DNA from: Candidatus Hydrogenedens sp.
GTDB lineage: Bacteria > Hydrogenedentota > Hydrogenedentia > Hydrogenedentales > Hydrogenedentaceae
Length of the DNA stretch: 64,000 nucleotides
Assembly (NCBI GenBank): GCA_049968235.1
Contig: JBMFRC010000001.1
Coordinates: 32,001 to 96,000 of the forward strand
Direction of reading: 5' to 3'
In this document: positions 1 to 64,000 of the stretch, piece after piece
Position numbering within the stretch: the first letter of the stretch is position 1
Layout of the letters: every line of letters starts with the position of its first letter
Translations under genes and position numbers: made by a program
The notes under the pieces: generated by a model
The model's input: the letters and a program-made list of their open reading frames with translations, nothing else
Database searches by the model: none
Told to the model about the DNA's origin: nothing

Positions 1-1848
1 TGCCTTTTTCACTTTTTCTATTGCTTCTCCGGGCAACATGGGATTATCTTTATTATCCACACCTGCATAATACATACTGCCCGTATAATCTAATAGAATA
101 ATCATATTCCCTTTGATATTTTCCGGTCCAGTAAGGAAATAATTTGTTTCCCTTAAATCTAAGGGAACGCTGTCTTCGGATATGGTAAGACTAATTTTGG
201 AACGGTCTACAGGTGTAATTGTTGGGATGGCTCGTGAAGATGAATCACGTAATAAGAATACATATCGCATTACATAAGGCGGTCTACTACGATTCAAGGC
301 TCCTTCGATTCGCAAGGGTTGTTTTTCGACACGCACTTTTATGGTTTTGGATTCAACACCATTTAATGGAGTTGCTTCATTAGGGAATATAATAGGATTA
401 CGGTCCATTGCTTCTATTGTTATTGTGCGATATTCTATATCTTCTTGAAGATTATCCCGATTAATGGTAACTAAAATTTGCACACCGTCAATTAATAGAT
501 TTAATTCGCTGGGATGATAGAAATCTTCAGGATTACCATCTTCACCATTGGCTCCTCCGACAACAGGTCGAACATCGGCAATTACAGGATTGGCTTTTCC
601 TTCATCTTCATGCGTAATACGGAAATACAATTTTGAATCTCGTGGTCCAACATTAGCAATCCAAAATTCCTTTTGAACATCTTCCTGTCCAAAATCCAAT
701 ACATCCAAAGGGATTATTTCCGGACGTGCAGTTGTTTCCTGAGGTGGCTCCGAAATGGCTATTTCGGGGAGGCTTATCTGTTCAATTTTAATTGGGATAA
801 TTAACAAACAACTTCGTGTATCTATAATAATGGAATATTGTCCTGCTCCCAAAGTAATCTCTTTGGGCTTGGTAACAGTTACAGAAATCTCGACTTTGTC
901 ATTTGGATTTACTATTCCTGCAGAAGGAGTAGCGGAAATACTATTGATAGCGATACCTGTAGGTCCGACTACCTGAAGATTCCATTGGGCTTGTGTGCTA
1001 CTGCTGTTTGTTAATGTCAGTTTGGACACGGGTAAATTCGTTGTGGTACTGTCGGATGTCAATGATTCTTTTGTTACAGACAGAACCAATTGGGCAGGTT
1101 CTGCAGTAAAACTAGTTTCAGGACATATCTTTGCAAAACGAAATTCAACCAATTGAATACCTAAGGAGGATTCAAAAAACAAACCAAAATCTGTCGACAC
1201 AGTTTCATCCCAACGGACTGTAACAGGGGTACTCCCTCCTGCGGGTAAAGTCCCTAAATTAGGAGATACAGAAATATCTGCGGGAATATTGGTTCGCACG
1301 GAAGAATTATTTAAATCAGGGACATATTTAACTGACCAGTTAAAACTCTCAGTACCTACATTTTGAACGGTTACAGTAGTTTCAGTTACATCTGGACGGA
1401 TAGTAAATACCTGAGGGGTTACAGATAAAGCACTGCTAACTTCCATCGAAACAGTTACAACCTGAGTTTTTCCCGAGACACGAAACTGAAGCCCTACATC
1501 TTTATATTCACCGGAAGATAAACCGTTTCTTGAGACTTTTGCATGAATTAACTGAGATGTAGATGTTTGCCCGGATGTTGGTTCCGCAGTTAACCACGGG
1601 ATATCTTGTTCTACCCATTGTTTTTGACTTGCATTCCAGACGACTTCAGTTAAAGACCATTTTATACCCAAACTACTTAATGACCTTATATACAAGGATT
1701 TTTCGATTGCTTTATCTCCAAAGGACAAAGCCTGTGGAGACACTTCAAATCCTGTTGTAAATGGACAACCACTTGCAAGAACAAGGATGAATATTAGCAA
1801 TCCGAGATGAAGTAAAAAAGTAATAGATGGATATTTCCGTTTATTCAT
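1..1848 (-). CDS. Large surface lipoprotein with Ig-like beta-repeats and a VWA (MIDAS DxTGS) domain; C-terminal part lies beyond the window start
   Basis: ATG at 1848-1846 on the minus strand (MNKRKYPSITFLLHLGLLIFILVLASGC... lipobox). The frame stays open to coordinate 1. Spot translations match (…TSQLIHAKVSRNGLSSGEYK…, …VDNKDNPMLPGEAIEKVKKA at the window edge). The 'MIILLDYTGSMYYAG' motif looks VWA-like. Not in the ORF track because the stop is outside the window. Confidence 0.6.
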   Translation of the reverse strand, partial: MNKRKYPSITFLLHLGLLIFILVLASGCPFTTGFEVSPQALSFGDKAIEKSLYIRSLSSLGIKWSLTEVVWNASQKQWVEQDIPWLTAEPTSGQTSTSQLIHAKVSRNGLSSGEYKDVGLQFRVSGKTQVVTVSMEVSSALSVTPQVFTIRPDVTETTVTVQNVGTESFNWSVKYVPDLNNSSVRTNIPADISVSPNLGTLPAGGSTPVTVRWDETVSTDFGLFFESSLGIQLVEFRFAKICPETSFTAEPAQLVLSVTKESLTSDSTTTNLPVSKLTLTNSSSTQAQWNLQVVGPTGIAINSISATPSAGIVNPNDKVEISVTVTKPKEITLGAGQYSIIIDTRSCLLIIPIKIEQISLPEIAISEPPQETTARPEIIPLDVLDFGQEDVQKEFWIANVGPRDSKLYFRITHEDEGKANPVIADVRPVVGGANGEDGNPEDFYHPSELNLLIDGVQILVTINRDNLQEDIEYRTITIEAMDRNPIIFPNEATPLNGVESKTIKVRVEKQPLRIEGALNRSRPPYVMRYVFLLRDSSSRAIPTITPVDRSKISLTISEDSVPLDLRETNYFLTGPENIKGNMIILLDYTGSMYYAGVDNKDNPMLPGEAIEKVKKA

Positions 1849-1912
1849 AGGGGCTCCTTCCAAATTATTGCCCTTCTATATTCAATTTGATACATATATA
1901 AAACAAATGATT

Positions 1913-2512
1913 TTATTGTTTTGTTTTTTCAGCAAAGACCACATTAACCCCTGCATTTACAAGCGTTTGATAAACTGGTTCAAAATCCTTATAAAAACTA
2001 CCATCATCTTTTACTGTCCATTCAGGACTTAATGTTACGGTATCACCGGGACCCAAACCGCCGGCATTCACATTGGCTATTAATGGTGTCCAATCTCGAA
2101 TATCATTGTCCGGACCGGATATATCCAGATATTCCAGATATTGCATTCCTGCAATAGGTGTTATGTCTGTAATATAATTATTCCCTAAATCCAACCAGAC
2201 CAAATTTTTTAAATCGCGTAAAGGGGAGATGCTTATAATATTATTATCTCTTAAGTCTAATTTAACCAGAGAGGTGCAATACTCAAGCCCTCGTAAATCT
2301 GTAATACCCATACCCCGGGCTGTTAATTCCGTTATAGAATCCAATTCACCCGTACAGAGAATAAAGAAGGGTTTACCGATTGCACTACGAATGGCAGTTT
2401 CCAATGCCCTATCCGGGAACATAATTGATGAGCCCTGTAAGAAACAACACCCCGAAATTGAACTTATCAGGACACAAATACCTATTAAGTTGAATATTAT
2501 TTTCATTCTCAT
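1913..2512 (-). CDS. Leucine-rich-repeat lipoprotein (internalin-like LRR)
   Basis: Signal/lipobox MRMKIIFNLIGICVLISSISGCC. Tandem LRRs: LVKLDLRDNNIISISPLRDLKNLVWLDLGNNYITDITPIAGMQYLEYLDIS. Confidence 0.6.
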   Translation of the reverse strand: MRMKIIFNLIGICVLISSISGCCFLQGSSIMFPDRALETAIRSAIGKPFFILCTGELDSITELTARGMGITDLRGLEYCTSLVKLDLRDNNIISISPLRDLKNLVWLDLGNNYITDITPIAGMQYLEYLDISGPDNDIRDWTPLIANVNAGGLGPGDTVTLSPEWTVKDDGSFYKDFEPVYQTLVNAGVNVVFAEKTKQ

Positions 2513-3091
2513 AGTTTAAACCTCTCACATATAAAGGGTTTTTGTAATGTAAAAATGTTTATATTTACATTTAAGTGTTACTACCTGTGTTTGTGGTATT
2601 AATATGGCATTTATCTTCGATAAACAGGAAAAATGGGCTTTCTCCACCCATGAATGTTAAAAGTTTATTAATTAAGAAAGCAATAAAACATAAATCATCT
2701 GACCAACTCGCATACACTGGATGCTTGCTTGAAATCATTCGCACATGTTTCACCGTAGTTTCTCCTTTATTAAATTGTTTCATTATATTAAAATCTTAAT
2801 ATTTAATATACAATCATACATTACAGTTTATCACAAATCACACCATTTGTCAATAATTTCTTGGAAAATTTTACAAAACACAAACTTTTTATAATTCTAC
2901 ATCACTTCATCCCAATAATGTCAAGAATTTTTTGAAAAAAAATAATTATTTTCTAATAATATTACACGGGGATTTCAAAAATTACCACAATATTTATTTC
3001 GAACACTTTTAATCAAAAAATTAAAGAAATAAAAATTGTTATTTTATTTTGATATTGAAATAGATATGATGTTCAAAGAAGGAATCTTTTG

Positions 3092-3679
3092 TTATTTTTC
3101 TTTTCTTTTTATCATTGAGGTTTTTCTACAGCGGTTCATCCGATTTTGCCAATCACCTGTCCAACCTTCCTCGATGGCTTGCTGACATAAAGAGATACAT
3201 TCTTCATATTGTCCCTGTCGTTCTCGGATATCCGACAAGGTATCATATCCCAAATGTGCCGGTAGAGGTATGCCGGGCATTGTTTGTTGGATATGTTCTT
3301 TTACTTCTTTTGACAAATCTATTTGTTTTTTTGAGGTAATTATTAGCAGTGCTGTCTTCGTATCGTTATCTTTTATATCTTCTTCAATATATCTGGATAT
3401 TAATTCTTCCAAAGCATAAAAACAGTCCAGGACATCTTCTACTTCCATTTCTTCGAGGTCTTTTTCCATCTTTTTTAACAATGAGTCTGATTGTTCTAAA
3501 TCAGGACGATATGCCAGTTTACTTTTGTTAACAACGATATCTTCATTTTTCTCTACAGGCTCAATAATTGTTACCATAAAAAGACGCTGGCAGTTAGGGC
3601 ATAAAACTTTTTGCCCTATGATTGATGTCGGTAATAAAACCTCTTTAGAACAATAGGGACAGGTAACGATAAATTTCAT
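3092..3679 (-). CDS. Zinc-ribbon domain protein (CxxC…CxxC), hypothetical
   Basis: N-terminus MKFIVTCPYCSKEVLLPTSIIGQKVLCPNCQRLF. The start codon overlaps the addA stop (ATGA at 3676-3679), which suggests translational coupling. Confidence 0.5.
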   Translation of the reverse strand: MKFIVTCPYCSKEVLLPTSIIGQKVLCPNCQRLFMVTIIEPVEKNEDIVVNKSKLAYRPDLEQSDSLLKKMEKDLEEMEVEDVLDCFYALEELISRYIEEDIKDNDTKTALLIITSKKQIDLSKEVKEHIQQTMPGIPLPAHLGYDTLSDIRERQGQYEECISLCQQAIEEGWTGDWQNRMNRCRKTSMIKRKEK

Positions 3680-6600
3680 TTCTCATAGCCCTGATTTATC
3701 TTTGTTATATATTTTTCAATGGCATGATGTATTTCTGTCTCTAAAACATCACGGACAGAAACCTCTATATCTTTTATATCATATTTTAATTGGTCAATGT
3801 ATACTATAATTAATTTATTATTGACTTTTATTCCCAGATCTTTCATTGCATAATAATAAATCTCTAATTGTTTCCAGTATCGTTGAGCATGATTATCAGC
3901 ATGGGTTCCTGTCTTATAATCAATAATAGTTCCATCGGCAAGTATTGCATCTACAGTTCCTTGAACAAAATAACCTCCTGTTTTCCAGATAAAAGGGGTT
4001 TCCCGCCAGATAGGCGGATTTGCTTTTAAGATAGGATATATAGGATTGTTTATTATTTTACTAAAACACACATCTTTTTCGTTTTTGATTATATCTTCTA
4101 AAATATCCGGGCTAATTATATTCAGAATATATTTTGATAATTGCTCTATGTTTTCTTCGTAAAAATCCCATAGTTGCAATAACTGATGGTAAAATATACC
4201 GCGTTCGGCATGCTCCATACCTAACGATTGTTCATATATTTCATCATTATCTTCATCATAAATATCATCAAAAAGGAAATTCAGTATTTGTGTTACTGAA
4301 ATAGGTTCTGTTTTAAAATGTTGGGGTGTAATCGATATAGGTGGAACTAAATTATATTGCAAAGACTTTATTTCTCTTTTTAAATCTTTTTTCTTAGGCG
4401 AATAATTACTTTCTTCCCTTTCTATAATATAATACAAACCTGTATCCTTTTTTTTATTAAGGGGAAAGCAACTTGCCAGTAATGATAGGCGGGAATTTAT
4501 TTTTTGTTTTTTATAAAATTCTTCGAGATATTTTTTATTTGAAGATAGGATTAAGTAATCGCGGGCACGAGTTAAAGCCACATAAAATAAACGGATATAT
4601 TCCTGATACTCATCATAGGTATTTTGTAACTTTATAATAGTCTCCACAATATTATTTTTTTCATCTTCTTTTTTCTTTGTTTTAATAATTACGCCCATTT
4701 CTTTATGATAATGAACGGCGGTTGATTTTCTGTGTTGCCTTTCTTCGTAGAGCAAAGGCAAAACAACGATGGGATATTCCAGACCTTTTGCCTGATGTAT
4801 TGTGGTTAGAATAACAGCATCTCCTGCTTCTGTTGCAAGGTCTGCCTCTCCTTCCATTATTTTATCGCGGGAGCGTTCTACAAACCTATGGAACTGGTAT
4901 AAACTTACGGGATTGCTTTCTTGATAAGCACGGGCTAATGCTAAAAATTTTTGGAGGTTAGCAATTCGCTGTTCTCCAAACCAATGCCCTAACAAAATGG
5001 ATTCGTAACCTGTTTGAAGAACAATTTCTTGAATAAGTTCGTGGATGGGAAGATGCGTTTTTTTCCGGAAATATTGATATAAGTAACGAACTCTTACATA
5101 AGCACTGTCTTGTGTCAGAGCATCCGGAATATTATTCGTATTTAATAACATATTTCGAAGAGGTAAGTTCATCTGCCAGCGAGTAATCTGTTCATCGGAA
5201 AGTCCGCAGAAAGGTCCCCGTAAGAAAGAAAGCAGGGCTATATCATGATATGGATTTATTAATACCTGAAGGAAATTTAATATGTCTTTTATTTCTGTAA
5301 TTTCAAAAAATCCCCGACTGCTAACGACAAAACAGGGTATGCCTCTGTCTTTTAACGCCTTTTCATATTTATAAATGTAATTTTTCGTGCAAAATAATAA
5401 AGCGAAATCACCATAACATACAGGGCGTAATTTATGCGTCTTTTCATCTACAATCATTAAAGGGTTTTCGTTATGAACTAAGGATTGAATACGCTCTGCA
5501 ATAATTTTAGCCTCAATATCAACATCATCTTCTTTTAATGTTCTTTTATCATCTTCCGAATGGACAGAAAGTAAAAATTCCACACGAGGTTTAGCATAAG
5601 AACTTCGATGTGCTTGCATGGGGATATATGTTTTTTCAACCGCAGACAGGGAATTTGTTTTCTGGAAAAAGGTATTGACAAAATCTAATACTTCCGGAGC
5701 AGACCTAAAATTGTAGTTCAGTGAAAATAGATTATTATCGACAACTGATTGTCGCTGTTCTTGAAAAACTTTTACTTCTGCATTTCGAAATGCATAAATG
5801 GATTGCTTTGCATCACCTACGAAGAAAAAGGAGAGATTGGGATTTGCCGATAACAACAATTGAATTAATTGCACCTGTGTATGGTCTGTATCCTGAAATT
5901 CGTCAATGAAAATATACTTTATTCCCTCAGCAATTTCTTTACATACTTGTGTATGTCTATTCAATAAATCATAGGTTAAATGTATCAAATCATCAAAGTC
6001 CACCACACCTTGCTGGCGTTTATATTGAACCCATTGACGATAGAACTGGTCAAATAAACGAAGTATTCTATATGTAAAAGTCAACGCTTTTTGTGTGGTT
6101 TCATCTTCCGCTTTTAAGTCAACAATCTCTATTCCTATTGTTTTTTTTATATCCTCACGAATTTTCTTTAATTGTTCCTGCAATTCACCACATATATTTC
6201 TATTCTTTATTATCAATCTTGTTTTATTTCCCAATATTGCTTCTTTAATTTGAATAATATGTTCCCGTTGTTTCGCAGTTTGCAATTTTCTCAATTCTGA
6301 GATATAAAAACTACTGAGAGTCTTCATGTTTTTTTCGTCTTCCGGAATTTCTTTATACAATTCCTCTAATTGTGTTATCCATCCATTTACCGTTGTTGAT
6401 TTCACAAAATTTAACAAATATTGCTCATATTTTTCATTTATTCGTTCAATATTTCTATTGATAGATTCTTCAATAGAACATTGATTTACTTCATCCAGCC
6501 ATGGAAGGATATGTAGGGAATTTTGAAAAAGTATTTCTATAATTTTTTGAAAATTTTGTGGTGAAAGTTCTATAACTAGTTCCGGAACTTCCGTATAATT

Positions 6601-7095
6601 TTCTACCCACAAATTCATCTGACTTTGAATAAACCTATCGAGGAATAGTGGGCTTTGAAGTTCGTCCAGAATACGAAATTCCGGGTCGAAATCTAATTTC
6701 AGGGCATATTGCCGAAGTATACCGGCGCAGAAAGCGTGTATGGTGCATATTCGTGCAGATTCTAATTGTTGTTCGCACCACCTCCATTGGTCTAACTCTT
6801 CCGGTGTTGCATTACGGACATATTCATGGAAAGCATCACGCAGGCGTTGTCTCATTTCTGCAGAAGATTTTTCAGTAAATGTAATTGCTACAATTTCATT
6901 TAAATTGGCTTTTCTCTCTTCTAACAATCGTAATATTCTGGCTATTAAAACACGGGTTTTTCCGGAACCAGCAGAAGCATCAACACCTATTTTTAGTGCA
7001 TCAGAATAGATAGCCTTTTTTTGTTCCGCTGTTAATTCTGTAAAGTAACTATGCTGTTTTAGCTTCGCCACTTTCCTCATCTTCCGATATTCCAC
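3676..7095 (-). CDS. addA: ATP-dependent helicase/nuclease subunit A (AddA/RexA; UvrD-family helicase plus C-terminal PD-(D/E)XK nuclease)
   Basis: Walker A 'DASAGSGKTRVLIARIL' and UvrD-like helicase motifs. C-terminal nuclease motif '…DAILADGTIIDYKTGT…'. 1139 aa, immediately downstream of addB. Confidence 0.85.
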   Translation of the reverse strand: MEYRKMRKVAKLKQHSYFTELTAEQKKAIYSDALKIGVDASAGSGKTRVLIARILRLLEERKANLNEIVAITFTEKSSAEMRQRLRDAFHEYVRNATPEELDQWRWCEQQLESARICTIHAFCAGILRQYALKLDFDPEFRILDELQSPLFLDRFIQSQMNLWVENYTEVPELVIELSPQNFQKIIEILFQNSLHILPWLDEVNQCSIEESINRNIERINEKYEQYLLNFVKSTTVNGWITQLEELYKEIPEDEKNMKTLSSFYISELRKLQTAKQREHIIQIKEAILGNKTRLIIKNRNICGELQEQLKKIREDIKKTIGIEIVDLKAEDETTQKALTFTYRILRLFDQFYRQWVQYKRQQGVVDFDDLIHLTYDLLNRHTQVCKEIAEGIKYIFIDEFQDTDHTQVQLIQLLLSANPNLSFFFVGDAKQSIYAFRNAEVKVFQEQRQSVVDNNLFSLNYNFRSAPEVLDFVNTFFQKTNSLSAVEKTYIPMQAHRSSYAKPRVEFLLSVHSEDDKRTLKEDDVDIEAKIIAERIQSLVHNENPLMIVDEKTHKLRPVCYGDFALLFCTKNYIYKYEKALKDRGIPCFVVSSRGFFEITEIKDILNFLQVLINPYHDIALLSFLRGPFCGLSDEQITRWQMNLPLRNMLLNTNNIPDALTQDSAYVRVRYLYQYFRKKTHLPIHELIQEIVLQTGYESILLGHWFGEQRIANLQKFLALARAYQESNPVSLYQFHRFVERSRDKIMEGEADLATEAGDAVILTTIHQAKGLEYPIVVLPLLYEERQHRKSTAVHYHKEMGVIIKTKKKEDEKNNIVETIIKLQNTYDEYQEYIRLFYVALTRARDYLILSSNKKYLEEFYKKQKINSRLSLLASCFPLNKKKDTGLYYIIEREESNYSPKKKDLKREIKSLQYNLVPPISITPQHFKTEPISVTQILNFLFDDIYDEDNDEIYEQSLGMEHAERGIFYHQLLQLWDFYEENIEQLSKYILNIISPDILEDIIKNEKDVCFSKIINNPIYPILKANPPIWRETPFIWKTGGYFVQGTVDAILADGTIIDYKTGTHADNHAQRYWKQLEIYYYAMKDLGIKVNNKLIIVYIDQLKYDIKDIEVSVRDVLETEIHHAIEKYITKINQGYEK

Positions 7096-10000
7096 TTTGT
7101 TCTACTTTCATGTATCGGCATGCAGTCTTGCAGAAGCAATAATCACATGATTGCTTTTTGTAAGGGGCAGGGGTAAATTTTCCTTGATGTATATTCCCAA
7201 TAGTATCTAATATAATTTTTACTGCTATATTCTCTATTTCATTTCGCAAATTTTTATCCACTCCCCAGGGTGTACCTGTTTTTTTCTGTTCTGTTATTGA
7301 TAGAAAATAGGACTCCTCAACGGATAGACCTTCTTTTTGAAATAAATGTCTTTCGACAGCAAGTTCGTAAATAATCAGTTGAAAAGAGCAAAATCTTTCC
7401 TGCACATTATTAAATTTTATGCCCATATCCGTTTTTGTAGGGGTATTCCCCCATTTGTAGTCGATGACTCGTAATAATGGGTTACTTACATGTTTATCAA
7501 TACGGTCAATCCGACCGGAAAACAAAACAGATTTCTTTTGTGTCTCCATACAATAAGGTTTATGTTGACTTCTTTCATCTTCCGATGGATACATGGTTCT
7601 GCCAAAAGCAAGTTCAAAATATGCAGGTTTCCAATCATTATCAATCAAAGAGGCAGATGAGTTGAGAAATTCGGCAAGCACATGGGTAAGCCATTCTATT
7701 GTTAAATCAATCCATTTTTTCGGTAAAACAAACGACTTTCGGTCTTTAGAAACAATCTCTTGTATTATCTGTTGTAGTTTTTCCTTTATTACCTGGCTTT
7801 TATCCCTTAACAGTTCTTCGTAATGGTCTTTTAATAATCGAAAAAGAGTATCATGTGCCCAGGAACCAATCATCAAAGGAGAAGGGTAGATAAGTTCTTC
7901 CTCCCAATCCTGTAAGGCTAATACCCTATGTGTCCAGAAACGGAAAGGGCACTCTATATACTCTTCAATCTGGTCAACACTGTAAACATGGTCATGCCCA
8001 AACTTATTTGTAAGCCATTGTCGTATATCCTCTGCATGTAAATTCCCCGTATATATATTTTCATTCTCCTCTTCTCGTTTTTGTAATGAATACCAGCAGT
8101 TATAAATATCTGCATAGTGGTGTTTTAATACTTGTTCATCTTCCTGAATGTAGAAAAGCAGATTCCGTAATTCAGATGGGGAACAGGGAATAAACGGTTT
8201 TTTTTCTATTTCCTCCTGTTTTTGTGGGCTATTATGCACAATGTATTGACATACCTCCTGACACTCGCGTAATAACAAACTGGAAGAACATTCCCTATGT
8301 GTTTCGGAATATAAAGCGTGGGAAAGGAAGACCCCTTTTCGGGTAGTTTCAAAGATTTGTTGGAAGAACAACCATTCCCTCTGTATTTGTTTTGTAATAT
8401 CATCGATGGGTAGCCCTGATTGTCGCAGTTTCGTAATATCTTTATCGGAATATAAAACATTCTGTGTGGGTGTTAAAGGAATCGTTCCTTCTTCAACTCC
8501 ACCTACAAAAAGATAATCATATTCCATATTTCGTATCATAGGCAGGTCTAAACACATCACACCACAATTATGTCCCATATCAAAAAAAGATGCATCCGAC
8601 GATAAAGAGCGAATAAGCCTTTGAAATTCTTCCAGTGAAAGTTCCTGATTTTTAAGATAATCAGGAAGTTTTTTTATGACTGAAAGGAATTGTAAATAAC
8701 CTTTTTTCTCTTTTTGCAATTTCCTTTTATTGTCCTCATTTAATAAACAATCCTTCAACGCATTTTCCAATGAATGGAAAAGGTCAAGAAGAATAAAAAT
8801 GTAGTTTGATATTTTGTCCTGCCTTTTAAATTTATTCCGCCAGAAAAGCCATCGCTTTAGTTCATCATAGAATTGTTGAATATCTACCTTAGAAATATTT
8901 TTGTTCTCTATCTCACTAGAATATTCAATGAAATGTTCTTTCTCCTCTATTTTTTTATTAACATAGTCAAGAGACATACTCATCGAAAGCCCTACTTGCG
9001 ACAATAGCAAAAAGAATTTTTCACGAATGGATGGAGATATATTCCAGAGCGGGTCATGCAATAGTAAAGTTATCGCAGAGAGAGAATTTTCGTTAAGTTG
9101 TGCAAACCATCGTTCTAAAAATTGACCGACCCATGTTTCTCTTAAACCCTGTGACGATAGTATCCGATAAGGAATACCATAATCCATAAATGTCTTCTCG
9201 ATAAGTGGGCGGACTTTACCTAACTGGCGGTAAACAACGGCTATTTTGTGTAGTGGGACATGTTCCTGAACTAATAATTGTTTTATTTTACGTCCGATAT
9301 TTTTTATCTCCTCTTCCCTATTAATAAATCGTTCTACCTTAATTATTGAATCAGTAGAAGGGGTAAATGTTTTAGGCTCATCGCGACCAAAAAGAGTATC
9401 CGCAATAAATTCAATAGAGGTTTGAGGTATGGGTGTTTCAAAATAAATTGTCTTTGCATCTAATATAGATTGAACCCTTTTTAAGGCATCTTTCGCCAGA
9501 CGATAAATATCCTGTCTGCCGGGTATCGGGTCGAGATTAATGCCGATAATGATGTGTTTGAAGTGGGGAGATAACGCATGGATAAGTCGCAGTTCCGATT
9601 GGGTAAAATCGTCAAAGCCATCAAATATTAAATATTCCTTTCCCGCAATATAATCCGGTTTCCCTTTATGGCATTCCAGTTCTGCCTGCCAAAATAATCC
9701 TGGAACATCATACCCATTACTTTGCATTAGTTTTTCCTGATAGGTTGTATATACCCACGATACCACTTCATCCCAGGGTTCTACGGATAATTTTTTTATT
9801 TGTTCTTGAAATGCCTCTGGCGTAATTCCTGCCTGTTTTAAGTTCCGTATGATACGATGGAAAGAATCGGATAAGTTGTCAGGGGCAAGCAATCCCTGAT
9901 ACTGCTCGAACTTTTTTCGTCCCTCTTCCGATAAAATAATAGACCTTATTAATAGTGTCTGTTCCCATTCTTCAAGCAAATGGATGGGAATATACTGGGC

Positions 10001-10219
10001 TTTGAGTAAATTATAGGCAAATTGAGTAAAGTCGGTAACAATATTTTTTTCTATGGTAGGTTTTGCAATATCATTTAAAAGTTCTATACGCCTTTTCTGA
10101 GCATATTGTCGCGTAGGGACAATGAGTAAAGCAGATATATAATTTTCTCGTAGAATTTTCTGAGTTTGATTCTTACGGTCAGAGCGTTGACTTCCACATA
10201 ATATTAAGTTTCGTGTCAT
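7049..10219 (-). CDS. addB: ATP-dependent helicase/nuclease subunit B (AddB/RexB) with Fe-S cluster cysteines
   Basis: 1056 aa. C-terminal '…RIDRIDKHVSNPLLRVIDYKWGN…' nuclease motif and 'QSCDYCFCKTACRY' cysteine cluster typical of AddB. Overlaps addA by 47 nt. Ends in TAG. Confidence 0.8.
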   Translation of the reverse strand: MTRNLILCGSQRSDRKNQTQKILRENYISALLIVPTRQYAQKRRIELLNDIAKPTIEKNIVTDFTQFAYNLLKAQYIPIHLLEEWEQTLLIRSIILSEEGRKKFEQYQGLLAPDNLSDSFHRIIRNLKQAGITPEAFQEQIKKLSVEPWDEVVSWVYTTYQEKLMQSNGYDVPGLFWQAELECHKGKPDYIAGKEYLIFDGFDDFTQSELRLIHALSPHFKHIIIGINLDPIPGRQDIYRLAKDALKRVQSILDAKTIYFETPIPQTSIEFIADTLFGRDEPKTFTPSTDSIIKVERFINREEEIKNIGRKIKQLLVQEHVPLHKIAVVYRQLGKVRPLIEKTFMDYGIPYRILSSQGLRETWVGQFLERWFAQLNENSLSAITLLLHDPLWNISPSIREKFFLLLSQVGLSMSMSLDYVNKKIEEKEHFIEYSSEIENKNISKVDIQQFYDELKRWLFWRNKFKRQDKISNYIFILLDLFHSLENALKDCLLNEDNKRKLQKEKKGYLQFLSVIKKLPDYLKNQELSLEEFQRLIRSLSSDASFFDMGHNCGVMCLDLPMIRNMEYDYLFVGGVEEGTIPLTPTQNVLYSDKDITKLRQSGLPIDDITKQIQREWLFFQQIFETTRKGVFLSHALYSETHRECSSSLLLRECQEVCQYIVHNSPQKQEEIEKKPFIPCSPSELRNLLFYIQEDEQVLKHHYADIYNCWYSLQKREEENENIYTGNLHAEDIRQWLTNKFGHDHVYSVDQIEEYIECPFRFWTHRVLALQDWEEELIYPSPLMIGSWAHDTLFRLLKDHYEELLRDKSQVIKEKLQQIIQEIVSKDRKSFVLPKKWIDLTIEWLTHVLAEFLNSSASLIDNDWKPAYFELAFGRTMYPSEDERSQHKPYCMETQKKSVLFSGRIDRIDKHVSNPLLRVIDYKWGNTPTKTDMGIKFNNVQERFCSFQLIIYELAVERHLFQKEGLSVEESYFLSITEQKKTGTPWGVDKNLRNEIENIAVKIILDTIGNIHQGKFTPAPYKKQSCDYCFCKTACRYMKVEQSGISEDEESGEAKTA

Positions 10220-10245
10220 AATACCCCGTCTCTAATTAATTGGAG

Positions 10246-11190
10246 TTATAGAATCCCTTTAAAGTATTCAATCGTATATTTCAACCCTTCCTTAAGCGGA
10301 ATTTTTGGTTCCCAGTTCAGTTTTTCTTTCGCAAGAGAAATATCTGGTTTTCTTCGACAGGGGTCGTTTTCGGGTAGGGGTTTAAAAATAATTTCCGAAG
10401 ACGAACCTGTCATCTCACAAACTAATTTTGCCAATTCCAGAATAGTAAATTCTCCGGGATTCCCTAAATTTACAGGACCGGTAAACCCTTCACAATCCAT
10501 CATCCGAAGGATACCTTCAATTACATCGCTAATGTAACAAAAAGAGCGTGTTTGAGAACCATCTCCGAAGACAGTTATGGGTTCGTTTCGCAATGCCTGC
10601 ACAATAAAATTACTGACCACCCTTCCATCATTAATCAACATGCGAGGACCGTATGTATTAAAGATTCGTATTACACGAATGTCCACTCCATTTTGACGAT
10701 GATAATCAAAAAACAAAGCCTCCGCCACACGTTTGCCCTCATCATAACAACTACGTTTGCCAATAGGGTTCACATTGCCCCAATAGGTCTCAGGCTGAGG
10801 ATGCACAGTAGGGTCTCCGTAAACTTCTGATGTACTGGCTTGTAAAACGCGCGCCTTCACCCGTTTTGCCATACCCAATACATTTAACGCTCCCATAACA
10901 TTGGTTTTAATCGTTTTTACTGCATTGAATTGATAATGAACTGGTGAAGCCGGACACGCTAAATTAAATATTCGGTCTACTTCAAGAAGGATGGGTTCGG
11001 TTATATCATGGCGAATAATTTCAAATTGTGGATGCCCTATTATGTGCTGAATATTTTGTTTCCTACCTGTAAAAAAATTATCCAGGCAAATAACTTCCTC
11101 CCCGCGTCGCAATAAAGCCTCACACAAATGTGAACCGATAAAACCTGCCCCACCTGTAACTAAATTTACTCGTCTCATATCTTGCTCCAA
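10246..11190 (-). CDS. UDP-glucuronate decarboxylase / NAD-dependent sugar epimerase-dehydratase (UXS-like SDR)
   Basis: [37 protein letters not shown]… The Rossmann GxxGxxG and extended SDR fold are typical of UDP-xylose synthase. Confidence 0.8.
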
Positions 11191-11229
11191 ACAAGTCTGT
11201 TCTTTACTATTATATGATTTTTTCCCCGA

Positions 11230-11739
11230 TTATCCCAATTCCGAATGTATGAATGCTTCCCAATTTATTTTCACCACACCTTTTTTTACCGTTATTGGTT
11301 TGTTATGAAAACAAATTCCTGCACCATGCACCTCCCCGGGAAACAAAACCATAAATTGACCCGGCACATTTTGAATTACATTTATCTTGGATACATCTAC
11401 ATTATAAAACCTAACATCTTTTTTAATATCATACTCGGTTTTCACTTGAGCCATAGATTCAGGAAGCCATCCTATACCTTCTTCCCCTGAAAGTGAGAAT
11501 TGGACATCAATAAATTTCTTATGTGATTCAAAAATCGCTTCCGAAATTTCTTTTGTGGTATAGGACATAACCCGGGCTTTTATATCTTCTTTATAGATAA
11601 ACTCCATATCTGTATCCGGGCTATTTTCTTTTAGTCCCTGAATATAATTCAATACGAAATTTCCTATCTTCCCACGGAAATACCGTTCCCAATTTTCAAA
11701 TCGGTCAACTATCATGATTTTAACACCTCCTCGCAACAA
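11230..11739 (-). CDS. YhcH/YjgK/YiaL (DUF386, EbgC-like) family protein
   Basis: The N-terminus MIVDRFENWERYF… and the length (169 aa) fit DUF386. Confidence 0.5.
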   Translation of the reverse strand: MLRGGVKIMIVDRFENWERYFRGKIGNFVLNYIQGLKENSPDTDMEFIYKEDIKARVMSYTTKEISEAIFESHKKFIDVQFSLSGEEGIGWLPESMAQVKTEYDIKKDVRFYNVDVSKINVIQNVPGQFMVLFPGEVHGAGICFHNKPITVKKGVVKINWEAFIHSELG

Positions 11740-12476
11740 GCAGTGCGTATTTTCTTTGCAAAGGACACACCCGGAATATCATAAATTTTTACAGTCCCCC
11801 CTGCAAATTTTATTAAAGCAGAACCACCTGCAATATCCCATAGCATAATTTCATCTTGAATAAAAGCGTCAATCCGACCACAGGCTACATAAGCCAGAGA
11901 TAATGCAGATGTACCTAAAAAACGAACCCTTTTATACTTCTTTAATTCATGGATATATTGCTGAAATTCATTTTCCGTATATGGACGAAACACCGGAAGT
12001 CCTGTGGCAACAATTCCATGCTTCGCCTGATTTATAGGGGAAACCTTGATGGGACTATCATTTAGGAATGCACCATTTTCCTTTGTTCCCGAAAATAATT
12101 CTTGTTTCAGAAAATCATAAACGATACCCAGTAAAAATTCATCATCTTTCATAAGAGCAATTGAGATAGCACACAACGGTATTTTCCTGCTGAAATTCAA
12201 TGTTCCATCCAATGGGTCAATTATCCAGAAAGGCTCATTCATAACATATTCACGAACCCAACCTCGTTCTTCAGATAAAATAGCAAATGGTGTCGATTCC
12301 AGCACATCTATAATTGCAGATTCAGATTCGCGGTCTGCCAGTAACTTTATGTCTCGGTCGTCTTCATAAATAACTTCGCAGGGCTCTCGAAAAAGGTCTG
12401 ATAAAATAATACCTGCTCGATGTACTGCGGTAATACCTAATTCTAAATATTCCTGAACATTCATTATAAACACCAC
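11712..12476 (-). CDS. Inositol monophosphatase family protein (IMPase/SuhB/CysQ-like)
   Basis: WIIDPLDGTLNFSR (DPxDGT) and the C-terminal WDIAGG motif. Confidence 0.8.
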   Translation of the reverse strand: MVFIMNVQEYLELGITAVHRAGIILSDLFREPCEVIYEDDRDIKLLADRESESAIIDVLESTPFAILSEERGWVREYVMNEPFWIIDPLDGTLNFSRKIPLCAISIALMKDDEFLLGIVYDFLKQELFSGTKENGAFLNDSPIKVSPINQAKHGIVATGLPVFRPYTENEFQQYIHELKKYKRVRFLGTSALSLAYVACGRIDAFIQDEIMLWDIAGGSALIKFAGGTVKIYDIPGVSFAKKIRTACCEEVLKS

Positions 12477-12477
12477 C

Positions 12478-13146
12478 TTAATGGTATAAATTTTTACCCC
12501 GTTTCTGTGCTATAAAAGTACTGATAATATGTGTAATGATACAGAATACATCTTCAACGGGTCCGTATTCATCTTTCGTACTTGCAACAAGAAGTCCATA
12601 ATCACATAACGAAATCATTCTACCTCCGTCACAACCTGCTATACCTATCGTTTTAATTTCATGCTCCTTTGCCCATTCCACTACCTTTATAACATTGGGA
12701 CTATTCCCACTAACAGACATTGCTATTAATAAATCACCTTCCTTAGCAAAAGCACGCAATTGCCCAATAAATATGTTTTCATAACCTTCATCATTTCCTA
12801 ATGCAGTAATTACCGCCTGGTTATCTGATAAATTTATAGCACGAATAGGCGGACAATTTGTAACATAATTTCCTACGACCAAATCATTAACCCAATGAGA
12901 GAGGACTGAAGAACTACCACCGTTACCCGCAAGAAATAGGGTCTTCCCTTCACTGATTTTATTCCACATTACATCGGCTATTTTTGTTAACACATCTTTA
13001 TTTAAATGCGTAAGAATTTGGCACAAACGTTCACAATACCCATTATAGTAATCAGTAAAACTGGGAGATGATTGAAACAAATTTTTCATGAAATACATAT
13101 AAAATACTCCGTAGATTATTGTTAAAAAGATATTTAATTTTAACAT
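12478..13146 (-). CDS. SIS-domain protein, phosphoheptose isomerase-like (GmhA family)
   Basis: LFLAGNGGSSSVLSHWVNDL… and DLLIAMSVSGNSPNVIKVVEWAKEHEIKTIGIAGCDGG. The true start may be at an internal Met (MKNLFQ…). Confidence 0.7.
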   Translation of the reverse strand: MLKLNIFLTIIYGVFYMYFMKNLFQSSPSFTDYYNGYCERLCQILTHLNKDVLTKIADVMWNKISEGKTLFLAGNGGSSSVLSHWVNDLVVGNYVTNCPPIRAINLSDNQAVITALGNDEGYENIFIGQLRAFAKEGDLLIAMSVSGNSPNVIKVVEWAKEHEIKTIGIAGCDGGRMISLCDYGLLVASTKDEYGPVEDVFCIITHIISTFIAQKRGKNLYH

Positions 13147-13763
13147 GTTAAATCTAAAATACCTACGAATATTGTTATCACATTCCTTAATGCATAAACA
13201 AAAATAAATACAGGAAACAGTATAAGATATGCTAAATACAGGAGCAAATTATCTTTGCCCCGAATATAGCACAAGCATTTATTCCTTCTTTTGCAATTAT
13301 AAGTGGTGCGATTATTTTAATTTATCAGAGTAATACAATTATCCTGCTTTTGATAAATTCAATTTATTAATTAGCACCGGCATTTCTCTCTTTGCTTTTT
13401 ACCACGAATGGTGCGAGATGTAAATAAGCATAAAGTATTTATTATAGCAAATGATTATTCGCCATTACATAGAGATGCACTTGCCATGCAGGCGGGTTTT
13501 TGGAATGTGTTGGTAAAAATCGTTTCTGTCTGGCAGGACTTTCAGCAAGACAATGAGATAATTTTCACCACGGAGGACACGGAGGGACACATAGATATTT
13601 TTTTCTTATCACAGAAAGCACGGAGAACACAGAGAAGGGAACAGAGAATAGGTATGAGTATGGATATATTTATTCTATGATTTATATTCTCCTTTCCTTT
13701 TTTCTCTGTGTTTCTCTGTATTCTCTGGGGTGGAGTATTTTTTTTCTCACCACAGAGAGCACT

Positions 13764-14021
13764 ATCTTTTCTTGTTAATGACTGCATATAATTTGAAGTG
13801 GATATATGAGGAATTAAGGGGGCAAAAGGAGAAGTATGCATAGGTAACCAAAAGATAAAAATACTCACAGAAAATAACAAATAAAATGGGTAAAAGTAGG
13901 GATACAGACTTTTGTATTTTAATTTTTCATCGGGATTTTATCTCATAAAAACATGTATAATTTATACTCTTACCTCTTACCTCTTACCTCTTACCTCTTA
14001 CAAAAATTGTTCAGAGGTCTC
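13764..14021. repeat. ~250-bp repeated intergenic element, copy A; sits in the leader position 3' of cas2
   Basis: Aligns at ~85% identity with 40693-40926 (…tcttgttaatga(c/t)tgcatataatttgaag…ggaattaaggg…gcaaaaggaga…atgcatag…acaga…ttgtattttaattt…attttatctcataaa…aattgttcagaggtctc). Ends 10 nt before the cas2 stop codon. Confidence 0.8.
13967..14001. repeat. Microsatellite (CTCTTAC)x5 inside element copy A
   Basis: Five perfect tandem heptamers. Copy B has unrelated sequence at the corresponding position. Confidence 0.9.
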
Positions 14022-14031
14022 GTGTATTTTT

Positions 14032-14358
14032 TTATACTATAATAAGGTTGGGGTTTGAGATGGGTGTATAGTAGTTTAGTCCGTTTCTGTTGATAATTTT
14101 GATTTTATTTGCATCAGCATGGCAAAGGGGTATGATATGTATAATAAGTTGTCGGTTTTGGTCATTGGGTTGTTCGTTGGAGAGGTAATCACGAATGGTT
14201 TCCTGTAGTTTTTCGATAAGGAGTTCTTTTTCATATTCATCGAGGTCGCCCATGAAAACGGAGAATTGTATGTGCGAAGTTCCTACTTCTTCGAGGAGGT
14301 AGGTTATTTTGTTTCGTAGTTTATCGTTTCCTATGTCGAATAATAGTAGTGTTTGCAT
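14032..14358 (-). CDS. cas2: CRISPR-associated endoribonuclease Cas2
   Basis: MQTLLLFDIGNDKLRNKITYLLEEVGTSHIQFSVFMGDL… fits the canonical Cas2 N-terminal beta1-Asp/alpha1/beta2 pattern. 108 aa. Confidence 0.75.
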   Translation of the reverse strand: MQTLLLFDIGNDKLRNKITYLLEEVGTSHIQFSVFMGDLDEYEKELLIEKLQETIRDYLSNEQPNDQNRQLIIHIIPLCHADANKIKIINRNGLNYYTPISNPNLIIV

Positions 14359-14371
14359 AGGTTGATTTGTG

Positions 14372-15340
14372 TTATAGGTTGTATTTATTTTGTTGATTTA
14401 GGGTTTGTGTTAGTTTTATGGCTGCGAGCAGGATGTGTTTTTGGTAGTTGGTATTGGGGTCTTTGGGGGTAGGTTCATAGAGGCGTTCTATGTAAAGGGA
14501 GGAGAGTTTTTTTGTGTTTCTTTTTCGAGTAATCCGTTTTTCTGGAGTTGTACATTTATTCCTTGTCGTATGTAAGCGAGTAAGGGTGTATCGATGAGGG
14601 GTTGACGGAAAGGTTCGATAAAGAAGACGAGGGACTGTTTGTTGTTCTGTAGGGTGTGCAGAAACCCTGCATATGGGTCGAGTCCGGCGAGGGTTAAGGC
14701 ACGGAAGCATTCGGAGTAGAGGATGCCGTAACCGTAGTTGAGTGCAGAATTGACGGGGTCTTTCGAATGTCGGTGTGTTCTGTGGGTAAAGTTATAATTG
14801 GCTGGGATAAGTTGTTTGAAATATGACCAGTAGATGGATGAGGCGTGTGCTTCGGTGGACATGATTTGTTGTTTTGCGTGGGATATATTTTCAGTGTTGA
14901 TGGATTTTAATTTTTCGATGAGTGGGTAAATAGTATTGTGAAGTGTATCTTCGATTTGGGCTAAGTATGTTTTGTATCGACACAGGAATTAGAATTGGTT
15001 TTCGATTTTTGTTTGTATGTATTTTTTTGGCAATTTGTATGCCTAAGCCGTTCTGGATGGCTGTGTATTGGTTCCATCGGTTCTGGATATGGGGGTGATT
15101 GTATATAGGCTGGATAAAAGTGATGGAGTTCCCGTAGGGCTTACATACGGTTAAGGCGATGTCTTGCTGGCTTGCGAGTGAAAGTGCTTCAGCGGAGATG
15201 GAAAATCCTTGGGTGAAGATGATGATGTGTGAGAGTTTGCTGGATGGGATTGTTTTAAGGGTTTTGTTTTCGCCGATAATTTTGAACATGTTTTTGTGTC
15301 TACCGACACGGATATTCTTTTCAATAAGGATGAGATGCAT
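14372..15340 (-). pseudogene. cas1: cas1 pseudogene (two or more frameshifts)
   Basis: N-terminal fragment 14891-15340 (MHLILIEKNIRVGRHKNMFKIIGE…GFSISAEALSLASQQDIALTV… fits the Cas1 N-domain). Middle fragment 14488-14862 in another frame (…DPVNSALNYGYGILYSECFRALTLAGLDPYAGFLH…SLVFFIEPFRQPLID… fits the Cas1 catalytic core). C-terminal remainder in a third frame. Total span about 323 codons. Confidence 0.7.
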
Positions 15341-15461
15341 GTTAAAGTCCTCCTCTTCATTATTTTTATTACATCTAACCTTAAAAAGTTGTATTATTTG
15401 CTATGTATTTAGTCCCAATCAATTTCGAGTTTGAACCAACCCATAGGAAGGGATGCCTTTG

Positions 15462-16643
15462 TTATTTTTTTTGTGATGTAGTTAATTTATGAGACTTTGG
15501 ATAAGGTATTTGGTCAGAACATCTGTCTCTCTTTGCTTTTCCCCATTTTTTGTCATTTGTATCTCCTTGTGAAAATAGTAATGTTATAGTTTTTGATAAA
15601 GAACCTGTGCCATAACCTAATTGTAAAAATATTTTTTTGCCTCTTTCTATCCTAATATCTTCAGGGATGTCATATTCATTTTTATTTACAGAATTAAAGA
15701 ATTCCAGTTGTTTATCAATTAAAATTTCTGAGTATTTGCGTAAACAATCTTGAAAACTCTGTGTATCGTTAAGAACATTTTTAAGATATTTTATCTATTC
15801 TCCGTTATTATATTTATATTCATCCAACATAAATTTTAATGCTTGTTGGTCTAAATAGAAATCTATAATTATTTCTTTACCTTTAGGAATCAGGCATTCA
15901 GCAAATATATCAAATGGTTTAGTTGAAAATTTGTCTCCATTTTTACTTTTTACTTTTATTTGACATATTCCAAAATTGTCGATAGGAATCTCTTTAGAGT
16001 CTCTGATTACTAAAAATTTAAATAAATCATATTTTGCATCATAATTCGAATTATCTACTTCTAATGTAGTATATTTTTCTATATTTTTATTAAGGAGAAT
16101 ATTATTAATATTATTTGACTCTTTAATTAAACAATTAGTGACTGCATTTCTTATACATCCCTTTATACTTGAACCTGGAATAAAAAATTTCCCAAATGGG
16201 TATTTTATAAAGGAAAGGATTGGAGGAAGAGAAGTAGATTCTTGACATATAGATTTTGACTGAGAATTTTGGGATTGTTTTTTCTCAACTTGTTTCTGTA
16301 TTTTTCTTAGTTCTGGAGGAAGTGCTGTATGTTTAGGCGATATGGACCTTGATTGTTTATTTGTTTTTTCTCCTCTTGTTCCAAAATCAGCATATATAGG
16401 AAGAGAATAGCGAATATATTCAGGGTCGGGACGAAAGGAGGGTTCTTCAATAATCTTTAAATCAGTTTCATAATCTTCGCAATTATCCTGAAAATATTTC
16501 ATGACATCTTTTAGACAGAATAATAGCTGTTTCTCGTCAATGTCAATGTAATATTCAAAATTCTGATATTCTTCGCCATCTGATATATGGATGGGAGTGA
16601 TAGGTGTTAGTTTGAATTTGCCATGTTTCTTTTTATCGTTCAT
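15462..16643 (-). pseudogene. csm5: Type III RAMP, Csm5-like (Cas7 group), interrupted by an in-frame TAG
   Basis: The N-terminus MNDKKKHGKFKLTPITPIHISDGEEYQNFEYY is Csm5-like. RAMP glycine loop IPGSSIKGCIRNAV. ORF stops at TAG 15795-15797. The same frame continues for 110 more codons (IKYLKNVLNDTQSF…ERGKKIFLQLGYGTGSLSKTITLL…) and contains a G-rich motif. AAGGAG lies 8 nt upstream of the ATG. Confidence 0.65.
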
Positions 16644-16656
16644 TGTTTTTCTCCTT

Positions 16657-17595
16657 TTAAGGATGTTTGAAATAGATATTGAATGCGAGACCGGAACGCC
16701 AGATAGGATGAGGTGATGAGTCGTAACTGATGGCGATTACATCCCCCTTAGGCATTTCTTTGATAACAGGGAATTTACTTCCTTCTATACACATACGAAC
16801 AGATTGTTTGGGTTCATCATACCCGGCAATGCCATGTATCCACCCACCTCGCATAGTGCATTCATAAGATGCGATATTGGTGAGAATACCATTTTCAAAT
16901 TCTTCCAAAGTAGGATGATAAAGACTGAGTATTGCGGGACTGAGTATTGCGGTAGCTTTTGGTGGACTTTCCTGCCCACTTATTTTGAGCGTATCATTTT
17001 CTTCAATAATATATTTTGATTCGAAAGGTTCAATTTTTTTATAGTAAAATGTCCGAAACCTAAACTGCGTTCACCACCAATACCCAGTTTACCCAAAGCG
17101 GATAGAAAATTGACAAATGATTCTTTTTTCTCTTCTTCTAATTTAACAAAAAACCACAATCCGACATCTTCTTCGCTATTTATCTCATAAAAATTTTGAG
17201 GGTAGGCTGTAGTTTGATTAGTAACCCGGTCAATGACGGTGGAAATTTTATAATTTTCTTTAACGGTTTTTTTGGAGGGGAAACCTTCTTTATTATTTAT
17301 CAGGTCATTCATTTCTTCATTCAGGAGAAAAGTTGTTCCTGGATTCTCTTCATCACCGTCTAAATAGGGATAATCTTCTTTTTTTTGGGAAAAGTTCTTT
17401 TAATATTTGCTGGGTTTCTTCTGCTTTTTGGAATATTGATGAAGTGGTTAGAAGAATGACATTATCAAAATCACCAATGTTAACAGAAGAAATAATCGGC
17501 CCCTATTGTGTTCCACCGGTGGGTGCTTCATCTACTCTCCCGTAAGGGTCATTTGTTCCTACAAAACTTAACAGTAGAGAAGATTTCCTCCCCAT
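16657..17595 (-). pseudogene. csm4: Csm4-like (Cas5 group) RAMP pseudogene, three frameshifts
   Basis: Segments: MGRKSSLLLSFVGTNDPYGRV…, then …GPIISSVNIGDFDNVILLTTSS…KELFPKK. Next the track's 110-aa ORF (…EDVGLWFFVKLEEEKKESFVNFLSALGKLGIGGERSLGFGHFTI), whose G-rich loop and context closely parallel Csm4. Then …KKIEPFES…MEEFENGILTNIAS… up to the stop at 16657. Two of the frame changes coincide with A8 and A7 homopolymers. A 15-bp tandem duplication lies at ~16926-16955. Confidence 0.5.
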
Positions 17596-17688
17596 ACTAT
17601 TCGGTCCTTTTTTATATTTAACTTTTAACTAATTTTGAATATACAATATAAAGAGTGTTTAAATCAAATTAAAGCAAGTAGGTTATTT

Positions 17689-18069
17689 TTATTTTTCGGG
17701 GAAAGAGGAGGGGTGGGAACCGATGGCGATAATACTGCAAGCGTAGATGGGATTTAAGTTGAGTTGGATTGCCTTTTGCATAAGTTCTTCGTCTTCCGCA
17801 CCGGGGTTGATGTAAAGTTCCTCATGCTTCTTTTTAGCGATTGAGGGTAAAAGTGTTTTGCCGATTTGGGGAGGGACATAGACACTGATACGGTCGATAG
17901 GCTCGGGGACCTCCTCAATAGATTTATAGCAGGGAATTCCTTCAATTTCTGTAAGGTTTGGATTGACGGGATAAACTGTCCATCCTCTGGCAATATATGC
18001 ACGAATAGCTTTGTTGCTATATTTGTTTTTGTCTGCAGATGCACCGATGATTGCAACCGTTTTAGACAT
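17689..18069 (-). CDS. CoA-binding domain protein (YccU/YneT-like), 126 aa
   Basis: MSKTVAIIGASADKNKYSNKAIRAYIARGWTVYPVNPN…IEGIPCYKS… The ATG at 18069 lies 4 nt after the clpP stop. The 253-aa track ORF is a spurious upstream extension overlapping clpP. Confidence 0.75.
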   Translation of the reverse strand: MSKTVAIIGASADKNKYSNKAIRAYIARGWTVYPVNPNLTEIEGIPCYKSIEEVPEPIDRISVYVPPQIGKTLLPSIAKKKHEELYINPGAEDEELMQKAIQLNLNPIYACSIIAIGSHPSSFPEK

Positions 18070-18073
18070 TGTA

Positions 18074-18736
18074 TTATTTCTCTTTTTTGGGTTTTGAGCG
18101 TTGGAGAACTTCGTCGATGAGTCCGTAATTTTTCGCTTCTTCTGCACTGAGGAATAGGTCGCGGTCGGTATCTTTACGGATAACTTCGATGGGTTGACCG
18201 GTATGTCTGGCGAGAATCTGGTCAATGGTTTCGCCGATACGAACAATTTCCTGAGCTTGAATAGCAATATCTGTTGCCTGTCCACGGACACCTCCCATGA
18301 GTTGATGTAGTAAGAAGCGTGAATAAGGGAGGGCGTAACGTTTGCCTGGAGTTCCTGCGGACATAAGCACAGCAGCCATACTTGCTGCCTGTCCAAGACA
18401 GATAGTCGTAATTTCAGGGCGTATAAATTGCATCGTGTCGTAAATAGCAAGACCTGCCGTTACACTTCCTCCCGGACTATTGATGTAAAGGTTGATATCT
18501 TTATCCGGATCTTCTGCCTCTAAATATAATAGTTGAGCAATGATATAGTTTGCGACATAATCGTCAATGGGCATACCCAGAAAGATAATTCGGTCCTCAA
18601 GCAGGCGTGAATAAATATCGTAAGCCCTCTCACCCCGACTCGTTTGCTGGTATATTGTTACCGCCTGTGGATTAATGGGGCTTTCGGAATAAGGATGAAT
18701 TCCGTGTTTAAGTAATTTTTCTATTGCTTCATGCAT
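18074..18736 (-). CDS. clpP: ATP-dependent Clp protease proteolytic subunit ClpP
   Basis: …[23 protein letters not shown]…[20 protein letters not shown]…[11 protein letters not shown]…LHQ. Shows the catalytic Ser/His context and the conserved tig-clpP synteny. Confidence 0.9.
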
Positions 18737-18750
18737 GGTTTTAAGTTCTC

Positions 18751-20256
18751 TTAATTAGATTCTTTTTCCCATTCTTCGCGGGAAACAGTTTTTGTTTCAA
18801 TTTTTGCATTATCCAGAATAAGTTTCACTACTTTCTTCCGAAGGATAGTATCGGTTACATCATCTCTTCCCTGTTCTTGGATATAATTTCGAATGGTTTC
18901 TATATCAATACCTGTTCTTCCCTGTATGCTTTGTGCTTCATTTTCATAGTCACTATCCGTAATTTTTATTCCTTCTGCTTCGGCTATTTCACTTGCCACA
19001 GTATACCATTTAATTGTTTTCTCTGCTTTTTCTTTTGCATCTTTTTCCAGTTCTTCTCGCTGTTTTTCAATTTCTGACATAGGCATTCGCATCTGTATCA
19101 TTCGCTGGATTTGTTCCTCTACCTGATTTCTCGCTACTTCTTCAATGAGAGATTTGGGAATTTCAAAAGTACTACTTGCAATAACCTGTTCAATAGCGGA
19201 TGTTTCTAATTGATAATCCGTTTCCTCTGATATAGCATTTTCTATTTCTTTCTTGATTTGTTGTTTTAAGTCTTCAAGATTTTCGGCTCCTGCTTGTTTT
19301 GCAAACTCGTCATTTAATTCCGGCAATTCTTTCCTTTTAATGTCTTTTACTTTAATTTCAAAAGTAGCCTTTTTTCCTGCCAGACTTTTATTTGTATAGT
19401 CTTCTGGAAATTCTACCTCACAAGTTTTTGTATCACCGACTTTGGCACCGATAAGAGCCTCTTCAAATTTACCGAAAAATCTCTTTGAGCCAATAATATA
19501 AGGGTAATTGTTAGCACTTCCACCTGGGAAACTTTCCCCATCTATAGTTCCATTAAAATCAATAATCGCCTGGTCACCATTAGATATTTCTGCATCAGGA
19601 ACGGACTGGTAAATTGAGAAACGGTTTCTCAAAAGTTCCAGTCGTTCTTTAATCATACTTTCATCTGGTTCTAGAACTTTGCGTTCTAATTCAAGTCCAC
19701 GATATTTACCCAGTTCACATCTTGGTGCCACTTCAAAAGTAACCTGAAAAGATATATCACTATCTTCCGGTAATTTGTCAAGTTGTTCTAATCCTTCAAA
19801 TTGTGGTGTCGAAAAAGCCCTTAATTTATTGTCTTCCATTAATTTTTTTACAGATTCGGTTATAACCTTATCAAAGGCTTCTTTTCGTGCTATTTTTCCG
19901 AACTTATTTTCGACCAGCCACATGGGGGCTTTCCCTTTACGGAAACCGGGCAATTCTGCATGTTCCTTTACTTCTTCCAGATTTTTATTTATCTGTGATT
20001 TAGTATTTACTGCAGGAATAGTAATTTTTACGGAATATAAACAGTCCCCTTTGTAATCAATTTCATATTCGGGGTCTTTTTCAAATTTAAATTCTTCCTC
20101 CTCTGTATCATGGGCATGGTGATGGTGTTTATGCTCATGTGTTTTCTCTGTTGGAGATTGTTCCGAAGAATTTTCTGTTACGATTTGAGATTCTTCTGTC
20201 GGTTCCAATTCAGAGGTTTTTGTGTTTTCTTCGTTGTTGTTTTTTTGTTCTGTCAT
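18751..20256 (-). CDS. tig: Trigger factor (ribosome-associated PPIase chaperone) with ~65-aa acidic/His-rich N-terminal extension
   Basis: TF signature [18 protein letters not shown], an FKBP-like middle domain, and a C-terminal domain. The N-terminus [24 protein letters not shown]…[16 protein letters not shown] precedes the usual TF start. Confidence 0.85.
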
Positions 20257-20320
20257 AACTATTAACCTATATTTAAGTTGTTTTATTGTTCATTAAGTAT
20301 CTATTTAAAATCTTACAATG

Positions 20321-20402
20321 TGGGCGAGGCGGGAGTTGAACCCGCACACCTTGCGGTACTGGATCCTAAGTCCAGCGCGTCTGCCAATTCCGCCACTCGC
20401 CC
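20321..20402 (-). tRNA. tRNA-Leu (anticodon TAG), long variable arm, CCA not encoded
   Basis: Reverse complement reads GGGCGAGTGGCGGAATTGGCAGACGCGCTGGACTTAGGATCCAG…GGGTTCAACTCCCGCCTCGCCCA. Anticodon loop CTTAGGA. Class II variable arm. T-arm GGTTCAACTCC. Confidence 0.8.
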
Positions 20403-20482
20403 CTCATGCTAATAAACATTGGGGTTTAAAAGATTACCATAAATCCATATTTTTTTACAACTTTTGAAATAAATAGGAATTT

Positions 20483-22411
20483 TCAGGAAATGTTATATGT
20501 CCGGGGTAGATTTGGCACAGGGATATGTTGATTTTGTTCAAAAATTTCTAGGATTTTGTTAGATAATTCGTCAATAGTTAATCCGAACATTTTTAATTGT
20601 TCTTCGCGGGAAGCATGTTCACAAAATAAATCCGGTATGCCAAACCGATATATTTTTTTGTCTTCTATTAACGAATTGTCATTGAAAAATTCAAGGATAG
20701 CACTTCCGAATCCCCCTACCAGTGTGTTTTCCTCAACGGTAAAAATAAGCGGTGTAGAGATGTTCTTTAATATTTGTGTATCAAGGGGTTTAATCCATCG
20801 CATATCAATAACACCGATTGATAAACCTATCTTTTGCAATCTTTCTGATACCTTCAGACAGGTATGGGCTTTGGTTCCGATTGTAACAAAATAGCCATCG
20901 TTTCCGGTTAAAAGGACATCTGCCCCCATGTAATTTCGTTGAGAGGCTGAATGGGTAAGGATGGATTGTGCTTTGGGGTAGCGAATTGCAACAGGTCCTT
21001 CTTGAAGGACCGCTATTTCTAAAAGTTTTTCCAAATCAAAGCCATCGCGAGGTGCACAAATCTTTAATTGTGGTATAAGTCGTAAAAAGGAAAGGTCAAA
21101 AGTCCCCATGTGAGTAGGACCATCTTCACCGACAAGTCCCGCCCGGTCTATCGCGAAAATAACGGGTAGGTTTTGCAGACAAATATCATGAATAATCTGG
21201 TCATAAGCCCGTTGTAAGAAAGTTGAATAGATAGCGACAATAGGGCGAAATCCTTCACAGGCAAGTCCACCTGCAAGAGTTACTGCATGCTGTTCACAAA
21301 TTCCCACATCAAAAAATCGATGAGGAAATCTGTCTGCAAAAGTGGTCAAACCGGTACCTTCGGGCATTGCAGCTGTTATGGCAACAATTCGATTATCTTT
21401 TTCTGCCAGTTTACATATAGCGTCGCTAAAATGTTCGGTAAAACTTTTTCCTATTTCTTCGACAGATTGAGTTACCAGGATTCCATCGCCTTCTTCATCG
21501 GATTTTTGGATTTTCTTAGGTTTAATTCCATGATACTTTTGAGGGTCTTCTTCTGCTTCTTTGAATCCTTTCCCTTTTTCAGTTCGGCAGTGGAATAAAA
21601 CAGGACCTGTGAAGTGCTTTAAATTCTGGAAACATTCAATTAATAGAGGCAAATCATGCCCATCAGCAGGACCTATATAATTAAATCCCAATTCTTGAAA
21701 AAGAGAACCCTTTGTGATAAAACCTTTTACTGATTTTTCCAAATCCTGAATGGTTCGCGTCACACGTTCCCCTACAATTCGTTTCACAAAACTTCCAACA
21801 TCTTCTTTTGCCCTTTTATAAGGGTAAGCCATAATGAGTCGGTTAAAATATCGTGCTAAAGCCCCTGTATTGGGGGCAATAGACATTTCATTATCATTTA
21901 ATATTACAAGCAAATTTGTTCCGAGATGACCCGCATGACTTAATGCTTCTATTGCCATACCCCCTGTCATGGCACCATCTCCTATAACAGCAATAACATG
22001 CTTATCTCCCTTTTCTATATCGCGGGCAATAGCCATCCCTAAGGCGGAAGAAATAGATGTTGAACTATGCCCCGTACCAAAAAAATCGAACGGACTTTCC
22101 TCACGACGAGGATAGCCACTTATTCCACCTTTTCTTCGTAGCGTATAAAAATTATGATTCCTTCCTGTAAGTATCTTATGTGCATAAGACTGATGCCCCA
22201 CATCCCAGATAAGGATATCCTTGCCAATATCAAAAACATAATGCAAAGCAATGGTCAGTTCTACTACTCCAAGTGGAGATGCCAGATGTCCTCCATTAAT
22301 CAAGACTGTAGAAACAATCTTTTCGCGAATTTCTCTCGCTAATTGTTCTAACCGGTCTATAGATAGGTTTTTAATATCCTTAGATGAATTTATATTTTCA
22401 AGAATAGCCAT
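20483..22411 (-). CDS. dxs: 1-deoxy-D-xylulose-5-phosphate synthase
   Basis: …GGHLASPLGVVELTIALHYVFD…GDGAMTGGMAIEALSHAG… TPP-binding and transketolase-like motifs. 642 aa. Confidence 0.9.
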   Translation of the reverse strand: MAILENINSSKDIKNLSIDRLEQLAREIREKIVSTVLINGGHLASPLGVVELTIALHYVFDIGKDILIWDVGHQSYAHKILTGRNHNFYTLRRKGGISGYPRREESPFDFFGTGHSSTSISSALGMAIARDIEKGDKHVIAVIGDGAMTGGMAIEALSHAGHLGTNLLVILNDNEMSIAPNTGALARYFNRLIMAYPYKRAKEDVGSFVKRIVGERVTRTIQDLEKSVKGFITKGSLFQELGFNYIGPADGHDLPLLIECFQNLKHFTGPVLFHCRTEKGKGFKEAEEDPQKYHGIKPKKIQKSDEEGDGILVTQSVEEIGKSFTEHFSDAICKLAEKDNRIVAITAAMPEGTGLTTFADRFPHRFFDVGICEQHAVTLAGGLACEGFRPIVAIYSTFLQRAYDQIIHDICLQNLPVIFAIDRAGLVGEDGPTHMGTFDLSFLRLIPQLKICAPRDGFDLEKLLEIAVLQEGPVAIRYPKAQSILTHSASQRNYMGADVLLTGNDGYFVTIGTKAHTCLKVSERLQKIGLSIGVIDMRWIKPLDTQILKNISTPLIFTVEENTLVGGFGSAILEFFNDNSLIEDKKIYRFGIPDLFCEHASREEQLKMFGLTIDELSNKILEIFEQNQHIPVPNLPRTYNIS

Positions 22412-22554
22412 ATTGTAAATTTCCAGTAAAAAACTGCTTCATTTCTGGTAATATAATAACACATATATCTCTTAAATGTCCTGCTATAAGAAATTTATAA
22501 GGTTGTGTTATAATAAAACACTGTTTACATCCATTTTAATTCATTATTTAACCG

Positions 22555-23388
22555 ATGAGAAAAAGTAGTATGAAGTCTATAAAATATTGCCCCATTTTTA
22601 TTTTGTTGTTTAGTTTAATATCGATTTCTGTATTCAATATTTTTGCTGATGAGATAGCGGAATTCGGGAGGAAAATTTTCCAACAATATTCCTCTTCGGT
22701 TATTACGGTAAGAGCGAATTTATTAATAACTACATCGGATGGAGAAGAGGAATCAGTTGGTCAATGCACAGCGGTTTTAGTAAAGCCTTCTGGTATGGCA
22801 ATCCTGGCTCTTTCTGCACTTGACCCTTCGATATTAATAGACCAGGAATTACGAAACACAATTAATATTCGTATCGCTTCAATAAAGATGATACTGAAAG
22901 ATGAAAAAGAGATTCCTGCTGAAGTGTTATTACAGGATAAAGAACGCGATGTTATGGTTATTCAAGCAAAAGAGTCTATTCCGGAGGATTTAGTAAAGAT
23001 ATCCTTAGAAAAAGAGGACATTGCAGTTCCACAATTATTAGATCCCTTGTTATTAATTATGCAACATGGGAAAGTGGCTCGTCGCTCTCATAGTGCAACT
23101 CTATTGAGAGTAGAGAGTATTATCGATAAACCTTTTCTTTTTTATACATTGAGCCAGAGCCGTTCTTTTGATATTTTGAGTTCTCCTTTGTTTTCAATGG
23201 ATGGGAAATTTGTAGGTATGGGCACTTTACGTGTAGTGCAGGAATGGAAAGATGAAGTTGAAAATAATTCATTGATTATCATTTTGCCTGCGGGACAAAT
23301 TGCCCCGCTTGTAAAAGAAGCGATAGATTTAAAACAGGGAAATGCAATTAATAAACCTGAACCTGCCGAAACAAAACTCTCTAATTAA
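22555..23388 (+). CDS. Hypothetical secreted protein (N-terminal signal peptide)
   Basis: MRKSSMKSIKYCPIFILLFSLISISVFNIFA signal peptide. No confident family. Confidence 0.4.
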   Translation: MRKSSMKSIKYCPIFILLFSLISISVFNIFADEIAEFGRKIFQQYSSSVITVRANLLITTSDGEEESVGQCTAVLVKPSGMAILALSALDPSILIDQELRNTINIRIASIKMILKDEKEIPAEVLLQDKERDVMVIQAKESIPEDLVKISLEKEDIAVPQLLDPLLLIMQHGKVARRSHSATLLRVESIIDKPFLFYTLSQSRSFDILSSPLFSMDGKFVGMGTLRVVQEWKDEVENNSLIIILPAGQIAPLVKEAIDLKQGNAINKPEPAETKLSN

Positions 23389-23389
23389 C

Positions 23390-23734
23390 TTATTCTTTTG
23401 TCGAAATATTTTTATTCTGTTCAAATTCATTAATAACACTATTCTTTGATAATGCTACTCCACTTTTGAATGCAGAACGGCTAATACAATGTGCAGCGAC
23501 AGGTGCTGTAATAAGTGTGAATATAATGGGCAACATGGCACGCACTGTAACTTCTGTGTTCCAGAAATAGAGTGATAATGCAATTAGTGCCCCGGAAACA
23601 CCTAAAGTCCCACTTTTTGTCCCTGCATGCATCCGGGTATATACATCCGGAAAACGCAGTATTCCAAAACCTGCCAATAACATAAAAAATCCGCCTATGA
23701 ATAAAAATAGAGAGACCAATATTTCTTTTATCAT
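23390..23734 (-). CDS. mrpG: Mrp/Mnh antiporter subunit G
   Basis: …GFGILRFPDVYTRMHAGTKSGTLG… is MnhG-like. It is the last gene of the seven-gene mrp cluster. Confidence 0.75.
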   Translation of the reverse strand: MIKEILVSLFLFIGGFFMLLAGFGILRFPDVYTRMHAGTKSGTLGVSGALIALSLYFWNTEVTVRAMLPIIFTLITAPVAAHCISRSAFKSGVALSKNSVINEFEQNKNISTKE

Positions 23735-23997
23735 GGTTTCCCTCCAAGTCCTAAATAATATGCAAAGGTAACTGTACCTAAAAAGGAAAGAATAGTAATT
23801 GTGATTGCGTCAATTAAGTATGTGGGGGTTGATATAGCAATAGAATAAACAGCGATTATTCCGACAATTTGCGTTGTTATTAAGTCCAGCGCTACTACAC
23901 GGTCTGCCAGAGTAGGACCGATAGCAAGTCGTATCAAGGCAAATATTATACCTAAAACAACCATTATTGTAAATATAACTATACTCGAAAAAATCAT
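23731..23997 (-). CDS. mrpF: Mrp/Mnh antiporter subunit F
   Basis: 88 aa, hydrophobic, …LAIGPTLADRVVALDLIT… MnhF-like. Confidence 0.7.
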   Translation of the reverse strand: MIFSSIVIFTIMVVLGIIFALIRLAIGPTLADRVVALDLITTQIVGIIAVYSIAISTPTYLIDAITITILSFLGTVTFAYYLGLGGKP

Positions 23998-24000
23998 GTC

Positions 24001-24474
24001 TTAATTAAAAATCGTGTTTAATGGTTTTTCTATCTGCTTTTCTATATCCTTTTTCAATTTTTCAGGATTGTTGGCAAATAAAGCATGAATATACAGTATC
24101 TTATTGTCCTCGGAAATATCCACGCTAAGTGTTCCAGGTGTTAATGATATAAAATTTGCAAATAAAGTTATTTCTAATGGATTGATAGAATGAAGTGGAT
24201 AAGCAATAATTCCGGGTGCAGATTTTGGATGTATACGAAGTACTTCAATGGCTACTTCAATATTTGATAAAAATAATAATCCGATAAAACGGAATGTGAA
24301 CAAAAAAATACGAATTACTTTTAGAAAATAACCCGTTTCTTTACCATATATGATAAATAAAATAAAATAGCCAATAACAAAACCCAATAATATACTTGAA
24401 AAAGAAAGAGTTCCTGAAATAAAAGCCCAGATTAAACTTAAAAGAATATTTGCTAAAAACAAATTTGCATTCAT
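24001..24474 (-). CDS. mrpE: Mrp/Mnh antiporter subunit E
   Basis: 157 aa membrane protein. Position and size are consistent with MnhE. Confidence 0.65.
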   Translation of the reverse strand: MNANLFLANILLSLIWAFISGTLSFSSILLGFVIGYFILFIIYGKETGYFLKVIRIFLFTFRFIGLLFLSNIEVAIEVLRIHPKSAPGIIAYPLHSINPLEITLFANFISLTPGTLSVDISEDNKILYIHALFANNPEKLKKDIEKQIEKPLNTIFN

Positions 24475-24475
24475 T

Positions 24476-25966
24476 CTAATACTCCATAACTTTTTCTATA
24501 TAAGTCAACGGTTGAAGTAAACTCTGAGCGGATTTTTCAGATATAACAATAAAAGTTTCTCCGAATACTCCTAAAAAAACTGTCAGCAAAGCAAGTATTA
24601 TTACAGCACTGTAAGCAAAAAATAAATTTTTATCTGTTACGATGGATACTTCTTTTTGGTGATTGGGTAGTCCCCAGAAAGTATATATCCATATTTTTGT
24701 CATTGAGAATAATGTAAGGAAACTCACCACTATAGATATGAAAACAGTAATATAAGTCCGTGCGTTAATTCCCGCTATTACTAAAGCCAATTTGCCAACA
24801 AATCCTGACAGAGGAGGCAAACCTGCCAGAGATAATGCAGAACAGAGAAAACAGGCGGAGAGTATGGGTAGTTCCTTATACAAATTTCCCTGTGATTTAA
24901 GATAATAACTACCCGTTTTTTCGTTAATAATACCACTTATAAAAAATAAATTCGATTTGGCAATAATATTGTGGACAATAAAGTAGATGGCACCGGCGAT
25001 TCCCGCAGTAGTCCATAAAGCAAGCCCCATTAGCATATAGCCAATTTGGGATATGATATGAAAGGAAAGAATACGTCGAATCTCATTCTGAGATACGGCT
25101 CCAAGAACTCCTATTAACATAGTAAGACTGGCAATTATTAAAAGGGTGTTCTGCATATCTGTATCTATTTCTCGATAAAACAAAGTAAAAGTGCGAATAA
25201 TGGAATACATACCTACTTTTGTGAGTAGACCTGAAAACAATGCAGAAATCCCTGGCGGGGGTGTATGATAAGATGCAGGAAGCCAGAAATATAAAGGAAA
25301 TAAACCGGCTTTTATTCCGAAAGCAACAAGTAATAACGAACTAACTATAAGTTTTGGATATTGTTGTTCCATCATGGAAAGTTTTATCGAAAGGTCTGCT
25401 AGGTTCATGGTTCCTACCATACCATATAAAATTCCGGTAGAGGCAAGAAATACCGCCGACGACATAAGATTGAGGATGACATATTTTATGGAACCTTCTA
25501 ATTGCCTTTGTTCTCCTCCAAATGCCATTAACACAAAGGAGGACATAAGCATAACTTCAAACCAGACATATAAATTAAATAAATCGCCAGTAGTAAAGGC
25601 ACCGGATACTCCCATCATAAGGAAAAAGATTAAGGAAAGATAGCCTAATCGGAATTGCTCTCGGGGTATCATTGACAGGGTATATAAGAGGGAACAAAAT
25701 ACAAGTAAGGATGTAATTACAAGCATGATGGAACTGAAAAGGTCGATAACAATCGTTATTCCAAAGGGAGCCTGCCAGTTTCCGACTTGCAAAGAATAAT
25801 AATTTCCATGATAAGTAGTCCAGAGAAATATCAAGGCGATGAGGAAATAAGCCGTGTTCCCAAACCATACAAAAAACCACTGCAAACGGGGCATTTTGTT
25901 ACTAACAAGGCAAATACTTGCAGTAAGTAATGGTATAATTATGGGGAAAATAACCAGTGTTTTCAT
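24476..25966 (-). CDS. mrpD: Mrp/Mnh antiporter subunit D (NuoL/M/N-like proton pumping subunit)
   Basis: 496 aa polytopic membrane protein with NuoM/L-family TM motifs. Confidence 0.8.
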   Translation of the reverse strand: MKTLVIFPIIIPLLTASICLVSNKMPRLQWFFVWFGNTAYFLIALIFLWTTYHGNYYSLQVGNWQAPFGITIVIDLFSSIMLVITSLLVFCSLLYTLSMIPREQFRLGYLSLIFFLMMGVSGAFTTGDLFNLYVWFEVMLMSSFVLMAFGGEQRQLEGSIKYVILNLMSSAVFLASTGILYGMVGTMNLADLSIKLSMMEQQYPKLIVSSLLLVAFGIKAGLFPLYFWLPASYHTPPPGISALFSGLLTKVGMYSIIRTFTLFYREIDTDMQNTLLIIASLTMLIGVLGAVSQNEIRRILSFHIISQIGYMLMGLALWTTAGIAGAIYFIVHNIIAKSNLFFISGIINEKTGSYYLKSQGNLYKELPILSACFLCSALSLAGLPPLSGFVGKLALVIAGINARTYITVFISIVVSFLTLFSMTKIWIYTFWGLPNHQKEVSIVTDKNLFFAYSAVIILALLTVFLGVFGETFIVISEKSAQSLLQPLTYIEKVMEY

Positions 25967-26310
25967 TGTAAATCAGTCTTTATTAAATCATCCGTATCAT
26001 CTGTGTTTAATGTTTTATGTGTTCGGTGAATTAGGACTAATAGAAAGGCTGTAACACCGAAACTAATTACAATTGCAGTTAATACAAATGCCTGGGGAAG
26101 AGGGTCGGTCATCTGTGATGGAATAGAGGTTGTTCCACTAAATATAGGTGGGATATTTCTTGTAAGGCCACCTGCAGTAAATATTAATAAATTAGCACCA
26201 TGACTAATTAGACACATACCTAATACTAATTTGAACATATTTCTTTGTAACATGAGATACAATCCCGCGGAGTATAAACTACCAACCAAAATAGCAAATA
26301 GCCATTCCAT
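25963..26310 (-). CDS. mrpC: Mrp/Mnh antiporter subunit C (NuoK-like)
   Basis: 115 aa with three TM helices. MnhC-like. Confidence 0.7.
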   Translation of the reverse strand: MEWLFAILVGSLYSAGLYLMLQRNMFKLVLGMCLISHGANLLIFTAGGLTRNIPPIFSGTTSIPSQMTDPLPQAFVLTAIVISFGVTAFLLVLIHRTHKTLNTDDTDDLIKTDLQ

Positions 26311-26319
26311 AATATAACC

Positions 26320-26721
26320 TTAAACCTCTTTGATAAGTTCTAAAATAATTAATAAAGTAGTACCTAAAACTACGCAAAATACACCTGTATCAAACAACAT
26401 GGGTGTTCCTAAGGATAAAGATTTGAAAGATATCCATACCCCCGTCATAAAAGGTTGTCCAAATAATATAGAGATAAACCCACTTCCACATGCTAACAAC
26501 AAACCTACTGCTATGATATATACAGGGGATATTCTTATCCAGTTCTGTGCTCTTTCTACACCGTATGCAAAGGCAAGTAATATAAATGACGCAGAAGCCA
26601 CTAATCCCCCTGAGAACCCCCCACCTGGCTGGTTATGACCTGTTAATAGTAGATAAATCGCAAATAGGAATAATAAGGGAGCAATATATTTGCTGGCGGT
26701 TTTTAATATTAAACTATCCAT
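26320..26721 (-). CDS. mrpB: Mrp/Mnh antiporter subunit B
   Basis: 133 aa membrane protein following mrpA. MnhB domain. Confidence 0.65.
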   Translation of the reverse strand: MDSLILKTASKYIAPLLFLFAIYLLLTGHNQPGGGFSGGLVASASFILLAFAYGVERAQNWIRISPVYIIAVGLLLACGSGFISILFGQPFMTGVWISFKSLSLGTPMLFDTGVFCVVLGTTLLIILELIKEV

Positions 26722-29041
26722 GTTTCCTTAACCTCTGATAACGGAGTAATGCATAAGTGCCAATGCCTGCTATAGCCAGGACAGTTATCTCACCCAGGGT
26801 ATCAAAACCCCGAAAATCCACAAGAATAACATTTACAATATTGCCTCCATGGGCTTCATGAAGGCTTTTTGCTGTAAAATATGATGAAATAGAAGGATGT
26901 GTTTGAATACTCGAAGCAGAAAGAGTTAGAAAACCCATAACGATGCCAAAGAGTGTGCAGATAAAGCCATTTTGATATTTTGTAAGATTTCTACGGTGTA
27001 AGTGTTGTTCGGGCAAATGATAGAAAACAAAAACAAATAGAGATACAGTAAGCGTTTCGATTATGAATTGGGTCATGGCTAAATCGGGGGCACTATAAAT
27101 CAGGAATATAACCGCCATCCCATAGCCAATTATTCCGAGACAAATTACTGCCGTTAGTTTCTTTTGAGCAAAAATAACTCCAAAAATTCCTGCGATAATA
27201 ATCAGTATTAAAACAAAATCGTATATCGTAGTTTTGTGTTCAGGATGAAAGATATGTTTTAAAATATTACTTTGAATGACATTCCATTCTGCAATCATGG
27301 CAACCAAAGAAGCAATAAGGACTGCAAATGCGAATGTCTGAAGGTAGGAACGGAGTTTACCATTTTGAAAGAACCGAGTAATGCGGTCTGATTGCAATAA
27401 TAATTGATTAATTATTTGTTGGTATACTTTTGTAGCAAATGCAGTTATTCCATGTCCTCTTGTTTTATTTTTCTGCCACAATGTTATATCAAGTCCGAGG
27501 GCAATACCACCCAACCATGCCATAATACTGGGTAGAAGCATTAGATATGAATTATTTTTATTAACACTTTGAGAATGTGCATGTGTCGCTACATTTGATA
27601 GAAAATTTTCTGAGAGTTTGTGAAAAATATCCATTAAATATGGTGACAGAGGAATAGTTATACTGGCAATAGATAATAATAAAGGAATACTTGCAAGCAA
27701 ATAGGATAAAGTTTTGGGATGGAATTCCTCTTCCCTTTCTTCTTCATCTTTTTTGAATAAGGGTATTAATAAGAATCGTATTGCAAAACCTGTTATTAGA
27801 CTATTCCCAATAATTATCCATAATAAAACTATCGTTGAATATAAGGTACGTAATTGGAAAATGGAATGGATAAGTATTTCCTTTGTATAAAAACTAAAGG
27901 TGTAAGGTAACCCTGCAAGCGAACATAGGAAAGGCAAAGCAATAATCAAAAATAAAGGTTGGTTTCGCCATAGTCCTTTTATTTTTGAAAGGTATTTGTT
28001 ATGAGTTGTAAATTCAATAGTCCCTGCAAACAAGAATAAACCTGCTTTGTATATAGCGTGAGCGAAAAGTATAAGCATGGCACTATAAATAGTTTCAGGG
28101 GTACCTATACCTATCAGACAGGTAAGTAATCCTAAAGTACTTACGGTAGTATATGCTAATGCTTTTTTGATGGAGTCTTCCTTCAAACTACAGAATGCCC
28201 CCCAAAAAAATGTAAAACCTCCGGAAATAACTAATACAATATTCCAGAGAGGGATATTGGAAAAGAGAGGAGATAATCGAAATGCTAAAAAAACACCTGC
28301 TTTGACCATAGTAGCTGAATGCAAATAAGCACTTGCAGGTGCTGGAGCAGTCATCGCGTCAGGTAACCAGAAATGAAATGGATACTGGGCAGATTTTGTC
28401 ATTATCCCTAAAATTATTAAAAAAATAGATATATTTAAAAAGATAGGGTTGGAAGAAAAATTCAATTTACCATGAAGTTCCGGAAGATTTGCTGTTCCTG
28501 AGATTATAAACAATATAATAAATCCAGCAAGCAGACAAAGTCCTCCCCCACCTGTAACAAGCAATGCTTCCCATGCACTTTTTCTTGCCTCTTCCTGTTC
28601 ATGATAATGTCCTATCAGGAAGAAAGAAGCTAAACTGGTTAACTCCCAGAAAAGGAAAAGGAGGAATAAATTTGCAGAAAAAACAATACCTAACATGGAA
28701 CCCATAAAAACAAAGAACCAGAAAAACCAACTGTTCAATGATGTGTCTTTATGTAAATAAATTACTGCAAAAAAATGGATTAATATACCTATGATTAAAA
28801 TAAAAATTCCAAAAAGGAGTTGGAAATAAGAACTTTCCAGGAATAATTGCACCCCTAACGAGGGTAACCAATCCAGTCGAAAGGATAAAACTTCCTCTTT
28901 ATTTAACCAGGTAATTGCAATATAAAGTGCTATTAAAGGTGGGATGATAAGGATTTTGTTCCATAAAGTTTTTTTAAATGGAAAAGGTAGAAAAAGAAGT
29001 AAGGTAGGACTGAAGGCTAATAAAATAATAGCAAGTATCAT
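26714..29041 (-). CDS. mrpA: Mrp/Mnh antiporter subunit A (NuoL-like, with fused MnhB-like C-terminal domain)
   Basis: 775 aa. N-terminal NuoL/MnhA pump-subunit motifs. First gene of the cluster. Confidence 0.8.
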   Translation of the reverse strand: MILAIILLAFSPTLLLFLPFPFKKTLWNKILIIPPLIALYIAITWLNKEEVLSFRLDWLPSLGVQLFLESSYFQLLFGIFILIIGILIHFFAVIYLHKDTSLNSWFFWFFVFMGSMLGIVFSANLFLLFLFWELTSLASFFLIGHYHEQEEARKSAWEALLVTGGGGLCLLAGFIILFIISGTANLPELHGKLNFSSNPIFLNISIFLIILGIMTKSAQYPFHFWLPDAMTAPAPASAYLHSATMVKAGVFLAFRLSPLFSNIPLWNIVLVISGGFTFFWGAFCSLKEDSIKKALAYTTVSTLGLLTCLIGIGTPETIYSAMLILFAHAIYKAGLFLFAGTIEFTTHNKYLSKIKGLWRNQPLFLIIALPFLCSLAGLPYTFSFYTKEILIHSIFQLRTLYSTIVLLWIIIGNSLITGFAIRFLLIPLFKKDEEEREEEFHPKTLSYLLASIPLLLSIASITIPLSPYLMDIFHKLSENFLSNVATHAHSQSVNKNNSYLMLLPSIMAWLGGIALGLDITLWQKNKTRGHGITAFATKVYQQIINQLLLQSDRITRFFQNGKLRSYLQTFAFAVLIASLVAMIAEWNVIQSNILKHIFHPEHKTTIYDFVLILIIIAGIFGVIFAQKKLTAVICLGIIGYGMAVIFLIYSAPDLAMTQFIIETLTVSLFVFVFYHLPEQHLHRRNLTKYQNGFICTLFGIVMGFLTLSASSIQTHPSISSYFTAKSLHEAHGGNIVNVILVDFRGFDTLGEITVLAIAGIGTYALLRYQRLRKHG

Positions 29042-29184
29042 TTTTTATTATATTTTCATTCTAAAATTGTATTATACTCTTGTTATAATGTTGTAGTTTG
29101 TAATATTATTTTACGAAGTTTGTATAATAAATGATAGACGAAGAATTATTCAATTATTTTTTGAACACTATAAGGAGGTTTTAC

Positions 29185-29328
29185 ATGAAACATACGAAAT
29201 TAATGACACAAAAAGTTTCTACTCTTGAAACAGCATCAGCCTCTACAATTATTTCCATTATTGCTACTGTCCTTACTGCCATTGCAGGTTTATTGTCAGC
29301 ACTTGGTCCAATTATTGCAAAGAGCTAA
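29185..29328 (+). CDS. 47-aa hydrophobic small protein (single predicted TM helix), unknown function
   Basis: Strong SD AAGGAGG 7 nt upstream of ATG 29185. MKHTKLMTQKVSTLETASASTIISIIATVLTAIAGLLSALGPIIAKS. The 65-aa track ORF is a 5' extension. Confidence 0.45.
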   Translation: MKHTKLMTQKVSTLETASASTIISIIATVLTAIAGLLSALGPIIAKS

Positions 29329-29404
29329 TTTAAAAAGTTGGACAAATTAGACAAGTCGGAAATATCGGACTTGTCGGACAAGTCGTTCATATCTGAGGGA
29401 GGTA

Positions 29405-30589
29405 TTATACCAATTCAAATAATCCACTAATTCCCATTCCGCCACCAATACACATAGTGGCGATGCCTTTTTTTGACTTTCTCCGTTGCATTTCATAGAT
29501 TAGGGTTGTTGTAATTCGCGCACCGGAGCAACCAATAGGATGTCCTAAAGCAATAGCACCTCCATTAACATTTACAATATCCGATTGAATTCCTAACTGT
29601 TGTATGCAAGGTATGGATTGAGCGGAAAAGGCTTCGTTAATTTCCCAGAGGTCAATATCATTTATTGTCAATTTATTTTTATCCAATAATTTTCGTGTAG
29701 CGAATATAGGTCCTAACCCCATACAAGCAGGCTCACAACCCATTGATTGAATATCAATAATGTGTACAGGATTAAAAGCAGGTTTTATTTTAGATATGAT
29801 ATTTTCAGATACAAGAATAAGGGCAGATGCTCCATCGTTAATACCTGATGCATTTCCTGCAGTAACAGTCCCATTAGGCTTAAAAGCCGGTTTCAGTTTA
29901 CTTAACTTTTCTAATGTTGTATCTGGACGAGGATGTTCATCTTTATCCAGGATAATCGTTCCTTTTTTTGTTTCTATAGTAATAGGAACTATTTCTTGCT
30001 GGAATAAGCCTTTTTCAAAGGCATGAGCATATTTCATCTGACTTTCATAAGCGAATTGGTCCTGTGCTTCTCTGGACACTCCAAACTTTTCGGCTACATT
30101 TTCGGCGGTTATTCCCATATGGTATTGATTGAAGACATCCCAAAGTCCATCATAAATCATGCTATCAATCGCAGGGGTATCTCCCATTCGTGAACCGCGT
30201 CGTAAAGTTTTTAATAGATATGGTGCCTGAGACATATTCTCCATACCGCCTGCGATAATAATATCTGCCCGTCCGGTGCGAATTGTTTGCCATGCTAATT
30301 CAATGGCTTTCATCCCAGAGCCACAAACCATATTTACTGTATATGCAGGTGTAGATTGAGGTATTCCGCTATGTATGGAAACCTGACGGGCTGGATTCTG
30401 CCCTAATCCTGCGGTTAATACCTCACCAAAAATAATTTCATCAACCTGTTCAGGAGTAATTTCGGGATGTCGTTGCAATAATTCTTTCACGACATGAGTT
30501 CCCAGTTGTACTGCGGATAGTTCTGCAAAGATACCGTTTAAACTTCCAATAGGCGTTCTCAAAGCATCAATGATGAATACATTTTCCAT
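29405..30589 (-). CDS. Acetyl-CoA C-acetyltransferase (thiolase II)
   Basis: …NMVCGSGMKAIELA…GGMENMS…CIGGGMG… thiolase motifs. 394 aa. Confidence 0.9.
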   Translation of the reverse strand: MENVFIIDALRTPIGSLNGIFAELSAVQLGTHVVKELLQRHPEITPEQVDEIIFGEVLTAGLGQNPARQVSIHSGIPQSTPAYTVNMVCGSGMKAIELAWQTIRTGRADIIIAGGMENMSQAPYLLKTLRRGSRMGDTPAIDSMIYDGLWDVFNQYHMGITAENVAEKFGVSREAQDQFAYESQMKYAHAFEKGLFQQEIVPITIETKKGTIILDKDEHPRPDTTLEKLSKLKPAFKPNGTVTAGNASGINDGASALILVSENIISKIKPAFNPVHIIDIQSMGCEPACMGLGPIFATRKLLDKNKLTINDIDLWEINEAFSAQSIPCIQQLGIQSDIVNVNGGAIALGHPIGCSGARITTTLIYEMQRRKSKKGIATMCIGGGMGISGLFELV

Positions 30590-30738
30590 TTGCTATTCCT
30601 TTCAATAAATTTCAAATTATTATATTATGGAAATAATGTTAAATTATATCTGTTTTGACTTGACAAATGGAATATTTATTTTTTAATATAAGAATATACT
30701 TAATGGTAAGTATAAACTAAAAATTTAACTTTATAAAA

Positions 30739-31026
30739 ATGAAAGGGTTTATCATGTCAGAAGAATTGAAAGCAAAATTTGAACAGGCTTCTAAAGATGT
30801 AACTCAATTGTCAGAAGCACCCGATGCTCAAACCAAACTAAGATTGTATGCTCTTTATAAACAGGCTTCAGAAGGGGACTGCAAAGGTTCTCGTCCCGGT
30901 ATGATGGATTTTATTGGCAGGGCGAAATATGATGCATGGAAAGCGTTAGAAGGAACATCACAAGAACAAGCCATGCAAATGTATATTGACCTCGTTGAAG
31001 AATTAAAAGCAAAGGATAAAAAATAG
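30739..31026 (+). CDS. Acyl-CoA-binding protein (ACBP)
   Basis: …KLRLYALYKQASEGDC…PGMMDFIGRAKYDAWKAL… is the ACBP signature. Probable start at MSEELKAK (30754). Confidence 0.75.
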   Translation: MKGFIMSEELKAKFEQASKDVTQLSEAPDAQTKLRLYALYKQASEGDCKGSRPGMMDFIGRAKYDAWKALEGTSQEQAMQMYIDLVEELKAKDKK

Positions 31027-31057
31027 TTTTGTAGTCCGTTTTATTTGTAGTAAAAAG

Positions 31058-31089
31058 GAAACCGCTTCTAAACAATTAGAAGCGGTTTC
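31058..31089. terminator. Bidirectional intrinsic terminator between convergent ACBP and ppdK genes
   Basis: Perfect 14-bp inverted repeat GAAACCGCTTCTAA-acaa-TTAGAAGCGGTTTC, flanked by A-run and T-run on either side. Confidence 0.75.
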
Positions 31090-31116
31090 TTTATTTATGG
31101 CTCTAAATGAATAATC

Positions 31117-33906
31117 TTATTTTTTGCGAGAGGTTTTCTTCCCCTTGCTTTTTTTACTGGACTTTGCTGATTTTGCTGTTTTGTTACGAGGGCTTTCGAT
31201 TTCTGCCTGTGCTGAGGCAAACCGTGCAATAGGAACACGGTAAGGACTGCAACTTACATAATTTAAGCCGACACGATGACAGAATTTAACAGAAGAAGGT
31301 TCACCACCATGCTCACCGCATATACCACATTTCAGATCGGGTCGTGTGGCTCTTCCTTTTTCTACAGCCATTTGAATAAGTTGTCCAATTCCTTCCTGGT
31401 CTAAAATTTCAAATGGGTCTGCAGGAAGGATTTTATTTTCTAAGTAAACAGGCAAGAAACTACCGATATCATCACGGGAGAAGCCAAAGCCCATTTGCGT
31501 GAGGTCGTTGGTTCCGAAACTGAAGAATTCCGCAGTTTCTGCAATTTTATTTGCAGTTAAAGCGGCGCGTGGAACTTCAATCATGGTGCCGACCATATAA
31601 TTAATTTTTACGCCCATTTCTTTCATGACATCGCTGGCTATTTTATGAATGATAGCAACCTGATTATCTAATTCTTGTTTTGTGCCGACAAGCGGAACCA
31701 TAATTTCAGGAAGGACCTTTATCTTCTGCTTAATCAATGTTCCTGCGGCTTCCAGGATAGCACGGGCTTGCATTTCGGTGATTTCGGGATAGGTAATACC
31801 TAAACGGCAACCCCGATGTCCTAACATGGGATTCATTTCATGCAATTTCTCTACACGTGTTTTTATTTCTTCAATAGTTACATTGCAAACCTTCGCCAGA
31901 TTTTGAAGTTCTTCGGGGTCTTCTAAAAGGCTACCTACGAATTCATGTAATGGTGGGTCAAGTAAACGAACGGTTACCGGTCTACCATTCATGGCTTTGA
32001 AAATACCAATGAAATCTTCTTTCTGGAAAGGTAAAAGTTTCATAACAGCAGAACGACGTTCTTCTTGATTCTTAGCCAGAATCATTTCACGCATGTGTAT
32101 GATTCGTTCCGGCTGGAAGAACATGTGTTCCGTGCGAGCCAGACCGATACCTTCTGCCCCAAATTCTACTGCTTTCTCTGCATCGTCCGGGCGTTCTGCA
32201 TTTGTACGAACTTTCAATACACGAATTTCATCTGCCCATTTCATAATAGAAGCAAACCATTTATTCTTTTCGGGTTGAGCAGGGATAACCTTGAGTGCGC
32301 CCTTGTAAACTTTTCCGATGCTCCCGTTCATGGAAATCCAGTCTCCTTCTTTCAAGACTTCACCCGCGACATGGATTTCTTTCTTTTCAAGGTCGATATG
32401 TAAACTACCACAACCTACGATACAGCATTTACCCCAGCCGCGAGCTACCAATGCGGCGTGAGATGTCATACCGCCTCTTGCGGTTAGAATGGCTTCTGCT
32501 GCGTGCATACCATGGACATCTTCGGGAGAGGTTTCTTCGCGGACAAGAATAACTTTTTCACCTTTCTTTGCCCATGCTTCTGCGTCATCTGCAGTTAACA
32601 CGATTTTCCCTACTGCACCACCGGGTCCTGCAGGTAATCCTTTCGCAATGATTTTCGCTTTTTGTTCTTCTGATGGGTCTAACATTGGATGCAAGAATTC
32701 ATCAAGTTGAGCAGGTTTTACACGCATAATGGCTGTTTTTTTATCAATCAATTTTTCATTTGCCATATCTACAGCAATTCGGACAGCTGCCATACCGGTA
32801 CGTTTTCCGGTGCGAGTTTGTAACATAAAGAGTTTGCCTTCTTCGATGGTAAATTCAATATCCTGCATATCTGTAAAATGTTTTTCTAATTTATTGCGAA
32901 TACCGACTAACTCTTTATAAGTTTTGGGCATTAATTTTTCTAATGAAGGGAGATGTTGGTTTTCTTGACTTTTTGTGGCTTCGTTTAATGGATAAGGTGT
33001 GCGAATACCCGCAACGACATCTTCGCCCTGTGCGTTGATAAGCCATTCACCATAGAACTTGTTCTCGCCTGTGGCGGGGTTTCGTGTGAAGGCAACACCT
33101 GTTGCAGAGGTCTCACCTAAATTACCAAAGACCATAGATTGTACATTTACCGCTGTTCCCCAATCATCGGGAATTTTCTCGATACGACGGTAAGCAATAG
33201 CCCGTTTTCCGTTCCATGATTGGAATACTGCTTTAATGGCTCCCCATAATTGTTCATTGGGGTCATCAGGAAATTCTTTCTTTAATGTATTTACAATAAT
33301 CTGTTTGAATTTTTCACTTAATACTTTTAGGTCGTCAGCGGTAAGTTCAGTGTCCAGTTTTACACCTTTTTGCTTTTTCAATTCATCCATTGCAGATTCC
33401 ATTTGTTTTCGGACTGCCATCTCTTCTTTTTCAGGTTCGATACCCGCTGCCTTTTCCATAACGACATCCGCATACATCATAATAAGACGGCGATAAGAAT
33501 CATATACGAAACGTTCATTCTTTGTTTTCTCAATGAGTCCGGGAATTGTTTTAGAGCAAAGACCAACATTGAGTACGGTCTCCATCATTCCGGGCATGGA
33601 AATACGGGCTCCAGAGCGAACAGATACTAACAGAGGATTTTTGGGGTCACCGAATTTTTTGCCCATTGTTTTTTCTACTTTTTGTAATGCCTTTTTAACT
33701 TCTTCAACGAGGGAAGATGGAAGTTTCCCTTTGTTGGCGTAATATTCTGTGCACATTTCTGTTGAAATTGTAAACCCTGCGGGGACGGGAATACCTAAAT
33801 TTGCCATTTCAGCAAGGTTGGCTCCTTTTCCTCCGAGAATCTCTTTCATATCGGCTCGGCCTTCTGCCTTACCTCCACCAAAGAAATAAACGAATTTTTT
33901 ACTCAT
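31117..33906 (-). CDS. ppdK: Pyruvate, phosphate dikinase, with a 23-aa Lys-rich C-terminal tail
   Basis: N-terminus MSKKFVYFFGGGKAEGRADMKEILGGKGANLAEM… Phospho-His region GGMTSHAALVARGWGKCCIVGC. PEP-utilising C-domain. Tail …RNKTAKSAKSSKKSKGKKTSRKK. Confidence 0.9.
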   Translation of the reverse strand: MSKKFVYFFGGGKAEGRADMKEILGGKGANLAEMANLGIPVPAGFTISTEMCTEYYANKGKLPSSLVEEVKKALQKVEKTMGKKFGDPKNPLLVSVRSGARISMPGMMETVLNVGLCSKTIPGLIEKTKNERFVYDSYRRLIMMYADVVMEKAAGIEPEKEEMAVRKQMESAMDELKKQKGVKLDTELTADDLKVLSEKFKQIIVNTLKKEFPDDPNEQLWGAIKAVFQSWNGKRAIAYRRIEKIPDDWGTAVNVQSMVFGNLGETSATGVAFTRNPATGENKFYGEWLINAQGEDVVAGIRTPYPLNEATKSQENQHLPSLEKLMPKTYKELVGIRNKLEKHFTDMQDIEFTIEEGKLFMLQTRTGKRTGMAAVRIAVDMANEKLIDKKTAIMRVKPAQLDEFLHPMLDPSEEQKAKIIAKGLPAGPGGAVGKIVLTADDAEAWAKKGEKVILVREETSPEDVHGMHAAEAILTARGGMTSHAALVARGWGKCCIVGCGSLHIDLEKKEIHVAGEVLKEGDWISMNGSIGKVYKGALKVIPAQPEKNKWFASIMKWADEIRVLKVRTNAERPDDAEKAVEFGAEGIGLARTEHMFFQPERIIHMREMILAKNQEERRSAVMKLLPFQKEDFIGIFKAMNGRPVTVRLLDPPLHEFVGSLLEDPEELQNLAKVCNVTIEEIKTRVEKLHEMNPMLGHRGCRLGITYPEITEMQARAILEAAGTLIKQKIKVLPEIMVPLVGTKQELDNQVAIIHKIASDVMKEMGVKINYMVGTMIEVPRAALTANKIAETAEFFSFGTNDLTQMGFGFSRDDIGSFLPVYLENKILPADPFEILDQEGIGQLIQMAVEKGRATRPDLKCGICGEHGGEPSSVKFCHRVGLNYVSCSPYRVPIARFASAQAEIESPRNKTAKSAKSSKKSKGKKTSRKK

Positions 33907-34153
33907 AAAAATTTTCTCCTTTATTATAGGTTTAATTGTTTATATGTTTTTTTACCATAAAATCTGTATCTAAAAAATAAAAAAACCCTTCTTTATAGGG
34001 AATTGTAGAGAAATGCTACTCGTATTATTTATGTAATCAAAACAAGGATATGATATTATAATACTTTCAGAGTGATATTATCAAAAATTATTTGCTTGTA
34101 GAATTTTTTGAAATTATTTTATTTTTATAGAAGTATGAAGGTAATAGTAAAGA

Positions 34154-35689
34154 ATGTCCGTAAATAATAACAATACAGAGAATATGGGGCGTACCTTTTC
34201 TGAAAGTAAGGAAGCCTGGTATAAAAGTCCTGCATTACGATTTGTTCTGTTTTTTATAATCGTTGTTGTTAGTTTTTTAACGGCGTATCGTTATTTAATT
34301 CGGACTACATGGAACGACTTCTATCTTTTCACTTTAGCGAGGAATACATGCTGGGTTTTGAATAAGATAGGAGATAATGCGACATTAGAAGGTCTTCCAC
34401 AGAATACACCTCCAGAGGAATGCAGGGCATGGTTATCAGCCTGGGCAAGAGGTGCGAATCAACCGGCACCTGAGGATTATATTAATGTTAGCAAGGGACC
34501 TTTAACTGCATGGGAACAGTGGTCATATCGTGCTCAGAAGACGAGGAAACAAGGTGGACAAACCAAGTTAGGTCCACGAGTTGTATTTGTTTTAAAGGAA
34601 GGTTTGTTACCTAAGATAACCAATCTGGAAGAAAAAATAAGAGAACTAAATCGTAACACAAGTTTATCGGAACCCGAAAAAGCAAGTATATTGGCAAAAT
34701 ATAATACAGAGTTACAAGCATTAAGAGTGCAGTATGCAGAAGCCCAGAAAAATCCTAAAGAGAATCGGCAGATAAGTGGATATATTTTTCCATTCATTAT
34801 TATTTCGGAATGTGGTGCTATAGAAATTATGGCTATATTTTTTGCCGCGGTAATTGCATATCCGACGCTTTTTCGTAAGAAGTTATTGGGGATAGTGGTT
34901 GGAATACCATTAATGTATTTTGTTAATATTTTTCGTTTGACTTTTCTGGCAATTGTAGGGGCATTAAATTCGGGAGGGAAATGGTTTGAATTTTTACATT
35001 ACTATGTCTGGCAGGCAGTATATATTGTTTTCGTGGTAGCAGTATGGCTTGCATGGATTGAATTCGTTGTATATGCAGAAACCAGGGAAGGAATGTCTTT
35101 GCGAGACCGTATATTTCAGATATTCCAGAGGAAAACTTTGCTTCCTCTATTTCAGACTTTGCTTTTCTGCATAAAATTTATTCTTGTAGTGGTTCCGCTG
35201 GTATGTATCTGGTGGGCTTTAATTCCTGTGTATGGGTGGATACTTGTGCAGGTATCCGGCTCTATTTTGAGATTTATAATGGGTGTGCCTATTATGGCAG
35301 GTGGAATCCGACCTTCAGGTTTCTTAAATACTGCTTCTACCATTTATTTTGTTATACAGGGGTATGAATTTGAGAAGACATCGCCCATTGCTTTGTTAAT
35401 CACAAATCTACCTCCTTTTATTTCCCTGATGTTGATTACACGGATACCATGGTTAAGTCGTTTGAAGAAAATGTTATGGGGTGCTGGTATAATCATATTG
35501 GGGCATATCCTGTTTATCGTCATAGTACTTCGTTATCAGGAGGTATTAAAGGCATACAGCGAATTACCTATGGCAGTAATTCAGTTTTACCTTACGATGC
35601 CATTTATGTTATGGATAGCCATGGTATTCCGTGAGCGATTTCTAAATCGTTCTGCTAACGGTCTCTTTTCCAATAAGAAACAGGGATAA
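34154..35689 (+). CDS. Exosortase/archaeosortase-family-like polytopic membrane protein (long form)
   Basis: Central …IIISECGAIEIMAIFF… has a Cys in the exosortase active-site position. Downstream …FVNIFRLTFLAIVG… provides the Arg motif. Many TM helices. The N-terminal ~200 aa hold one TM plus a coiled-coil. The family assignment is tentative. Confidence 0.45.
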   Translation: MSVNNNNTENMGRTFSESKEAWYKSPALRFVLFFIIVVVSFLTAYRYLIRTTWNDFYLFTLARNTCWVLNKIGDNATLEGLPQNTPPEECRAWLSAWARGANQPAPEDYINVSKGPLTAWEQWSYRAQKTRKQGGQTKLGPRVVFVLKEGLLPKITNLEEKIRELNRNTSLSEPEKASILAKYNTELQALRVQYAEAQKNPKENRQISGYIFPFIIISECGAIEIMAIFFAAVIAYPTLFRKKLLGIVVGIPLMYFVNIFRLTFLAIVGALNSGGKWFEFLHYYVWQAVYIVFVVAVWLAWIEFVVYAETREGMSLRDRIFQIFQRKTLLPLFQTLLFCIKFILVVVPLVCIWWALIPVYGWILVQVSGSILRFIMGVPIMAGGIRPSGFLNTASTIYFVIQGYEFEKTSPIALLITNLPPFISLMLITRIPWLSRLKKMLWGAGIIILGHILFIVIVLRYQEVLKAYSELPMAVIQFYLTMPFMLWIAMVFRERFLNRSANGLFSNKKQG

Positions 35690-35797
35690 AATCCCTTACA
35701 TTCGCCTGCTCCAATTAAAGAAATTTGTCTTTTTTGCCGACATAAATAATGTAACTTTATGTTGGAAAAGGAACCCGACGAAAGAAGGAGACTGACA

Positions 35798-36001
35798 ATG
35801 AATACAACATCAATCGCACCGGTCAGCATCGTCGGGGCCGGACTAAGCCAGTTTCGACTGCAGTCTCAATCTGCGGATGGAGTAGGATTGAAGGAGCAAC
35901 CTATGCCTTCTACAGACTTGGGGACAGCGACTCTGGAACTTATACTTCGGACTCTGTCGCTTAATGAGTCGGAGGGGCACGACCTCGATGTGCTGGCTTA
36001 G
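35798..36001 (+). CDS. 68-aa ORF inside a GC-rich island (may instead be part of a structured RNA)
   Basis: AAGGAG 7 nt upstream of the ATG. MNTTSIAPVSIVGAGLSQFRLQSQSADGVGLKEQPMPSTDLGTATLELILRTLSLNESEGHDLDVLA. Local GC is ~50% against a ~36% background. Followed by a terminator. Confidence 0.35.
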   Translation: MNTTSIAPVSIVGAGLSQFRLQSQSADGVGLKEQPMPSTDLGTATLELILRTLSLNESEGHDLDVLA

Positions 36002-36023
36002 CACTCAATCTGTCCTTTTCCGA

Positions 36024-36060
36024 GGGAGGCAGAACAAGGATGTGGATGCCTCCCTTTTTT
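36024..36060 (+). terminator. Rho-independent terminator
   Basis: GGGAGGC-17 nt loop-GCCTCCC followed by T6. Confidence 0.7.
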
Positions 36061-36311
36061 ATTTATAAGATGGATTTATTCTCATTACTTTACAATCTAA
36101 ATATTCATTCACAACTGCACCCGTCCCAAAAATTTCAGCATCTATCTGCGGGACTTTATTCACCCTTTTGGGATGACTAAATAGGGTATTTTTTACTCAC
36201 AATAATTTGTACCCTTTGTAGTTCAAAACTATTTTCGAAATTTTGCACATATTTAAAGTATAATTTAGTGCATATATTATCAATTTTCCCGTAATTTAAA
36301 AAGGATTTTTT

Positions 36312-37463
36312 ATGGCTATTGAACCGCATGGTGGAAAGTTAGTGAATCGTTTTGTCCCCGCTGATGAGAAGATAAAAAAGATAGAAGAGGCTAAAAAATT
36401 AAAGCAAATAATATTAGATGAATATTTATCTTTTGATTTAGATTGTATTGCTAAAGGGATATTTAGCCCTCTGGAAGGTTTCATGGGAGAAGAAGAAACC
36501 TTGTCAAGTCTGGAGACCATGCATATTCGTAAAACAATTCCATGGACGATTCCCATTCTTTTGGATGTCTCATTGGATAAAGCGGAGGGAATTGAGATAG
36601 GCGAAGTTGTAGGTTTATATAGTTCTGACAATGGATTGGTAGGGACCATAACCATTCAGGAGAAATTTCGATTAGATAAAAAATACCTTGCAGAAAAAGT
36701 ATATGGTACTACTGATGAACAGCATCCCGGTGTAAAAAGGACGTATAGTCGAGGGGATGTTTTTATATCAGGTCCTGTAGAGGTTTTTGACAGGAAGATT
36801 ATTGAATTTGAAGAATACAATTTACCTCCCCAGCAAACGCGCACTATTTTTGAAGAACGGGGATGGAAACGAATAGTCGCTTTCCAAACAAGAAATCCGA
36901 TACATAGGGCTCATGAATATCTTACAAAATGTGCTTTAGAGATATGTGATGGGCTTCTAATACATCCTTTAATGGGGACTACCAAAAGTGATGATATACC
37001 GGGGAGTGTTCGTATGGAATGTTATAAAGCACTGATTGAAAATTATTATCCTGATGACCATATCCTGTTGAGTATTATGCCTGTAAATATGAGATATGCA
37101 GGTCCTAAAGAAGCGATTATGCATGCTATTGTTCGTAAGAATTATGGTTGCACACATTTTATTGTGGGAAGAGACCATGCGGGTGTAGGAAATTACTACG
37201 GCACTTATGATGCACAAAAGATTTTTGATAATTTTAATCCTGAAGAATTAAAAATCACCCCTCTATTTTTTGACCATACCTTCTATTGTCAGGCATGCGG
37301 GAATATGGCATCTATAAAGACCTGTCCTCATGATAGTACGAAACATGTAATATTAAGTGGGACAAAGGTTCGGGAAATGCTGAAGAGAGGAGAAATTTTA
37401 CCGGAGGAATTTACAAGGAAAGAGGTTGCCTCTGTTTTAATAAAATGGGCACAAAATGGATAA
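36312..37463 (+). CDS. sat: Sulfate adenylyltransferase (ATP sulfurylase)
   Basis: …VAFQTRNPIHRAHEYL… (QTRN/HRAH motifs) and …GLLIHPLMGTTKSDDIP… 383 aa. Confidence 0.9.
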   Translation: MAIEPHGGKLVNRFVPADEKIKKIEEAKKLKQIILDEYLSFDLDCIAKGIFSPLEGFMGEEETLSSLETMHIRKTIPWTIPILLDVSLDKAEGIEIGEVVGLYSSDNGLVGTITIQEKFRLDKKYLAEKVYGTTDEQHPGVKRTYSRGDVFISGPVEVFDRKIIEFEEYNLPPQQTRTIFEERGWKRIVAFQTRNPIHRAHEYLTKCALEICDGLLIHPLMGTTKSDDIPGSVRMECYKALIENYYPDDHILLSIMPVNMRYAGPKEAIMHAIVRKNYGCTHFIVGRDHAGVGNYYGTYDAQKIFDNFNPEELKITPLFFDHTFYCQACGNMASIKTCPHDSTKHVILSGTKVREMLKRGEILPEEFTRKEVASVLIKWAQNG

Positions 37464-37494
37464 ATGCATCAGGATAAAATAAAAGAGGGACTTC

Positions 37495-38547
37495 ATGAAA
37501 GTAGGGATTAATTTATTTGCTTCTGAGGAATTTGAGTCGGATGACCTCTTTTGTCGGTTTTTATATAAATGTCTTTCGCATGCGACCCAATTGCAGGAGA
37601 CAACAGAGTTCTTCGTCTTTTTTAATAAAGAGATGGGATATGAACAATGGGCAGGATGTCCTGTTATAACAGAAACCCGTAAACAGGAAGGTTTCTTTTC
37701 TTCTTTTTCAATTCGGGGTTCTGTGTTAGACCCAATTTTACGGAAGTTTAAAATTGAGGTTGTAATTACACCTTTAGAAACAGCTCATCTTATCACATGT
37801 GTTCCCTGTATTCCATTGATAATTCATACAGAAAATTGGTATCGGGGTATTTTGAAAGAGGACTTTTTTCGCAAGCGTGATGTAAAAAGGATATTCCATG
37901 AAAGCCCTTTATGGCTAACGGCCTCTGAATATACGCGTCGTAGTTGTCTGGATGTATGGAAAATTCCATTAAATAAAATTGTGGCTTTACCTGCAGGTGT
38001 AGAGCCTGCACTTTCTCAAGTAGCCCCTCCATTAATAACCCCTCCGTATCTGGTTTCTGTTATAGATGATGCGACCATCCATTATTTACCGGAAACATTA
38101 GAAGTGTTGCAATATTTCTGTAAAGAAACGCCTCATACGATAGTTCTTCTCGGAAGAAAACATATAAAAGAACCTGTAAACTGGGGAGATAATATTTTTC
38201 GAATAGAAGAGTGTCCGGACCGTACATTATCGGGTTTATACCAGCATACGACTGCATTTATATATCCAGCCATTCATGATGGTAGTGCTTTACGACCCAT
38301 AGAAGCCATGCAAGCGGGAACATGCGTTGTAACACCTTCAACCGCTGTAATGGAAGAACGATGCGGGGAATTGCCGTTTTATTACTCTGCGGAAAATCCT
38401 TCCTCCTTGAATGCTGTTCTTCATCGTATTATAAATCTCCCTTCTGAGGAGCGAAAAGAGCGGATTCGATTGGGAAGACTGAGAGTAGTGGAATATACAT
38501 GGGAACAAACAACATGGAAACTCATTACTGCTTTGAAGCGTATTTAA
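37495..38547 (+). CDS. Glycosyltransferase, GT1/GT4-like (C-terminal E-x7-E type fold)
   Basis: …IYPAIHDGSALRPIEAMQAGTCVVTPSTAVMEE… has a GT-B C-domain signature. Confidence 0.55.
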   Translation: MKVGINLFASEEFESDDLFCRFLYKCLSHATQLQETTEFFVFFNKEMGYEQWAGCPVITETRKQEGFFSSFSIRGSVLDPILRKFKIEVVITPLETAHLITCVPCIPLIIHTENWYRGILKEDFFRKRDVKRIFHESPLWLTASEYTRRSCLDVWKIPLNKIVALPAGVEPALSQVAPPLITPPYLVSVIDDATIHYLPETLEVLQYFCKETPHTIVLLGRKHIKEPVNWGDNIFRIEECPDRTLSGLYQHTTAFIYPAIHDGSALRPIEAMQAGTCVVTPSTAVMEERCGELPFYYSAENPSSLNAVLHRIINLPSEERKERIRLGRLRVVEYTWEQTTWKLITALKRI

Positions 38548-38696
38548 TATTTTTTTGCATGAAATTTACTAATGGTTTATGATAAAAAATATAGATTGGA
38601 TATGTTAGTTGTCTGACAAGTCGGATAGCTCGGATGAGTCAGACCTGTAGGATAAAGTGGATTTAATTAAGAGTTAAAATATAAAAGGATTGGATT

Positions 38697-40223
38697 ATGA
38701 GTTATGTAATTGGTATTGATGTAGGAACCAGTGGAACAAAAATCGTTGCTATAAACGAAGAAGGGAAAGTAGTTGCATCTGTTATGAAAACTTATGATTT
38801 GCATAGTCCTAAACCGGGTTGGGCAGAACAAAATCCACATGATTGGAAGAAAGCGGTATTTGATGGACTATCCGAAATTTGTCACCAGATTAACGGACAG
38901 GATGTCCGTGCTATTGGCTTAACAGGACAGATGCATGGTTCTGTTTTTTTAGATGAAAAAGGGGATGTTTTATATCCTGCGATTTTATGGTGTGACCAGC
39001 GAACAGCCAAACAATGTGAAAAGATTAATGAAATCGTCGGGGAAAAGAAACTTCTGGAAATGGTATCCAATCCTGCTTTAACAGGATTTACCGCTCCGAA
39101 AATTCTGTGGTTAAGAGACGAGGTTCCGGAGGTATATAAGAAAGTAAAGCATGTTCTGTTACCGAAAGATTATATCCGTTATGAACTTACTGGAGAATTT
39201 GCTTCAGATGTAGCGGATGCTTCGGGAACATTACTTTTTAATGTCAATAAACGGTGCTGGCATGAGGAACTTTTAAGCAAATTGGATATACCTGTTGCAT
39301 GGTTACCTAAAGTTTATGAAGGTACAGAGGTTACAGGTAAAATAAAATCTTCTGTTGCAGAGCAACTGCGTTTATCTCCGGATGCGGTTGTTGTTGCAGG
39401 TGGAGGCGACCAGTCTGCAGGAGGTGTAGGTTGTGGAGTTGTCCGTTCGGGGATTGTTTCTGCTTCTCTGGGAACAAGTGGTGTCGTTTTTGCATTTGCG
39501 GAACATGTTCATACGGACCCGGAAGGGCGTGTTCATACTTTCTGCCATTCTGTTCCGGGAGCATGGCATGTAATGGGCGTCATGTTAAGTGCAGGGGGTT
39601 CTCTTCAATGGTTTCGAAATAAACTATGTAAGGAGGAGATTGAAAAATCAAAAGAAACAGGTATTGATACTTATGAATATATTACAGGACCGGCGGGAAA
39701 AGTTCCTATTGGCTCGAATGGCTTGATTTTCCTTCCCTATTTAACCGGGGAACGTACTCCCCATAAAGACCCCTATGCAAGAGGTGCTTTTATAGGCTTG
39801 TCTTTGATGCATGGGAAAACAGAAATGGCAAGGGCTGTAATGGAAGGGGTTGCTTTTGGTATGCGAGATAGTGTTGAGATTATGAGGGGAATGGGAATAC
39901 CCATTAATGAGGTTCGTATATCAGGTGGAGGAGCACGGAGTAGTTTGTGGAGACAAATAATGGCTGATATATGTAAAGTTCCTATGATAGTTATAAATGT
40001 GGATGAAGGGCCTGCCTTTGGAGCAGGTTTGTTAGCAAGTATTTCGGCGGGGATATTTACATCTCTTTCGGAAGCATGTGAAAGTATCATCAAGGAGTTG
40101 CACCGAGTAGAGCCTAATCCACAAAGCAGTGAGGAATATGAATTCTGGTACCAGGAATATAGGTCGGCATATTTATCCATTGCACCTGCTTTTAGAAGAA
40201 TTGGGAAAAAGTTAGAAGGATAA
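38697..40223 (+). CDS. xylB: Xylulokinase (FGGY carbohydrate kinase family)
   Basis: MSYVIGIDVGTSGTKIVAINEEGKVVAS…GWAEQNPHDW… plus FGGY N- and C-domain motifs. 508 aa. Confidence 0.85.
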   Translation: MSYVIGIDVGTSGTKIVAINEEGKVVASVMKTYDLHSPKPGWAEQNPHDWKKAVFDGLSEICHQINGQDVRAIGLTGQMHGSVFLDEKGDVLYPAILWCDQRTAKQCEKINEIVGEKKLLEMVSNPALTGFTAPKILWLRDEVPEVYKKVKHVLLPKDYIRYELTGEFASDVADASGTLLFNVNKRCWHEELLSKLDIPVAWLPKVYEGTEVTGKIKSSVAEQLRLSPDAVVVAGGGDQSAGGVGCGVVRSGIVSASLGTSGVVFAFAEHVHTDPEGRVHTFCHSVPGAWHVMGVMLSAGGSLQWFRNKLCKEEIEKSKETGIDTYEYITGPAGKVPIGSNGLIFLPYLTGERTPHKDPYARGAFIGLSLMHGKTEMARAVMEGVAFGMRDSVEIMRGMGIPINEVRISGGGARSSLWRQIMADICKVPMIVINVDEGPAFGAGLLASISAGIFTSLSEACESIIKELHRVEPNPQSSEEYEFWYQEYRSAYLSIAPAFRRIGKKLEG

Positions 40224-40692
40224 AGAATTTTTTTATATATGAGGCCTCTGAATAAAACATATACGATAAATAGTATATGAAAGTTTATATACAGGAAGGA
40301 TAAGGGAAAAAATGAAACGAAAGATGTATATATTTCACAAAAGGAATAGGTTAATTACACAGTAAAGAAAAAGTTAAATGGAGAAAGGTAAATGTGCGGT
40401 ACAATGAAAGAGGTAAAGCAGATGAGGTTTTTAGATTATGCAGTATCAAAACAGAAACCGACATGATGAGAGAAATAATTGAAAGTGATGCCAGAGATAA
40501 CCCTGTGGGAGAAATTGAAATGTAGATGAGTAGAGGGGAGTGTATAAATAAAACTGGGGATAGCGAAGGAGGTTTGTCCTTACTATTTTATGCATTGTTA
40601 ACCAGTGAGTGATGATTTCTTTTTGTTCTCTGTGGTTGATTATGTTTTTTACATTACGGAGAACACGGAGAGGCTCAGAAAGAGGAGTATAT

Positions 40693-40926
40693 CATTTCTT
40701 GTTAATGATTGCATATAATTTGAAGCGGATGTATGGGGAATTAAGGGAGCAAAAGGAGAGTTATGCATAGATAATAAAAAAATAAAAGAACTGACAGAAA
40801 ATAATAACCGAAATGGGTAAAGGTAGAAATACAGACTCTTGTATTTTAATTTCGTATGGGAATTTTATCTCATAAATAATTTATAATTTATACCCTAACC
40901 TTTTGCACGAATTGTTCAGAGGTCTC
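40693..40926. repeat. ~250-bp repeated intergenic element, copy B
   Basis: ~85% identical to 13764-14021 and ends with the same aattgttcagaggtctc. Lies between the convergent xylB and the 764-aa gene. Lacks the (CTCTTAC)5 tract. Confidence 0.8.
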
Positions 40927-40935
40927 AAATATTGT

Positions 40936-43230
40936 TCAGGTACTTGCATACTGGCGCAATTCTTGTAAAATTGTGGAAAGGCGTTCTGATGTTTTTTCGA
41001 TATAAGGGAGAAATCTTTTTCCTTTTCCTTCACGAACCCCCATACGATATTCCGTAAATTCACCTGCTAATTTTAAGACCTCTTCTTTATATTTATCCAC
41101 AATAGTATTTTTTCCCTCACTTAATAAACGACACAAGACACCATCACAGGCACATAAAATAGCCCCAACCTCAAAAAGTTTCCCCCGTACTTTATATATA
41201 TCTTCTATTGTATAAAGGGTATTCGTTACTTGATTTTTTATTTCTACCATTTTTTGTAAGGTATTCATGGATTGTTTTTCTTTTAATTCTCTTATCCTAT
41301 CTATTATTTTTTCTACCGATGGTAAATAGGGTTTAAGTAGTTCAACATTAATTGAAATTTGTTGCTCAATATAATCAAAAATTCGATACATAATTATCTC
41401 TCCCCAACGCTGGCATTCTTCGGGAGTAGCAATAAGAATAATTTGTCCCTGTCCGGGAAACATTTCGCGATGGAAAGAGGGAGGTAGTTCTTCCCACTGG
41501 TAAGAACGGACAAATTGAGTAGCGTCGTATGCACGATATTGTTCCGGTAAAGCGGAACGGAAATTAATATTAACCCCTGTTACTTCTGATGTGTCTTGAT
41601 TTACAAGATAAAACAACCAGAAATTTTCTCCTTTCATCCATGTATGAATTAAAATATCAACATTATCGGGACATCTTGAACGAGGATGTTTCCGTGATTG
41701 GATATCCGGTGAAAAATCAGGAGGATTTGTAGGTTTTGCTGTCATCACTAACGAGGCAAGAGAGTAGAAGCATCCTAACCTCCCTCCTAATTCCTGCCAG
41801 ACATCACTGAAAGTCAGGAAAGGTCCTGTTAAAGAACGCTGACATTCACCTCCTGACCATAGCGGTATATTATGGTATGTATAACTTAGCCATCCGCGGA
41901 CACCGCTGGATATTGCCAAATTGACCATAAGTCGTATTTCTGGCGCAGAATTCCAAATAGGGGCGCCGGAACCAAAAACAAATGCGGGACCAATTGCCCA
42001 TAAATGTTGCCCATTAACAAATTTTATATGGGTTTTAAGGACATGTCCTAATTCCCATGGAGTTTTTGATTTCCAATGACTTATCCCGGAAATTGAAGAA
42101 AAGGGAGCGTATACGGGGAAGGCATTGGCTTCTCGTGTAAGGTAAATGACAGGATGTTTTTCATCTATCTGTTCAATTTTCTTTTTGATTTGTATATAAG
42201 CATCTACTTCCGAATCGGAGGGATTTTCTTTGATTACCCATCCGAACAAATTATCTTCGGTAGAATATCTTTTAATAGAATGCTCTTTTTCTTTGATAAA
42301 TGATGCTGTCTTTGTAGGTTCCAGGAGTACGGTTTCTTCTTCTAAAGAAATGATTAATTTAATATTGTGTTTTTTAGAGGTTTCAAAGAGTACTTCCTGG
42401 TCTCCTGGCAGGAATTCATAAAATCTTTCTACAAAGGCAACATTATGATAATGTAGAGACATATCTTCAAATAATAAATCCAGATAAGAAGATAGGTCTA
42501 TTTTCATAAGATGGGACATATTTCGGGCTGTATTAGCATTGATATAGGTTCCTATCGGAAAGAAATTATCCAGGACAGGATAATGAATCGGTTTTTCATT
42601 GGCGGATGGTAAAATATCTTTTTTGTTGAGCAGGTTTCTTTCTCTTTCCGTAGGTTCTCGAAAGCGTATACTGCGAATATACATTGTCTCTTTTGTTCTT
42701 GTAAATGAATATAAGCGGAGAGCAAAGTTTTCCATCTTTCTCGGGAAACTATTGAAACACCATGCCCTTGCTACTGTAATCCATTTAAAATCCATATCGA
42801 GGAATTCAAAAAATTGACCTGTTGTATAGTGCCATGTCCATGCGGGAAGACATTTACCATATTGCATACGATAGGATATTTCAACAATGGGGTGTTTGTT
42901 CTGTGCTATAGGGAAATGGGGAACAGAACTTGTTCGAGTGCTTAATGGAACCCAGTAACTGGGTCTTTCCATGTCTTTTAAAAAATTTAATCTGCGTAAT
43001 CCAGTAAAATCACCCGTCCATCGTAGAACTTTTTCTCCATCTATTTCATCTATCATCTTTCGGGCAGGGATATCTTTCCACTCCTGTTCTCCCGGGTCAT
43101 CTTCCTGGGACCATTTCATCAAATCTTCTGCATAAAATGTAATATTTGAACATCTCTCCCGTTCTTCTAAAGTTGGCGGTTCTTTGATTTTGTTTAGAAG
43201 TCCTTTGTAAATATAATATTCGTTTTCCAT
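40936..43230 (-). CDS. Hypothetical 764-aa protein, possibly a carbohydrate-active enzyme (next to a sugar ABC transporter)
   Basis: No signal peptide and no family recognisable by eye. Genomic context (permease plus sugar-binding protein) only. Confidence 0.35.
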   Translation of the reverse strand: MENEYYIYKGLLNKIKEPPTLEERERCSNITFYAEDLMKWSQEDDPGEQEWKDIPARKMIDEIDGEKVLRWTGDFTGLRRLNFLKDMERPSYWVPLSTRTSSVPHFPIAQNKHPIVEISYRMQYGKCLPAWTWHYTTGQFFEFLDMDFKWITVARAWCFNSFPRKMENFALRLYSFTRTKETMYIRSIRFREPTERERNLLNKKDILPSANEKPIHYPVLDNFFPIGTYINANTARNMSHLMKIDLSSYLDLLFEDMSLHYHNVAFVERFYEFLPGDQEVLFETSKKHNIKLIISLEEETVLLEPTKTASFIKEKEHSIKRYSTEDNLFGWVIKENPSDSEVDAYIQIKKKIEQIDEKHPVIYLTREANAFPVYAPFSSISGISHWKSKTPWELGHVLKTHIKFVNGQHLWAIGPAFVFGSGAPIWNSAPEIRLMVNLAISSGVRGWLSYTYHNIPLWSGGECQRSLTGPFLTFSDVWQELGGRLGCFYSLASLVMTAKPTNPPDFSPDIQSRKHPRSRCPDNVDILIHTWMKGENFWLFYLVNQDTSEVTGVNINFRSALPEQYRAYDATQFVRSYQWEELPPSFHREMFPGQGQIILIATPEECQRWGEIIMYRIFDYIEQQISINVELLKPYLPSVEKIIDRIRELKEKQSMNTLQKMVEIKNQVTNTLYTIEDIYKVRGKLFEVGAILCACDGVLCRLLSEGKNTIVDKYKEEVLKLAGEFTEYRMGVREGKGKRFLPYIEKTSERLSTILQELRQYAST

Positions 43231-43232
43231 AT

Positions 43233-44318
43233 TTATTTTGCTTCTTTTTGTGCTTCTATAGTTCTTTTTTTCTGTGAGCGTCGCATAAAGAATTCATCTG
43301 CACAAACACCTGCCAGGATAGCACCACCAATAACGACATATTCCAGTTCACTGCGAATACCCAAAATATTGACAAGATTGCGTAGAACCATAATAAGGGC
43401 GATACCTAAAATAACCCCAATCACATTTCCTGTGCCACCTCGAAGACTGCACCCACCTAAGACGGCACCTGCAACCGCATATAATTCATAGAAACTGCCG
43501 AAATCGGAGGGCTGGACTGAATTTACCTTAAAAGCAAATAGAAGTCCCCCAATACCTGCTATTATGCTACAAATGACATACGCTAATAATTTTAAACGGT
43601 TGGTCTGAATACCACTAAAGCGAGCCGATTCTTCATTGGCACCTAAGGCAAAAAGATGTCTGCCCATAGGGGAAAGGTGTAAGAAAAGACCTACAATAAT
43701 AGTAAAAAGTATCATAATTACAAGAGGAGCGGCGATTAGATCCATAAGTAAGGCGACAGTAGAGGATGGAGCACCTCCGGAAGGTTGGAGAGAAGGAAAC
43801 CAGTCTAAAAGTGTTCCTTTTCCTAACCATTTCCAGTTAGGTAGTGCATTTCCAAATCCCTGAGTTGTATCGCCGGCAAAGAAACGGGCAAAACTTCGAT
43901 ATGCGAACAAACCACAAAGTGTTACAACGAAAGGTTGAATATTGAAGTAAGAAATGAGTGTTCCATGCCATAAACCAATAAGGGCAGAAATGCATAAGGC
44001 AAAGGGGAAAATCAGAAATGGAGACCAGCCCTGTCCTTTATCTATAAGGATACAGGAAATAACGGATACTAAACATACGACGCTCCCGATGGACAGGTCT
44101 ATCCCTCCGGTAATAATAACTATGGATTGAGCCAGTGCTAAGATTCCAAATAATCCTATCCATGGGAGTAAATTTTTAAAATTTGTCAGAGATAAAAAAT
44201 TACTGGAAAAAGAAATACCTAAATCTTTTCCATGACGATACCATTGTAGCCATTCCCAAAAATATGCCAACATACATAAAACTATAATAAGACCAATTAA
44301 GCCTAATGCTTTCCTCAT
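43233..44318 (-). CDS. Sugar ABC transporter permease (RbsC/XylH-type, BPD_transp_2)
   Basis: …ITGGIDLSIGSVVCLVSVI… and 8-10 TM helices. Confidence 0.75.
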   Translation of the reverse strand: MRKALGLIGLIIVLCMLAYFWEWLQWYRHGKDLGISFSSNFLSLTNFKNLLPWIGLFGILALAQSIVIITGGIDLSIGSVVCLVSVISCILIDKGQGWSPFLIFPFALCISALIGLWHGTLISYFNIQPFVVTLCGLFAYRSFARFFAGDTTQGFGNALPNWKWLGKGTLLDWFPSLQPSGGAPSSTVALLMDLIAAPLVIMILFTIIVGLFLHLSPMGRHLFALGANEESARFSGIQTNRLKLLAYVICSIIAGIGGLLFAFKVNSVQPSDFGSFYELYAVAGAVLGGCSLRGGTGNVIGVILGIALIMVLRNLVNILGIRSELEYVVIGGAILAGVCADEFFMRRSQKKRTIEAQKEAK

Positions 44319-44340
44319 TCTTAGTTACCCTATATTGAAA

Positions 44341-45366
44341 TTATGATTTACCTAAAATTTGTTTTAGTTCAGACCAGAACGAATCTACATTTTCTTTTGT
44401 TACGGATAAGGTTGGAATGAACATTTGTTTACTTTCCGGTATACTGGATGTATTTCCTTCTGCCAGTTCTTTCAAAATACGAACGGACTGGTATCCGAAC
44501 TCAAAAGGTCTCTGCACAACGGTGCCATAAATATGTCCATCTTTTACACCCTGAAGTGTTTCATCTTCTTCATCAAAGCAAACTATTTTAACCTGTCCTA
44601 ATTTACCTGAATCACGGACACCATTAAGGATGGCAGGACCATTATAACTCCATAAACCGACAAAACATGCGACATCGGGATAACGCACTAAAGCATCCTG
44701 AACATTGGCTATCGCTTTGGCACGGTCGGTTTCATCCGTGCGTATATCTATAATTTGATGATCTGTAGATGTAATCTGTTTTTTCAAACCTTCCAATCGG
44801 TCTCGTGCATTTTGAGCATCTAAAGTACCTACACAAATAATAATTTTTGAACGCGGTGGGGTACATGCCTGTACGAGTTTTCCTGCTTCAACTCCCGCAT
44901 CGAAATTGTTTGTTCCGATATAACATTTTCTTAAACTATTGGGGGCATCACTGTCTTGGGTTATAAGGTTTGTTTTCTTTGCTGCTTCATTTAACATCTC
45001 TGTTTGATTTTCGGGGTCTTTGGGGCTAATCGCAATACCCGCAACACCTAAGGTAATCAGGTCTTGTAATATTTGTTGCTGTTGTTCTGCGGTACCTGCG
45101 GAAGGAATTCTGAAAATCACATCTACACCGAAATCCTGAGCAGCTTTTTTGGTTCCCGCTTCTGCTATCTTCCAGAAATCTGATGCATTATTAGTAATAA
45201 AAGCAACCTTAATCTTTCGGGCAGACAAGGATGCGGTTTGTTCTTTTTGTGATGTGGTGGAAGGAGAAGTTGAAGGTCCTTGTGACTTATTTCCGCAACC
45301 TATAACAAAGGTAATTACAAAAGCAAGGGATAGCACACAAATTAAATTTTGTAGAGAACGGCACAT
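44341..45366 (-). CDS. Periplasmic monosaccharide-binding lipoprotein (RbsB-like, Peripla_BP_4)
   Basis: Lipobox …VITFVIGCGNKSQ. …KIKVAFITNNASDFWKIAEAGTKKAAQDFGVDV…. Confidence 0.75.
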   Translation of the reverse strand: MCRSLQNLICVLSLAFVITFVIGCGNKSQGPSTSPSTTSQKEQTASLSARKIKVAFITNNASDFWKIAEAGTKKAAQDFGVDVIFRIPSAGTAEQQQQILQDLITLGVAGIAISPKDPENQTEMLNEAAKKTNLITQDSDAPNSLRKCYIGTNNFDAGVEAGKLVQACTPPRSKIIICVGTLDAQNARDRLEGLKKQITSTDHQIIDIRTDETDRAKAIANVQDALVRYPDVACFVGLWSYNGPAILNGVRDSGKLGQVKIVCFDEEDETLQGVKDGHIYGTVVQRPFEFGYQSVRILKELAEGNTSSIPESKQMFIPTLSVTKENVDSFWSELKQILGKS

Positions 45367-45443
45367 ATTTTTTCCTCCATCAATATTTTTTATGTTTCAA
45401 ACTTATAGTTTATCGTATTTATAGCCTTAATATTCAACCCTTA

Positions 45444-46163
45444 TTATGTGATGAAATCTTTTTTTAATGCATGGGATACAATTTCTTTGGCTCGGGATAG
45501 AGATTTCCAGTAGAAAATAGCCTTTAATATTTGTTTTTCATTTTCATATAAATCGCCATTGGATTGTAATAGGTCTATACGCTTCTGAAAAGCATGATAC
45601 AGGACAATAGAAGCGGCCACGGATATATTGAAACTCTGGGTAAACCCATACATGGGGATAATAATACTTTCATCTGCCTGATGTATGATTTCTTTAGAAA
45701 CTCCTTCATGCTCATTTCCAAAGACAATAGCGGTTGGAACTAAAAAATCCACTTCACCAATCGTTTTTGGAGAGTTTAATGAAGTAACACAAATTTTGTA
45801 TCCTTTTTCCTTCAAATAAAAGATACAATCTAATGGTTTTTTCCAACGAAAAATATCGAGCCATTTTTCGGCTCCCTGAGCAACCCGATTTGCTTCTCGG
45901 TATTTAGCACTGGTTTCAATAATATGCACCGCTTGAAAGCCAAATGATTCCGAAGTTCTCAGCACTGCATTCATATTCCCTATGTCATATAATCCGTCTA
46001 AAACGGGCAGAATGGTATAGGTTCTGTTTTGTAATACTTCATCAATTTTATTTATTCGTTTTGGTGTTAAACAAGGTTCTAAAGATTGAATAATCTGTCC
46101 GGATAGACAGGATATTCCTCCTAAATTCAACGGCTCTCTATATGGGAAATAGGGATGAAACAT
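45444..46163 (-). CDS. SpoU/TrmH-family RNA 2'-O-methyltransferase
   Basis: …LDGLYDIGNMNAVLRTSESFGFQAVHII… and …IVFGNEHEGVS… SPOUT motifs. Confidence 0.75.
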   Translation of the reverse strand: MFHPYFPYREPLNLGGISCLSGQIIQSLEPCLTPKRINKIDEVLQNRTYTILPVLDGLYDIGNMNAVLRTSESFGFQAVHIIETSAKYREANRVAQGAEKWLDIFRWKKPLDCIFYLKEKGYKICVTSLNSPKTIGEVDFLVPTAIVFGNEHEGVSKEIIHQADESIIIPMYGFTQSFNISVAASIVLYHAFQKRIDLLQSNGDLYENEKQILKAIFYWKSLSRAKEIVSHALKKDFIT

Positions 46164-46278
46164 AGTTCTTCTATTTGTTATTGAGGTTTGATAAAATGTG
46201 TGTCTTTGTTATACGATTTCCATAACTGTTATTATATCTAATAAATGCGAGATTTTACCTTTTTATAAAGATAAGGCT

Positions 46279-47043
46279 ATGGGTGTCATTATTGCTTTTG
46301 CCAATCAAAAAGGTGGTGTAGGAAAAACGACAAGTGCTGTAAATATATCCGCTTGTCTTGGAAATGAAGGTTATAAGACGCTTCTTATTGACCTTGACCC
46401 TCAAGGCAATGCAACACAGGGACTTGGCTTTAGTAAACACACATTAGAACACACCACTTATTCTGCACTGCTTTTGGATTTACCTATACAGGATGCTATA
46501 AAAAATACAACGTATAGGAATGTTTCTCTAATTCCTTCTAATAGTGCTTTGGCAGGGGCAGAAGTGGAATTAATTGAGATGGAAAACAGGGAATATAGAT
46601 TAAAAACGAGCATAGCACCGATAGTTTCAGATTTTGATTACATTATTATCGATTGTCCACCTGCTTTAGGGTTGTTAACAATTAATGGTCTGGTATCTGC
46701 TCAAAAAGCAATTGTTCCTCTGCAATGTGAATATTATGCATTGGAAGGATTGGGAGAATTATTGCAGACGGTAAAACGAATTCGAGAGAATTTTAATCCT
46801 AATTTAGAAATTTTGGGAATATTACTGACGATGTTTCAACATACAAATCTTTCTCGACAGGTTGTTAGTGAAGTACAACAATATCTGGGAAATAAGGTTT
46901 TTCAGACGATAGTTCCGCGAAATGTAACTCTAAGTGAGGCACCCAGTTTCGGAAAACCTGTAATTTATTATGATGGGAAGTCTATTGGTGCTCAGGCATA
47001 TATTGCATTAACAAAGGAGATAATATCCCGTGAATGCCAATAA
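46279..47043 (+). CDS. parA: Chromosome partitioning ATPase ParA/Soj
   Basis: MGVIIAFANQKGGVGKTTSAVNISACL… deviant Walker A. The 281-aa track ORF starts further upstream. Confidence 0.9.
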   Translation: MGVIIAFANQKGGVGKTTSAVNISACLGNEGYKTLLIDLDPQGNATQGLGFSKHTLEHTTYSALLLDLPIQDAIKNTTYRNVSLIPSNSALAGAEVELIEMENREYRLKTSIAPIVSDFDYIIIDCPPALGLLTINGLVSAQKAIVPLQCEYYALEGLGELLQTVKRIRENFNPNLEILGILLTMFQHTNLSRQVVSEVQQYLGNKVFQTIVPRNVTLSEAPSFGKPVIYYDGKSIGAQAYIALTKEIISRECQ

Positions 47044-47938
47044 AAAGAAAGCATTAGGAAAAGGTTTAGATGCAATATTAGGTCCGATACGAACAGAGAA
47101 ACCAGAGGAAGTAACCTCTGTTTCACAACAAGGGAAAGTATCCAGTGAGCAAATACTTTTATTAAATCCTGCTGAGGTTATCCCCAGTAAAGTTCAAACG
47201 CGTAAAACTTTCCGTGAAGCCTCTATTCAGAAGTTAGCCGATTCCATAAAACAACATGGGTTGCAGGAACCTGTAGTTGTTCGTAAGACGGGGGATAAGT
47301 ATGAATTGGTCTGTGGAGAGCGAAGATTACGGGCGTGCATTTTAGCCGGATTGAAGGAAATTCCGGCAATATGTCGCAATATATCTGATGATGAATCAAT
47401 TTTATTGGGTTTGATTGAAAATATACAGCGGGAAGATTTAAATCCTATCGAAGAAGCGGAAGCATATCAATCCATTTTGAACCGATTTAACTGGTCTCAG
47501 GAACAGTTGTCTGAAACCGTAGGAAAAGACCGTTCTACGATTGCCAATGCCTTGAGACTGCTTTCTCTCCCTCTATCTGTTCAAAATATGGTCATTGAGG
47601 GGATATTAACGATGGGACATGCACGAGCGTTATTAGGTCTATCGGACATGGAACTTATAGTTCAAATTGCACAACAGGTTGTAGAACGCGGTCTTTCGGT
47701 CCGGCAGACAGAGCAATGGGTAGCACGGTTAAAAGATAATACAAAGAAGAAACCTATCACATACCAAAAGACAAAGAATATCCAAATTGTCGAAATCGAA
47801 CAGGAACTATGCAGGCGGTTAGGGACTAAAGTTAATATTAAACATGGGAATTCCGGAAAAGGGAAAATCGAGGTATCTTATTTTAATAATGAAGAATTTT
47901 CGAGGATATTAAAAGTGTTAGGAATTAATTTAGAATAA
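47030..47938 (+). CDS. parB: Chromosome partitioning protein ParB/Spo0J
   Basis: …LIENIQREDLNPIEEAEAYQ… ParB box and an HTH. Overlaps the parA stop. Confidence 0.9.
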   Translation: MNANKKKALGKGLDAILGPIRTEKPEEVTSVSQQGKVSSEQILLLNPAEVIPSKVQTRKTFREASIQKLADSIKQHGLQEPVVVRKTGDKYELVCGERRLRACILAGLKEIPAICRNISDDESILLGLIENIQREDLNPIEEAEAYQSILNRFNWSQEQLSETVGKDRSTIANALRLLSLPLSVQNMVIEGILTMGHARALLGLSDMELIVQIAQQVVERGLSVRQTEQWVARLKDNTKKKPITYQKTKNIQIVEIEQELCRRLGTKVNIKHGNSGKGKIEVSYFNNEEFSRILKVLGINLE

Positions 47939-47954
47939 CAACGCGTAAAAAGGA

Positions 47955-49229
47955 TTGTTTATGATAGATATTAAACTTATTCGTTCTGACCCGGACAAAG
48001 TCAGAGAAGCCTTAGACAAACGAGGTAAAGAAATCCGACTGGAAGAATTATTAGAAATAGACCGTATTCGGAGAGAAAAGTTATATCAATGTGAGCAATT
48101 ACGGGCAGAACAAAATCGAACAGGTGAACTGATTGCTCAAAAAAAGCGACAAAAAGAAAATGTAGATGAATTGTTAAGTTCAATGGTTCAGATTAAACAG
48201 AATATTGCACAATTGGAAGAAGAATTAAAATTGTATGATGAACAACTTGAACAGATATTACTAACACTTCCTAACTTACCTCATGAGAGTATTCCCGTTG
48301 GAAAAGACTCTTCGGAAAATCGTATTGAACGAAAATGGGGAGAACCTAAATGTTTTGATTTTGAACCGTGGGACCATGTCCAATTAGGAGAATACCTGAA
48401 AATATTTGATTTTGACCGTGCTGTAAAAATTGCGAAGACAAGATTTGCTCTTTCGACAGGCGCCGGTGCCTTGCTGGAAAGAGCGTTAATTAATTTCATG
48501 TTAGATATACATACTTCTCAGCATGGCTATAAGGAAGTTTTACCACCGTTTCTCGTTAATTCTGCAACAATGCAGGGAACAGGGCAATTGCCTAAATTTG
48601 CAGAGGATTTATTCCGTATAGAAAATTTTGATTTATGGCTGATTCCGACTGCGGAGGTTCCTGTGACCAATATCCATCGTGATGAAATCATTCCAGATGA
48701 GATGCTTCCCATAAAATATGTTGCTTATACTCCGTGCTTTCGTAGTGAAGCAGGTTCGTATGGCAAAGATACACGGGGTATGATACGACAGCACCAGTTT
48801 AATAAAGTAGAACTCGTGAAATTTACACGACCGGAAGAGTCGTGGGATGAGTTGGAAAAATTAACAAATGATGCAGAACATATTTTGCAGTTATTAGGTC
48901 TCCCCTATCAAGTAGTAACTTTGTGCACCGGCGATTTGGGTTTCTCTGCCTCAAAAACTTATGACTTGGAAGTATGGTTACCGGGACAAGATTGTTATCG
49001 TGAAATTAGTTCTTGCTCCAATTTCACAGATTTTCAGGCAAGAAGAGCCAATATTCGTTTTAAGAGAGAGAAAAAGCCAGAATTTGTGCATACACTCAAT
49101 GGTTCGGGTCTTGCTGTGGGACGAACTGTTGTTGCTATTCTGGAAAATTATCAACAATCAGACCATTCTGTTATCATTCCTGAAGTTTTAAGACCTTATA
49201 TGCATGGTTTAGAAAGGATTGAACCTTAA
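47955..49229 (+). CDS. serS: Seryl-tRNA synthetase
   Basis: [22 protein letters not shown]… N-terminal coiled-coil. Class II core …[25 protein letters not shown]…. Confidence 0.9.
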
Positions 49230-49231
49230 CT

Positions 49232-50002
49232 ATGAGTGAACTTATTAAAAAATCTGCAGAGTTAATTGCGAATTCCAAGAATGTGGTCGCAGTAACAGGT
49301 GCGGGAATTTCTGTTGAAAGTGGGATTCCTGATTTCCGAAGTGAAGGGGGGCTCTGGTCGCGTTTCCCACCTGAAGAATATGCTACATATGAGGCATTTC
49401 TGGATAATCCGGACAAGGTTTGGGAATTGTTTTATGAAATTGGGGATACGATTGCAAAAGCAAAACCCAATCCTGCCCATATTGCCCTTGCGAGGTTGGA
49501 GGAATTGGGCCATCTGGTAGCAGTAATCACACAAAATATTGATAATTTGCACTATTCCGCGGGAAGTAAAACAGTAGTTGAATATCATGGAAATGCCCAG
49601 ATACTTTCTTGCACAGCCTGCTGGCGAAAAAGACCTATGAGTCTATCTCATCGGAATCATGGGGCACCGCGTTGTGAATGTGGTGGATATATGAAGCCTG
49701 ATGTTGTGTTATTTGGGGAACCCATTCCTTCTCAGGCACTATTTATGGGAGAAACATTAGCAAAAAGTTGTGAAGTTATGCTGGTTGTCGGGACATCGGC
49801 TCAAGTCTATCCCGCTGCATCTCTCCCTTATACTGCAAAACAATGGGGTGCGTTTATTATCGAATTTAATGTGAATAGAACACCATTTACAGAGTCTGTA
49901 ACGGACATATTTATCGAAGGACCCGTTGGACAAACATTACCGGAAATATTGAAGTGTGTGGAAGAAATAGATAAACAAAAACAAGTAGACAAAAATGATT
50001 AA
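49232..50002 (+). CDS. cobB: NAD-dependent protein deacylase (sirtuin, CobB/Sir2 family)
   Basis: GAGISVESGIPDFRSEGGLWSRF… and zinc-binding CxxC…CxxC. Confidence 0.85.
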   Translation: MSELIKKSAELIANSKNVVAVTGAGISVESGIPDFRSEGGLWSRFPPEEYATYEAFLDNPDKVWELFYEIGDTIAKAKPNPAHIALARLEELGHLVAVITQNIDNLHYSAGSKTVVEYHGNAQILSCTACWRKRPMSLSHRNHGAPRCECGGYMKPDVVLFGEPIPSQALFMGETLAKSCEVMLVVGTSAQVYPAASLPYTAKQWGAFIIEFNVNRTPFTESVTDIFIEGPVGQTLPEILKCVEEIDKQKQVDKND

Positions 50003-50054
50003 TTGTGCTATAATCTATAAATAAATTTAACTCCAATAGAAGGAGTAGATTGGT

Positions 50055-50249
50055 ATGGCGATTTATGAATATCATGCCATACGGGCAGAAGGTGATTTTG
50101 AAAAATCGTTTATTGGCGGAGTTGTAATTGCTAAAAACCGTCAGGAAGCAAAGGTAAAGTTGCGTCAAAAGGGATTGAAAGCCACAATGCTTCGTAGAGC
50201 ACGGGGAATTATGGCAGTATTAAAATGGTTTGACGCAGACATTCGGTAA
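50055..50249 (+). CDS. Small hypothetical protein (64 aa)
   Basis: AGGAG 9 nt upstream. MAIYEYHAIRAEGDFEKSFIGGVVIAKNRQEAKVKLRQKGLKATMLRRARG…. Confidence 0.4.
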   Translation: MAIYEYHAIRAEGDFEKSFIGGVVIAKNRQEAKVKLRQKGLKATMLRRARGIMAVLKWFDADIR

Positions 50250-50382
50250 TATTTACAAATACTGCTCTTTTTTATTTTCATTTATATAAGTATAGGGAAG
50301 CGTATTCTACTTCTATTGAAAAGACAAAGCAGGGAGTAATAATACATTTGTTTATTCAGATTAATATTTTCTTTGTATTTTA

Positions 50383-53300
50383 TTAATTGGGGTAAGTATC
50401 GGGGACGACAACAACGCGAGTACTGAAGACATAATCTATGTCTTTAAGTTCTGGCACATAAGGTTCCGGACCCGGGAAACGAATTTGAATAAAGAATGCT
50501 GTCCAGCCCTGTTGTGGCACTTCAACAGTGCCGACATACGGGATAACTTCATTTTCTCCAAACTCACAAACACATGGGGGTTCGCCTTCTTCCTCTCCTT
50601 CTGCGGTAATATAGGATTTGGCAGTATCTATAATGTTGGTTTCTAGTATTTGAATTGTAGTTTCCTGTTGTTTTGCGAGTATGGAATTATCCTTACCTAT
50701 GGACAAATTAATCGGAGTATCAATTAGAGATGTAAGTGAAATGGAATTAGAGTAATTATCTTTCGATGGGAATGAAATTGTTTGATTCGGTGGAGTATAT
50801 CGGTATATCCAATTTTTATCTTCCAATATAGTGGAGCTTGCAATACTTATAGTTTTTATTTTTGTACCGTCGAGATCTATTGCATAGAACGCATCTTTAT
50901 TGGCATATAACACATCAAAATCGGAAGTATTTAATTCGATACCTGTTATTGGAATGGATGTGTTTAACCAATCCAGAGTGAACTGAATTTTACGGATATT
51001 GTTTATTAATGGTTCCGATGTATTGTTAACAATAGCAATGGCATCTCCTGTTTCTTTTATAACTATATTCATCGTAAACAAGCCTATGGGATCTATGGTT
51101 ATAAATGCCTTTTGATTATTCGGTTTCCATAGAGTTAGTAGTAATGTGGGGTTGTCCTGGGTGTTATTGATTGAAACAATGGATGTTTGATATATCCTAT
51201 TGTCAATAGGCTGAGACTTCCACCATGCAATATGAGCCTTTAATAATTGCTCATACGGGATAGCCGAACCATCTGCAATACCCTGCGTAATTTCATTCCA
51301 CATTGGAGGCATATCTTTTTTCAACTGTATAGCCAATTCTTCTTCTCCGGATTGATGAACAGAAAAGTTTTCACTGTGAATAAATTGATTTATCTCATCT
51401 TTCAAAAGAGAACCATATTGGTATCCCATTTGATAGGGGGTACCTTCTAAACAAAGCACCTTCTGGTTATCACTATTCCGGATGTTTCCGAGAATAGACT
51501 TTGCGGTATCCATGATGTCTGAATTTGCATAATAGGATTTTTCATTGGTTGTAGATGTATCAATAATTTTTTCTGGATCAAAGCCGGGGTCACCTCCGCA
51601 TTCTTCGCAGAATGGTTTTAACTTACTGCTTGACCATTCAAGACCTATTGTACTCAAACGGAAATCTCTTCCATTTTTATTTGTTGCCTGCCATAACAAA
51701 ACCTCTTTAGGTTTGGTAATTGCATCCAGGCGAATGCGGAAGGCTCTTTTATTAATATTTATTTCTGCAGTATCCTGCTCTACCCACCAGACAAATTTGG
51801 GTCTTTCCCGATTATTAATTACGGAAAGGTAAAAGGCTAATAAGGCTCTATACGAATTTTCATCGAGGTCAAGAGCATTAGAAGATGTCAGCCCATGGTC
51901 TGTATTGGGAGCATAATATAAGTATGCATTATCGGGATATACCACACCATTAGTAAGCGTAATGTTAGGTTTTAACATATTAAAATAGAATTTTGCAGAA
52001 TCGGGAAGGAAAAATTGGTCACCCGTTGAATTTAATATAAATTTAGGCATAGTTAAGGAGTCAACATAGTTAATAGGGTCAACGATTTTCCATAATGAAT
52101 TGCCTTCTGGTGTTCCGAGACGGTCAAAGATTCCAAAAGAGACATAATCAATCAAGGCAGGGGAAAACTTTTCACCGTATGAATAATAATGATGCTCAAT
52201 TTGATACGGCATATTTAAGACATCTATTACAATAGGCATTGCAGAATAAACGCGTGGGTCAACCGCAGAAGTTAACCATGTAGTCCAACCGCGTTTGGAC
52301 GCACCTGTTACTACGAATTTATTGATTTCATATCGGCGTCCGGGCTTTTCTTCCTTTACAAATTTCTGGACTGTATCCATAGCACGCACGGCGGAACGAA
52401 CCATAGGTAAAAGTACAGGCCAGGTAATATCTGCTTCTCTTGCTTTATACCCATCCATATACTTATCGTAACTATATGCAATAATACCATCTTCAACCCT
52501 CTTTTTGGTGTCATCAATAAACTGTAAGGGTTGATTGGGTACTGCTTTCAAGATAACCGCTATTGTTCCGGTAGCAGAGACAAAAGGTAGAACTAATTCT
52601 GCCTGGTCTGTAATATCGGGTTCACTGCCTGTAGAACCACCTGTAATTAGTAATATAGCTTTGTCATGTAATACGATGGAGGGTTCTATAATGGTAAGAT
52701 AATGTTTCCAGGGTTGAGCATTATATAATTCTTGAGACCCTCTCCACATTCCGGAAGTCATTTCAAGCATGTATGAAGAGATACCGAAAGCAGGAAAAGA
52801 AGCAGTTCGTAATAATTCGTAATCATAATACGGGTCACAAATTTGAACGAATTTTTTCAGTATTTGATTTTCAGGGACCGAACTGGGGGCTTTTGTTTGT
52901 ATTGCGACATTGATAGGACTTACTGTATTTAAACTAACATTACTTACTAATAGATAGACATAATCGAAACATTCGTCCTCAGTAGGAATGAATCTTTGTA
53001 TGTTTATTGTATCAAGGACACCATCTCCATTCGTATCCACTCCATCCTGGTCTAAAGTAAAGACCTTTTTTCTTAATGGATGATAGACTGCAAATTTTAA
53101 GCTATAGCCATTATCATCTGCACTCCATTCAGTTGGATTAAAGACTACTTGTGCGGTATCAGCAAGGGGATTTATATTCACTTTTACTGCACGGGATGAA
53201 AAGGGCAACACGGAAGATAGTTCGGGAATGGTTGACGGGTTAATGGTTACTTTATCTGTGGGGGCAGGGCTTTCTCGAGCAGGAACACCGACGAAGACAA

Positions 53301-55284
53301 AACGTTCTTCATTAAATACAAAGGGTTTGTCTTTACTATCTGAATCTCGCAAAACTGTTTCTTCAAATTTTTCTGCAGATTTACCACGCACATAATACCA
53401 GTATAAATCGGATAATCTCTCTTTTTCATCTGTTGCCGCATGAATAACAGCATCTAAAGTGGCATAAGTAAGTGTAGTTGCTAATTCATAATTTACTATC
53501 TGCTGAGGTTTGATATTTTCCTTGAACACTTTCTCTAATTCTTGAAGAAAACCACCATACGGGTCTCCGGAAGCACCAATTAAAGCGATAATGGGGACAT
53601 CTGTAAGTTTTCGTTCAAGATATACCCAGAATTCATGTCCCGCTTTATAATAATTTTTAGTTTTCATTGAAACAGGCTGGAAAAGAGCCTGTGATAAATC
53701 AAGATATTCATTTTTCTCAAAAGAACGAGCCCAGGTCCGGGCAGTATCTGCTTTTGTTGATTTTGCTTCGATTTCTTCAACAACACGGTCTGCTCGTTGA
53801 CCTAAATAAATAGCAATAGATTCGCGAATCCCCTTAAAATAAGAGACCATTTGTGGTTTTCCATATATATCAATATTCGACGGGTCAGGAATTGTAAGGT
53901 TAGGAAATTGGTAGTTGTCAAAACAAGAATAGAAAAGATATTGGGCAAAAATATTATAAGGGGTCAATTTCTGTTTTATATCCATGTTGGTTGTTTCGTT
54001 CAAAGCAGTTAAAGCATTATGGATAGATACCATTAAAAGTTGCTTCGGGTCTATAACAATATTTCCAAATTTGCGGTTTGCAATTGCAAGTTGATCAAAA
54101 TTCTCATATTCTGAGGTATAGCGAGAGTTCATATTAAAGAATATAACACCGTAGGCTCCCTCATGGTCTACTAAAATGGGATTCCGCATTCCCGATGCAA
54201 TATATTCGATATAAACTCCTGCTATTTTACTGGCGAGTTTTTTCAGGCTGTCAGATATTACCGACTCCGAAAAGTTTTCATTATAGAAGGAGTTGGGATT
54301 GTCCATATTTCCTTTTTCTAATGCAACCAGTTGTTTTATAACAGGCATTGAACCAAAAATACGCCATTTTAGATTCCACGGATAGATCAACTTCGCATCT
54401 TCGGGAACTGTTACAGGCACATCGATAATAGAAGCAGTCGGGAAAAATCCTACGACATAGGTCGCCTGATAAGGTAAACCTGTAATTTTTGCAAAGGCAT
54501 AATTCTCTCGTTTCTCCCCTAAAAGAGGGACTATTGAGCCGTCATCTAAAAGAGCCAGAATCAGGTATCTATTTGCGGGACGGTCTTGTTTGCTTTCTTC
54601 ACCGGGGAACAAAGGTATTTCTAATGTAGTGGAAACTATTTTATTATCCTTACTTTTTGCAAAAAGATTTTCTGTCTTCGCATTATGGGCAATACGATAG
54701 AAGGAGGACACCAATTCCATTGGTTCTGTAAAAGTAAATTGTCGGGTTTCTTTTGTCTCATAGATACTAAATGTAGTTTTCCCGAGGAGAGCACCTTGAG
54801 GAACTATAATATTTACTCCATAACCAGAAGCAACACCATTATATATGGGGCTTTGTGGGTCAATTACAGAGAAGGTTGTACCCGGATTTACCCGGATGTA
54901 ATTCACTTCTTTCCGTTCCGTAAGACCTCTACCTGTAGATATGATTAACTTTACGGTATATAGACTGGGATTATTACCGTCTTTTGGATTGTGATAATAA
55001 GTTTTTTTCGGATTGGGTAAATTACTGGTCTCTCCATCTCCGAAATCCCAATACCATGATACAATGGGTGAGTCTTCTGATATGGAAAGGTCGCTAAATT
55101 GGACTATTAAAGGTTCATTACCTTCTTTAGGTGATGCAGAGAATTGTGCAATTGGTTCTTTGTTTGCAGGAGGTTTTTTACAGCTTACCCCTCCTATAAC
55201 AAGTGCCAAAAGTAAAAATACTACCACGGGATATAAGACATTTTTTCTTTCCATAAACTTAAATCCTATCTTCTTTAATTGCAC
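50383..55284 (-). CDS. 1633-aa secreted multidomain protein: signal peptide, PKD domain, PhoPQ-activated pathogenicity-related (PqaA-type) alpha/beta-hydrolase domain, beta-rich C-terminal repeats
   Basis: Signal anchor …VVVFLLLALVIGGVSC. PKD motif SWYWDFGDGETS. '…FVVTGASKRGWTTWLTSAVD…' matches the PqaA/PF10142-type hydrolase. Confidence 0.6.
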   Translation of the reverse strand: MQLKKIGFKFMERKNVLYPVVVFLLLALVIGGVSCKKPPANKEPIAQFSASPKEGNEPLIVQFSDLSISEDSPIVSWYWDFGDGETSNLPNPKKTYYHNPKDGNNPSLYTVKLIISTGRGLTERKEVNYIRVNPGTTFSVIDPQSPIYNGVASGYGVNIIVPQGALLGKTTFSIYETKETRQFTFTEPMELVSSFYRIAHNAKTENLFAKSKDNKIVSTTLEIPLFPGEESKQDRPANRYLILALLDDGSIVPLLGEKRENYAFAKITGLPYQATYVVGFFPTASIIDVPVTVPEDAKLIYPWNLKWRIFGSMPVIKQLVALEKGNMDNPNSFYNENFSESVISDSLKKLASKIAGVYIEYIASGMRNPILVDHEGAYGVIFFNMNSRYTSEYENFDQLAIANRKFGNIVIDPKQLLMVSIHNALTALNETTNMDIKQKLTPYNIFAQYLFYSCFDNYQFPNLTIPDPSNIDIYGKPQMVSYFKGIRESIAIYLGQRADRVVEEIEAKSTKADTARTWARSFEKNEYLDLSQALFQPVSMKTKNYYKAGHEFWVYLERKLTDVPIIALIGASGDPYGGFLQELEKVFKENIKPQQIVNYELATTLTYATLDAVIHAATDEKERLSDLYWYYVRGKSAEKFEETVLRDSDSKDKPFVFNEERFVFVGVPARESPAPTDKVTINPSTIPELSSVLPFSSRAVKVNINPLADTAQVVFNPTEWSADDNGYSLKFAVYHPLRKKVFTLDQDGVDTNGDGVLDTINIQRFIPTEDECFDYVYLLVSNVSLNTVSPINVAIQTKAPSSVPENQILKKFVQICDPYYDYELLRTASFPAFGISSYMLEMTSGMWRGSQELYNAQPWKHYLTIIEPSIVLHDKAILLITGGSTGSEPDITDQAELVLPFVSATGTIAVILKAVPNQPLQFIDDTKKRVEDGIIAYSYDKYMDGYKAREADITWPVLLPMVRSAVRAMDTVQKFVKEEKPGRRYEINKFVVTGASKRGWTTWLTSAVDPRVYSAMPIVIDVLNMPYQIEHHYYSYGEKFSPALIDYVSFGIFDRLGTPEGNSLWKIVDPINYVDSLTMPKFILNSTGDQFFLPDSAKFYFNMLKPNITLTNGVVYPDNAYLYYAPNTDHGLTSSNALDLDENSYRALLAFYLSVINNRERPKFVWWVEQDTAEININKRAFRIRLDAITKPKEVLLWQATNKNGRDFRLSTIGLEWSSSKLKPFCEECGGDPGFDPEKIIDTSTTNEKSYYANSDIMDTAKSILGNIRNSDNQKVLCLEGTPYQMGYQYGSLLKDEINQFIHSENFSVHQSGEEELAIQLKKDMPPMWNEITQGIADGSAIPYEQLLKAHIAWWKSQPIDNRIYQTSIVSINNTQDNPTLLLTLWKPNNQKAFITIDPIGLFTMNIVIKETGDAIAIVNNTSEPLINNIRKIQFTLDWLNTSIPITGIELNTSDFDVLYANKDAFYAIDLDGTKIKTISIASSTILEDKNWIYRYTPPNQTISFPSKDNYSNSISLTSLIDTPINLSIGKDNSILAKQQETTIQILETNIIDTAKSYITAEGEEEGEPPCVCEFGENEVIPYVGTVEVPQQGWTAFFIQIRFPGPEPYVPELKDIDYVFSTRVVVVPDTYPN

Positions 55285-55604
55285 AAAACACAGTTATTGA
55301 ATTGCGAATATGAAAAGTTCTATTAAAACTATTTTTTCTGTTTTTTGTCAAGTTTTTTTAACAATCATTTTATTTTTATAACATATTAAAATAGTATAAT
55401 TTTTTTATGTCTTTTGTCAACATTTTTCCTATGAAAAATGCCCTGTTTCATTTTATTTTTTTTGTTTCTTGATATTTCGGAAATAAACTATCTAATGTAA
55501 AATTATAATTTAAAATTGTTATAATTCTATATTCATCGTTTCTTTTCTCATATTATACTATAATCAGTCTTTGATAATTCTTTTTTCACTAAGGATAGGT
55601 AGTT

Positions 55605-56888
55605 ATGGTATTTAAAACTTTATTTGAAGAACTTCAATGGCGGGGAATGATACACCAGATAACGCACCCGGAACTTGCAGAAAAACTACATCAAGAAAAG
55701 TTTACTCTATATTGTGGTTTTGACCCTACATCAGACAGTTTACATATCGGTAGTTTATTACCTATTATGGGTTTAGTTCATTTTCAACGATGGGGACATA
55801 AGCCTATTGTTCTCATAGGAGGAGGGACCGGGCTAATAGGTGACCCCAGCGGAAAAAAGGATGAACGACAATTACAAAGTAAAGAAGATATAGAGAGAAA
55901 TGCACAGGGTATAAAAAAACAACTTTCCCAATTTATCTCTTTTGTGGGAAATAATCCCGCTATTATGGTTAATAATGCGGACTGGCTTTGTGAATTACAT
56001 TTGTTGGATTTTTTGAGGGATATTGGCAAACATTTTAGTGTAAATGTAATGTTAACAAAAGATGCTATACGGCAACGATTGGAAGACCGCGAACATGGCA
56101 TTTCTTACACGGAGTTTACATACTGTCTTTTACAATCTTATGACTACCTGTATTTGTGTAAAAATTTTGATTGTTGCCTCCAGATAGGTGGCTCTGACCA
56201 ATGGGGTAATATTGTTTCGGGTATGGAATTAACGCGTCGATTGTTAAGTAAAGAAACTTATGGGCTAACTCTTCCTCTGGTTACAAAAGCGGATGGTACA
56301 AAATTCGGGAAAACGGAATCCGGCAATATCTGGCTTGATGCGAATAAAACAACTCCCTATCGCTTTTATCAATTCTGGATTAATCAGGCAGATGCAGATA
56401 CTCCGAAATACCTGCGATATTTCACCTTGCTATCTGCGGAAGAAATAGAAGTATTGGAAGAACAAATTCAAACGGAACCTCACAAAAGGGCAGGACAAAA
56501 AGCATTAGCGAGGGAAATCACAAGAATGGTGCATGGTGAAACTGCACTCCAGAGTGCTATTCGTGCAAGTGAAGCCATGTTTGGAGGAGATTTGCATCAA
56601 CTGGAACTTTCTGTGCTGGAAGATGTTTTTAGTGATGTTCCTCATGCAAAGGCTCCGATAAATTACATTACAGAAAATCACTTTTTATTAGATTTACTGA
56701 TAAATACAGGTATATTGGAGAGTAAAGGGGAAGGAAGACGACTTATAAAAAATGGAGGTTTATATATAAATAATGAACGAGTAACAGAAGATACATTACG
56801 ATTAAATGAAAATTATCTTCTCGGTGGTTCATTATTGGTTATCCGCCTTGGGAAAAAAGATTATAGATTAATTCAATTTTTGAAATAG
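55605..56888 (+). CDS. tyrS: Tyrosyl-tRNA synthetase (with C-terminal S4 domain)
   Basis: …YCGFDPTSDSLHIGSLLPIMGL… (HIGH region) and KFGKTESG (KMSKS). Confidence 0.9.
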   Translation: MVFKTLFEELQWRGMIHQITHPELAEKLHQEKFTLYCGFDPTSDSLHIGSLLPIMGLVHFQRWGHKPIVLIGGGTGLIGDPSGKKDERQLQSKEDIERNAQGIKKQLSQFISFVGNNPAIMVNNADWLCELHLLDFLRDIGKHFSVNVMLTKDAIRQRLEDREHGISYTEFTYCLLQSYDYLYLCKNFDCCLQIGGSDQWGNIVSGMELTRRLLSKETYGLTLPLVTKADGTKFGKTESGNIWLDANKTTPYRFYQFWINQADADTPKYLRYFTLLSAEEIEVLEEQIQTEPHKRAGQKALAREITRMVHGETALQSAIRASEAMFGGDLHQLELSVLEDVFSDVPHAKAPINYITENHFLLDLLINTGILESKGEGRRLIKNGGLYINNERVTEDTLRLNENYLLGGSLLVIRLGKKDYRLIQFLK

Positions 56889-56897
56889 ACAAATCAT

Positions 56898-57689
56898 ATG
56901 TCAGCAAATCAAACAGAGGCTTTTGTTGTCCATTTATATGATTATAGTGAAACAAGCCGAATCATCCAGTTTTTAACAGCACACAGGGGGAAAATGTCAT
57001 GTATCGCCAAAGGGGTACATCGAAAAAATAATCCATGGAGTTTTTGCCTGGACCGATTAAATCGAGTTGAAATTTTTTACACATGGAAATCTACACGCGA
57101 GGTGCAAACTTTAACCGAAGTTAATTTAATCGATAGTTATCCTGAATTAAAGAAAGATATAAAAAAGCAGGTGCTTGCAAGTCTTGTATTGGAAACTGCT
57201 TTTTCTATGACGGAAACAGAACAGAGAATCCATAGGACATATACACAGGTCTGTAAAGCATTTGAACAAATTAGCAGTCTAAATACAAATAGTGAACATG
57301 CTGTCTTTCTTGCTTGCTGGCATTTATGGCAGATATTAGTTCACAATGGGATAGAACCTCAATTGCGTATCTGTGTTCGCTGTGGGAAACCATTAAAAGA
57401 AGTGCGACATTTCTCATTGCAGGGAGGTGTTGTATGTAACAATTGCAAATCAGATAGAACATTAAATGATGAAGAAATTCGTGGGTTGCAATTATTACAA
57501 TATCTCGAAGACCCTTTGAATATCCCTTATGAGAATAAATCTTTTCTGTCTCTTTTTGATAAGAAAATTTTACCTTTTATATGCTCTTTCATAACATTTC
57601 ATCTTGGACATCCGTTAAAGTCGTATAATGTGTTCAAAGAACTATATCCTATAAATTTACAAGGAGTTAATCATGAAACACAAAACTAA
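56898..57689 (+). CDS. recO: DNA repair protein RecO
   Basis: N-terminal OB fold …EAFVVHLYDYSETSRIIQFLT… C-terminal zinc finger CVRCGKPL…CNNC. Confidence 0.8.
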   Translation: MSANQTEAFVVHLYDYSETSRIIQFLTAHRGKMSCIAKGVHRKNNPWSFCLDRLNRVEIFYTWKSTREVQTLTEVNLIDSYPELKKDIKKQVLASLVLETAFSMTETEQRIHRTYTQVCKAFEQISSLNTNSEHAVFLACWHLWQILVHNGIEPQLRICVRCGKPLKEVRHFSLQGGVVCNNCKSDRTLNDEEIRGLQLLQYLEDPLNIPYENKSFLSLFDKKILPFICSFITFHLGHPLKSYNVFKELYPINLQGVNHETQN

Positions 57690-58974
57690 CATTCTATTCT
57701 TTCTTTTATCTTTTTTGATTTTATTGCTGAATACTTCCTGTTACTCCATCATATTTGGTAGTAGAGACTTTAATATGAAGAGAGGTGTTTTATATCGTGG
57801 AAAAGATGAAACTTATATCCTCCAGTGTTTTTATGCGCCCGAGACCGCCAGACAGGGTGCTGAATTAAAAACAATGTTGCCTCTATTAGCCAGTATAGGA
57901 GAGGTTGGTGGAAATGGTATTGCTATGGACCTACTTCGAGATGCGAATTCCGTCTCGGTTGATATGAAGGACATAGAAACAATTAAAACTTATGCAGACC
58001 GTGCTAAAGACCAGTATATGACTGTTGTTTTGAGAATTGCACCTAATTCACAGCCTAATAAAAACAATCCTTTATTAAATATCCTCAGACAGAATTTCAA
58101 AGGGTTATTAACTATTATTTATTGGACTGATGGACCTTATGCCAATGAATGGACAAAAGCAATGAAGAAGATTAATAGATATTGGGTCTTTGTTTCTAAA
58201 GAGAATGCAGATTTAATCCTTACAGAAGATGTATCACGAACAAAATTACCTAAAGAAAAAGTTATATTTACTGTTGCTCCCGGAGAACAAATTGGCAAAG
58301 TTCATTTCTTATTACCCTATACCAGGGAGAATCTTAATCATATAGAAGAAACTTATGCTAAATACACACCCTGCACAAAATTGGATACAAATTCTGCACT
58401 ATCCTTATTAAGTGAACAGGAACGACAGGAAGGATTTATCCCATTATTTGACGGGAAAACAATAAATGGATGGTGGTATTTAGGGGATAATCATAATTGT
58501 TTTGCAGTTAATCCAAATGGATTTATTGAATGGAAAAGTAAGGGGGGCAAAGCATTAATGTCTTGTGAACGATATGATAATTTCATCTTACGGTTGGAAT
58601 GGATGATAGAGAAAGGAGGCAATACGGGGGTATGGGTTAGGGCTCCGCGTGGAAGTAGAGCATCTAAAATTGGATTTGAAGTACAAATATTGGGTGATAG
58701 TGATACAACCGCATTAACCGATGATACAACCGGCGCTATTTATAAGGTGGTCCCACCGAAAGTAAAAGCCATGAAACCGGAGGGGCAGTGGAATGACATC
58801 GAAATTATTTGTAATGGACCTTATGTGAAAGTAACTTTGAACGGGCAGGTAGTTCAGGACATTAATTTTGATGATGTTGAAGAATTAAAATATCGTTTAC
58901 GAAAGGGATTTATTGGGTTGACCGACCACGGAAATTATTGTGGATTCCGGAACATTAGAATTAAACCTCTATGA
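57673..58974 (+). CDS. Lipoprotein with C-terminal DUF1080 (3-keto-disaccharide hydrolase-like jelly-roll) domain
   Basis: Lipobox …LLLNTSCYS. …FIPLFDGKTINGWWYLGDN…NTGVWVRAP…GFEVQILGD… has the DUF1080 pattern. Confidence 0.6.
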   Translation: MKHKTNILFFLLSFLILLLNTSCYSIIFGSRDFNMKRGVLYRGKDETYILQCFYAPETARQGAELKTMLPLLASIGEVGGNGIAMDLLRDANSVSVDMKDIETIKTYADRAKDQYMTVVLRIAPNSQPNKNNPLLNILRQNFKGLLTIIYWTDGPYANEWTKAMKKINRYWVFVSKENADLILTEDVSRTKLPKEKVIFTVAPGEQIGKVHFLLPYTRENLNHIEETYAKYTPCTKLDTNSALSLLSEQERQEGFIPLFDGKTINGWWYLGDNHNCFAVNPNGFIEWKSKGGKALMSCERYDNFILRLEWMIEKGGNTGVWVRAPRGSRASKIGFEVQILGDSDTTALTDDTTGAIYKVVPPKVKAMKPEGQWNDIEIICNGPYVKVTLNGQVVQDINFDDVEELKYRLRKGFIGLTDHGNYCGFRNIRIKPL

Positions 58975-58987
58975 TAGGTAAGTTGTA

Positions 58988-60454
58988 GTGAAAAGTTTTT
59001 TTCTTTTTTCAAATCAGATATTTTACCGTTTCATCTTACTTATTTTTGTTTTTACTCATATCGCTTGTGCGGTAGAACCGATAATTACCAGTGAAACACA
59101 ACTGGAGCATGGTGTTGAAGTAGTGTCCGTTAAAGGGGATTGGAACTACCAGATTATTACTGCTCGTGTTCCGTATATAGGGATTGAAGGTGATAATAAA
59201 ACGGGTCTGGCAAGACTTGTCATTCCAGTTCGCAAATTAAAGGAAAAGAACAAATTACCCGCATTTTGTCATGTTCATTACGAGAAAGATATAGCAGGGG
59301 CAAAAAAATGGGCACAAAATGGCTGGATTGTTTCAACCGCAGTTTACACCCCTGCAGAGGGAGAATCCCCCATAGACTCCGCTCTGGGTAATGGCTATAA
59401 TTTAGCACGGGCTATTATTCAATGGATAAAACGGCTACCCATCGTTGACAAATGCCATATTTTAATTGATGGGGGTAGTCAGGGTGGATATATGGCTCTG
59501 GCAATGAGTGCAGACCTATTCCCTGTCATTGCCACACATGCAGATGTTCCTGTCGTAAATTGGGCATATAATTTTGCTTATTTTGAAGCGAATAGAGAAA
59601 TTGCAGGATTTGGGAAACCTGCGGACCAATCTCCGATACCTGTTCTTGCAAGTGTGATTGGTCTAGCAGATATGTGTTATAAATACTTCCCTAAAGATTT
59701 AAACAATGAATGCTGGTATAATCTAAGCCCTATTTCTTATTTAAATTTAATAACAAATCCGGTAATGATAACCTGTGCTACCGGAGATATGCTCGTCCCT
59801 ATAGAGCAGATGACTCAAAAATATGTAAGGGAATATGATAGCCAGCAGTTTCCGGAAGGATTTACAAGGGATTTTAAAAATCTCCCCTTTTGTCCATTAG
59901 CTAAAAAGGTGTTTGAGGAACTTATTCCCGAAGATAATTATGAAATATTTTTGCTTCAACCCCAAAAGAATAGTTTTGAAATTACTCGCGAGATGTTAAC
60001 GAATAACAAATTAAAACCGAAAGTTCGTCCTGAAGCCACAGACAAGCCATGGAGTAGAACCCGTCAATGGTCTCTTGTATATCTCGATGAAGGGGGACCT
60101 TCTCCTGTAGCAGGACATACCAAACTTGAATGGGCTTTAACACCCGATAGTTTTACAGAATATTACAAATCTGCATCTTTACCTGTATCTGTATTAACTG
60201 TCGATAAACTGGAACATTTACTACGAAGATATAATGGAGAAATGGATAGACAAATTTTATTGAATAATGGCAACTCTGCACAGAGACTCAATTATTCCCA
60301 TCTGGAACAATTCGATGTTTTAATTTCACTTTCGGAATATGCTCAAATCAGTGAAGAACATAAGAAATATTTACAGGAAACTTACGAAAAATCAACTATT
60401 AAGCCGTTTGGGTCTTCCATCAACGAATATCTTTTGAAAAAAGCCGTTTTGTAA
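58988..60454 (+). CDS. Secreted alpha/beta-hydrolase-fold protein (GxSxG nucleophile elbow)
   Basis: N-terminal signal/TM. …ILIDGGSQGGYMALAMSA… Family otherwise unassigned. Confidence 0.5.
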   Translation: MKSFFLFSNQIFYRFILLIFVFTHIACAVEPIITSETQLEHGVEVVSVKGDWNYQIITARVPYIGIEGDNKTGLARLVIPVRKLKEKNKLPAFCHVHYEKDIAGAKKWAQNGWIVSTAVYTPAEGESPIDSALGNGYNLARAIIQWIKRLPIVDKCHILIDGGSQGGYMALAMSADLFPVIATHADVPVVNWAYNFAYFEANREIAGFGKPADQSPIPVLASVIGLADMCYKYFPKDLNNECWYNLSPISYLNLITNPVMITCATGDMLVPIEQMTQKYVREYDSQQFPEGFTRDFKNLPFCPLAKKVFEELIPEDNYEIFLLQPQKNSFEITREMLTNNKLKPKVRPEATDKPWSRTRQWSLVYLDEGGPSPVAGHTKLEWALTPDSFTEYYKSASLPVSVLTVDKLEHLLRRYNGEMDRQILLNNGNSAQRLNYSHLEQFDVLISLSEYAQISEEHKKYLQETYEKSTIKPFGSSINEYLLKKAVL

Positions 60455-60539
60455 TTTGTTCTAATAAAAGATTTTTCGATATTATTTTTATCCGTAGAAT
60501 TTATCAAGTTTAAATACCAAGAAACCGGTGGAGGAGTAA

Positions 60540-60719
60540 ATGATGCAAACTTTGTTGATTATTGAATCAAATGGACGAGGGAAAAGTGAATTAGACCGTT
60601 TATTAGAAGAAGGTTGGACGGTAATATCTATTACGCCCAATCATGGGAAAAGTTATAATGACTTTTTGATTATTTTAGAGAAAGAAGAAACTTCTGAATC
60701 AGATAAGAAAGCGGAATAA
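60540..60719 (+). CDS. DUF4177-like small protein (59 aa; below the ORF-track size cutoff)
   Basis: GGAGG 7 nt upstream of ATGATG. MMQTLLIIESNGRGKSELDRLLEEGWTVISITPNHGKSYNDFLIILEKEE… resembles DUF4177 (…EGW.lvSv…). Confidence 0.45.
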   Translation: MMQTLLIIESNGRGKSELDRLLEEGWTVISITPNHGKSYNDFLIILEKEETSESDKKAE

Positions 60720-60736
60720 ATTTTAATCGTCATCTC

Positions 60737-62467
60737 TTATACGATTTGTTTTACAAAGAATATCATCCCGACTACAATGCACCAGATGAGTGTAAAGCCT
60801 ATCATTCCCTGTAAGGAAGGATAGGGGATTTCTATACTTTTGAAGGGCAAAAGTTTTTTGTGTTCGCCGGGTTCAATTCCTTCGGGAAGTGTAAAAGGAG
60901 CAACATGTTTTTCCCCTTTTTTAACGGGGGTATATAAACAGGTATATATTCGATTTAAGTTTTCCTCAGGAACAGGCTTTGTTAATAAACTTACCAGAAT
61001 CCCCAGTGAGAAACCTGTAGTTAGATAGAAGGTCATCTGCCATGAAAGTCTTAATTTCTCCTGCCATAACATAAATTCAGGTAAGTTCTGGACAGCCCAT
61101 CCTTGAAATGCAGGTAGAGAAGTGATAACAAACACAGCAAAACTTCCGAGTGTTGAAGCCCAGGCAGATTGCGGTGTTGTTCGCCTCCAAAATAAACCTA
61201 ACCAGAAAATAGGTCCCATCATTGCTTGCAGGGAAAAGAATATTTCTAATCCGCGGGGGACATTGGGAACCTGAAAAGCAAAAATAATTCCCACTACCAC
61301 AATTACAACAGAGGCAATTCTCCCTACTGTAATATAATGTTGTTCAGATTTATCTTTAACCCAATAACGACGATATAGGTTTTGTGTAAATAAAGCGGAT
61401 GACGAGACCATAAATGCATCACAGGAGGACATTACAGAAGCCACCAGGGCAGAGATAAATAATCCCAATAAACCGGGTGCGATACCCGGTAAAAAGTCAC
61501 GGGCAATCATGCCAAAGACCTGGTCTGTTTGTTTTCCGGTAAGATTGGGATATAATGCAACAGCACAGAGTCCTGTAAATGCCCATGCTATTGTACAAAA
61601 ACGCTTTAATAGATTCCCTCCTGTTAGCCCAACTCTTCCATCCATCTCTGTTCTTCCTGCAGAACAATTTCCTAAAATGTGCGGTTGTGTAACAACGCCT
61701 ACCAGTGCATTAAAACAGAGAACGATAACATAAAAGAGGTTGATTTCTCCCGGGGCAACTAATTGTAGCATTTCCGGATTGCCAATTTTGTCCCGCAACC
61801 CTTCAATGCCACCTACTGCTTGAAAAACAAGCGGTAATAACATGAATGAAAAGATAACTGTTAATATTCCTTGAATAAAATCTGTAATAATCGCTGCACC
61901 CAATCCTCCTGCTACTCCATATAGAATAAAAATTCCGCTCACAAAAAGAATGGAAATATACCTGGGAATAGCCCCACCTGTTAACGCTTCAATTGTGGCA
62001 CTGGCACCTAACTGGATAACTCCTATGTTGACTGTTAATTGTATTACTCCAACAACAGCATAAAGAGCCCCGACACCGGGACTAAAGCGTGCTTCAAAAT
62101 AATCTCCCATTGTAAGAATACGCATCCGTCGCAATATAGGAGGTATTAGCCAGTAGAACGGGGTGCAAAATAGCCATAGCCATTGATACCAGATACCGGA
62201 AATACCATTGGTATAAACTTTTGAGGATACACCCACAGCATCATTACCGCTGGTTCCTGCACCAAAAGAGAAAAATACCATAGTAACTTTACCAAACCGA
62301 TTTCCTCCCATAAAAAAATCATGCATATTGCGAATATTTCGTGCAAACCAAACACCTACAAAAGAAATTATAAAAAAATATAGAAAGATGGTTGCCCAAT
62401 CAAAAATAGTCAATCCTAACATCCATCCATTCCTATGTGGTCTGTGAATTAGTTGAGGGGAAAACAA
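60737..62467 (-). CDS. Sodium:solute symporter family (SSF) transporter
   Basis: 576 aa, ~13-14 TM helices. N-terminal …IFLYFFIISFVGVWFARNIRNMHDFFMGGNRFG… is SSF-like. Confidence 0.7.
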   Translation of the reverse strand: MFSPQLIHRPHRNGWMLGLTIFDWATIFLYFFIISFVGVWFARNIRNMHDFFMGGNRFGKVTMVFFSFGAGTSGNDAVGVSSKVYTNGISGIWYQWLWLFCTPFYWLIPPILRRMRILTMGDYFEARFSPGVGALYAVVGVIQLTVNIGVIQLGASATIEALTGGAIPRYISILFVSGIFILYGVAGGLGAAIITDFIQGILTVIFSFMLLPLVFQAVGGIEGLRDKIGNPEMLQLVAPGEINLFYVIVLCFNALVGVVTQPHILGNCSAGRTEMDGRVGLTGGNLLKRFCTIAWAFTGLCAVALYPNLTGKQTDQVFGMIARDFLPGIAPGLLGLFISALVASVMSSCDAFMVSSSALFTQNLYRRYWVKDKSEQHYITVGRIASVVIVVVGIIFAFQVPNVPRGLEIFFSLQAMMGPIFWLGLFWRRTTPQSAWASTLGSFAVFVITSLPAFQGWAVQNLPEFMLWQEKLRLSWQMTFYLTTGFSLGILVSLLTKPVPEENLNRIYTCLYTPVKKGEKHVAPFTLPEGIEPGEHKKLLPFKSIEIPYPSLQGMIGFTLIWCIVVGMIFFVKQIV

Positions 62468-64000
62468 ATAATAATGTCATTTCACCCGGGTTCAATTTTA
62501 GATTATTAGGAGGGTTCACAGGTTTCACTTCCGCAGTAATAGGGTCTAACCATATAAAATCTCCTTTCTCTCTTATGCTAACTTTGACCTGCACTTCTTC
62601 TTTACCTTCATTAAAAAAGAGATACCCATGAATCCCTTGCAAGACCGCATGATGATACCTGATATTTACTGTCGCAGGATATAATAAAACATCGGGTTGA
62701 ATTTTATCTCGTATAAAATCCAATAGTCCTTGTGCATTGTTTGCATGATACTTTATCCCTGGTAATGATTTTTGGTAAGTTATAACTCTTTCTGCTTGAA
62801 TCATAGGTTCTAATTTATGTGTTAGTTCGATGGGAAGGCAGTTAAAATCATCAATGATAAGTATTGGATATTTCATAGCAGAAACTTTGATACCATCGGA
62901 TAAAACGGTAGCGATATTAAGGAGTGTTTCTATATCAAGATAAAAGAAGTCTATCTGGTTTTCAAACAAAACTCTACATGCTACCCATGGGAGGTATTCC
63001 ACATCAGATAAAACAGCAACATCAGCGACGGGAGTTCCCTCTCCAATGAACCAGCATAGTCGTCTGCATTTGTCAGCATAGTTTTTGTAATTATCCCACC
63101 ATACATTATGAGGACCTACATCCGGAGGGCGTTCATCTTTGCGGGGACCTTCAATAGAGTAGTAGAAAGCGTGTGGGATTAATAAATCTACTCCACGAAC
63201 CAATAACCATGCCGTTAACCATTCCATTTCATTATATGTAAAATTCCAGCCGTATGCCCCAAAACATTCGTTCATATTTCGTTTACGATTGTAATGTAAT
63301 TTTGCTGAAGCACTACATTTCGGACCTGTGGATTCGGGACCTTCTATACTATTTTTTTGGAAAGGTTCTACATATCGCCAGACGATATCCTGTCCCGGTA
63401 TGTGGAAGTATTTAAGTGTATAAATATCCATGGGACCTTTGGGATGTCCTGTCAAAGCAACGCCATGCTCTTCACACCACTTACTGTAAGGCATATAGAA
63501 TGCATATTCCAATCGTTTTTGAACCACTTTGTTAAAAACTTTTTGCACTTTTTGGGCTTCACTTGATTCCCCTCCCCACAGCAAAGGGATACATGGTTTG
63601 AAATCATAACCTACACTTTTTGAGATAAAATCAAGCATACCCCATGTCCATGGGATAGCATCTTTTATGGGTTTTCTACCTAAAGGATTCGGTTCATCGG
63701 TAAAAATACCGATAATCGTATTTCCAAAATAATCTTTGAATTCTGCATAGTATTTTTCGTGGACAAGTTCAAAGAACCGTTTTACGGCATCGGGATTTAA
63801 AATATCTCCCGCTGGAGGGGCTCCCGCTTCGCCGTCATCTGTACCAAAATGGACGCCCCGAATGGTCCCCATAGAACGAGTATGTACATATTCATATTTG
63901 TCTGTAAGCAATATTAATTCTTCATCATCTTTCACAGGAATGGCGCCTTTTTCCCGGCGAATTAATGCGCGGGCAGAAAAACGAGGATTACTTTCAACTA
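62433..64000 (-). CDS. Hypothetical protein, possibly glycoside-hydrolase-like; 5' end beyond the window
   Basis: The track ORF begins at a GTG (63935), but the frame stays open to the window end (…ALIRREKGAIPVKDDEE…). Overlaps the SSF gene by 35 nt. Confidence 0.4.
   Translation of the reverse strand, partial: VESNPRFSARALIRREKGAIPVKDDEELILLTDKYEYVHTRSMGTIRGVHFGTDDGEAGAPPAGDILNPDAVKRFFELVHEKYYAEFKDYFGNTIIGIFTDEPNPLGRKPIKDAIPWTWGMLDFISKSVGYDFKPCIPLLWGGESSEAQKVQKVFNKVVQKRLEYAFYMPYSKWCEEHGVALTGHPKGPMDIYTLKYFHIPGQDIVWRYVEPFQKNSIEGPESTGPKCSASAKLHYNRKRNMNECFGAYGWNFTYNEMEWLTAWLLVRGVDLLIPHAFYYSIEGPRKDERPPDVGPHNVWWDNYKNYADKCRRLCWFIGEGTPVADVAVLSDVEYLPWVACRVLFENQIDFFYLDIETLLNIATVLSDGIKVSAMKYPILIIDDFNCLPIELTHKLEPMIQAERVITYQKSLPGIKYHANNAQGLLDFIRDKIQPDVLLYPATVNIRYHHAVLQGIHGYLFFNEGKEEVQVKVSIREKGDFIWLDPITAEVKPVNPPNNLKLNPGEMTLLFVFPSTNSQTT

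What the first reader, a model, noticed from the sequence alone, without database searches (positions are those of the whole stretch)
13150..17690. Decaying type III-A-like CRISPR-Cas locus with no array and no Cas10, sitting where clpX normally follows clpP
On the minus strand I read, in order: psi-csm4 (3 frameshifts), psi-csm5 (in-frame TAG), psi-cas1 (2 or more frameshifts), intact-looking cas2, then a leader-like element. No CRISPR repeats are visible, and cas10, csm2, csm3 and cas6 are absent. The block is wedged between a gmhA-like gene and a small CoA-binding gene that abuts clpP. In the common tig-clpP-clpX arrangement clpX would be at this spot. This is a snapshot of CRISPR-Cas loss, with unusual remnants retained.
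Basis: partly seen in the sequence, partly recalled or inferred. Interest (0 to 1): 0.7.

Follow-up and report, generated by a model that had tools for sequence, protein, structure and literature searches.

The report
Decayed type III-A CRISPR-Cas remnant
This is the dead remnant of a type III-A CRISPR-Cas immune locus in a Candidatus Hydrogenedens genome, broken by one 6-kb deletion and about eight small lesions. A related genome still has the whole locus at the same spot, so this is a real but ordinary case of CRISPR loss.

Summary
On the minus strand of 13150-17690 lie, in order:
- the 3' two-thirds of csm4;
- csm5;
- cas1;
- an intact 108-aa cas2.

All but cas2 carry stops or frameshifts.

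A related Hydrogenedens contig (L002/L005) has the intact order tig-clpP-CoA-binding gene-rtcR-cas10-csm2-csm3-csm4-csm5-cas1-cas2 at the same site. It shows that one ~6-kb deletion, between AAAAAGAAG microhomologies in rtcR and csm4, removed cas10, csm2 and csm3.

A second assembly reproduces every lesion it covers, with no gaps. 42 long homopolymers in intact genes are unbroken. The lesions are therefore not assembly errors.

There is no array in the 64 kb. The "leader-like" stretch is not the leader. It holds a dispersed ~265-bp repeat, a palindromic element and one probable relic CRISPR repeat.

clpX is not displaced. In this genus clpP is followed by the CoA-binding gene, and the site after that gene is variable.

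An intact cas2 is expected by chance (P about 0.44).

The verdict is an ordinary, well-documented decay of a known system. The side observations are a G-poor cas1-cas2 clade and an RtcR-type regulator linked to type III-A in relatives.

The parts
17380..17595 (-). Stump of an RtcR-like CARF/sigma-54 activator gene: codons 1-72 of about 506, with an in-frame TAG at 17503-17505.
   Evidence: tblastn with the L002 RtcR-like protein gives 56% identity over residues 1-72, E=2e-23. The codon is TAT in L002. The L002 protein carries PF06956 RtcR and PF00158 Sigma54_activat.
17379..17386 (-). Deletion junction in an A8 run. It fuses rtcR codon 72 to csm4 codon ~139. About 6 kb is missing: the 3' part of rtcR, cas10, csm2, csm3 and the 5' part of csm4.
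   Evidence: blastn against L002: L002 2-1891 matches window 19254-17375, and L002 7944-8852 matches window 17279-16361. Both L002 end points carry AAAAAGAAG.
16657..17384 (-). Pseudo-csm4 (cas5 family): codons ~139-377 only. It has one frameshift in the A7 run 17034-17040 and a 15-bp in-frame tandem duplication at 16923-16952.
   Evidence: TIGR01903 profile positions 129-212 and 239-302 of 304 are matched. Identity to L002 Csm4 is 60-64%, in two frames. The tandem repeat was found by TRF.
15409..16643 (-). Pseudo-csm5: TAG at 15795-15797, a frameshift in the A8 run 15465-15472, and several internal in-frame deletions.
   Evidence: TIGR01899 E=3e-18. Alignment to L002 and L087 Csm5.
14372..15340 (-). 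Pseudo-cas1: frameshifts in A7 runs 15022-15028 and 14507-14513, TAA at 14989-14991, and a 3-bp loss of the catalytic Asp codon (VFDFIE becomes VF-FIE) at 14622/14623.
   Evidence: PF01867 and TIGR00287 hits. Identity to intact Cas1 P0001/P0002 is 77-78% in three frames.
14032..14358 (-). cas2: intact, 108 aa, the same length as in all four intact relatives, with the N-terminal FDIGND motif kept.
   Evidence: PF09827 39.7 bits and TIGR01573 35.9 bits. Identity to relatives is 64-76% with no gaps.
13763..14027 (.). Copy A of a dispersed ~265-bp repeat, containing (CTCTTAC)5 at 13967-14001. It lies where the CRISPR leader lies in relatives.
   Evidence: 85% identity to window 40690-40930. A third copy lies next to nadK in L088. 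There is no homology to the L084 or L003 leaders.
13590..13760 (.). Palindromic CAGAGAA-rich element.
   Evidence: Inverted arms are visible in the sequence. DNA fold -21.8 kcal/mol, z = -2.6. A 28-nt match to a similar motif lies in the L084 leader.
13520..13561 (-). Probable relic of one degenerate CRISPR repeat: TTATCTCATTGTCTTGCTGAAA...GACAGAAAC.
   Evidence: 20 of 22 bases match repeat positions 3-24, and 8 of 9 match the repeat's 3' end. 29 of 34 bases are identical to L093 2633-2666, which follows a truncated cas1 there. None of 500 shuffles reach that score. Caveat: one equally good chance match to the repeat exists elsewhere in the window.

Best explanation
The block is a non-functional, vertically inherited remnant of a type III-A (Csm) CRISPR-Cas locus in a Candidatus Hydrogenedens genome.

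**Ancestral state.** The order, still intact in relative L002/L005, was tig-clpP-CoA-binding gene-rtcR-like regulator-cas10-csm2-csm3-csm4-csm5-cas1-cas2-leader-array.

**Route of decay**
1. One ~6-kb deletion between short AAAAAGAAG microhomologies in rtcR and csm4 removed cas10, csm2, csm3 and parts of the flanking genes. This abolished interference. The deletion itself is shown. The microhomology mechanism is inferred, with L002 standing in for the ancestor.
2. Relaxed selection then allowed slippage frameshifts at four A7-A8 runs, three nonsense substitutions and a 3-bp loss of the Cas1 catalytic Asp (shown).
3. The leader and array were lost or replaced. The space now holds a dispersed repeat, a palindromic element and at most one degenerate repeat. 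The absence is shown. The route is inferred.

**cas2.** It is intact most likely because it is short, not because it is needed.

**Timing.** Inactivation is recent compared with the split from relatives.
For: - **Gene identities:** HMM hits.
- **Intact orthologue:** an intact locus at the same site in L002/L005.
- **Deletion end points:** read from blastn and tblastn, with microhomology at both ends.
- **Lesion catalogue:**
- **Independent assembly:** GCA_049971155.1 contig L001 is 99.96% identical over window 19450-14637, with 2 substitutions and 0 gaps. It shares the rtcR TAG, the junction, the csm4 and csm5 lesions, the first cas1 frameshift and the TAA.
- **Homopolymers:** 42 runs of 7 or more bases inside long intact ORFs are unbroken.
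- **Absent genes:** no cas10, csm2 or csm3 anywhere in the window.
- **No array:**
- **Timing:** dN/dS between the window and intact relatives is 0.05-0.21, the same range as between intact pairs, and dS is saturated. Most divergence therefore happened under selection.
- **cas2 by chance:** 8 lesions in about 3.15 kb predict 0.83 lesions in the 327-bp cas2. The chance of none is about 0.44 (own calculation).
- **Parallel case:** L093/L094 show a second, independent decay of the same locus type.
Against: - The stretch 13980-14637 (the 3' end of cas1, cas2 and the right end of the repeat) is seen only in the window's own assembly. Contig L088 of the other assembly leaves the repeat into nadK-pilZ instead of cas2. 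The cas2/gmhA adjacency could therefore be strain-specific or, less likely, a mis-join.
- Only 64 kb is visible. An array, or a second CRISPR-Cas system that could use cas2, may lie elsewhere in the genome.
- No expression data are available.
Confidence: 0.9

Rival explanations
1. The locus is really intact, and the frameshifts and stops are sequencing or assembly errors, for example homopolymer errors in a long-read assembly.
For: Four frameshifts and the deletion junction all fall in A7-A8 runs. The window seems to come from a 421-kb contig, so long reads may have been used.
Against: - A separate, fragmented assembly has the same sequence with zero gaps over every lesion it covers.
- Three lesions are base substitutions that create stop codons, and one is a clean 3-bp deletion.
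- The 6-kb deletion cannot be a homopolymer error.
- 42 other long homopolymers lie in unbroken ORFs.
Confidence: 0.03
2. The remnant keeps a function. cas2 alone, or cas2 with other pieces, is kept by selection, for example as a nuclease or toxin-like protein, or to serve another CRISPR-Cas system elsewhere in the genome.
For: cas2 is full length, scores above the Pfam and TIGRFAM cut-offs and keeps the N-terminal Asp motif. The putative promoter upstream of the rtcR stump is still present in the sequence.
Against: - Intactness of a 327-bp gene is expected by chance, with P about 0.44.
- cas2 has 9 unique changes at sites where the four relatives agree. That is the highest of the five sequences, with 8 and 6 on the longer L087 and L086 branches.
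- Its partner cas1 has lost its catalytic Asp and its reading frame.
- No other cas genes or array lie in the 64 kb.
Confidence: 0.07
3. The array was not deleted. It was moved away from cas2 by recombination or inversion between copies of the dispersed ~265-bp repeat, and survives elsewhere in the genome.
For: - The repeat abuts the cas2 stop. It has at least three copies.
- In another assembly the same left flank continues into nadK-pilZ, with the switch inside the repeat.
- In L093 the cas remnant lies next to genes that are at 36-42 kb in the window, in the opposite relative orientation.
Against: - No array lies next to copy B or anywhere else in the 64 kb.
- A probable relic repeat remains at 13520-13561, which suggests in-place loss.
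- L088 could be an assembler join across a repeat.
Confidence: 0.15

Closest known systems
Type III-A (Csm) CRISPR-Cas systems, as in Staphylococcus epidermidis, Streptococcus thermophilus and Thermus thermophilus
   Same: The Csm4 and Csm5 fragments match the III-A equivalog models TIGR01903 and TIGR01899. The intact orthologous locus has cas10 (Csm1_B domain), csm2 (PF03750), csm3, csm4, csm5, cas1, cas2 and a 37-nt repeat array.
   Different: - Here cas10, csm2, csm3 and the array are gone, and csm4, csm5 and cas1 are pseudogenes.
- Even the intact relative has no cas6 or csm6 in the locus.
- The relative has an RtcR-like CARF/sigma-54 activator upstream of cas10 instead of a CARF nuclease.
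Degraded or partial CRISPR-Cas loci and orphan cas genes, as widely noted in CRISPR-Cas classification surveys (own knowledge)
   Same: The signature effector gene is lost, homopolymer frameshifts and nonsense mutations have built up, the array is lost, and short genes survive by chance.
   Different: In this case the deletion end points, the ancestral state and a second, independent decay (L093/L094) can all be read directly from relatives.
RtcR, the CARF-domain sigma-54 enhancer-binding protein of the rtcBA RNA-repair operon
   Same: The 72-codon stump is orthologous to the N-terminus of the L002 protein, which carries the PF06956 (RtcR) and Sigma54_activat domains.
   Different: - Makarova et al. 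2014 (PMC4012209) list the RtcR-like family among the CARF families not typically found near cas genes. In L002 and L006 it sits directly upstream of cas10.
- In the window only a dead stump remains. It gives no HMM hit of its own.

Membership tests
Type III-A (Csm) CRISPR-Cas system | The signature gene cas10 (csm1) is present. | tested here: not met
   tblastn with L002 Cas10 finds nothing in the 64-kb window at E<=0.01. The gene falls inside the ~6-kb deletion.
Type III-A (Csm) CRISPR-Cas system | The Csm2 small subunit and the Csm3 (Cas7) backbone are present. | tested here: not met
   There are no Csm2 or Csm3 hits in the window. The only Csm3 match, a weak one restricted to the block, falls inside csm5, another RAMP protein.
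Type III-A (Csm) CRISPR-Cas system | Csm4 (Cas5) and Csm5 are present with open reading frames. | tested here: not met
   The sequences are recognisable: TIGR01903 at E=1e-14 and 3e-9, TIGR01899 at E=3e-18. But csm4 lacks 138 codons and has a frameshift, and csm5 has a TAG and a frameshift.
Type III-A (Csm) CRISPR-Cas system | A CRISPR array with a leader is present. | tested here: not met
   TRF, direct-repeat search and searches with the relatives' repeat find no array in 64 kb. The leader of relatives has no counterpart. At most one degenerate repeat remains, at 13520-13561.
Cas1 integrase | Intact reading frame and catalytic Glu/His/Asp residues. | tested here: not met
   Two frameshifts and a TAA are present. 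The Asp of the VFDFIE motif, invariant in P0001-P0004, is deleted. The Glu (EAHAS) and His (GFLH) remain.
Cas2 | Full-length ORF above the family cut-offs, with the N-terminal Asp. | tested here: met
   PF09827 39.7 bits against 23.8, and TIGR01573 35.9 against 24.5. The protein is 108 aa, as in all four relatives, and the FDIGND motif is conserved. Activity cannot be tested with these tools.
RtcR-like CARF/sigma-54 activator | CARF domain plus sigma-54-interaction AAA+ domain plus HTH. | tested here: not met
   Only codons 1-72 remain, with a TAG. There is no Pfam hit, even at E<=10. No sigma-54 AAA+ match to the L002 protein occurs elsewhere in the window.
   The L084 and L003 leaders share a TTGACT-N17-TATACT promoter and conserved blocks that are absent from window 13147-14031. 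The window stretch is instead 85% identical to a repeat at 40690-40930.

The most novel reading that the evidence does not exclude
The decay itself is ordinary. The locus belongs to a small Hydrogenedens-specific type III-A lineage with two odd features that my evidence does not explain away.

1. **G-depleted sense strand.**
 - Composition: cas1-cas2, and in some members csm4-csm5, have a strongly A+C-rich sense strand. G is 9-13% and C is 22-37%. At third codon positions of cas1, C is 0.38-0.53 against 0.11-0.16 in neighbouring genes. Sense-strand GC skew is -0.29 to -0.6.
 - Distribution: the bias is found in every member, intact or decayed. It increases towards the leader.
 - Reading: it resembles a strand-specific deamination signature, as in vertebrate mitochondrial genes. 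It could equally reflect selection for G-poor transcripts.
2. **Regulator.** An RtcR-type CARF/sigma-54 activator sits directly upstream of cas10, followed by a sigma-54-like TGGCAT-N5-TTGT motif. This hints at transcription of the effector operon controlled by cyclic oligoadenylate or RNA ends.

If either feature reflects a real mechanism, the lineage is a new variant of type III regulation or mutational biology.
Probability: 0.2. Interest if true: 0.55.

Novelty: new member of a known kind. Interest (0 to 1): 0.25.

Why it matters
- **A worked example of CRISPR loss.** An effector-killing microhomology deletion came first. Slippage frameshifts and nonsense mutations in the now-useless genes followed, and the leader and array were lost. 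The ancestral state and a parallel, independent decay can both be seen in relatives.
- **Annotation.** The cas1, cas2, csm4 and csm5 hits here must not be counted as a functional CRISPR-Cas system. The intact cas2 should not be over-interpreted.
- **Wider interest.** This lies in the side observations on the intact relatives: the G-poor adaptation module and the RtcR-like regulator next to cas10. The remnant itself is of limited interest.

Tried and rejected
- **Leader homology:** a MAFFT alignment of 13147-14040 with the stretches downstream of cas2 in L084, L003, L086 and L087 found no shared leader blocks.
- **Array search:** TRF, spaced direct repeats, and the 37-nt and 27-nt repeat cores with mismatches found no array.
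- **Self-targeting as a cause of loss:** spacers from L003, L084 and L093 gave only chance matches of 15 nt or less in the window.
- **Rfam:** searches of 13100-17700 and 40200-41000 found nothing below E=0.4.
- **Antisense or overlapping genes:** eight small ORFs in the block have no Pfam family.
- **Plus-strand ORF 13408-13680:** it matches only itself among 5.8 billion proteins. NCBI lists it as hypothetical protein ACP5UA_00180. It is probably spurious.
- **Dispersed repeat in viral contigs:** no match.
- **orf90:** this ORF lies between cas1 and cas2 in L002/L003. I first took its absence from the window as a deletion. I rejected that, because L084, L086, L087, L089 and L090 also have cas1 directly followed by cas2.
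- **Faster protein evolution on the window branch:** not detectable. Distances to L086 and L087 equal those of intact relatives, and dS is saturated.
- **clpX:** no ClpX Walker-A or zinc-finger motif occurs anywhere in the window. Relatives show that clpX is not the normal neighbour here.
- **Exact-sequence look-up of Cas2:** not on record.
Full report

Yes. ORF listing and three-frame translation of the minus strand of 13100-17700 show a run of broken reading frames between two intact genes. These are a SIS-domain (gmhA-like) gene at 12478-13146 and a CoA-binding gene that abuts clpP.

Profile searches identify the pieces:
- Cas2 at 14032-14358 (PF09827, 39.7 bits; TIGR01573).
- Cas1 in at least two fragments (PF01867, E=9e-34 and 3e-14).
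- Csm5 at 15795-16643 (TIGR01899, E=3e-18).
- The C-terminal two-thirds of Csm4 (TIGR01903, profile positions 129-212 and 239-302 of 304; PF17953).

The window holds no tandem or spaced repeat array.

**2. Organism and ancestral state**

The CoA-binding protein places the window in Candidatus Hydrogenedens (Hydrogenedentota). Its best match is Ca. H. terephthalaticus at 93%.

A repaired Cas1 finds four intact relatives at 69-78% identity (P0001-P0004). After them there is a gap down to about 32% identity.

The contig that carries P0002 (L002, which is the same contig as L005, CALLRP010000021.1) has, at the same genomic site, this gene order:
- tig, clpP and the CoA-binding gene;
- an RtcR-like protein of 506 aa (PF06956 plus Sigma54_activat);
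- cas10 (916 aa), csm2, csm3, csm4 (377 aa) and csm5 (439 aa);
- cas1 (324 aa), a 90-aa ORF and cas2 (108 aa).

L006 also has the rtcR-like gene after the CoA-binding gene.

In L003 and L084, a leader of about 560-780 bp with a TTGACT-N17-TATACT promoter follows cas2. An array of 37-nt repeats comes next: GTTTATCTCATTGCCCTGCTGAAAAAGGGATAGAAAC, or the variant CTTTAACTCTTTGCCC....

**3. Anatomy of the decay**

blastn and tblastn against the intact orthologues give an exact map.

- **rtcR stump.** 17595-17380 encodes codons 1-72 of the rtcR-like gene (56% identity, E=2e-23). It has a TAG at 17503-17505 where L002 has TAT.
- **Deletion junction.** At the A8 run 17379-17386 the stump is joined to csm4 codon ~139.
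  - In L002 both end points read AAAAAGAAG: rtcR has ...CCAAAAAAAGAAG... and csm4 has ...CGAAAAAGAAGAA....
  - One microhomology-mediated deletion of about 6 kb therefore accounts for the loss of cas10, csm2, csm3 and the flanking gene parts.
- **csm4.** The remainder has one frameshift, in the A7 run 17034-17040, and a 15-bp in-frame duplication.
- **csm5.** It has a TAG (15795-15797), a frameshift in an A8 run (15465-15472) and several in-frame deletions.
- **cas1.** It has two frameshifts in A7 runs (15022-15028 and 14507-14513) and a TAA at 14989-14991 where L084 has CAA. It has also lost the GAC codon of the invariant VFDFIE motif, the catalytic Asp.
- **cas2.** It is intact and collinear with all relatives.
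- **Elsewhere in the window.** No cas10, csm2 or csm3 lies anywhere in the 64 kb.

**4. Not an artefact**

- Contig L001 of a different, fragmented assembly (GCA_049971155.1) matches window 19450-14637 with 2 substitutions and no gaps. It therefore carries the same stump, junction, csm4 and csm5 lesions, first cas1 frameshift and TAA.
- 42 homopolymers of 7 or more bases lie inside long intact ORFs of the window without breaking them.
- Three lesions are substitutions and one is a clean codon deletion.
- The part 13980-14637 is covered only by the window's own assembly.

**5. Age, and the status of cas2**

- Synonymous sites between the window and every relative are saturated.
- dN/dS is 0.05-0.21, the same as among intact pairs.
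- Protein distances from the window to the outgroups L086 and L087 equal those of the intact L084 and L002.

The genes were therefore under selection for nearly all of their history, and inactivation is recent.

With 8 lesions in about 3.15 kb of remnant coding sequence, a 327-bp gene is expected to carry 0.83 lesions. The chance of none is about 0.44. The intact cas2 needs no functional explanation.

**6. The stretch between cas2 and the gmhA-like gene (13147-14031)**

It is not the leader. It has no counterpart of the conserved leader blocks of L084 and L003. It contains three things.

- **A dispersed repeat.**
  - 13763-14027 is 85% identical to window 40690-40930, which likewise abuts the stop of a minus-strand gene.
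  - A third copy lies next to nadK in L088. L088 is 99.6% identical to window 10933-13980. It switches to another copy at about 13920, inside the repeat.
  - Relative to L093, the 700 bp around copy B are an insertion.
- **A palindromic CAGAGAA-rich element** at 13590-13760.
- **A probable relic CRISPR repeat** at 13520-13561.
  - 20 of 22 bases match repeat positions 3-24, and 8 of 9 match the repeat's 3' end.
  - 29 of 34 bases match a sequence that follows the truncated cas1 of L093. No shuffle out of 500 reaches that score.
  - One equally good chance match to the repeat exists elsewhere in the window, so this relic is probable, not certain.

**7. The clpX remark**

- No ClpX motifs occur in the window.
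- In the genus, clpP is followed by the CoA-binding gene. What follows that gene varies:
  - the intact III-A locus in L005 and L006;
  - glycoside-hydrolase and membrane-protein genes in Ca. H. terephthalaticus (L004);
  - a GatB/YqeY-like gene in L008.
- The CRISPR locus has therefore not taken the place of clpX. It occupies a variable site.

**8. Parallel decay**

L093 and L094, from metagenomes, carry csm4 and csm5, then a cas1 that is frameshifted and cut off at about codon 166, then a single degenerate repeat. This is an independent loss of the adaptation module and array in a related lineage.

**9. Comparison and verdict**

The block is a remnant of a type III-A system. It fails every functional membership criterion except the presence of a Cas2 ORF.

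It works like nothing: it is a pseudogene cluster. The mechanism of loss is a microhomology deletion, then homopolymer slippage and nonsense mutations, then replacement of the array. This is textbook. Novelty is low: it is a new instance of a known kind.

Two features of the lineage, rather than of the remnant, remain unexplained and could repay study:
- the strongly G-poor, C-rich sense strand of cas1-cas2 in all members;
- an RtcR-type CARF/sigma-54 regulator directly upstream of cas10. Makarova et al. 2014 list that family among the CARF families not typically found near cas genes (PMC4012209).

Noticed in passing
window 14030-15340; also L002 10001-11846, L084 248-1559, L086 121-1430, L087 3-2676, L089 3400-5100, L093 1-2700: The sense strand of cas1-cas2 is very G-poor and C-rich. 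G is 9-13% and C is 22-37%. GC skew is -0.29 to -0.6. In cas1, third-position C is 0.38-0.53 against 0.11-0.16 in neighbouring genes, and first-position G is 0.14-0.18 against 0.28-0.36. The bias is present in the decayed copy and in every intact relative. In the window it starts sharply at the cas1 ATG. In relatives it grows towards the leader, and in L093 it also covers csm4-csm5. The pattern resembles the A+C-rich sense strand of vertebrate mitochondrial genes. The cause is unknown.
   Followed up: partly
L002 1672-3192 and 3300-3320; L006 10486-11553; window 17380-17595 (stump): In intact relatives an RtcR-like CARF/sigma-54 enhancer-binding protein lies directly upstream of cas10. A sigma-54-like motif, CTGGCATCTTTCTTGTTA, lies about 35 bp before the cas10 start. 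Makarova et al. 2014 (PMC4012209) list the RtcR-like family among the CARF families not typically found near cas genes.
   Followed up: partly
window 13763-14027 and 40690-40930; L088 2832-3076: A dispersed ~265-bp repeat has at least three copies at 85% identity or more. Each copy lies immediately 3' of the stop of a gene: cas2, a 764-aa ORF and nadK. One copy carries (CTCTTAC)5. There is no Rfam hit and no viral match. It appears to be a recombination or assembly break point between strains.
   Followed up: partly
L093 1-2800 and L094: A related metagenomic lineage shows an independent decay. Its cas1 is frameshifted and truncated at about codon 166, and is followed by a half repeat and one degenerate repeat. 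The neighbouring genes (L093 6952-12610) are syntenic with window 36230-42600, in the opposite orientation relative to the cas genes. This points to a local inversion between lineages.
   Followed up: partly
window 13590-13760; L084 1766-1830: A palindromic element is built from CAGAGAA/TTCTCTG 8-9-mers. When translated it gives TEDTEG- or SVSSV-like peptides. A similar motif occurs in the leader of L084 and near repeat copy B (40626-40670).
   Followed up: no
L086 1430-2273; L090 3438-6218: One relative species has intact csm3-csm5, cas1 and cas2 but no CRISPR array within 0.8-2.8 kb downstream of cas2. The array position is therefore not fixed in this lineage.
   Followed up: no
L002 11000-11272: A 90-aa ORF lies between cas1 and cas2 only in L002 and L003. 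It is G-poor like its neighbours and has no Pfam domain. It is absent from the other relatives checked (L084, L086, L087, L089, L090) and from the window.
   Followed up: no

What the first reader, a model, noticed from the sequence alone, without database searches (positions are those of the whole stretch)
13764..14021. ~250-bp element 3' of cas2 in the leader position, duplicated 26.7 kb away with no cas genes (copy B 40693-40926)
The two copies align over ~235-250 bp at ~85% identity and share the 3' end aattgttcagaggtctc. Copy A starts 10 nt after the cas2 stop, exactly where a leader and first repeat would be. Copy B lies in a convergent intergenic region between xylB and a 764-aa gene. 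Candidates: a conserved CRISPR leader left behind after array loss (copy B marking a second lost array), a MITE-like mobile element, or a small RNA gene. It contains an internal AAGGAGA-N5-ATG followed by an immediate stop.
Basis: seen in the sequence. Interest (0 to 1): 0.6.

Follow-up and report, generated by a model that had tools for sequence, protein, structure and literature searches.

The report
Transposon-like repeat beside decayed CRISPR locus
The ~250-bp duplicated sequence is most likely one end of a small non-coding mobile element (MITE-like) rather than a CRISPR leader or RNA gene; one copy sits beside a decaying CRISPR locus and the other is a recent insertion between two ordinary genes, so the finding is ordinary.

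Summary
The duplication is real: 13763-14021 and 40690-926 align at 84.8% identity (201/237), with a 22-nt gap from a (CTCTTAC)5 microsatellite in copy A. Both end in the identical 17-mer AATTGTTCAGAGGTCTC, 10 and 9 nt after a minus-strand stop codon.

It is not a conserved CRISPR leader. Relatives (Candidatus Hydrogenedens) with intact type III-A loci and arrays have unrelated leaders. At the copy B site, five related genomes (about 85% DNA identity) have only 11-46 nt between the same two convergent genes, where the window has 712 nt.

That insert (40241-40926, 686 bp) has imperfect terminal inverted repeats, GAGGCCTCTGAATAAA and GAGACCTCTGAACAAT (2 of 2000 shuffles match as well). It has no recognisable ORF, no Rfam hit and no excess RNA structure. 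Copy B is one end of this insert. Copy A has only that end plus similar hairpins, next to a cas1 pseudogene, an intact-looking cas2 and a single degenerate repeat remnant.

The same 17-mer is the tip of the inverted repeats of ~270-310-bp MITEs in a Campylobacterales MAG.

No further copies, no transposase partner and no clear target-site duplication were found. Verdict: a MITE-like element, a new member of a known kind, low interest.

The parts
13763..14021 (.). Copy A of the shared core (259 bp). The terminal-inverted-repeat end abuts cas2. There is no second inverted repeat, so this is a one-ended or truncated copy.
   Evidence: Alignment with copy B at 84.8% identity. The only other TIR-like 16-mers (up to 3 mismatches) in 231 kb of Hydrogenedens DNA are the two ends of the copy B insert. 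Sister strain L118 (99.6% identical) has the same cas2-element junction.
14005..14021 (-). Terminal 17-mer, read outward as GAGACCTCTGAACAATT. It is the tip of the inverted repeat.
   Evidence: Identical in both copies. The same 17-mer is the tip of the 33-34-nt TIRs of ~270-310-bp MITEs in a Campylobacterales MAG.
13967..14001 (.). (CTCTTAC)5 microsatellite inside copy A.
   Evidence: TRF score 70, 100% matches. Absent from copy B. Six units in sister strain L118.
13566..13762 (.). Cluster of hairpins built from CACGGAGA/CACAGAGA motifs, adjoining copy A.
   Evidence: RNA fold -50.1 kcal/mol, z = -4.76. Inverted repeat 13623-13652 / 13696-13725. In the 64-kb window such motif clusters occur only beside the two copies.
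13528..13562 (-). Probable degenerate CRISPR repeat, the last remnant of the array.
   Evidence: 20/22 match to the 5' half of the relatives' repeat GTTTATCTCATTGCCCTGCTGAAAAAGGGATAGAAAC. Score 36 against a maximum of 27-32 in five shuffles, but an equal chance hit lies inside dxs. 85% identical to L074 20580-20613, which begins right after the last residues of L074's cas1 that align to intact Cas1. Support is moderate.
14032..14358 (-). cas2 (108 aa, full length).
   Evidence: Pfam PF09827, E = 5.5e-10. 69-76% identical to the Cas2 of intact type III-A loci.
14372..15340 (-). cas1 pseudogene (frameshifts and an internal stop).
   Evidence: Pfam Cas1 hits on two separate ORF fragments. tblastn with intact Cas1 of relatives shows three frame changes and a stop.
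40241..40926 (.). Complete 686-bp insert bounded by inverted repeats. It contains copy B.
   Evidence: L117 aligns to the window up to 40223 and from 40942 onward, with 29 nt in between. L070, L071 and L072-75 have 11-46 nt there. Ends 40235-40255 / 40912-40932 are 86% complementary over 21 nt. The best 16-mer match between the ends is 14/16, reached by 2 of 2000 shuffles.
40241..40256 (+). Distal inverted repeat, GAGGCCTCTGAATAAA.
   Evidence: 13/16 identical to the reverse complement of 40911-40926.
40690..40926 (.). Copy B of the shared core (237 bp), ending in the proximal inverted repeat at 40910-40926.
40618..40689 (.). Hairpin of CTCTGTG/ACGGAGAACACGGAGA motifs adjoining copy B.
   Evidence: Fold z = -1.76.
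40257..40617 (.). Internal part of the insert that is unique to copy B.
   Evidence: No similarity to the copy A region or to the cas loci of relatives. No Pfam match of note in six-frame pieces. No Rfam match.

Best explanation
The repeat is the proximal ~240-260 bp of a small, non-coding mobile element of the MITE kind, bounded by terminal inverted repeats, in a Candidatus Hydrogenedens genome. That end consists of the inverted-repeat tip GAGACCTCTGAACAATT plus subterminal sequence and a CACGGAGA-type hairpin.

Copy B is a complete 686-bp element (40241-40926) with both inverted repeats. It inserted into the ~25-nt spacer between two convergent genes, xylB and the last gene of a sugar ABC operon.

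Copy A is a one-ended copy lying 10 nt after cas2, in the place of the former leader of a type III-A CRISPR locus. That locus is decaying: the effector genes are deleted or fragmented, cas1 is a pseudogene, and the array is reduced to one degenerate repeat.

Shown: the duplication, the insertion polymorphism at copy B, the inverted repeats, the lack of coding, Rfam or structural signal, and the lack of similarity to real leaders.

Inferred: movement by a transposase supplied in trans that recognises GAGRCCTCTGAAYAA ends, and loss of copy A's distal end, perhaps in the same deletion that removed the array. No effect on the host beyond occupying intergenic DNA is shown. The hairpins could act as terminators for the upstream genes, but this is untested.
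For: 1. Empty sites. Five related genomes with the same gene order have 11-46 nt where the window has 712 nt (L070, L071, L072-75; L117). L117 aligns at 85% DNA identity over 16 kb, with breakpoints at 40223 and 40942.
2. The insert ends are inverted repeats: 21 nt at 86% complementarity, and 14/16 in the best 16-mer window against 2 of 2000 shuffles. The flanks left over (17 + 9 nt) fit the spacer length in relatives.
4. Both copies end at exactly the same base of an identical 17-mer, and similarity stops there.
5. In a Campylobacterales MAG the same 17-mer is the outermost part of the 33-34-nt TIRs of MITEs whose arms lie 205-248 nt apart, present at least 7 times.
6. It is non-coding. All six nucleotide differences in the + frame of the best-conserved block are non-synonymous, and 8 of 9 in the 20-aa ORF are (my reading). 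There is no Pfam hit, no Rfam hit and no fold excess.
7. It carries an internal microsatellite that varies between strains, 5 versus 6 units. This is known for MITEs such as BrickBuilt (PMC4596501).
Against: - Only two copies were seen. The source genome outside the window could not be read, and the 17-mer scans of genome, metagenome and viral collections found no other copy.
- No autonomous element or transposase with these ends was found.
- No clear target-site duplication exists at copy B, where the flanks are TATATAT and AAATATT. None is consistent in the Campylobacterales elements either.
- Copy A has one inverted repeat only.
- The two copies share only about 300 of the 686 bp, so the insert at B could be composite.
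- The 17-mer identity with the Campylobacterales MITEs does not extend further and could be coincidence.
Confidence: 0.68

Rival explanations
1. It is a relic CRISPR leader. The element would be the conserved leader of this type III-A system, left after array loss, and copy B would mark a second lost array.
For: Copy A lies between cas2 and a degenerate repeat remnant, in the leader position. It is AT-rich, as leaders are.
Against: Leaders of relatives with arrays (L062, L069) carry a TTGACT-17-TATACT promoter and conserved blocks, and they give no BLAST match to the element. The element is separated from the remnant by about 200 nt of hairpins. The copy B site is an 11-46-nt spacer in five relatives, so no array ever stood there. 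No repeat-like sequence scores above the best shuffled window, and the nearest weak gapped match lies inside xylB. The insert has inverted-repeat ends.
Confidence: 0.04
2. It is a small RNA or 3'-UTR regulatory module. The core would be transcribed, either as a 3' extension of the upstream gene ending at the hairpins or from its own promoter on the + strand (TGCATATAAT), and would act as an sRNA or antisense RNA.
For: Both copies start 9-10 nt after a stop codon, in the same orientation relative to the upstream gene. In that orientation both are followed by a stable hairpin. An extended -10-like TGCATATAAT and an AAGGAGA-N3-ATG are conserved in both copies, by my reading.
Against: There is no Rfam family. 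Folding is no better than shuffles on either strand of either copy. The promoter scan found no conserved sigma-70 site inside the core. Two sequences give no covariation test. This reading does not explain the inverted repeats or the insertion polymorphism, and a MITE can still be transcribed.
Confidence: 0.1
3. It is a non-transposon repeat: a REP/REPIN-like or recombination-spread intergenic repeat, or a segmental duplication. On this reading the inverted ends are fortuitous or belong to a hairpin-forming REP family.
For: No target-site duplication and no transposase were found. In the Campylobacterales MAG the same motif also occurs as bare palindromic pairs and as a solitary copy in a 13-nt spacer between convergent genes, which is REP-like behaviour. 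Hairpin clusters accompany both copies, and one occurs in the leader of L062.
Against: A discrete 686-bp insert with inverted ends between genes that are adjacent in five relatives is what transposition predicts. The copies are 26.7 kb apart with unrelated flanks.
Confidence: 0.15

Closest known systems
Bacterial MITEs (miniature inverted-repeat transposable elements), e.g. Neisseria Correia elements and the Porphyromonas gingivalis 'BrickBuilt' MITE (PMC4596501)
   Same: Small (under 1 kb), non-coding and intergenic, with short terminal inverted repeats and presence/absence polymorphism between related genomes. It also carries an internal tandem repeat whose unit number varies between strains. 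BrickBuilt similarly carries a minisatellite between 'leader' and 'tail' subunits with small inverted-repeat ends.
   Different: Only two copies were seen, one of them one-ended. No target-site duplication was resolved and no parent IS was identified. There is no sequence similarity to those families.
MITE family of the Campylobacterales MAG HLG_WM_MAG_12 (CACVAW01; loci L001, L006, L013, L014, L022, L030)
   Same: The outermost 17 nt of the inverted repeat are identical (GAGACCTCTGAACAATT). In both cases similarity ends at exactly this tip. Flanks are A/T-rich.
   Different: Nothing beyond the 17 nt is similar. Those elements are ~270-310 bp with 33-34-nt TIRs. They come from a different phylum. 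The shared motif could be chance: about 24 unrelated chance hits to the 17-mer were found in the same scan.
IS and MITE insertions in CRISPR-cas loci (Nat Commun 2023, PMC10359306)
   Same: A mobile-element sequence sits inside a CRISPR-cas locus that is no longer functional. That paper reports natural IS and MITE insertions within cas genes.
   Different: Here the element lies in the cas2-array interval, not in a cas gene. The locus shows several independent lesions (cas1 frameshifts, loss of cas10/csm2/csm3), so the element need not be the cause of inactivation.
CRISPR leader sequences
   Same: Position immediately downstream of cas2 and upstream of a repeat remnant, and A/T-rich composition.
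   Different: It is not similar to the leaders of the closest intact loci. It does not abut the repeat. The second copy is an insertion at a site with no CRISPR history.

Membership tests
MITE (non-autonomous TIR transposon) | Small size and no coding capacity | tested here: met
   686 bp (copy B) and about 260-450 bp (copy A with hairpins). ORFs are 81 aa or shorter with no credible Pfam match. Substitutions between the copies are mostly non-synonymous.
MITE (non-autonomous TIR transposon) | Terminal inverted repeats at both ends | tested here: met
   Copy B insert: 40235-40255 / 40912-40932, 21 nt at 86%, with 2 of 2000 shuffles as good. Copy A has one end only.
MITE (non-autonomous TIR transposon) | Target-site duplication flanking the element | tested here: inconclusive
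   The flanks TTTTTTTATATAT | AAATATTGT give no clean direct repeat. The A/T-rich context prevents a call. The Campylobacterales copies are inconsistent.
MITE (non-autonomous TIR transposon) | Insertion polymorphism (filled versus empty orthologous sites) | tested here: met
   Five empty sites: L070, L071, L072-75 and L117.
MITE (non-autonomous TIR transposon) | Multiple copies per genome | tested here: inconclusive
   Two copies in 64 kb. The sister-strain contig ends inside the element 89 nt after cas2, which could reflect a repeat or microsatellite heterogeneity.
MITE (non-autonomous TIR transposon) | A related autonomous IS with matching TIRs that supplies the transposase | tested here: not met
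   None was found in the window, in the fetched loci, or in the plasmid, phage, genome, metagenome and viral scans. The searches were limited to exact 17-mer matches, so absence is weak evidence.
CRISPR leader | Lies between the cas operon and the first repeat and directly abuts that repeat | tested here: not met
   Copy A is downstream of cas2 but about 200 nt of hairpins separate it from the only repeat remnant. Copy B has no repeat nearby.
CRISPR leader | Sequence conserved with the leaders of arrays that have the same repeat type in related genomes | tested here: not met
   No BLAST similarity to the cas2-array intervals of L062 and L069.
Structured small RNA | Thermodynamically stable or conserved secondary structure, or a match to a described family | tested here: not met
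   z-scores of -0.86, -0.81, -0.05 and +0.03. No Rfam match.
Structured small RNA | A discrete transcript with its own promoter and terminator | not testable with these tools
   No expression data are available. Consensus scans found nothing conserved inside the core.

The most novel reading that the evidence does not exclude
The GAGACCTCTGAACAATT end may define a previously undescribed, cross-phylum family of inverted-repeat elements, found in Hydrogenedentota and Campylobacterales. Its transposase is unknown. It would insert preferentially a few bases after stop codons and bring hairpin terminators with it. Its arrival next to cas2 could then have displaced the leader and helped silence the CRISPR locus.
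Probability: 0.12. Interest if true: 0.35.

Novelty: new member of a known kind. Interest (0 to 1): 0.15.

Why it matters
The importance is limited. The result removes a tempting but wrong reading, an orphan CRISPR leader marking lost arrays. It adds one example of a small mobile element sitting in a decaying CRISPR-cas locus of an uncultivated phylum (Hydrogenedentota), whose repeats have hardly been described. If the shared 17-nt end with Campylobacterales MITEs reflects a common transposase, it would point to an uncharacterised IS family. That remains unshown.

Tried and rejected
- Exact-pattern scans with the terminal 17-mer gave chance matches only. They covered genome contigs (31 loci), metagenome contigs (41 loci) and viral contigs, plus the 16-mer TGCATATAATTTGAAG in viral contigs. 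The exception was the Campylobacterales MITE ends.
- BLAST of the element and the whole insert against plasmids and phages found nothing.
- I used the 112-aa spurious ORF across the element as bait in the 5.8-billion-protein and 1.84-billion-representative protein searches, to catch miscalled copies elsewhere. Neither search gave a hit.
- Exact look-ups of three window proteins failed because the source genome is not retrievable.
- I looked for a second inverted repeat near copy A and found none within 3 mismatches. A weak 72% match over 43 nt between 13201-13243 and 40254-40296 has E = 0.05 and was judged noise.
- I tested whether the unique part of the insert derives from cas DNA, because its minus strand is similarly G-poor. 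No homology was found.
- I tested whether the L006 17-mer was the end of an IS. The adjacent ORFs are an AIR-synthase-related gene and an ABC transporter, not a transposase.
- The conserved 20-aa and 2-codon ORFs were rejected as genes. Nearly all substitutions are non-synonymous and there is no family match.
- The last contig look-up (L119) ended inside the 764-aa gene, so it did not show copy B in the sister strain.

Full report
**Observation.** The duplication is real. Window 13763-14021 and 40690-40926 align on the same strand with 201 matches, 36 mismatches and one 22-nt gap, giving 84.8% identity. The gap is a (CTCTTAC)5 microsatellite at 13967-14001 that is present only in copy A. Conservation is uneven: the terminal AATTGTTCAGAGGTCTC is 17/17, the far block 13763-13830 is 91%, and the rest is 65-86%. 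Similarity stops abruptly after ...GAGGTCTC in both copies. On the other side it fades (about 76%) over about 38 nt into a hairpin of CACGGAGA/CACAGAGA motifs. No third copy lies in the window. On the minus strand, copy A begins 10 nt after the cas2 stop and copy B 9 nt after the stop of a 764-aa gene. The internal motif is AAGGAGA-N3-ATG-CAT-TAG, not N5 followed by an immediate stop.

**Context of copy A.** The source is a Candidatus Hydrogenedens MAG. Its Cas2 is 100% identical to NCBI MGC8737043.1 on a 421-kb contig. The neighbouring ORFs are Cas2 (intact, 108 aa), two Cas1 fragments and fragments of Csm4 and a RAMP protein. Relatives whose Cas2 is 69-76% identical carry complete type III-A loci: RtcR-cas10-csm2-csm3-csm4-csm5-cas1-cas2 (L058, L064, L067). 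tblastn with their Cas1 shows that the window's cas1 has several frameshifts and a stop. The locus is therefore decaying.

In L069 an array with the repeat GTTTATCTCATTGCCCTGCTGAAAAAGGGATAGAAAC starts about 570 nt after cas2. L062 shows a first repeat about 800 nt after cas2. The window has no array. It does have one degenerate repeat-like stretch at 13528-13562 on the cas strand, which matches the repeat's 5' half at 20/22. This scores above five shuffles, but an equal chance hit lies in dxs, so on its own it is only suggestive. It is also 85% identical to a stretch in the relative L074, which begins right after the last residues of L074's cas1 that align to intact Cas1. I take it as the remnant of the array, with moderate confidence.

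Copy A lies between cas2 and this remnant, followed by about 200 nt of very stable hairpins (z = -4.76).

**Is it the leader?** No. The cas2-to-array intervals of L062 and L069 contain a strong TTGACT-17-TATACT promoter and blocks conserved between them. BLAST finds no similarity between them and the element.

**Context of copy B, the decisive evidence.** The 764-aa gene has no family match. It is the last gene of a sugar ABC operon (binding protein, then permease) and converges on xylB. Its orthologues at 83-89% identity were located in related genomes with the same gene order. There the two stop codons are 22 nt (L070), 11 nt (L071) and 46 nt (L072-75) apart. A further genome, L117 (GCA_035378955.1), aligns to the window at 85% DNA identity over 12.3 kb and 4.0 kb. 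Its alignments stop at window 40942 and 40223, and it holds 29 nt where the window holds 718. The window therefore carries a lineage-specific insert.

The ends of the insert are inverted repeats: GAGGCCTCTGAATAAA at 40241-40256 and GAGACCTCTGAACAAT as the reverse complement of 40911-40926. They are 13/16 identical, or 86% over 21 nt if the adjoining bases are included. A match as good as the best 16-mer window (14/16) between the two 45-nt ends arose in 2 of 2000 shuffles. The 17 + 9 nt left outside the repeats fit the spacer length of the empty sites. Copy B is thus the proximal 237 bp of a 686-bp insert bounded by inverted repeats.

**Content of the element.**
- Six-frame pieces of the insert have no credible Pfam match.
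- The ORFs that are conserved between the copies differ almost only by non-synonymous changes (from the translations).
- Rfam finds nothing, at gathering or permissive thresholds.
- The core folds no better than shuffled sequence on either strand.
- The CACGGAGA-type hairpin clusters occur in the 64-kb window only next to the two copies, so they travel with the core. One similar cluster lies in the leader of L062.
- The 361 bp between the hairpin and the distal repeat in copy B have no counterpart near copy A or in cas loci.

**The Campylobacterales lead.** The 17-mer scan of 596 Gb of genomes returned about 24 unrelated chance matches and seven matches in a single Campylobacterales MAG. In that MAG the 17-mer is the outermost part of the 33-34-nt inverted repeats of elements whose arms are 205-248 nt apart. 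It also occurs as bare palindromic pairs and once alone between convergent genes. Similarity to the window ends with the 17 nt. The same 17 bases form the extreme tip of an inverted-repeat element in both places. I judge this more likely than not to be meaningful, reflecting a shared recognition site, but it is not proof.

**Further copies.** None were found. The metagenome and viral scans, the plasmid and phage BLAST, and the protein searches using a spurious ORF as bait were all empty. The source genome beyond the window could not be retrieved. A sister strain (L118, GCA_049969095.1, 99.6% identical over 4.76 kb) has the same cas2-element junction, with six instead of five microsatellite units. 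Its contig ends inside the element. This confirms that the junction is not an assembly artefact, and it hints at a repeat or at microsatellite heterogeneity.

**Interpretation.** The best explanation is a MITE-like non-autonomous transposable element. Copy B is complete. Copy A retains one end, and its other end may have gone in the deletions that removed the array. Movement by a trans-acting transposase is inferred, because no partner IS and no clear target-site duplication were found.

The rivals are:
- a REP/REPIN-like or otherwise non-transposon repeat, which is not excluded;
- a transcribed 3'-UTR or sRNA module, for which there is no positive evidence;
- a relic leader, which is contradicted.

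The case resembles known bacterial MITEs, including one with an internal minisatellite (BrickBuilt, PMC4596501). It also fits reports of IS and MITE sequences within CRISPR-cas loci (PMC10359306). It is a new member of a known kind and of low general interest.

Noticed in passing
window 14032-17312 (minus strand): This is a decayed type III-A CRISPR-cas locus. The CoA-binding gene is followed directly by Csm4 fragments, a 282-aa RAMP protein (relatives have 424-448 aa), a frameshifted cas1 and an intact cas2. RtcR, cas10, csm2 and csm3 are present in relatives L058, L064 and L067 but missing here. The relative L074 shows a different decay state, with cas1 cut after codon ~164 and cas2 absent.
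   Followed up: partly
window 14032-15340; L058 8956-10267; L064 and L067 cas1-cas2: The coding strand of cas1 and cas2 is strongly G-poor and C-rich (G 11-13%, C 23-31%). The GC skew is about +0.5 on the opposite strand. The same holds in intact relatives, whereas the adjacent csm genes are normal. This is a family-level compositional oddity of the adaptation module, not a decay effect.
   Followed up: partly
L062 2900-3350 and L069 3000-3430 (cas2-array interval of relatives): The leaders of relatives contain a near-consensus promoter (TTGACTTTAAA...TATACT) about 400 nt upstream of the first repeat. It is followed by blocks conserved between the two genomes, including a CGACCCT...AGGGGGGTC hairpin. 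This may be a conserved non-coding transcript or regulatory region ahead of the array.
   Followed up: no
L001, L006, L013, L014, L022, L030 (Campylobacterales MAG CACVAW01): This is a multi-copy MITE or palindrome family with TIR GAGACCTCTGAACAATTATAGTGGTNCATAG. It occurs as ~270-310-bp elements, as bare back-to-back inverted pairs, and once alone in a 13-nt spacer between convergent genes.
   Followed up: partly
window 13967-14001 versus L118 4720-4765: The (CTCTTAC)n microsatellite inside copy A has 5 units in the window and 6 in a 99.6%-identical sister strain.
   Followed up: yes
window 29332-29388 and 38615-38644: There are short tandem 9-nt units (AAGTCGGAC / GACAAGTCGGA). The second set lies in the intergenic region just upstream of xylB. 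Similar GTCGGAC repeats occur near the CRISPR remnant of L074 (20505-20525).
   Followed up: no
L061 and L063 contig ends; L062 2769-2850: Several independent assemblies of a related genome break exactly at the start of a CACAGAGAACACAGAG... hairpin in the leader. This suggests the hairpin motif is a multi-copy repeat in that genome, although it is rare in the loci fetched here.
   Followed up: partly

What the first reader, a model, noticed from the sequence alone, without database searches (positions are those of the whole stretch)
14030..15345. cas1-cas2 segment is compositionally alien: plus strand ~75-80% G+T, C under 10%
Across the cas1-cas2 span (about 14030-15345) the plus strand is mostly G and T. 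In a 100-nt sample near 14400-14500 I count roughly G 39, T 40, A 14, C 7. Flanking DNA, including the adjacent csm4/csm5 remnants and the leader-like element, is ordinary AT-rich sequence with balanced strands. The skew starts and stops at the cas2 stop and the cas1 start. The encoded proteins are correspondingly enriched in His, Thr, Pro, Gln, Asn and Lys (A/C-rich codons). This suggests either an adaptation module acquired separately from a donor with extreme strand bias, or strand-specific transition hypermutation (G-to-A and T-to-C on the coding strand) confined to this segment.
Basis: seen in the sequence. Interest (0 to 1): 0.6.

Follow-up and report, generated by a model that had tools for sequence, protein, structure and literature searches.

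The report
Strand-skewed dead cas1-cas2 module, inherited
The oddly G+T-rich stretch is the dead remnant of a CRISPR spacer-acquisition module (cas1-cas2) whose lopsided base composition is shared by every related copy of these genes in Hydrogenedentes bacteria, so it was not caused by a burst of mutation in this genome; why this gene lineage is so lopsided is still unexplained.

Summary
Plus-strand G+T is 67.6% over 14030-15345, against 51.0±3.1% elsewhere (z=5.4). C is 10.7%. The 75-80% figure holds only for a 200-nt peak.

The skewed segment (14007-15299) matches cas1 start to cas2 stop. It is the remnant of a decayed type III-A CRISPR-Cas locus in a Candidatus Hydrogenedens MAG. cas1 is a pseudogene, cas2 is still an open frame, csm4/csm5 are fragments, and rtcR, cas10, csm2, csm3 and the array are gone.

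At least eight orthologous cas1-cas2 loci from other metagenomes share the skew (sense-strand A+C 0.60-0.71, G about 0.10). There the genes are intact and under purifying selection (dN/dS 0.05-0.15). The skew sits in C- and A-ending codons and G-poor first positions.

On the window's own branch there is no G-to-A or T-to-C excess. Changes run slightly the other way and show relaxed constraint. Private hypermutation is therefore rejected: the skew is an inherited trait now decaying.

Its origin is unresolved. One lineage (L012/L021, L004) shows mitochondrion-like silent sites (C 0.55-0.62, G about 0.01) next to unskewed host genes. Either the locus came from a strongly strand-biased replicon, or a mutational process tied to the locus produced the skew.

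The parts
14007..15299 (-). Maximum-scoring A+C-rich (sense-strand) segment. This is the compositional island itself, with A+C .683.
   Evidence: Log-odds segment search; composition.
14346..14545 (+). Peak of the skew.
14372..15340 (-). cas1 pseudogene. The frame-repaired translation is 69-78% identical to intact orthologues of 324-326 aa.
   Evidence: TIGR00287 196 bits and PF01867 204 bits; frames; orthologues.
15022..15030 (-). Frameshift 1. There is one extra base at the A-run (7 A on the sense strand where orthologues read 6). The run length differs in the second assembly, L016.
14989..14991 (-). In-frame stop TAA where orthologues have CAA (Gln), a C>T change on the sense strand.
   Evidence: Shared by L016, which shows no difference here.
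14623..14626 (-). Junction of a 3-nt deletion that removes the conserved Asp codon of the FDFIEPFR motif.
14508..14511 (-). Frameshift 2. One base is missing after an A-run (CAAAAA-AACTC against CAAAAACGACTC).
   Evidence: Shared by L016.
14032..14358 (-). cas2. The 108-codon ORF is still open and has the same length as the orthologues, but it is evolving under relaxed constraint (dN/dS .22 against L005, compared with .08 among intact copies).
   Evidence: PF09827 39.7 bits and TIGR01573 35.9 bits.
15795..16643 (-). csm5 remnant of 282 aa (orthologues are 423-486 aa). It is not skewed (A+C .565).
   Evidence: TIGR01899.
16657..17312 (-). Two csm4 fragments (16657-16908 and 16980-17312).
   Evidence: TIGR01903 and PF17953.
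17279..17375 (.). Deletion junction. Relative to the syntenic relative L001, about 6 kb is missing here (rtcR, cas10, csm2, csm3 and the 5' part of csm4).
   Evidence: Synteny blast; gene map of L001.
13763..14031 (+). Non-coding element abutting the cas2 stop where relatives have a leader and CRISPR array. A second copy (85% identical) lies at 40690-40936. It marks the right-hand end of the island on the sense strand.
   Evidence: No CRISPR repeat is present in the window.

Best explanation
What it is (shown). The segment is the non-functional adaptation module of a decayed type III-A CRISPR-Cas locus in a Candidatus Hydrogenedens genome. It consists of a cas1 pseudogene and a cas2 that is still an open frame.

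Where the skew comes from in this genome (shown). The skew was not made here. It is an inherited trait of a Hydrogenedentes-specific cas1-cas2 lineage. Every orthologue carries an A+C-rich, G-poor sense strand, seen as C-ending and A-ending codons and G-poor first codon positions. The orthologous proteins stay intact under strong purifying selection. In the window's lineage the effector genes and the array were lost, cas1 accumulated two frameshifts, one stop and one codon deletion, and the composition is now drifting passively back toward the host's.

How the trait arose (inferred). I think the most likely cause is a long-acting strand-asymmetric substitution regime working under purifying selection, of the same kind as in vertebrate mitochondrial DNA or on the lagging strand of strongly biased bacterial genomes. 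In that regime the sense strand moves toward C and A, which equals loss of C and A on the antisense strand, the pattern expected from deamination. The mobile type III-A island would have experienced this regime in a strongly strand-biased replicon or genome before or between its chromosomal residences. Chromosomal copies such as this one would then be ameliorating relics.
For: Anatomy of the locus:
- Profile matches and frame analysis identify cas1, cas2, csm5 and csm4 pieces.
- The syntenic relative L001 has tig-clpP-CoA-rtcR-cas10-csm2-5-cas1-cas2. L002 and L005 have arrays downstream of cas2.
- A second assembly of the same species (L016, 99.5% identical) shares the stop, the second frameshift and the codon deletion.

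The skew is shared by the whole lineage:
- Sense-strand A+C is .596-.713 and G is .09-.13 in cas1/cas2 of L001, L003, L004, L005, L008, L009 and L018.
- C3 is .30-.60 against about .15 in the csm and host genes of the same loci. G3 is .04-.09. G1 is about .17 against about .29.
- NNC codons make up .64-.86 of pyrimidine-ending pairs, against .2-.36 in host genes.
- Among intact copies dN/dS is .045-.17.

No private hypermutation in the window's lineage:
- On the WIN branch G>A 3 against A>G 10, and T>C 10 against C>T 12. 66% of changes fall at codon positions 1 and 2, against 27-35% in intact lineages.

Decay toward host composition in other lineages:
- L018 shows C>T 27 against T>C 4, and A>G 22 against G>A 0.
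- L001 shows C>T 20-24 against T>C 4-8.
- L003 shows C>T 25 against T>C 1.

Timing is compatible with a relic:
- Housekeeping dS between WIN and L001 is 1.1-1.4, similar to cas2.

The locus is mobile:
- The island sits in different neighbourhoods in WIN/L001, L018, L019, L012/L021 and L017.

A strongly biased Hydrogenedentes background exists:
- L017 has a general GC skew of about +.25. One segment there has a 4-fold composition (G .42-.57, C .01-.05, T .29-.42, A .10-.16) that mirrors L012 csm5 and L004 cas1 (C .55-.62, G about .01).
Against: - No donor or intermediate was found. An exhaustive HMMER search finds nothing between about 70% and 37% identity, and there are no plasmid, phage or viral-contig relatives.
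- Four-fold sites are close to saturation between the three subclades (identity .35-.47 against .30-.38 expected at random), yet all three remain C-rich. This fits better with a bias that was maintained for a long time than with a single import.
- The L012 cas1 fragment shows the opposite flux (T>C 7 against C>T 2). In L012/L021 the whole operon is skewed, rising toward the 3' end (cas10 .63, csm4 .66, csm5 .71, cas1 fragment .75-.78), beside unskewed host genes. That looks like a process tied to the locus.
- Parsimony polarisation on near-saturated, compositionally biased sites is error-prone.
Confidence: 0.55

Rival explanations
1. A mutational process tied to the locus and with a polarity. 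The antisense strand of the array-proximal end of the type III-A operon would be exposed as single-stranded DNA unusually often, for example through antisense transcription with R-loops on the G-rich strand, or through replication forks stalling head-on against the operon. That strand would then accumulate C>T and A>G, which on the sense strand reads as G>A and T>C. The skew would be generated in place and would be maintained wherever the locus is active.
For: - The skew persists in all subclades although 4-fold sites are near saturation.
- In L021 the skew rises along the operon toward the 3' end and stops abruptly at the deletion junction, with unskewed host genes next to it.
- In L008, L009 and L004 the skew extends into csm5.
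- The untranslatable cas1 fragment of L012 is the most skewed piece (A+C .73-.79) and shows T>C exceeding C>T.
- In L017 a mirror-image composition affects unrelated genes (topA, recombinase). This argues for a DNA-strand process rather than codon selection.
Against: - The skew starts and stops at gene ends. The csm5-cas1 spacer and the native leaders of L005 and L002 are not skewed.
- orf90, inserted between cas1 and cas2 in L001, has host-like third positions (C3 .15).
- WIN, L001, L003 and L018 show net flux away from the skew.
- No mechanism is known that produces this sign for sense transcription.
- There are no canonical G4 motifs.
- The only promoter-like match pointing antisense into cas2 (14010-14038) is at chance level.
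Confidence: 0.22
2. Selection on the coding sequence. The cas1-cas2 genes would be selected for C-ending 'optimal' codons and for a G-poor, unstructured mRNA, for example for efficient translation or for control by Rho, which loads on C-rich, G-poor RNA.
For: - The boundaries coincide with the two coding sequences.
- In this genome C-ending codons are also favoured in likely well-expressed genes: clpP .43, a pyruvate-phosphate-dikinase-like gene .40 and the small CoA-binding gene .64, against a background of about .22.
- Cas1 and Cas2 are the most conserved proteins of the locus (86-89% identical between L001 and L018, against 45-81% for the other proteins).
Against: - Host genes rich in NNC codons do not avoid G-ending codons or G at first positions.
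- The skew changes amino-acid composition (Val 0.31x, Gly 0.59x).
- It is strongest in an untranslatable cas1 fragment.
- It covers cas10 to csm5 in L021.
- It appears mirror-imaged in other genes of L017.
- The cas1-cas2 genes are normally weakly expressed (established knowledge).
Confidence: 0.08
3. Private strand-specific transition hypermutation of this copy. A deaminase-like or editing-like event would have converted G>A and T>C on the sense strand in this genome only.
For: - Relative to host codon usage, the synonymous shifts are indeed T>C and G>A in direction.
- cas1 is inactivated.
Against: - All orthologues share the composition with intact ORFs.
- There is no directional excess on the window's branch.
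- The inactivating lesions are two indels at A-runs, a 3-nt deletion and one C>T stop, not a load of G>A/T>C changes.
- The three SNPs against the second assembly are A>C, C>A and A>G.
Confidence: 0.02
4. Ordinary replication-associated strand bias. The genes lie on the lagging strand and simply show the genome's keto/amino skew.
For: - At 4-fold sites most plus-strand genes of the window have G>C and most minus-strand genes have C>G, so the sign agrees.
- The amino-acid shift resembles that of lagging-strand proteins in strongly biased genomes (established knowledge).
Against: - Neighbouring genes on the same strand have C4 .14-.27 and G4 .05-.16, against C4 .36-.43 and G4 .03-.07 in cas1-cas2.
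- No other gene in 64 kb comes close; the z-score is about 5.
- In L012/L021 the host genes are unskewed (C4 about equal to G4) while the operon is extreme.
Confidence: 0.05

Closest known systems
Strand asymmetry of vertebrate mitochondrial DNA, where deamination of the strand left single-stranded makes sense strands A+C-rich and G-poor (established knowledge, not re-checked here)
   Same: - The direction and magnitude at silent sites match (C much greater than G, A greater than T; G about .01-.07 at 4-fold sites).
- Proteins stay functional under purifying selection while their amino-acid composition shifts.
- One lineage shows a positional gradient.
   Different: - Here the skew is confined to a 1.3-7 kb chromosomal operon with sharp borders and ordinary flanks.
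- No asymmetric replication mode is known for it.
- Transversions toward C also contribute (A>C 15 against C>A 2 at third positions on the L004 branch).
Replication-strand codon and amino-acid bias of strongly skewed bacterial genomes such as Borrelia (established knowledge)
   Same: - Lagging-strand genes are enriched in A/C-rich codons and depleted in Val and Gly.
- The sign agrees with the window's silent-site skew.
   Different: - That bias is genome-wide and much weaker. Here only one module is affected, and neighbours on the same strand are not.
Horizontally acquired compositional islands and their amelioration (established concept)
   Same: - Composition is atypical with sharp borders.
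- The locus occupies different neighbourhoods in related genomes.
- There is net flux toward host composition in several lineages.
   Different: - Classical islands differ in G+C content, not in a breach of strand parity.
- No donor was found.
- The skew survives near-saturating synonymous divergence.
Enzymatic or editing hypermutation, such as APOBEC-type G>A, ADAR-type A>G and fungal RIP (established knowledge)
   Same: - At synonymous sites, the composition differs from the host's in the direction of strand-specific transitions.
   Different: - Those processes are private to a copy, destroy reading frames and leave a directional excess against close relatives. None of this is seen here.
Cas1/Cas2 adaptation modules of type III-A (Csm) CRISPR-Cas systems
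   Same: - The profile matches, the gene order csm5-cas1-cas2-array in relatives and the conserved Cas1 motifs all agree.
   Different: - This Cas1 clade is isolated. The nearest other Cas1 among about 15 billion proteins is 34-37% identical.
- In the window it is a pseudogene without effector genes or an array.

Membership tests
Cas1 (PF01867 / TIGR00287) | Profile match above the curated cut-off | tested here: met
   The frame-repaired translation scores 196.1 bits (cut-off 71.7) and 204.4 bits (cut-off 22.3).
Cas1 (PF01867 / TIGR00287) | Uninterrupted ORF of about 325 codons | tested here: not met
   Two frameshifts, one in-frame TAA and one codon deletion. All but one frameshift are shared with the independent assembly L016.
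Cas1 (PF01867 / TIGR00287) | Full set of conserved metal-binding residues (Glu, His, Asp/Glu motif) | tested here: not met
   The Glu of (I/T)EAHAS and the His of GFLH are present. The invariant Asp of FDFIEPFR is deleted. Assignment of these residues to catalysis rests on general knowledge of Cas1.
Cas2 (PF09827 / TIGR01573) | Profile match and an intact ORF of orthologous length | tested here: met
   39.7 bits (cut-off 23.8) and 35.9 bits (cut-off 24.5). The ORF is 108 aa, as in all orthologues. dN/dS is raised (.22 against .08), which suggests relaxed constraint.
Functional type III-A (Csm) CRISPR-Cas locus | cas10/csm1 and csm2-csm5 present and intact | tested here: not met
   Only csm4 and csm5 fragments remain. 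The syntenic relative L001 has about 6 kb more.
Functional type III-A (Csm) CRISPR-Cas locus | CRISPR array next to cas2 | tested here: not met
   No repeat family was found, and the relatives' repeat has no match within 3 mismatches in the window. Arrays are present in L002 and L005.
Strand-specific hypermutation of one copy (APOBEC/ADAR/RIP-like) | Directional excess of G>A and T>C on the branch to this copy | tested here: not met
   G>A 3 against A>G 10, and T>C 10 against C>T 12, using sites unanimous in L018, L001, L005 and L003 as the ancestor.
Strand-specific hypermutation of one copy (APOBEC/ADAR/RIP-like) | Close homologues lack the composition | tested here: not met
   All orthologues have sense-strand A+C .60-.71.
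Horizontally acquired compositional island | Atypical composition with sharp borders | tested here: met
   z = 5.4, and the segment 14007-15299 matches the gene span 14032-15340.
Horizontally acquired compositional island | Net substitution flux toward host composition (amelioration) | tested here: met
   AC>GT against GT>AC is 28 to 16 in WIN, 54 to 5 in L018, 27-36 to 6-15 in L001 and 37 to 10 in L003. The method is parsimony on divergent sequences.
Horizontally acquired compositional island | Donor, or phylogenetic incongruence with neighbouring genes | tested here: inconclusive
   No donor was found. Between L001 and L018, identity is 89% for Cas1 but 45% for Csm5 and 79% for Cas10, so the locus is mosaic, but this does not show a clean module swap.
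Replication-associated strand bias | Neighbouring genes on the same strand show comparable skew | tested here: not met
   Neighbours have C4 .14-.27 against .36-.43, and A+C .50 +/- .04 against .66-.68.

The most novel reading that the evidence does not exclude
Type III-A CRISPR-Cas operons of Hydrogenedentes would be subject to a strand-asymmetric mutational process tied to the locus, with mitochondrial-type loss of C and A on the antisense strand. The cause could be recurrent single-strandedness from antisense transcription and R-loops, or from head-on fork stalling at the array-proximal end. Such a process would drive silent sites to C:G ratios above 50:1 within a few kilobases of an otherwise unskewed chromosome. 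The window would hold a relic left after the locus died.
Probability: 0.2. Interest if true: 0.75.

Novelty: new variant of a known kind. Interest (0 to 1): 0.42.

Why it matters
For this window the result is mainly corrective. The segment is a decaying CRISPR adaptation module, and its odd composition is inherited, not a sign of targeted hypermutation.

The wider pattern is unusual. A cas operon lineage keeps near-mitochondrial strand asymmetry at silent sites, with sharp borders, beside ordinary chromosomal genes, across species whose synonymous sites are almost saturated.

If the skew is generated in place, it would be a natural example of extreme, local, strand-specific mutation pressure in a bacterial chromosome. 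It could be tested with metagenomic SNP spectra and strand-specific transcriptomes. If it was imported, it points to an unsampled, strongly strand-biased replicon or lineage that exchanges CRISPR-Cas modules with Hydrogenedens.

Practically, such islands can mislead HGT detectors and inflate apparent protein divergence. The nearest Cas1 outside the clade is only about 35% identical.

Tried and rejected
- **Sequencing or assembly artefact.** Rejected. An independent assembly (L016) is 99.5% identical over 4.8 kb, and eight loci from other samples and pipelines share the skew.
- **A second cas1-cas2 copy in the window for direct comparison.** None exists. The repeat at 40690-40936 is only the non-coding element.
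- **The element left of cas2 as a CRISPR leader.** It does not align with the leaders of L005 or L002 beyond a short CACAGAGAA-like motif. No array is present.
- **Rfam.** Only a tRNA reached the gathering score. Sub-threshold hairpin-like hits fall at 13602-13736.
- **Search for a donor.** I searched viral contigs, PLSDB plasmids, the phage collection, GTDB genomes, JGI metagenomes and 1.84 billion protein representatives. Nothing lies between about 70% and 37% identity.
- **Literature.** No report of strand skew in cas1-cas2 or of Hydrogenedentes type III loci turned up in two searches.
- **Amino-acid replacement paths against outgroup Cas1.** These show loss of G in all directions (G>A 35 against A>G 3, but T>C 6 against C>T 8.5). 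The comparison is confounded by the higher G+C of the outgroup hosts, so I did not use it as evidence.
- **Elevated recent divergence inside skewed segments.** L012 against L021 gives 4.7 against 1.1 substitutions per kb, and all 3 SNPs between WIN and L016 fall in cas1-cas2. However, 11 of 13 L012/L021 differences cluster in two short tracts of csm4 near a contig end, which looks like strain mixing or recombination. The three WIN/L016 SNPs have no common direction. I did not take this as evidence of hypermutability.
- **G-quadruplex motifs on the G-rich strand.** None found.
- **Antisense promoter.** One promoter-like match (14010-14038, plus strand) is at chance level.
- **Long antisense ORFs,** such as the 186 aa ORF over the L012 cas1 fragment. 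These are expected by chance because the antisense strand is A-poor and all stop codons contain A.
Full report
**1. The observation**

Over 14030-15345 the plus strand is A .217, C .107, G .298, T .378, so G+T is 67.6%. Every other 1316-nt window of the 64-kb sequence gives G+T .510 ± .031 with a maximum of .574, so the segment lies 5.4 sd out. G is higher, and A and C lower, than in any other window of that size. The 1-kb bin 14001-15000 has GC skew +.485 and AT skew -.267, the only such bin in the window.

But 75-80% G+T and C below 10% describe only the peak, which is .78 in the 200 nt starting at 14346. They do not describe the span.

A log-odds search for the best A+C-rich segment on the minus strand returns 14007-15299. 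The genes run from 15340 (cas1 start) to 14032 (cas2 stop). Flanks are ordinary, at .48 and .555 G+T. Verdict on the observation: real, exceptional within the window, delimited by the two genes, but overstated in magnitude.

**2. What is encoded**

All genes discussed here lie on the minus strand.
- cas2 (14032-14358) is an open 108-codon frame matching PF09827 and TIGR01573.
- cas1 (14372-15340) matches PF01867 and TIGR00287 strongly only after frame repair. It has four lesions:
  - an extra base at an A-run (15022-15030);
  - an in-frame TAA (14989-14991) where orthologues have CAA;
  - a 3-nt deletion (about 14624) that removes the invariant Asp of FDFIEPFR;
  - a missing base after another A-run (about 14509).
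- Upstream lie a truncated csm5 (15795-16643) and two csm4 fragments (16657-17312).
- There is no CRISPR array.

Exact-sequence look-ups name the organism as a Candidatus Hydrogenedens sp. MAG with a 421-kb contig. A second assembly of the same species (L016) is 99.5% identical over 4.8 kb. It shares the stop, the second frameshift and the codon deletion, and differs in the length of the first A-run. The pseudogene is therefore real.

**3. Relatives**

A search of 5.8 billion protein clusters finds four close Cas1 orthologues (69-78% identity, 324-326 aa, intact). The next hit is at 33%. An exhaustive HMMER scan of 1.84 billion representatives confirms the gap, with the next best at 34-37%.

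The contigs of these orthologues, plus a metagenome scan, gave loci L001/L002, L003, L004 (the same contig as L010), L005/L006, L008, L009, L011, L012, L013 and later L018 and L021.

L001 is syntenic with the window and carries tig-clpP-CoA-binding-rtcR-cas10-csm2-csm3-csm4-csm5-cas1-orf90-cas2. Housekeeping DNA is 80% identical to the window and cas1 is 75% identical. About 6 kb (rtcR to the 5' part of csm4) is missing from the window. L002 and L005 have CRISPR arrays 0.55-0.8 kb downstream of cas2.

The same island sits in other neighbourhoods in L018, L019, L012/L021 and L017. It is therefore mobile within the phylum.

**4. The skew is a family trait**

- Sense-strand A+C in cas1/cas2 by locus:

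| Locus | cas1 | cas2 |
|---|---|---|
| Window | .679 | .657 |
| L001 | .644 | .621 |
| L005 | .648 | .657 |
| L003 | .660 | .679 |
| L008 | .663 | .679 |
| L004 | .707 | .713 |
| L018 | .596 | .563 |

- G is .09-.13 in most of these copies (up to .16 in L018 cas2).
- For comparison, 35 other ORFs in the window have coding-strand A+C of .495 ± .036, with a maximum of .569.
- By codon position, C3 is .30-.60 against about .15 in csm and host genes. G3 is .04-.09. G1 is about .17 against about .29. Second positions hardly differ.
- Codon tables show NNC over NNT (TAC .68-.86 against .21-.25; AAC .65-.79 against .22-.29) and NNA over NNG.
- Relative to host proteins, the window's Cas1+Cas2 are enriched in His, Asn and Gln (about 1.9x). 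They are depleted in Val and Trp (.31x) and Gly (.59x). Thr, Lys and Pro are near 1.
- The intact orthologues are under strong purifying selection, with dN/dS .045-.17.

**5. Test of the hypermutation idea**

I polarised substitutions using sites unanimous in L018, L001, L005 and L003 as the ancestor. The window's branch then has G>A 3 against A>G 10, and T>C 10 against C>T 12. Overall GT>AC is 16 against AC>GT 28. Two-thirds of its changes fall at codon positions 1 and 2, against 27-35% in intact lineages, which indicates relaxed constraint. The only stop arose by C>T. The three SNPs against L016 polarise as A>C, C>A and A>G.

The predicted directional excess is therefore absent, and homologues share the composition.

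**6. Is the skew decaying or maintained?**

The same counting gives the following for other branches.

| Branch | Result |
|---|---|
| L018 | C>T 27 / T>C 4; A>G 22 / G>A 0 |
| L001 | C>T 20-24 / T>C 4-8 |
| L003 | C>T 25 / T>C 1 |
| L012 cas1 fragment | T>C 7 / C>T 2 |
| L004 (unrooted) | A>C 30 / C>A 10 |

Most chromosomal copies are losing the skew. One lineage is not.

The time scale is compatible with a relic in the WIN/L001 group. Housekeeping dS between WIN and L001 is 1.1-1.4, with 4-fold identity .43-.49 against about .30 expected at random, and cas2 is similar. Under the host's general substitution regime, roughly half of an ancestral deviation would survive. That would put the ancestor near the composition of L004 and L012.

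Between the three subclades, however, 4-fold sites are almost random (.35-.47 against .30-.38 expected), yet all remain C-rich. The bias must therefore have been maintained somewhere for a long time.

**7. The extreme lineage**

In L012 and its near-identical, longer counterpart L021, cas1 is a truncated, untranslatable fragment and cas2 and the array are gone. The csm genes are intact, and the whole operon is skewed, rising toward the 3' end:

| Gene (L021) | Sense-strand A+C |
|---|---|
| rtcR 3' end | .62 |
| cas10 | .63 |
| csm2 | .59 |
| csm3 | .58 |
| csm4 | .66 |
| csm5 | .71 |
| cas1 fragment | .75-.78 |

Four-fold sites in csm4 and csm5 are C .49-.57 and G .01-.05. The skew stops abruptly at the deletion junction. 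The adjacent host genes are unskewed, with C4 roughly equal to G4 at .12-.17. L004 cas1/cas2 have C4 .62 and G4 0-.01.

On a Csm5 tree, L012 and L004 are sisters nested among unskewed relatives. This composition resembles vertebrate mitochondrial sense strands (my own knowledge).

In L017, a Hydrogenedentes chromosome with a strong general GC skew of about +.25, a 5-kb segment just after csm5 (small ORFs, a split topA and a split tyrosine recombinase) has the mirror-image 4-fold composition: G .42-.57, C .01-.05, T .29-.42, A .10-.16. The phenomenon is therefore a property of DNA strands. It is not tied to cas1-cas2 codons or to the sense strand.

**8. Explanation**

*Shown.* The window holds a dead adaptation module. 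Its skew is inherited, shared by intact orthologues under selection, and is not growing in this lineage.

*Inferred.* The trait was produced by a long-acting strand-asymmetric substitution regime under purifying selection. The chromosomal copies in WIN, L001, L003 and L018 are ameliorating relics. I favour (0.55) the view that the mobile island acquired the composition in a strongly strand-biased replicon or genome of the same phylum. L017 shows that such backgrounds exist.

*Main rival (0.22).* A polar mutational process tied to the locus. This is suggested by the operon gradient and sharp junction in L021, by persistence through saturation, and by the extreme pseudogene fragment. It is weakened by unskewed spacers and leaders, by the host-like orf90 insertion in L001, and by the net decay in four lineages.

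*Less likely.* Codon or mRNA selection (0.08), generic replication bias (0.05) and private hypermutation (0.02), for the reasons listed under the rival explanations.

**9. Comparison with known things, and novelty**

The genes are members of Cas1 and Cas2 by profile. As a functional Cas1 or a functional type III-A locus, the window fails the tests of an intact ORF, the catalytic Asp, the effector genes and the array.

The composition works like mitochondrial or lagging-strand asymmetry, and partly like an ameliorating foreign island. It does not behave like editing or hypermutation. I found no description of such a skew in cas genes.

I rate it a new variant of a known kind. In this window it is a relic of modest interest. 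The lineage-wide pattern is odd and can be tested with population SNP spectra, non-stationary models and long-read metagenomes.

Noticed in passing
window 13763-14031 and 40690-40936: A non-coding element of about 270 nt is present twice in direct orientation (85% identity; similarity extends to 13948-14031 and 40874-40936). Each copy ends at the 3' end of a minus-strand gene (cas2, and the 764-aa gene at 40936-43230). The first copy carries a perfect CTCTTAC x5 tandem repeat (13967-14001). The orthologous junction between xylB and the 764-aa gene in L012 lacks the element, so it looks like an insertion.
   Followed up: partly
window 13602-13736: A long imperfect hairpin rich in CACAGAGAA/ACGGAGAA-like motifs gives only sub-threshold microRNA-precursor-like Rfam hits. 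A similar short motif occurs in the leader of L005.
   Followed up: partly
window 16923-16952: A perfect 15-nt tandem duplication (GACTGAGTATTGCGG x2) lies between the two csm4 fragments, overlapping the end of the upstream one. The second assembly of the same species (L016) has only one copy.
   Followed up: partly
L017:12400-17700: In a Hydrogenedentes chromosome, the segment after csm5 (two small ORFs, a topA split into 575 + 257 aa and a tyrosine recombinase split into 104 + 192 aa) has an extreme G+T-rich coding strand (third positions G .40-.51, C .01-.05). This is the mirror image of the skewed cas genes. GC skew also changes sign near L017:3200-4000, next to the CRISPR-Cas locus.
   Followed up: partly
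L001:1672-3192, L018:3014-4537, L019:3026-4555, L021:1-489: An RtcR-family sigma-54 activator gene lies immediately upstream of cas10 in all complete loci of this type III-A lineage. This suggests sigma-54/RtcR control of the csm operon. The gene is deleted in the window.
   Followed up: no
L001:11000-11272 (same as L002:2252-2524): A 90-codon ORF with no Pfam match is inserted between cas1 and cas2 in one lineage only. It is very G-poor (.095) but has host-like third positions (C3 .15). It may not be a real gene.
   Followed up: no
window 10246-13146: Three to four sugar-metabolism genes on the minus strand, just left of the CRISPR remnant, have G4 greater than C4. That is the opposite of most other minus-strand genes in the window, and plus-strand GC skew is about -.25 at 11-13 kb. 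This may be an inverted or foreign block.
   Followed up: no
window 17692-18069: The small CoA-binding-domain gene next to clpP uses C-ending codons as heavily as cas1-cas2 (.64 against a background of about .22) without being G-poor.
   Followed up: no
L012:1-770 vs L021:5053-5820: Eleven of the 13 substitutions between these two near-identical loci cluster in two tracts of about 50-60 nt in csm4, close to the end of the L012 contig. csm5 also differs by a 25-codon indel. This looks like strain mixing or recombination rather than point mutation.
   Followed up: partly

What the first reader, a model, noticed from the sequence alone, without database searches (positions are those of the whole stretch)
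15462..16643. Csm5-like RAMP gene interrupted by a single in-frame TAG, with 110 conserved-looking codons downstream
The ORF ends at TAG 15795-15797. The same frame continues to 15462 and encodes a C-terminal segment with a glycine-rich motif (…ERGKKIFLQLGYGTGSLSKTI…) appropriate for a ~393-aa Csm5. TAG is a real stop elsewhere (addB), so this is a nonsense mutation rather than recoding. It may be a recent inactivation.
Basis: seen in the sequence. Interest (0 to 1): 0.5.

Follow-up and report, generated by a model that had tools for sequence, protein, structure and literature searches.

The report
Broken csm5 in a decayed CRISPR locus
The in-frame TAG is real, but it is only one of about ten lesions in a gutted type III-A CRISPR-Cas locus, so this is an ordinary pseudogene in a dying defence system and not recoding or a lone recent mutation.

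Summary
On the minus strand, a 282-codon ORF (16643..15798) ends at TAG 15797-15795. The same frame runs 110 more codons to TAA 15464-15462. The read-through product is a Csm5: TIGR01899 scores 81.6 bits against a cut-off of 38.3. Eight full-length homologues (404-465 aa) cover both halves, including the invariant LQxGxxTxxxSKT loop.

- csm5 has a second lesion, a frameshift in an A8 run (15465-15472). It displaces the conserved C-terminus (SLPMGWFKLEIDWD*, ending at 15411).
- An intact syntenic relative (L003) has the order clpP, CoA-binding gene, rtcR-like gene, cas10, csm2, csm3, csm4, csm5, cas1, cas2.
- The window has a ~6-kb deletion joining rtcR codon 74 to csm4 codon 147.
- The surviving pieces carry in-frame stops in rtcR and cas1, frameshifts in csm4 and cas1 (two), and a lost codon in cas1.
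- There is no CRISPR array. Only cas2 is intact.

Two other assemblies carry the same TAG. TAG ends 5 other long ORFs in the window. Cas1 and Cas2 have diverged faster in this lineage than in intact relatives.

Verdict: a fixed pseudogene in a decaying CRISPR-Cas relic. Low interest.

The parts
15411..16643 (-). Full ancestral extent of the csm5 pseudogene (about 411 codons once the stop and the frameshift are bridged)
   Evidence: tblastn with the intact orthologue L003 Csm5 (424 aa): residues 1-406 map to 16643-15468 in one frame and residues 404-423 map to 15474-15415 in another. TIGR01899 Csm5 scores 81.6 bits. Alignment A1.
15798..16643 (-). N-terminal 282 codons of csm5, the only part that can be translated. 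A Shine-Dalgarno-like AAGGAG lies upstream of the ATG.
   Evidence: Pfam RAMPs 4.2e-11 and TIGR01899 3.3e-18 on this part alone.
15795..15797 (-). In-frame TAG nonsense codon (codon 283). It falls in a variable linker where homologues have I, A or Y, or a gap.
   Evidence: Identical in L001 and L002.
15465..15794 (-). 110 codons of csm5 downstream of the TAG, in the same frame, carrying the family-invariant glycine-rich loop LQLGYGTGSLSKT
   Evidence: TIGR01899 model positions 248-324 match at E 0.0047 for this part alone. No ATG, GTG or TTG start gives an ORF of 40 aa or more here.
15465..15472 (-). A8 homopolymer (T8 on the + strand) where csm5 shifts frame. This is the gene's second disabling lesion.
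15411..15468 (-). Displaced C-terminal codons of csm5 (KITKASLPMGWFKLEIDWD, then TAA 15413-15411). They match the conserved end of all eight homologues.
16651..17381 (-). 3' remnant of csm4 (codons 147-381 of 384). It has a frameshift at the A7 run 17034-17040 and a polymorphic 15-bp tandem duplication at 16923-16952.
17379..17386 (-). Junction of the ~6.0-kb deletion that joins rtcR-like codon 74 to csm4 codon 147. It lies in an A8 run, and both L003 breakpoints share AAAAG microhomology.
17380..17595 (-). 5' remnant (codons 3-74) of an RtcR-like sigma-54 activator gene, with an in-frame TAG at 17505-17503
14375..15340 (-). cas1 pseudogene. Lesions: frameshifts at A7 runs 15022-15028 and 14507-14513, an in-frame TAA at 14991-14989, and a one-codon deletion (VF-FIEPFR) near 14622.
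   Evidence: The run at 15028 is one A shorter, and so in frame, in L002.
14032..14358 (-). cas2, the only cas ORF still intact (108 aa, 76% identical to L003 Cas2)
17689..18069 (-). Intact CoA-binding-domain gene. It is the conserved chromosomal flank that anchors synteny with the intact loci L003, L006 and L022.

Best explanation
[quoted passage not shown] The ancestor of this lineage had, next to clpP and a CoA-binding gene, the operon rtcR-like, cas10, csm2, csm3, csm4, csm5, cas1, cas2, probably followed by a CRISPR array. Relatives still have this operon (shown). A deletion of about 6 kb between short A-rich microhomologies removed the regulator's body, cas10, csm2, csm3 and the first 146 codons of csm4 (shown). 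With no Cas10 and no Csm3 backbone, no Csm complex can form, so Csm5 has nothing to assemble into. In intact systems Csm5 is a Cas7-group subunit of the Cas10-Csm complex that recruits PNPase and RNase R for crRNA 3' trimming. The leftover genes then drifted (inferred). csm5 picked up the TAG at codon 283 and a one-base slip in an A8 run. csm4 picked up one A-run frameshift. cas1 picked up two A-run frameshifts, a TAA and a lost codon. The rtcR stub picked up a TAG. At most a 282-residue N-terminal fragment of Csm5 could be translated. It lacks the invariant glycine-rich loop and the terminal strand of the RAMP fold, so it is expected to be non-functional. The order of the lesions is not known. 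The deletion may have come before or after the point lesions.
For: Csm5 identity: TIGR01899 at 81.6 bits against a 38.3 cut-off, Pfam RAMPs, and the A1 profile hitting solved Csm5 chains, with 6ifk_H at 6e-19 and 6o7e_Y covering profile positions 144-426. Both halves are homologous to full-length proteins of 404-465 aa. Intact syntenic loci exist: L003, L005, L006 and L022. Lesion map from tblastn and sequence reading. No cas10, csm2 or csm3 hit anywhere in the 64 kb. No CRISPR array by four methods. TAG ends 5 other long ORFs, TAA 24 and TGA 5. The only tRNA in the window is Leu(tag). The same TAG and the same frameshifts, except one polymorphic A-run, occur in two other assemblies. Thirty-nine A/T runs of 7 or more lie inside intact long ORFs elsewhere in the window. 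In the locus, 4 of 7 such runs coincide with frameshifts and a fifth is the deletion junction. Relaxed constraint: unique single-base codon changes give N/S of 48/88 in the window lineage against 20/81 in L003 (Fisher p = 0.009). Cas1 identity is 78-79% for window pairs against 86-88% among intact loci, and Cas2 is 71-76% against 83-86%. The flanking CoA-binding protein is 86-88% for all pairs. Csm5's role: PMC9762709.
Against: No reads were available, so base-level support at 15795-15797 rests on three concordant assemblies only. All four frameshifts sit in A7-A8 runs, the kind of site where long-read assemblies err, and one of them is polymorphic between assemblies. Some frameshifts could therefore be artefacts, although the three in-frame stops and the deletion cannot be. 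The rest of the genome is unseen, so a second type III locus elsewhere cannot be excluded. The csm2-csm5 modules are exchanged between close strains, so the csm5 rate comparison is unreliable, and with distant outgroups the acceleration is weak.
Confidence: 0.9

Rival explanations
1. The TAG is a sequencing or assembly error and the gene is really intact.
For: No read data could be inspected. The source appears to be a metagenome-assembled genome, and the frameshifts in the locus are all in homopolymers.
Against: The TAG is not in a homopolymer. It is identical in two further NCBI assemblies that differ from the window at four other positions. Even with the TAG repaired, csm5 still has the A8 frameshift, and the locus still lacks cas10, csm2, csm3 and 5' csm4. 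The other long ORFs of the window are intact despite 39 A/T runs of 7 or more.
Confidence: 0.03
2. TAG is read through or recoded (suppressor tRNA, pyrrolysine or programmed read-through), so a full-length Csm5 is made.
For: Two of the three in-frame stops in the locus are TAG, in csm5 and in the rtcR stub. The downstream frame is open and conserved.
Against: TAG terminates 5 of 34 other long ORFs. There is no tRNA(CUA) in the window. The third in-frame stop is TAA. Read-through would still hit the frameshift before the conserved C-terminus, and the product would have no Cas10, Csm2, Csm3 or Csm4 partners. The TAG lies in a variable linker with no conserved context.
Confidence: 0.02
3. The leftovers are kept for a reason. 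The 282-aa Csm5 fragment or the intact Cas2 may act alone or together with another CRISPR-Cas locus elsewhere in the genome.
For: cas2 is a complete 108-codon ORF. The remnant has the same structure in three assemblies. csm5 keeps its ribosome-binding site and start codon. Overall N/S of 0.55 is below neutrality.
Against: Cas2 and Csm5 show N/S of 1.0 on the window branch (7/7 and 25/25), against 0.14-0.54 in intact lineages. Cas2 is 71-76% identical to orthologues that are 83-86% identical to each other. The Csm5 fragment lacks 15 invariant C-terminal positions. Cas1, Cas2's obligate partner, is broken in four places. A 108-codon ORF can stay open by chance for a while. Three near-identical assemblies indicate shared ancestry, not selection.
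Confidence: 0.05
4. The A-run frameshifts are reversible phase-variation switches that turn the locus on and off.
For: All four frameshifts are in A7-A8 runs. The run at 15022-15028 differs by one base between assemblies, and the shorter allele restores the frame locally.
Against: Slippage cannot reverse three in-frame stops, a codon deletion and a 6-kb deletion. The restored cas1 frame in L002 runs into the TAA about 10 codons later. Homopolymer slippage is also the expected neutral mutation in a 37% G+C genome.
Confidence: 0.02

Closest known systems
Csm5 (TIGR01899), a Cas7-group RAMP subunit of the type III-A Cas10-Csm effector. Solved examples: S. thermophilus 6ifk_H, T. onnurineus 6o7e_Y and 6mur_F.
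   Same: The HMM score is above the curated cut-off. The gene sits between csm4 and cas1 as in intact orthologous operons. The N-terminal PIHIS..E motif, the IPGSS.KG.R motif and the C-terminal glycine-rich loop are all present. A family profile aligns to solved Csm5 chains over almost their full length.
   Different: The copy here is not a working gene: it has a nonsense codon at 283 and a frameshift before the last 18 codons. The subfamily is divergent and rarely sampled, with nine hits among 5.8 billion proteins and the best at 59% identity. It carries a ~60-residue low-complexity K/Q/S-rich insertion (residues ~85-140) and a conserved LPMGWFKLEIDW terminus.
Deletion-truncated type III-A locus of Mycobacterium tuberculosis modern Beijing strains (cas2, cas1, csm6 and csm5 lost, csm4 61.5% deleted; bioRxiv 10.1101/2020.12.01.407569)
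   Same: A multi-kb deletion takes out one side of a type III-A operon, ends inside csm4, leaves an orphaned half-locus, and is fixed in a lineage.
   Different: In M. tuberculosis the adaptation side and csm5 are lost and cas10-csm3 stay. Here the effector side (cas10-csm3 and 5' csm4) is lost and csm5-cas1-cas2 stay and then decay by point lesions. No insertion sequence is visible at the junction here, only an A-run microhomology.
Generic bacterial pseudogene decay by nonsense mutation and homopolymer slippage
   Same: There are multiple independent disabling lesions. Frameshifts concentrate in A/T runs of an AT-rich genome. The N/S ratio is raised and amino-acid change is accelerated relative to intact orthologues.
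   Different: Nothing unusual.

Membership tests
Csm5 (type III-A RAMP, TIGR01899) | Sequence scores above the curated family cut-off | tested here: met
   81.6 bits against a 38.3 cut-off for the read-through translation, and 66.3 bits for the N-terminal 282 aa alone.
Csm5 (type III-A RAMP, TIGR01899) | RAMP fold markers: the conserved N-terminal strand and the C-terminal glycine-rich loop | tested here: met
   Pfam RAMPs 6.6e-12. LQLGYGTGSLSKT aligns with invariant L, Q, G, T, S, K and T columns of the alignment. The loop lies downstream of the TAG, so it is encoded but not translatable.
Csm5 (type III-A RAMP, TIGR01899) | Homology to experimentally solved Csm5 subunits | tested here: met
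   The A1 profile hits 6ifk_H (6.3e-19), 6o7e_Y (1.7e-15, profile 144-426 to chain 90-372) and 6mur_F (3.9e-15). Csm3 and Cmr6 hits are much weaker.
Csm5 (type III-A RAMP, TIGR01899) | Encoded in a cas10-csm2-csm3-csm4-csm5 operon | tested here: not met
   Orthologous loci L003, L005 and L006 have the full operon. In the window only a 3' csm4 piece precedes csm5, and cas10, csm2 and csm3 are absent from all 64 kb. Ancestry is met; present-day context is not.
Csm5 (type III-A RAMP, TIGR01899) | Uninterrupted reading frame of family-typical length | tested here: not met
   TAG at codon 283 and a frameshift at 15465-15472. Homologues are 404-465 aa.
Pseudogene (non-functional relic) | Premature stop or frameshift relative to full-length orthologues, reproducible across assemblies | tested here: met
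Pseudogene (non-functional relic) | Relaxed selective constraint on the lineage | tested here: inconclusive
   The direction is consistent: N/S of 48/88 against 20/81, p = 0.009, and Cas1/Cas2 are long branches against an equidistant housekeeping control. For csm5 itself the test is confounded by module exchange and is weak with distant outgroups.
Pseudogene (non-functional relic) | No functional product (no full-length protein, no activity) | not testable with these tools
   Needs transcriptome or proteome data, or genetics.
Stop-codon recoding (TAG read as sense) | TAG is not used as a terminator genome-wide, or a dedicated tRNA(CUA) is present | tested here: not met
   TAG ends 5 of 34 other long ORFs. 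The only tRNA in the window is Leu(tag). The whole genome was not available.

The most novel reading that the evidence does not exclude
The relic is not entirely dead. The still-intact cas2, perhaps with the translatable 282-residue Csm5 N-terminal fragment, may be retained because it works in trans with another CRISPR-Cas system or in a non-defence role. That would explain why the same half-locus persists in three assemblies.
Probability: 0.04. Interest if true: 0.35.

Novelty: new member of a known kind. Interest (0 to 1): 0.12.

Why it matters
It matters mainly for annotation. The region 14032-17595 should be annotated as a degraded type III-A CRISPR-Cas remnant: pseudogenes of rtcR-like, csm4, csm5 and cas1, plus an orphan cas2. 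It should not be called a functional defence system, nor a case of stop-codon recoding. It is a clean small example of how a CRISPR-Cas locus dies. A microhomology-mediated deletion removed the effector core, and nonsense mutations and homopolymer slips then accumulated in the orphaned genes. An intact syntenic relative is available for comparison. It opens no new biological question.

Tried and rejected
- **CRISPR array search.** I searched for an array next to cas2 and across the whole window with the repeat finder, TRF and Rfam. I also searched for the shared 3' ends of contigs L003 and L004 (possible repeat starts) with blastn-short. Nothing was found.
- **Organism identity.** I hoped the species-representative genome scan would name the organism. 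The source species was not among the hits. The nearest named relative, a Candidatus Hydrogenedentota MAG, has only 35% Csm5 identity and says little. Taxonomy stays unknown.
- **Closer relative at the TAG site.** The metagenome scan gave no closer relative covering the TAG site. L022 matches the window's Csm5 at 77% but only over residues 1-82, where the contig ends, and it belongs to the L003 lineage.
- **Dating the csm5 lesion.** Tajima-type relative-rate tests came out significant with P0002 and P0005 as outgroups and marginal with P0006, but not with more distant ones. I then found that csm2-csm5 modules are swapped between near-identical strains, so I do not rely on the csm5 test. I use cas1/cas2 against the housekeeping control instead.
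- **GC skew over cas1-cas2.** I considered that the strong skew reflected mutational decay. This is rejected because intact orthologues have the same composition.
- **Origin of the TAG.** I considered that it arose from a pair of compensating indels (GAAATAGAT to GAATAGAT...). The DNA alignment cannot distinguish this from a substitution in an extra linker codon.
- **Split gene.** I considered a separately translated C-terminal part. No start codon gives an ORF of 40 aa or more downstream of the TAG.

Full report
**1. The observation**

On the minus strand an ATG-initiated ORF runs from 16643 to a TAG at 15797-15795, giving 282 codons. Translating 16643..15462 in one frame gives those 282 codons, the TAG, then exactly 110 sense codons and a TAA at 15464-15462. 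The coordinates and the description are correct.

**2. Is it Csm5, and is the downstream part real coding sequence?**

- NCBIfam TIGR01899 (Csm5) matches the read-through product at 7.5e-23, 81.6 bits against a cut-off of 38.3, over model positions 84-324 of 364.
- The N-terminal part alone gives 66.3 bits. The 110-codon tail alone gives a weak match (E 0.0047) to the expected model positions 248-324. Pfam sees only the generic RAMP domain.
- A search of 5.8 billion proteins found nine relatives. Eight are full length (404-465 aa, 36-59% identity) and cover 98-100% of the read-through query.
- In their alignment, 15 columns downstream of the TAG are invariant, including L340, Q341, G343, T346, S350, K351 and T352 of the glycine-rich loop.
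- A profile of this alignment hits solved Csm5 subunits: 6ifk_H at 6e-19, and 6o7e_Y and 6mur_F aligned from profile position ~145 to 426. Csm3 and Cmr6 hits are far weaker.

Both halves are therefore parts of one ancestral csm5.

**3. A second lesion in the same gene**

All eight homologues end in ...LPMGWFKLE(I/V/L)(D/E)(W/F), followed by zero to three further residues. The window's frame stops 18 codons short of that. The missing end, KITKASLPMGWFKLEIDWD followed by TAA at 15413-15411, is present in a different frame immediately after the A8 run at 15465-15472. csm5 thus carries a nonsense codon and a homopolymer frameshift. Its ancestral extent was 16643..15411, about 411 codons.

**4. The neighbourhood**

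The best homologue, P0001, comes from a contig (L003) with this gene order: clpP fragment, CoA-binding gene (126 aa), RtcR-like sigma-54 activator (503 aa), cas10 (941), csm2, csm3, csm4 (384), csm5 (424), cas1 (326), cas2 (108), contig end. L005, L006 and L022 have the same operon. L006 and L022 also share the clpP and CoA-binding flank with the window.

Mapping the L003 proteins onto the window by tblastn and reading the junctions gives the following.

| Gene | Window coordinates | State |
|---|---|---|
| CoA-binding gene | 17692-18069 | Intact, 86% identity |
| rtcR-like | 17595-17380 | Codons 3-74 only, with in-frame TAG at 17505-17503 |
| Deletion junction | A8 run 17379-17386 | rtcR codon 74 abuts csm4 codon 147. 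About 6.0 kb is deleted, and both breakpoints in L003 carry AAAAG microhomology. |
| csm4 | 17381-16651 | Codons 147-381, with a frameshift at the A7 run 17034-17040 |
| csm5 | 16643-15411 | TAG and frameshift as described above |
| cas1 | 15340-14375 | Frameshifts at A7 runs 15022-15028 and 14507-14513, in-frame TAA at 14991-14989, and one lost codon (VFDFIEPFR becomes VF-FIEPFR) |
| cas2 | 14358-14032 | Intact, 108 codons |

From my memory of Cas1 active sites, the lost codon may encode a metal-binding Asp. I did not test this.

No cas10, csm2 or csm3 homologue occurs anywhere in the 64 kb. No CRISPR array was found by the repeat finder, TRF, a long-seed whole-window repeat search or Rfam.

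**5. Error, recoding or mutation?**

- Two other NCBI assemblies (GCA_049971155.1 and GCA_049969095.1) encode the identical 282-aa product. They carry the same TAG and the same csm5 frameshift.
- They differ from the window at two SNPs, at the copy number of a 15-bp repeat in the csm4 remnant, and by one A in the cas1 run at 15028. They are therefore distinct genomes.
- The shorter 15028 allele restores the cas1 frame locally, but the TAA follows about ten codons later.
- Among 34 other ORFs of 200 codons or more in the window, 24 end in TAA, 5 in TAG and 5 in TGA.
- The only tRNA in the window is Leu with anticodon tag.
- Thirty-nine A/T runs of 7 or more lie inside intact long ORFs elsewhere in the window. 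Within the 3.5-kb locus, four of seven runs coincide with frameshifts and a fifth is the deletion junction. The frameshifts are therefore not a general assembly artefact, although individual ones cannot be verified without reads.
- No start codon downstream of the TAG gives an ORF of 40 aa or more, so a split gene is unlikely.

**6. How old is the decay?**

- Counting single-base codon changes unique to each of three lineages (window, L003, L005) across csm4, csm5, cas1 and cas2 gives N/S of 48/88 for the window, 20/81 for L003 and 33/143 for L005. Fisher p is 0.009 for the window against L003.
- Amino-acid relative-rate counts point the same way: csm5 56 against 25, cas1 42 against 17, cas2 18 against 5.
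- The csm5 test is unreliable. Near-identical strains exchange csm2-csm5 modules: L016 and L017 share Cas10, Cas1 and Cas2 at 97-100% with L003, but Csm5 at only 48%. With distant outgroups the excess is modest.
- A cleaner control uses the flanks. The CoA-binding protein is 86-88% identical for all pairs of window, L003 and L006, and ClpP is 94.5-96.4%. Cas1 is 78-79% for pairs that include the window against 86-88% among intact loci. Cas2 is 71-76% against 83-86%.
- The window lineage has therefore accumulated roughly twice the Cas1/Cas2 change of its relatives. The overall N/S of 0.55 is well below neutrality.

My inference is that the locus was functional for most of the time since these lineages split. 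It has since been dead long enough to collect about ten lesions. It is neither a single fresh hit nor an ancient fossil.

**7. Mechanism**

In intact type III-A systems Csm5 is a Cas7-group subunit of the Cas10-Csm complex. In Staphylococcus epidermidis it recruits and stimulates PNPase and RNase R for crRNA 3' maturation (PMC9762709). Here there is no Cas10, Csm2, Csm3 or complete Csm4, and no array. The only translatable product is an N-terminal 282-residue fragment lacking the glycine-rich loop and the C-terminal strand. The best-supported account is loss of function of the whole system, with csm5 as one of several drifting leftovers.

**8. Comparison with what is known**

This is a member, in pseudogene form, of a divergent and rarely sampled Csm5 subfamily. 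The process is ordinary bacterial gene decay. A published parallel is the fixed deletion in modern Beijing M. tuberculosis that removes cas2, cas1, csm6 and csm5 and 61.5% of csm4 (bioRxiv 10.1101/2020.12.01.407569). Here the opposite half of the operon is lost.

**9. Verdict**

Novelty is a new member of a known kind, and interest is low. The things seen in relatives are more interesting than the finding itself. These are the RtcR-like activator fused to the type III-A operon, the csm-module swapping between near-identical strains, and the odd G-poor composition of cas1-cas2. They are listed as items noticed in passing.

Noticed in passing
window 17380-17595 (relic); intact in L003:632-2143, L005:3014-4537, L006:~3091-4590, L007:~3041-4522, L022:3028-4536: In every intact relative an RtcR-like regulator (divergent CARF domain, sigma-54 AAA+ domain and Fis-type HTH; Pfam RtcR 2.6e-11, Sigma54_activat 6e-59) sits directly upstream of cas10. 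Makarova et al. 2014 (PMC4012209) list the RtcR-like CARF family among those not usually found near cas genes. A sigma-54 activator with a CARF sensor that is consistently linked to a type III-A operon may couple cyclic-oligoadenylate or RNA-end signals to transcription. The window keeps only codons 3-74, with a TAG.
   Followed up: partly
L003, L016, L017 and L022 (related loci): Strains whose Cas10 (98%), Cas1 (97-99%), Cas2 (100%), RtcR (97%) and CoA-binding protein (100%) are nearly identical to L003 have Csm2 at 42%, Csm3 at 62%, Csm4 at 79% and, in L016 and L017, Csm5 at 48%. L022 keeps an L003-identical Csm5 N-terminus. This looks like cassette exchange of the crRNA-backbone subunits within an otherwise conserved locus.
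   Followed up: partly
window 14032-15340 (cas1-cas2), and the cas1/cas2 genes of L003, L005 and L006: The coding strand of cas1-cas2 has only ~11% G and 26-31% C, giving a GC skew of -0.36 to -0.49. This holds in the window and in intact orthologues. The adjacent csm genes and the housekeeping genes have skews near 0. It is a feature of the module and not of decay. The cause is unknown; a different origin or a strand-specific bias are possibilities.
   Followed up: partly
window 16923-16952: A perfect 15-bp tandem duplication (GACTGAGTATTGCGG x2 on the + strand; ...ATAILSPAILS... in the csm4 remnant) is present in the window and in L001, but is single-copy in L002 and in the intact orthologue L003.
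   Followed up: yes
window 13967-14001: Five perfect copies of the heptamer CTCTTAC (GTAAGAG on the minus strand) lie about 30 bp downstream of the cas2 stop, where relatives' contigs break off, presumably at a CRISPR array. The ~880 bp between cas2 and the SIS-domain gene (13147-14031) has no Pfam-recognisable ORF and no repeat remnant.
   Followed up: partly
window 15022-15028 vs L002: The A7 run in cas1 is A6 in assembly GCA_049969095.1. This is the only homopolymer length that differs between the assemblies over the ~4.8 kb compared. It is either real slippage polymorphism or a homopolymer calling error.
   Followed up: yes
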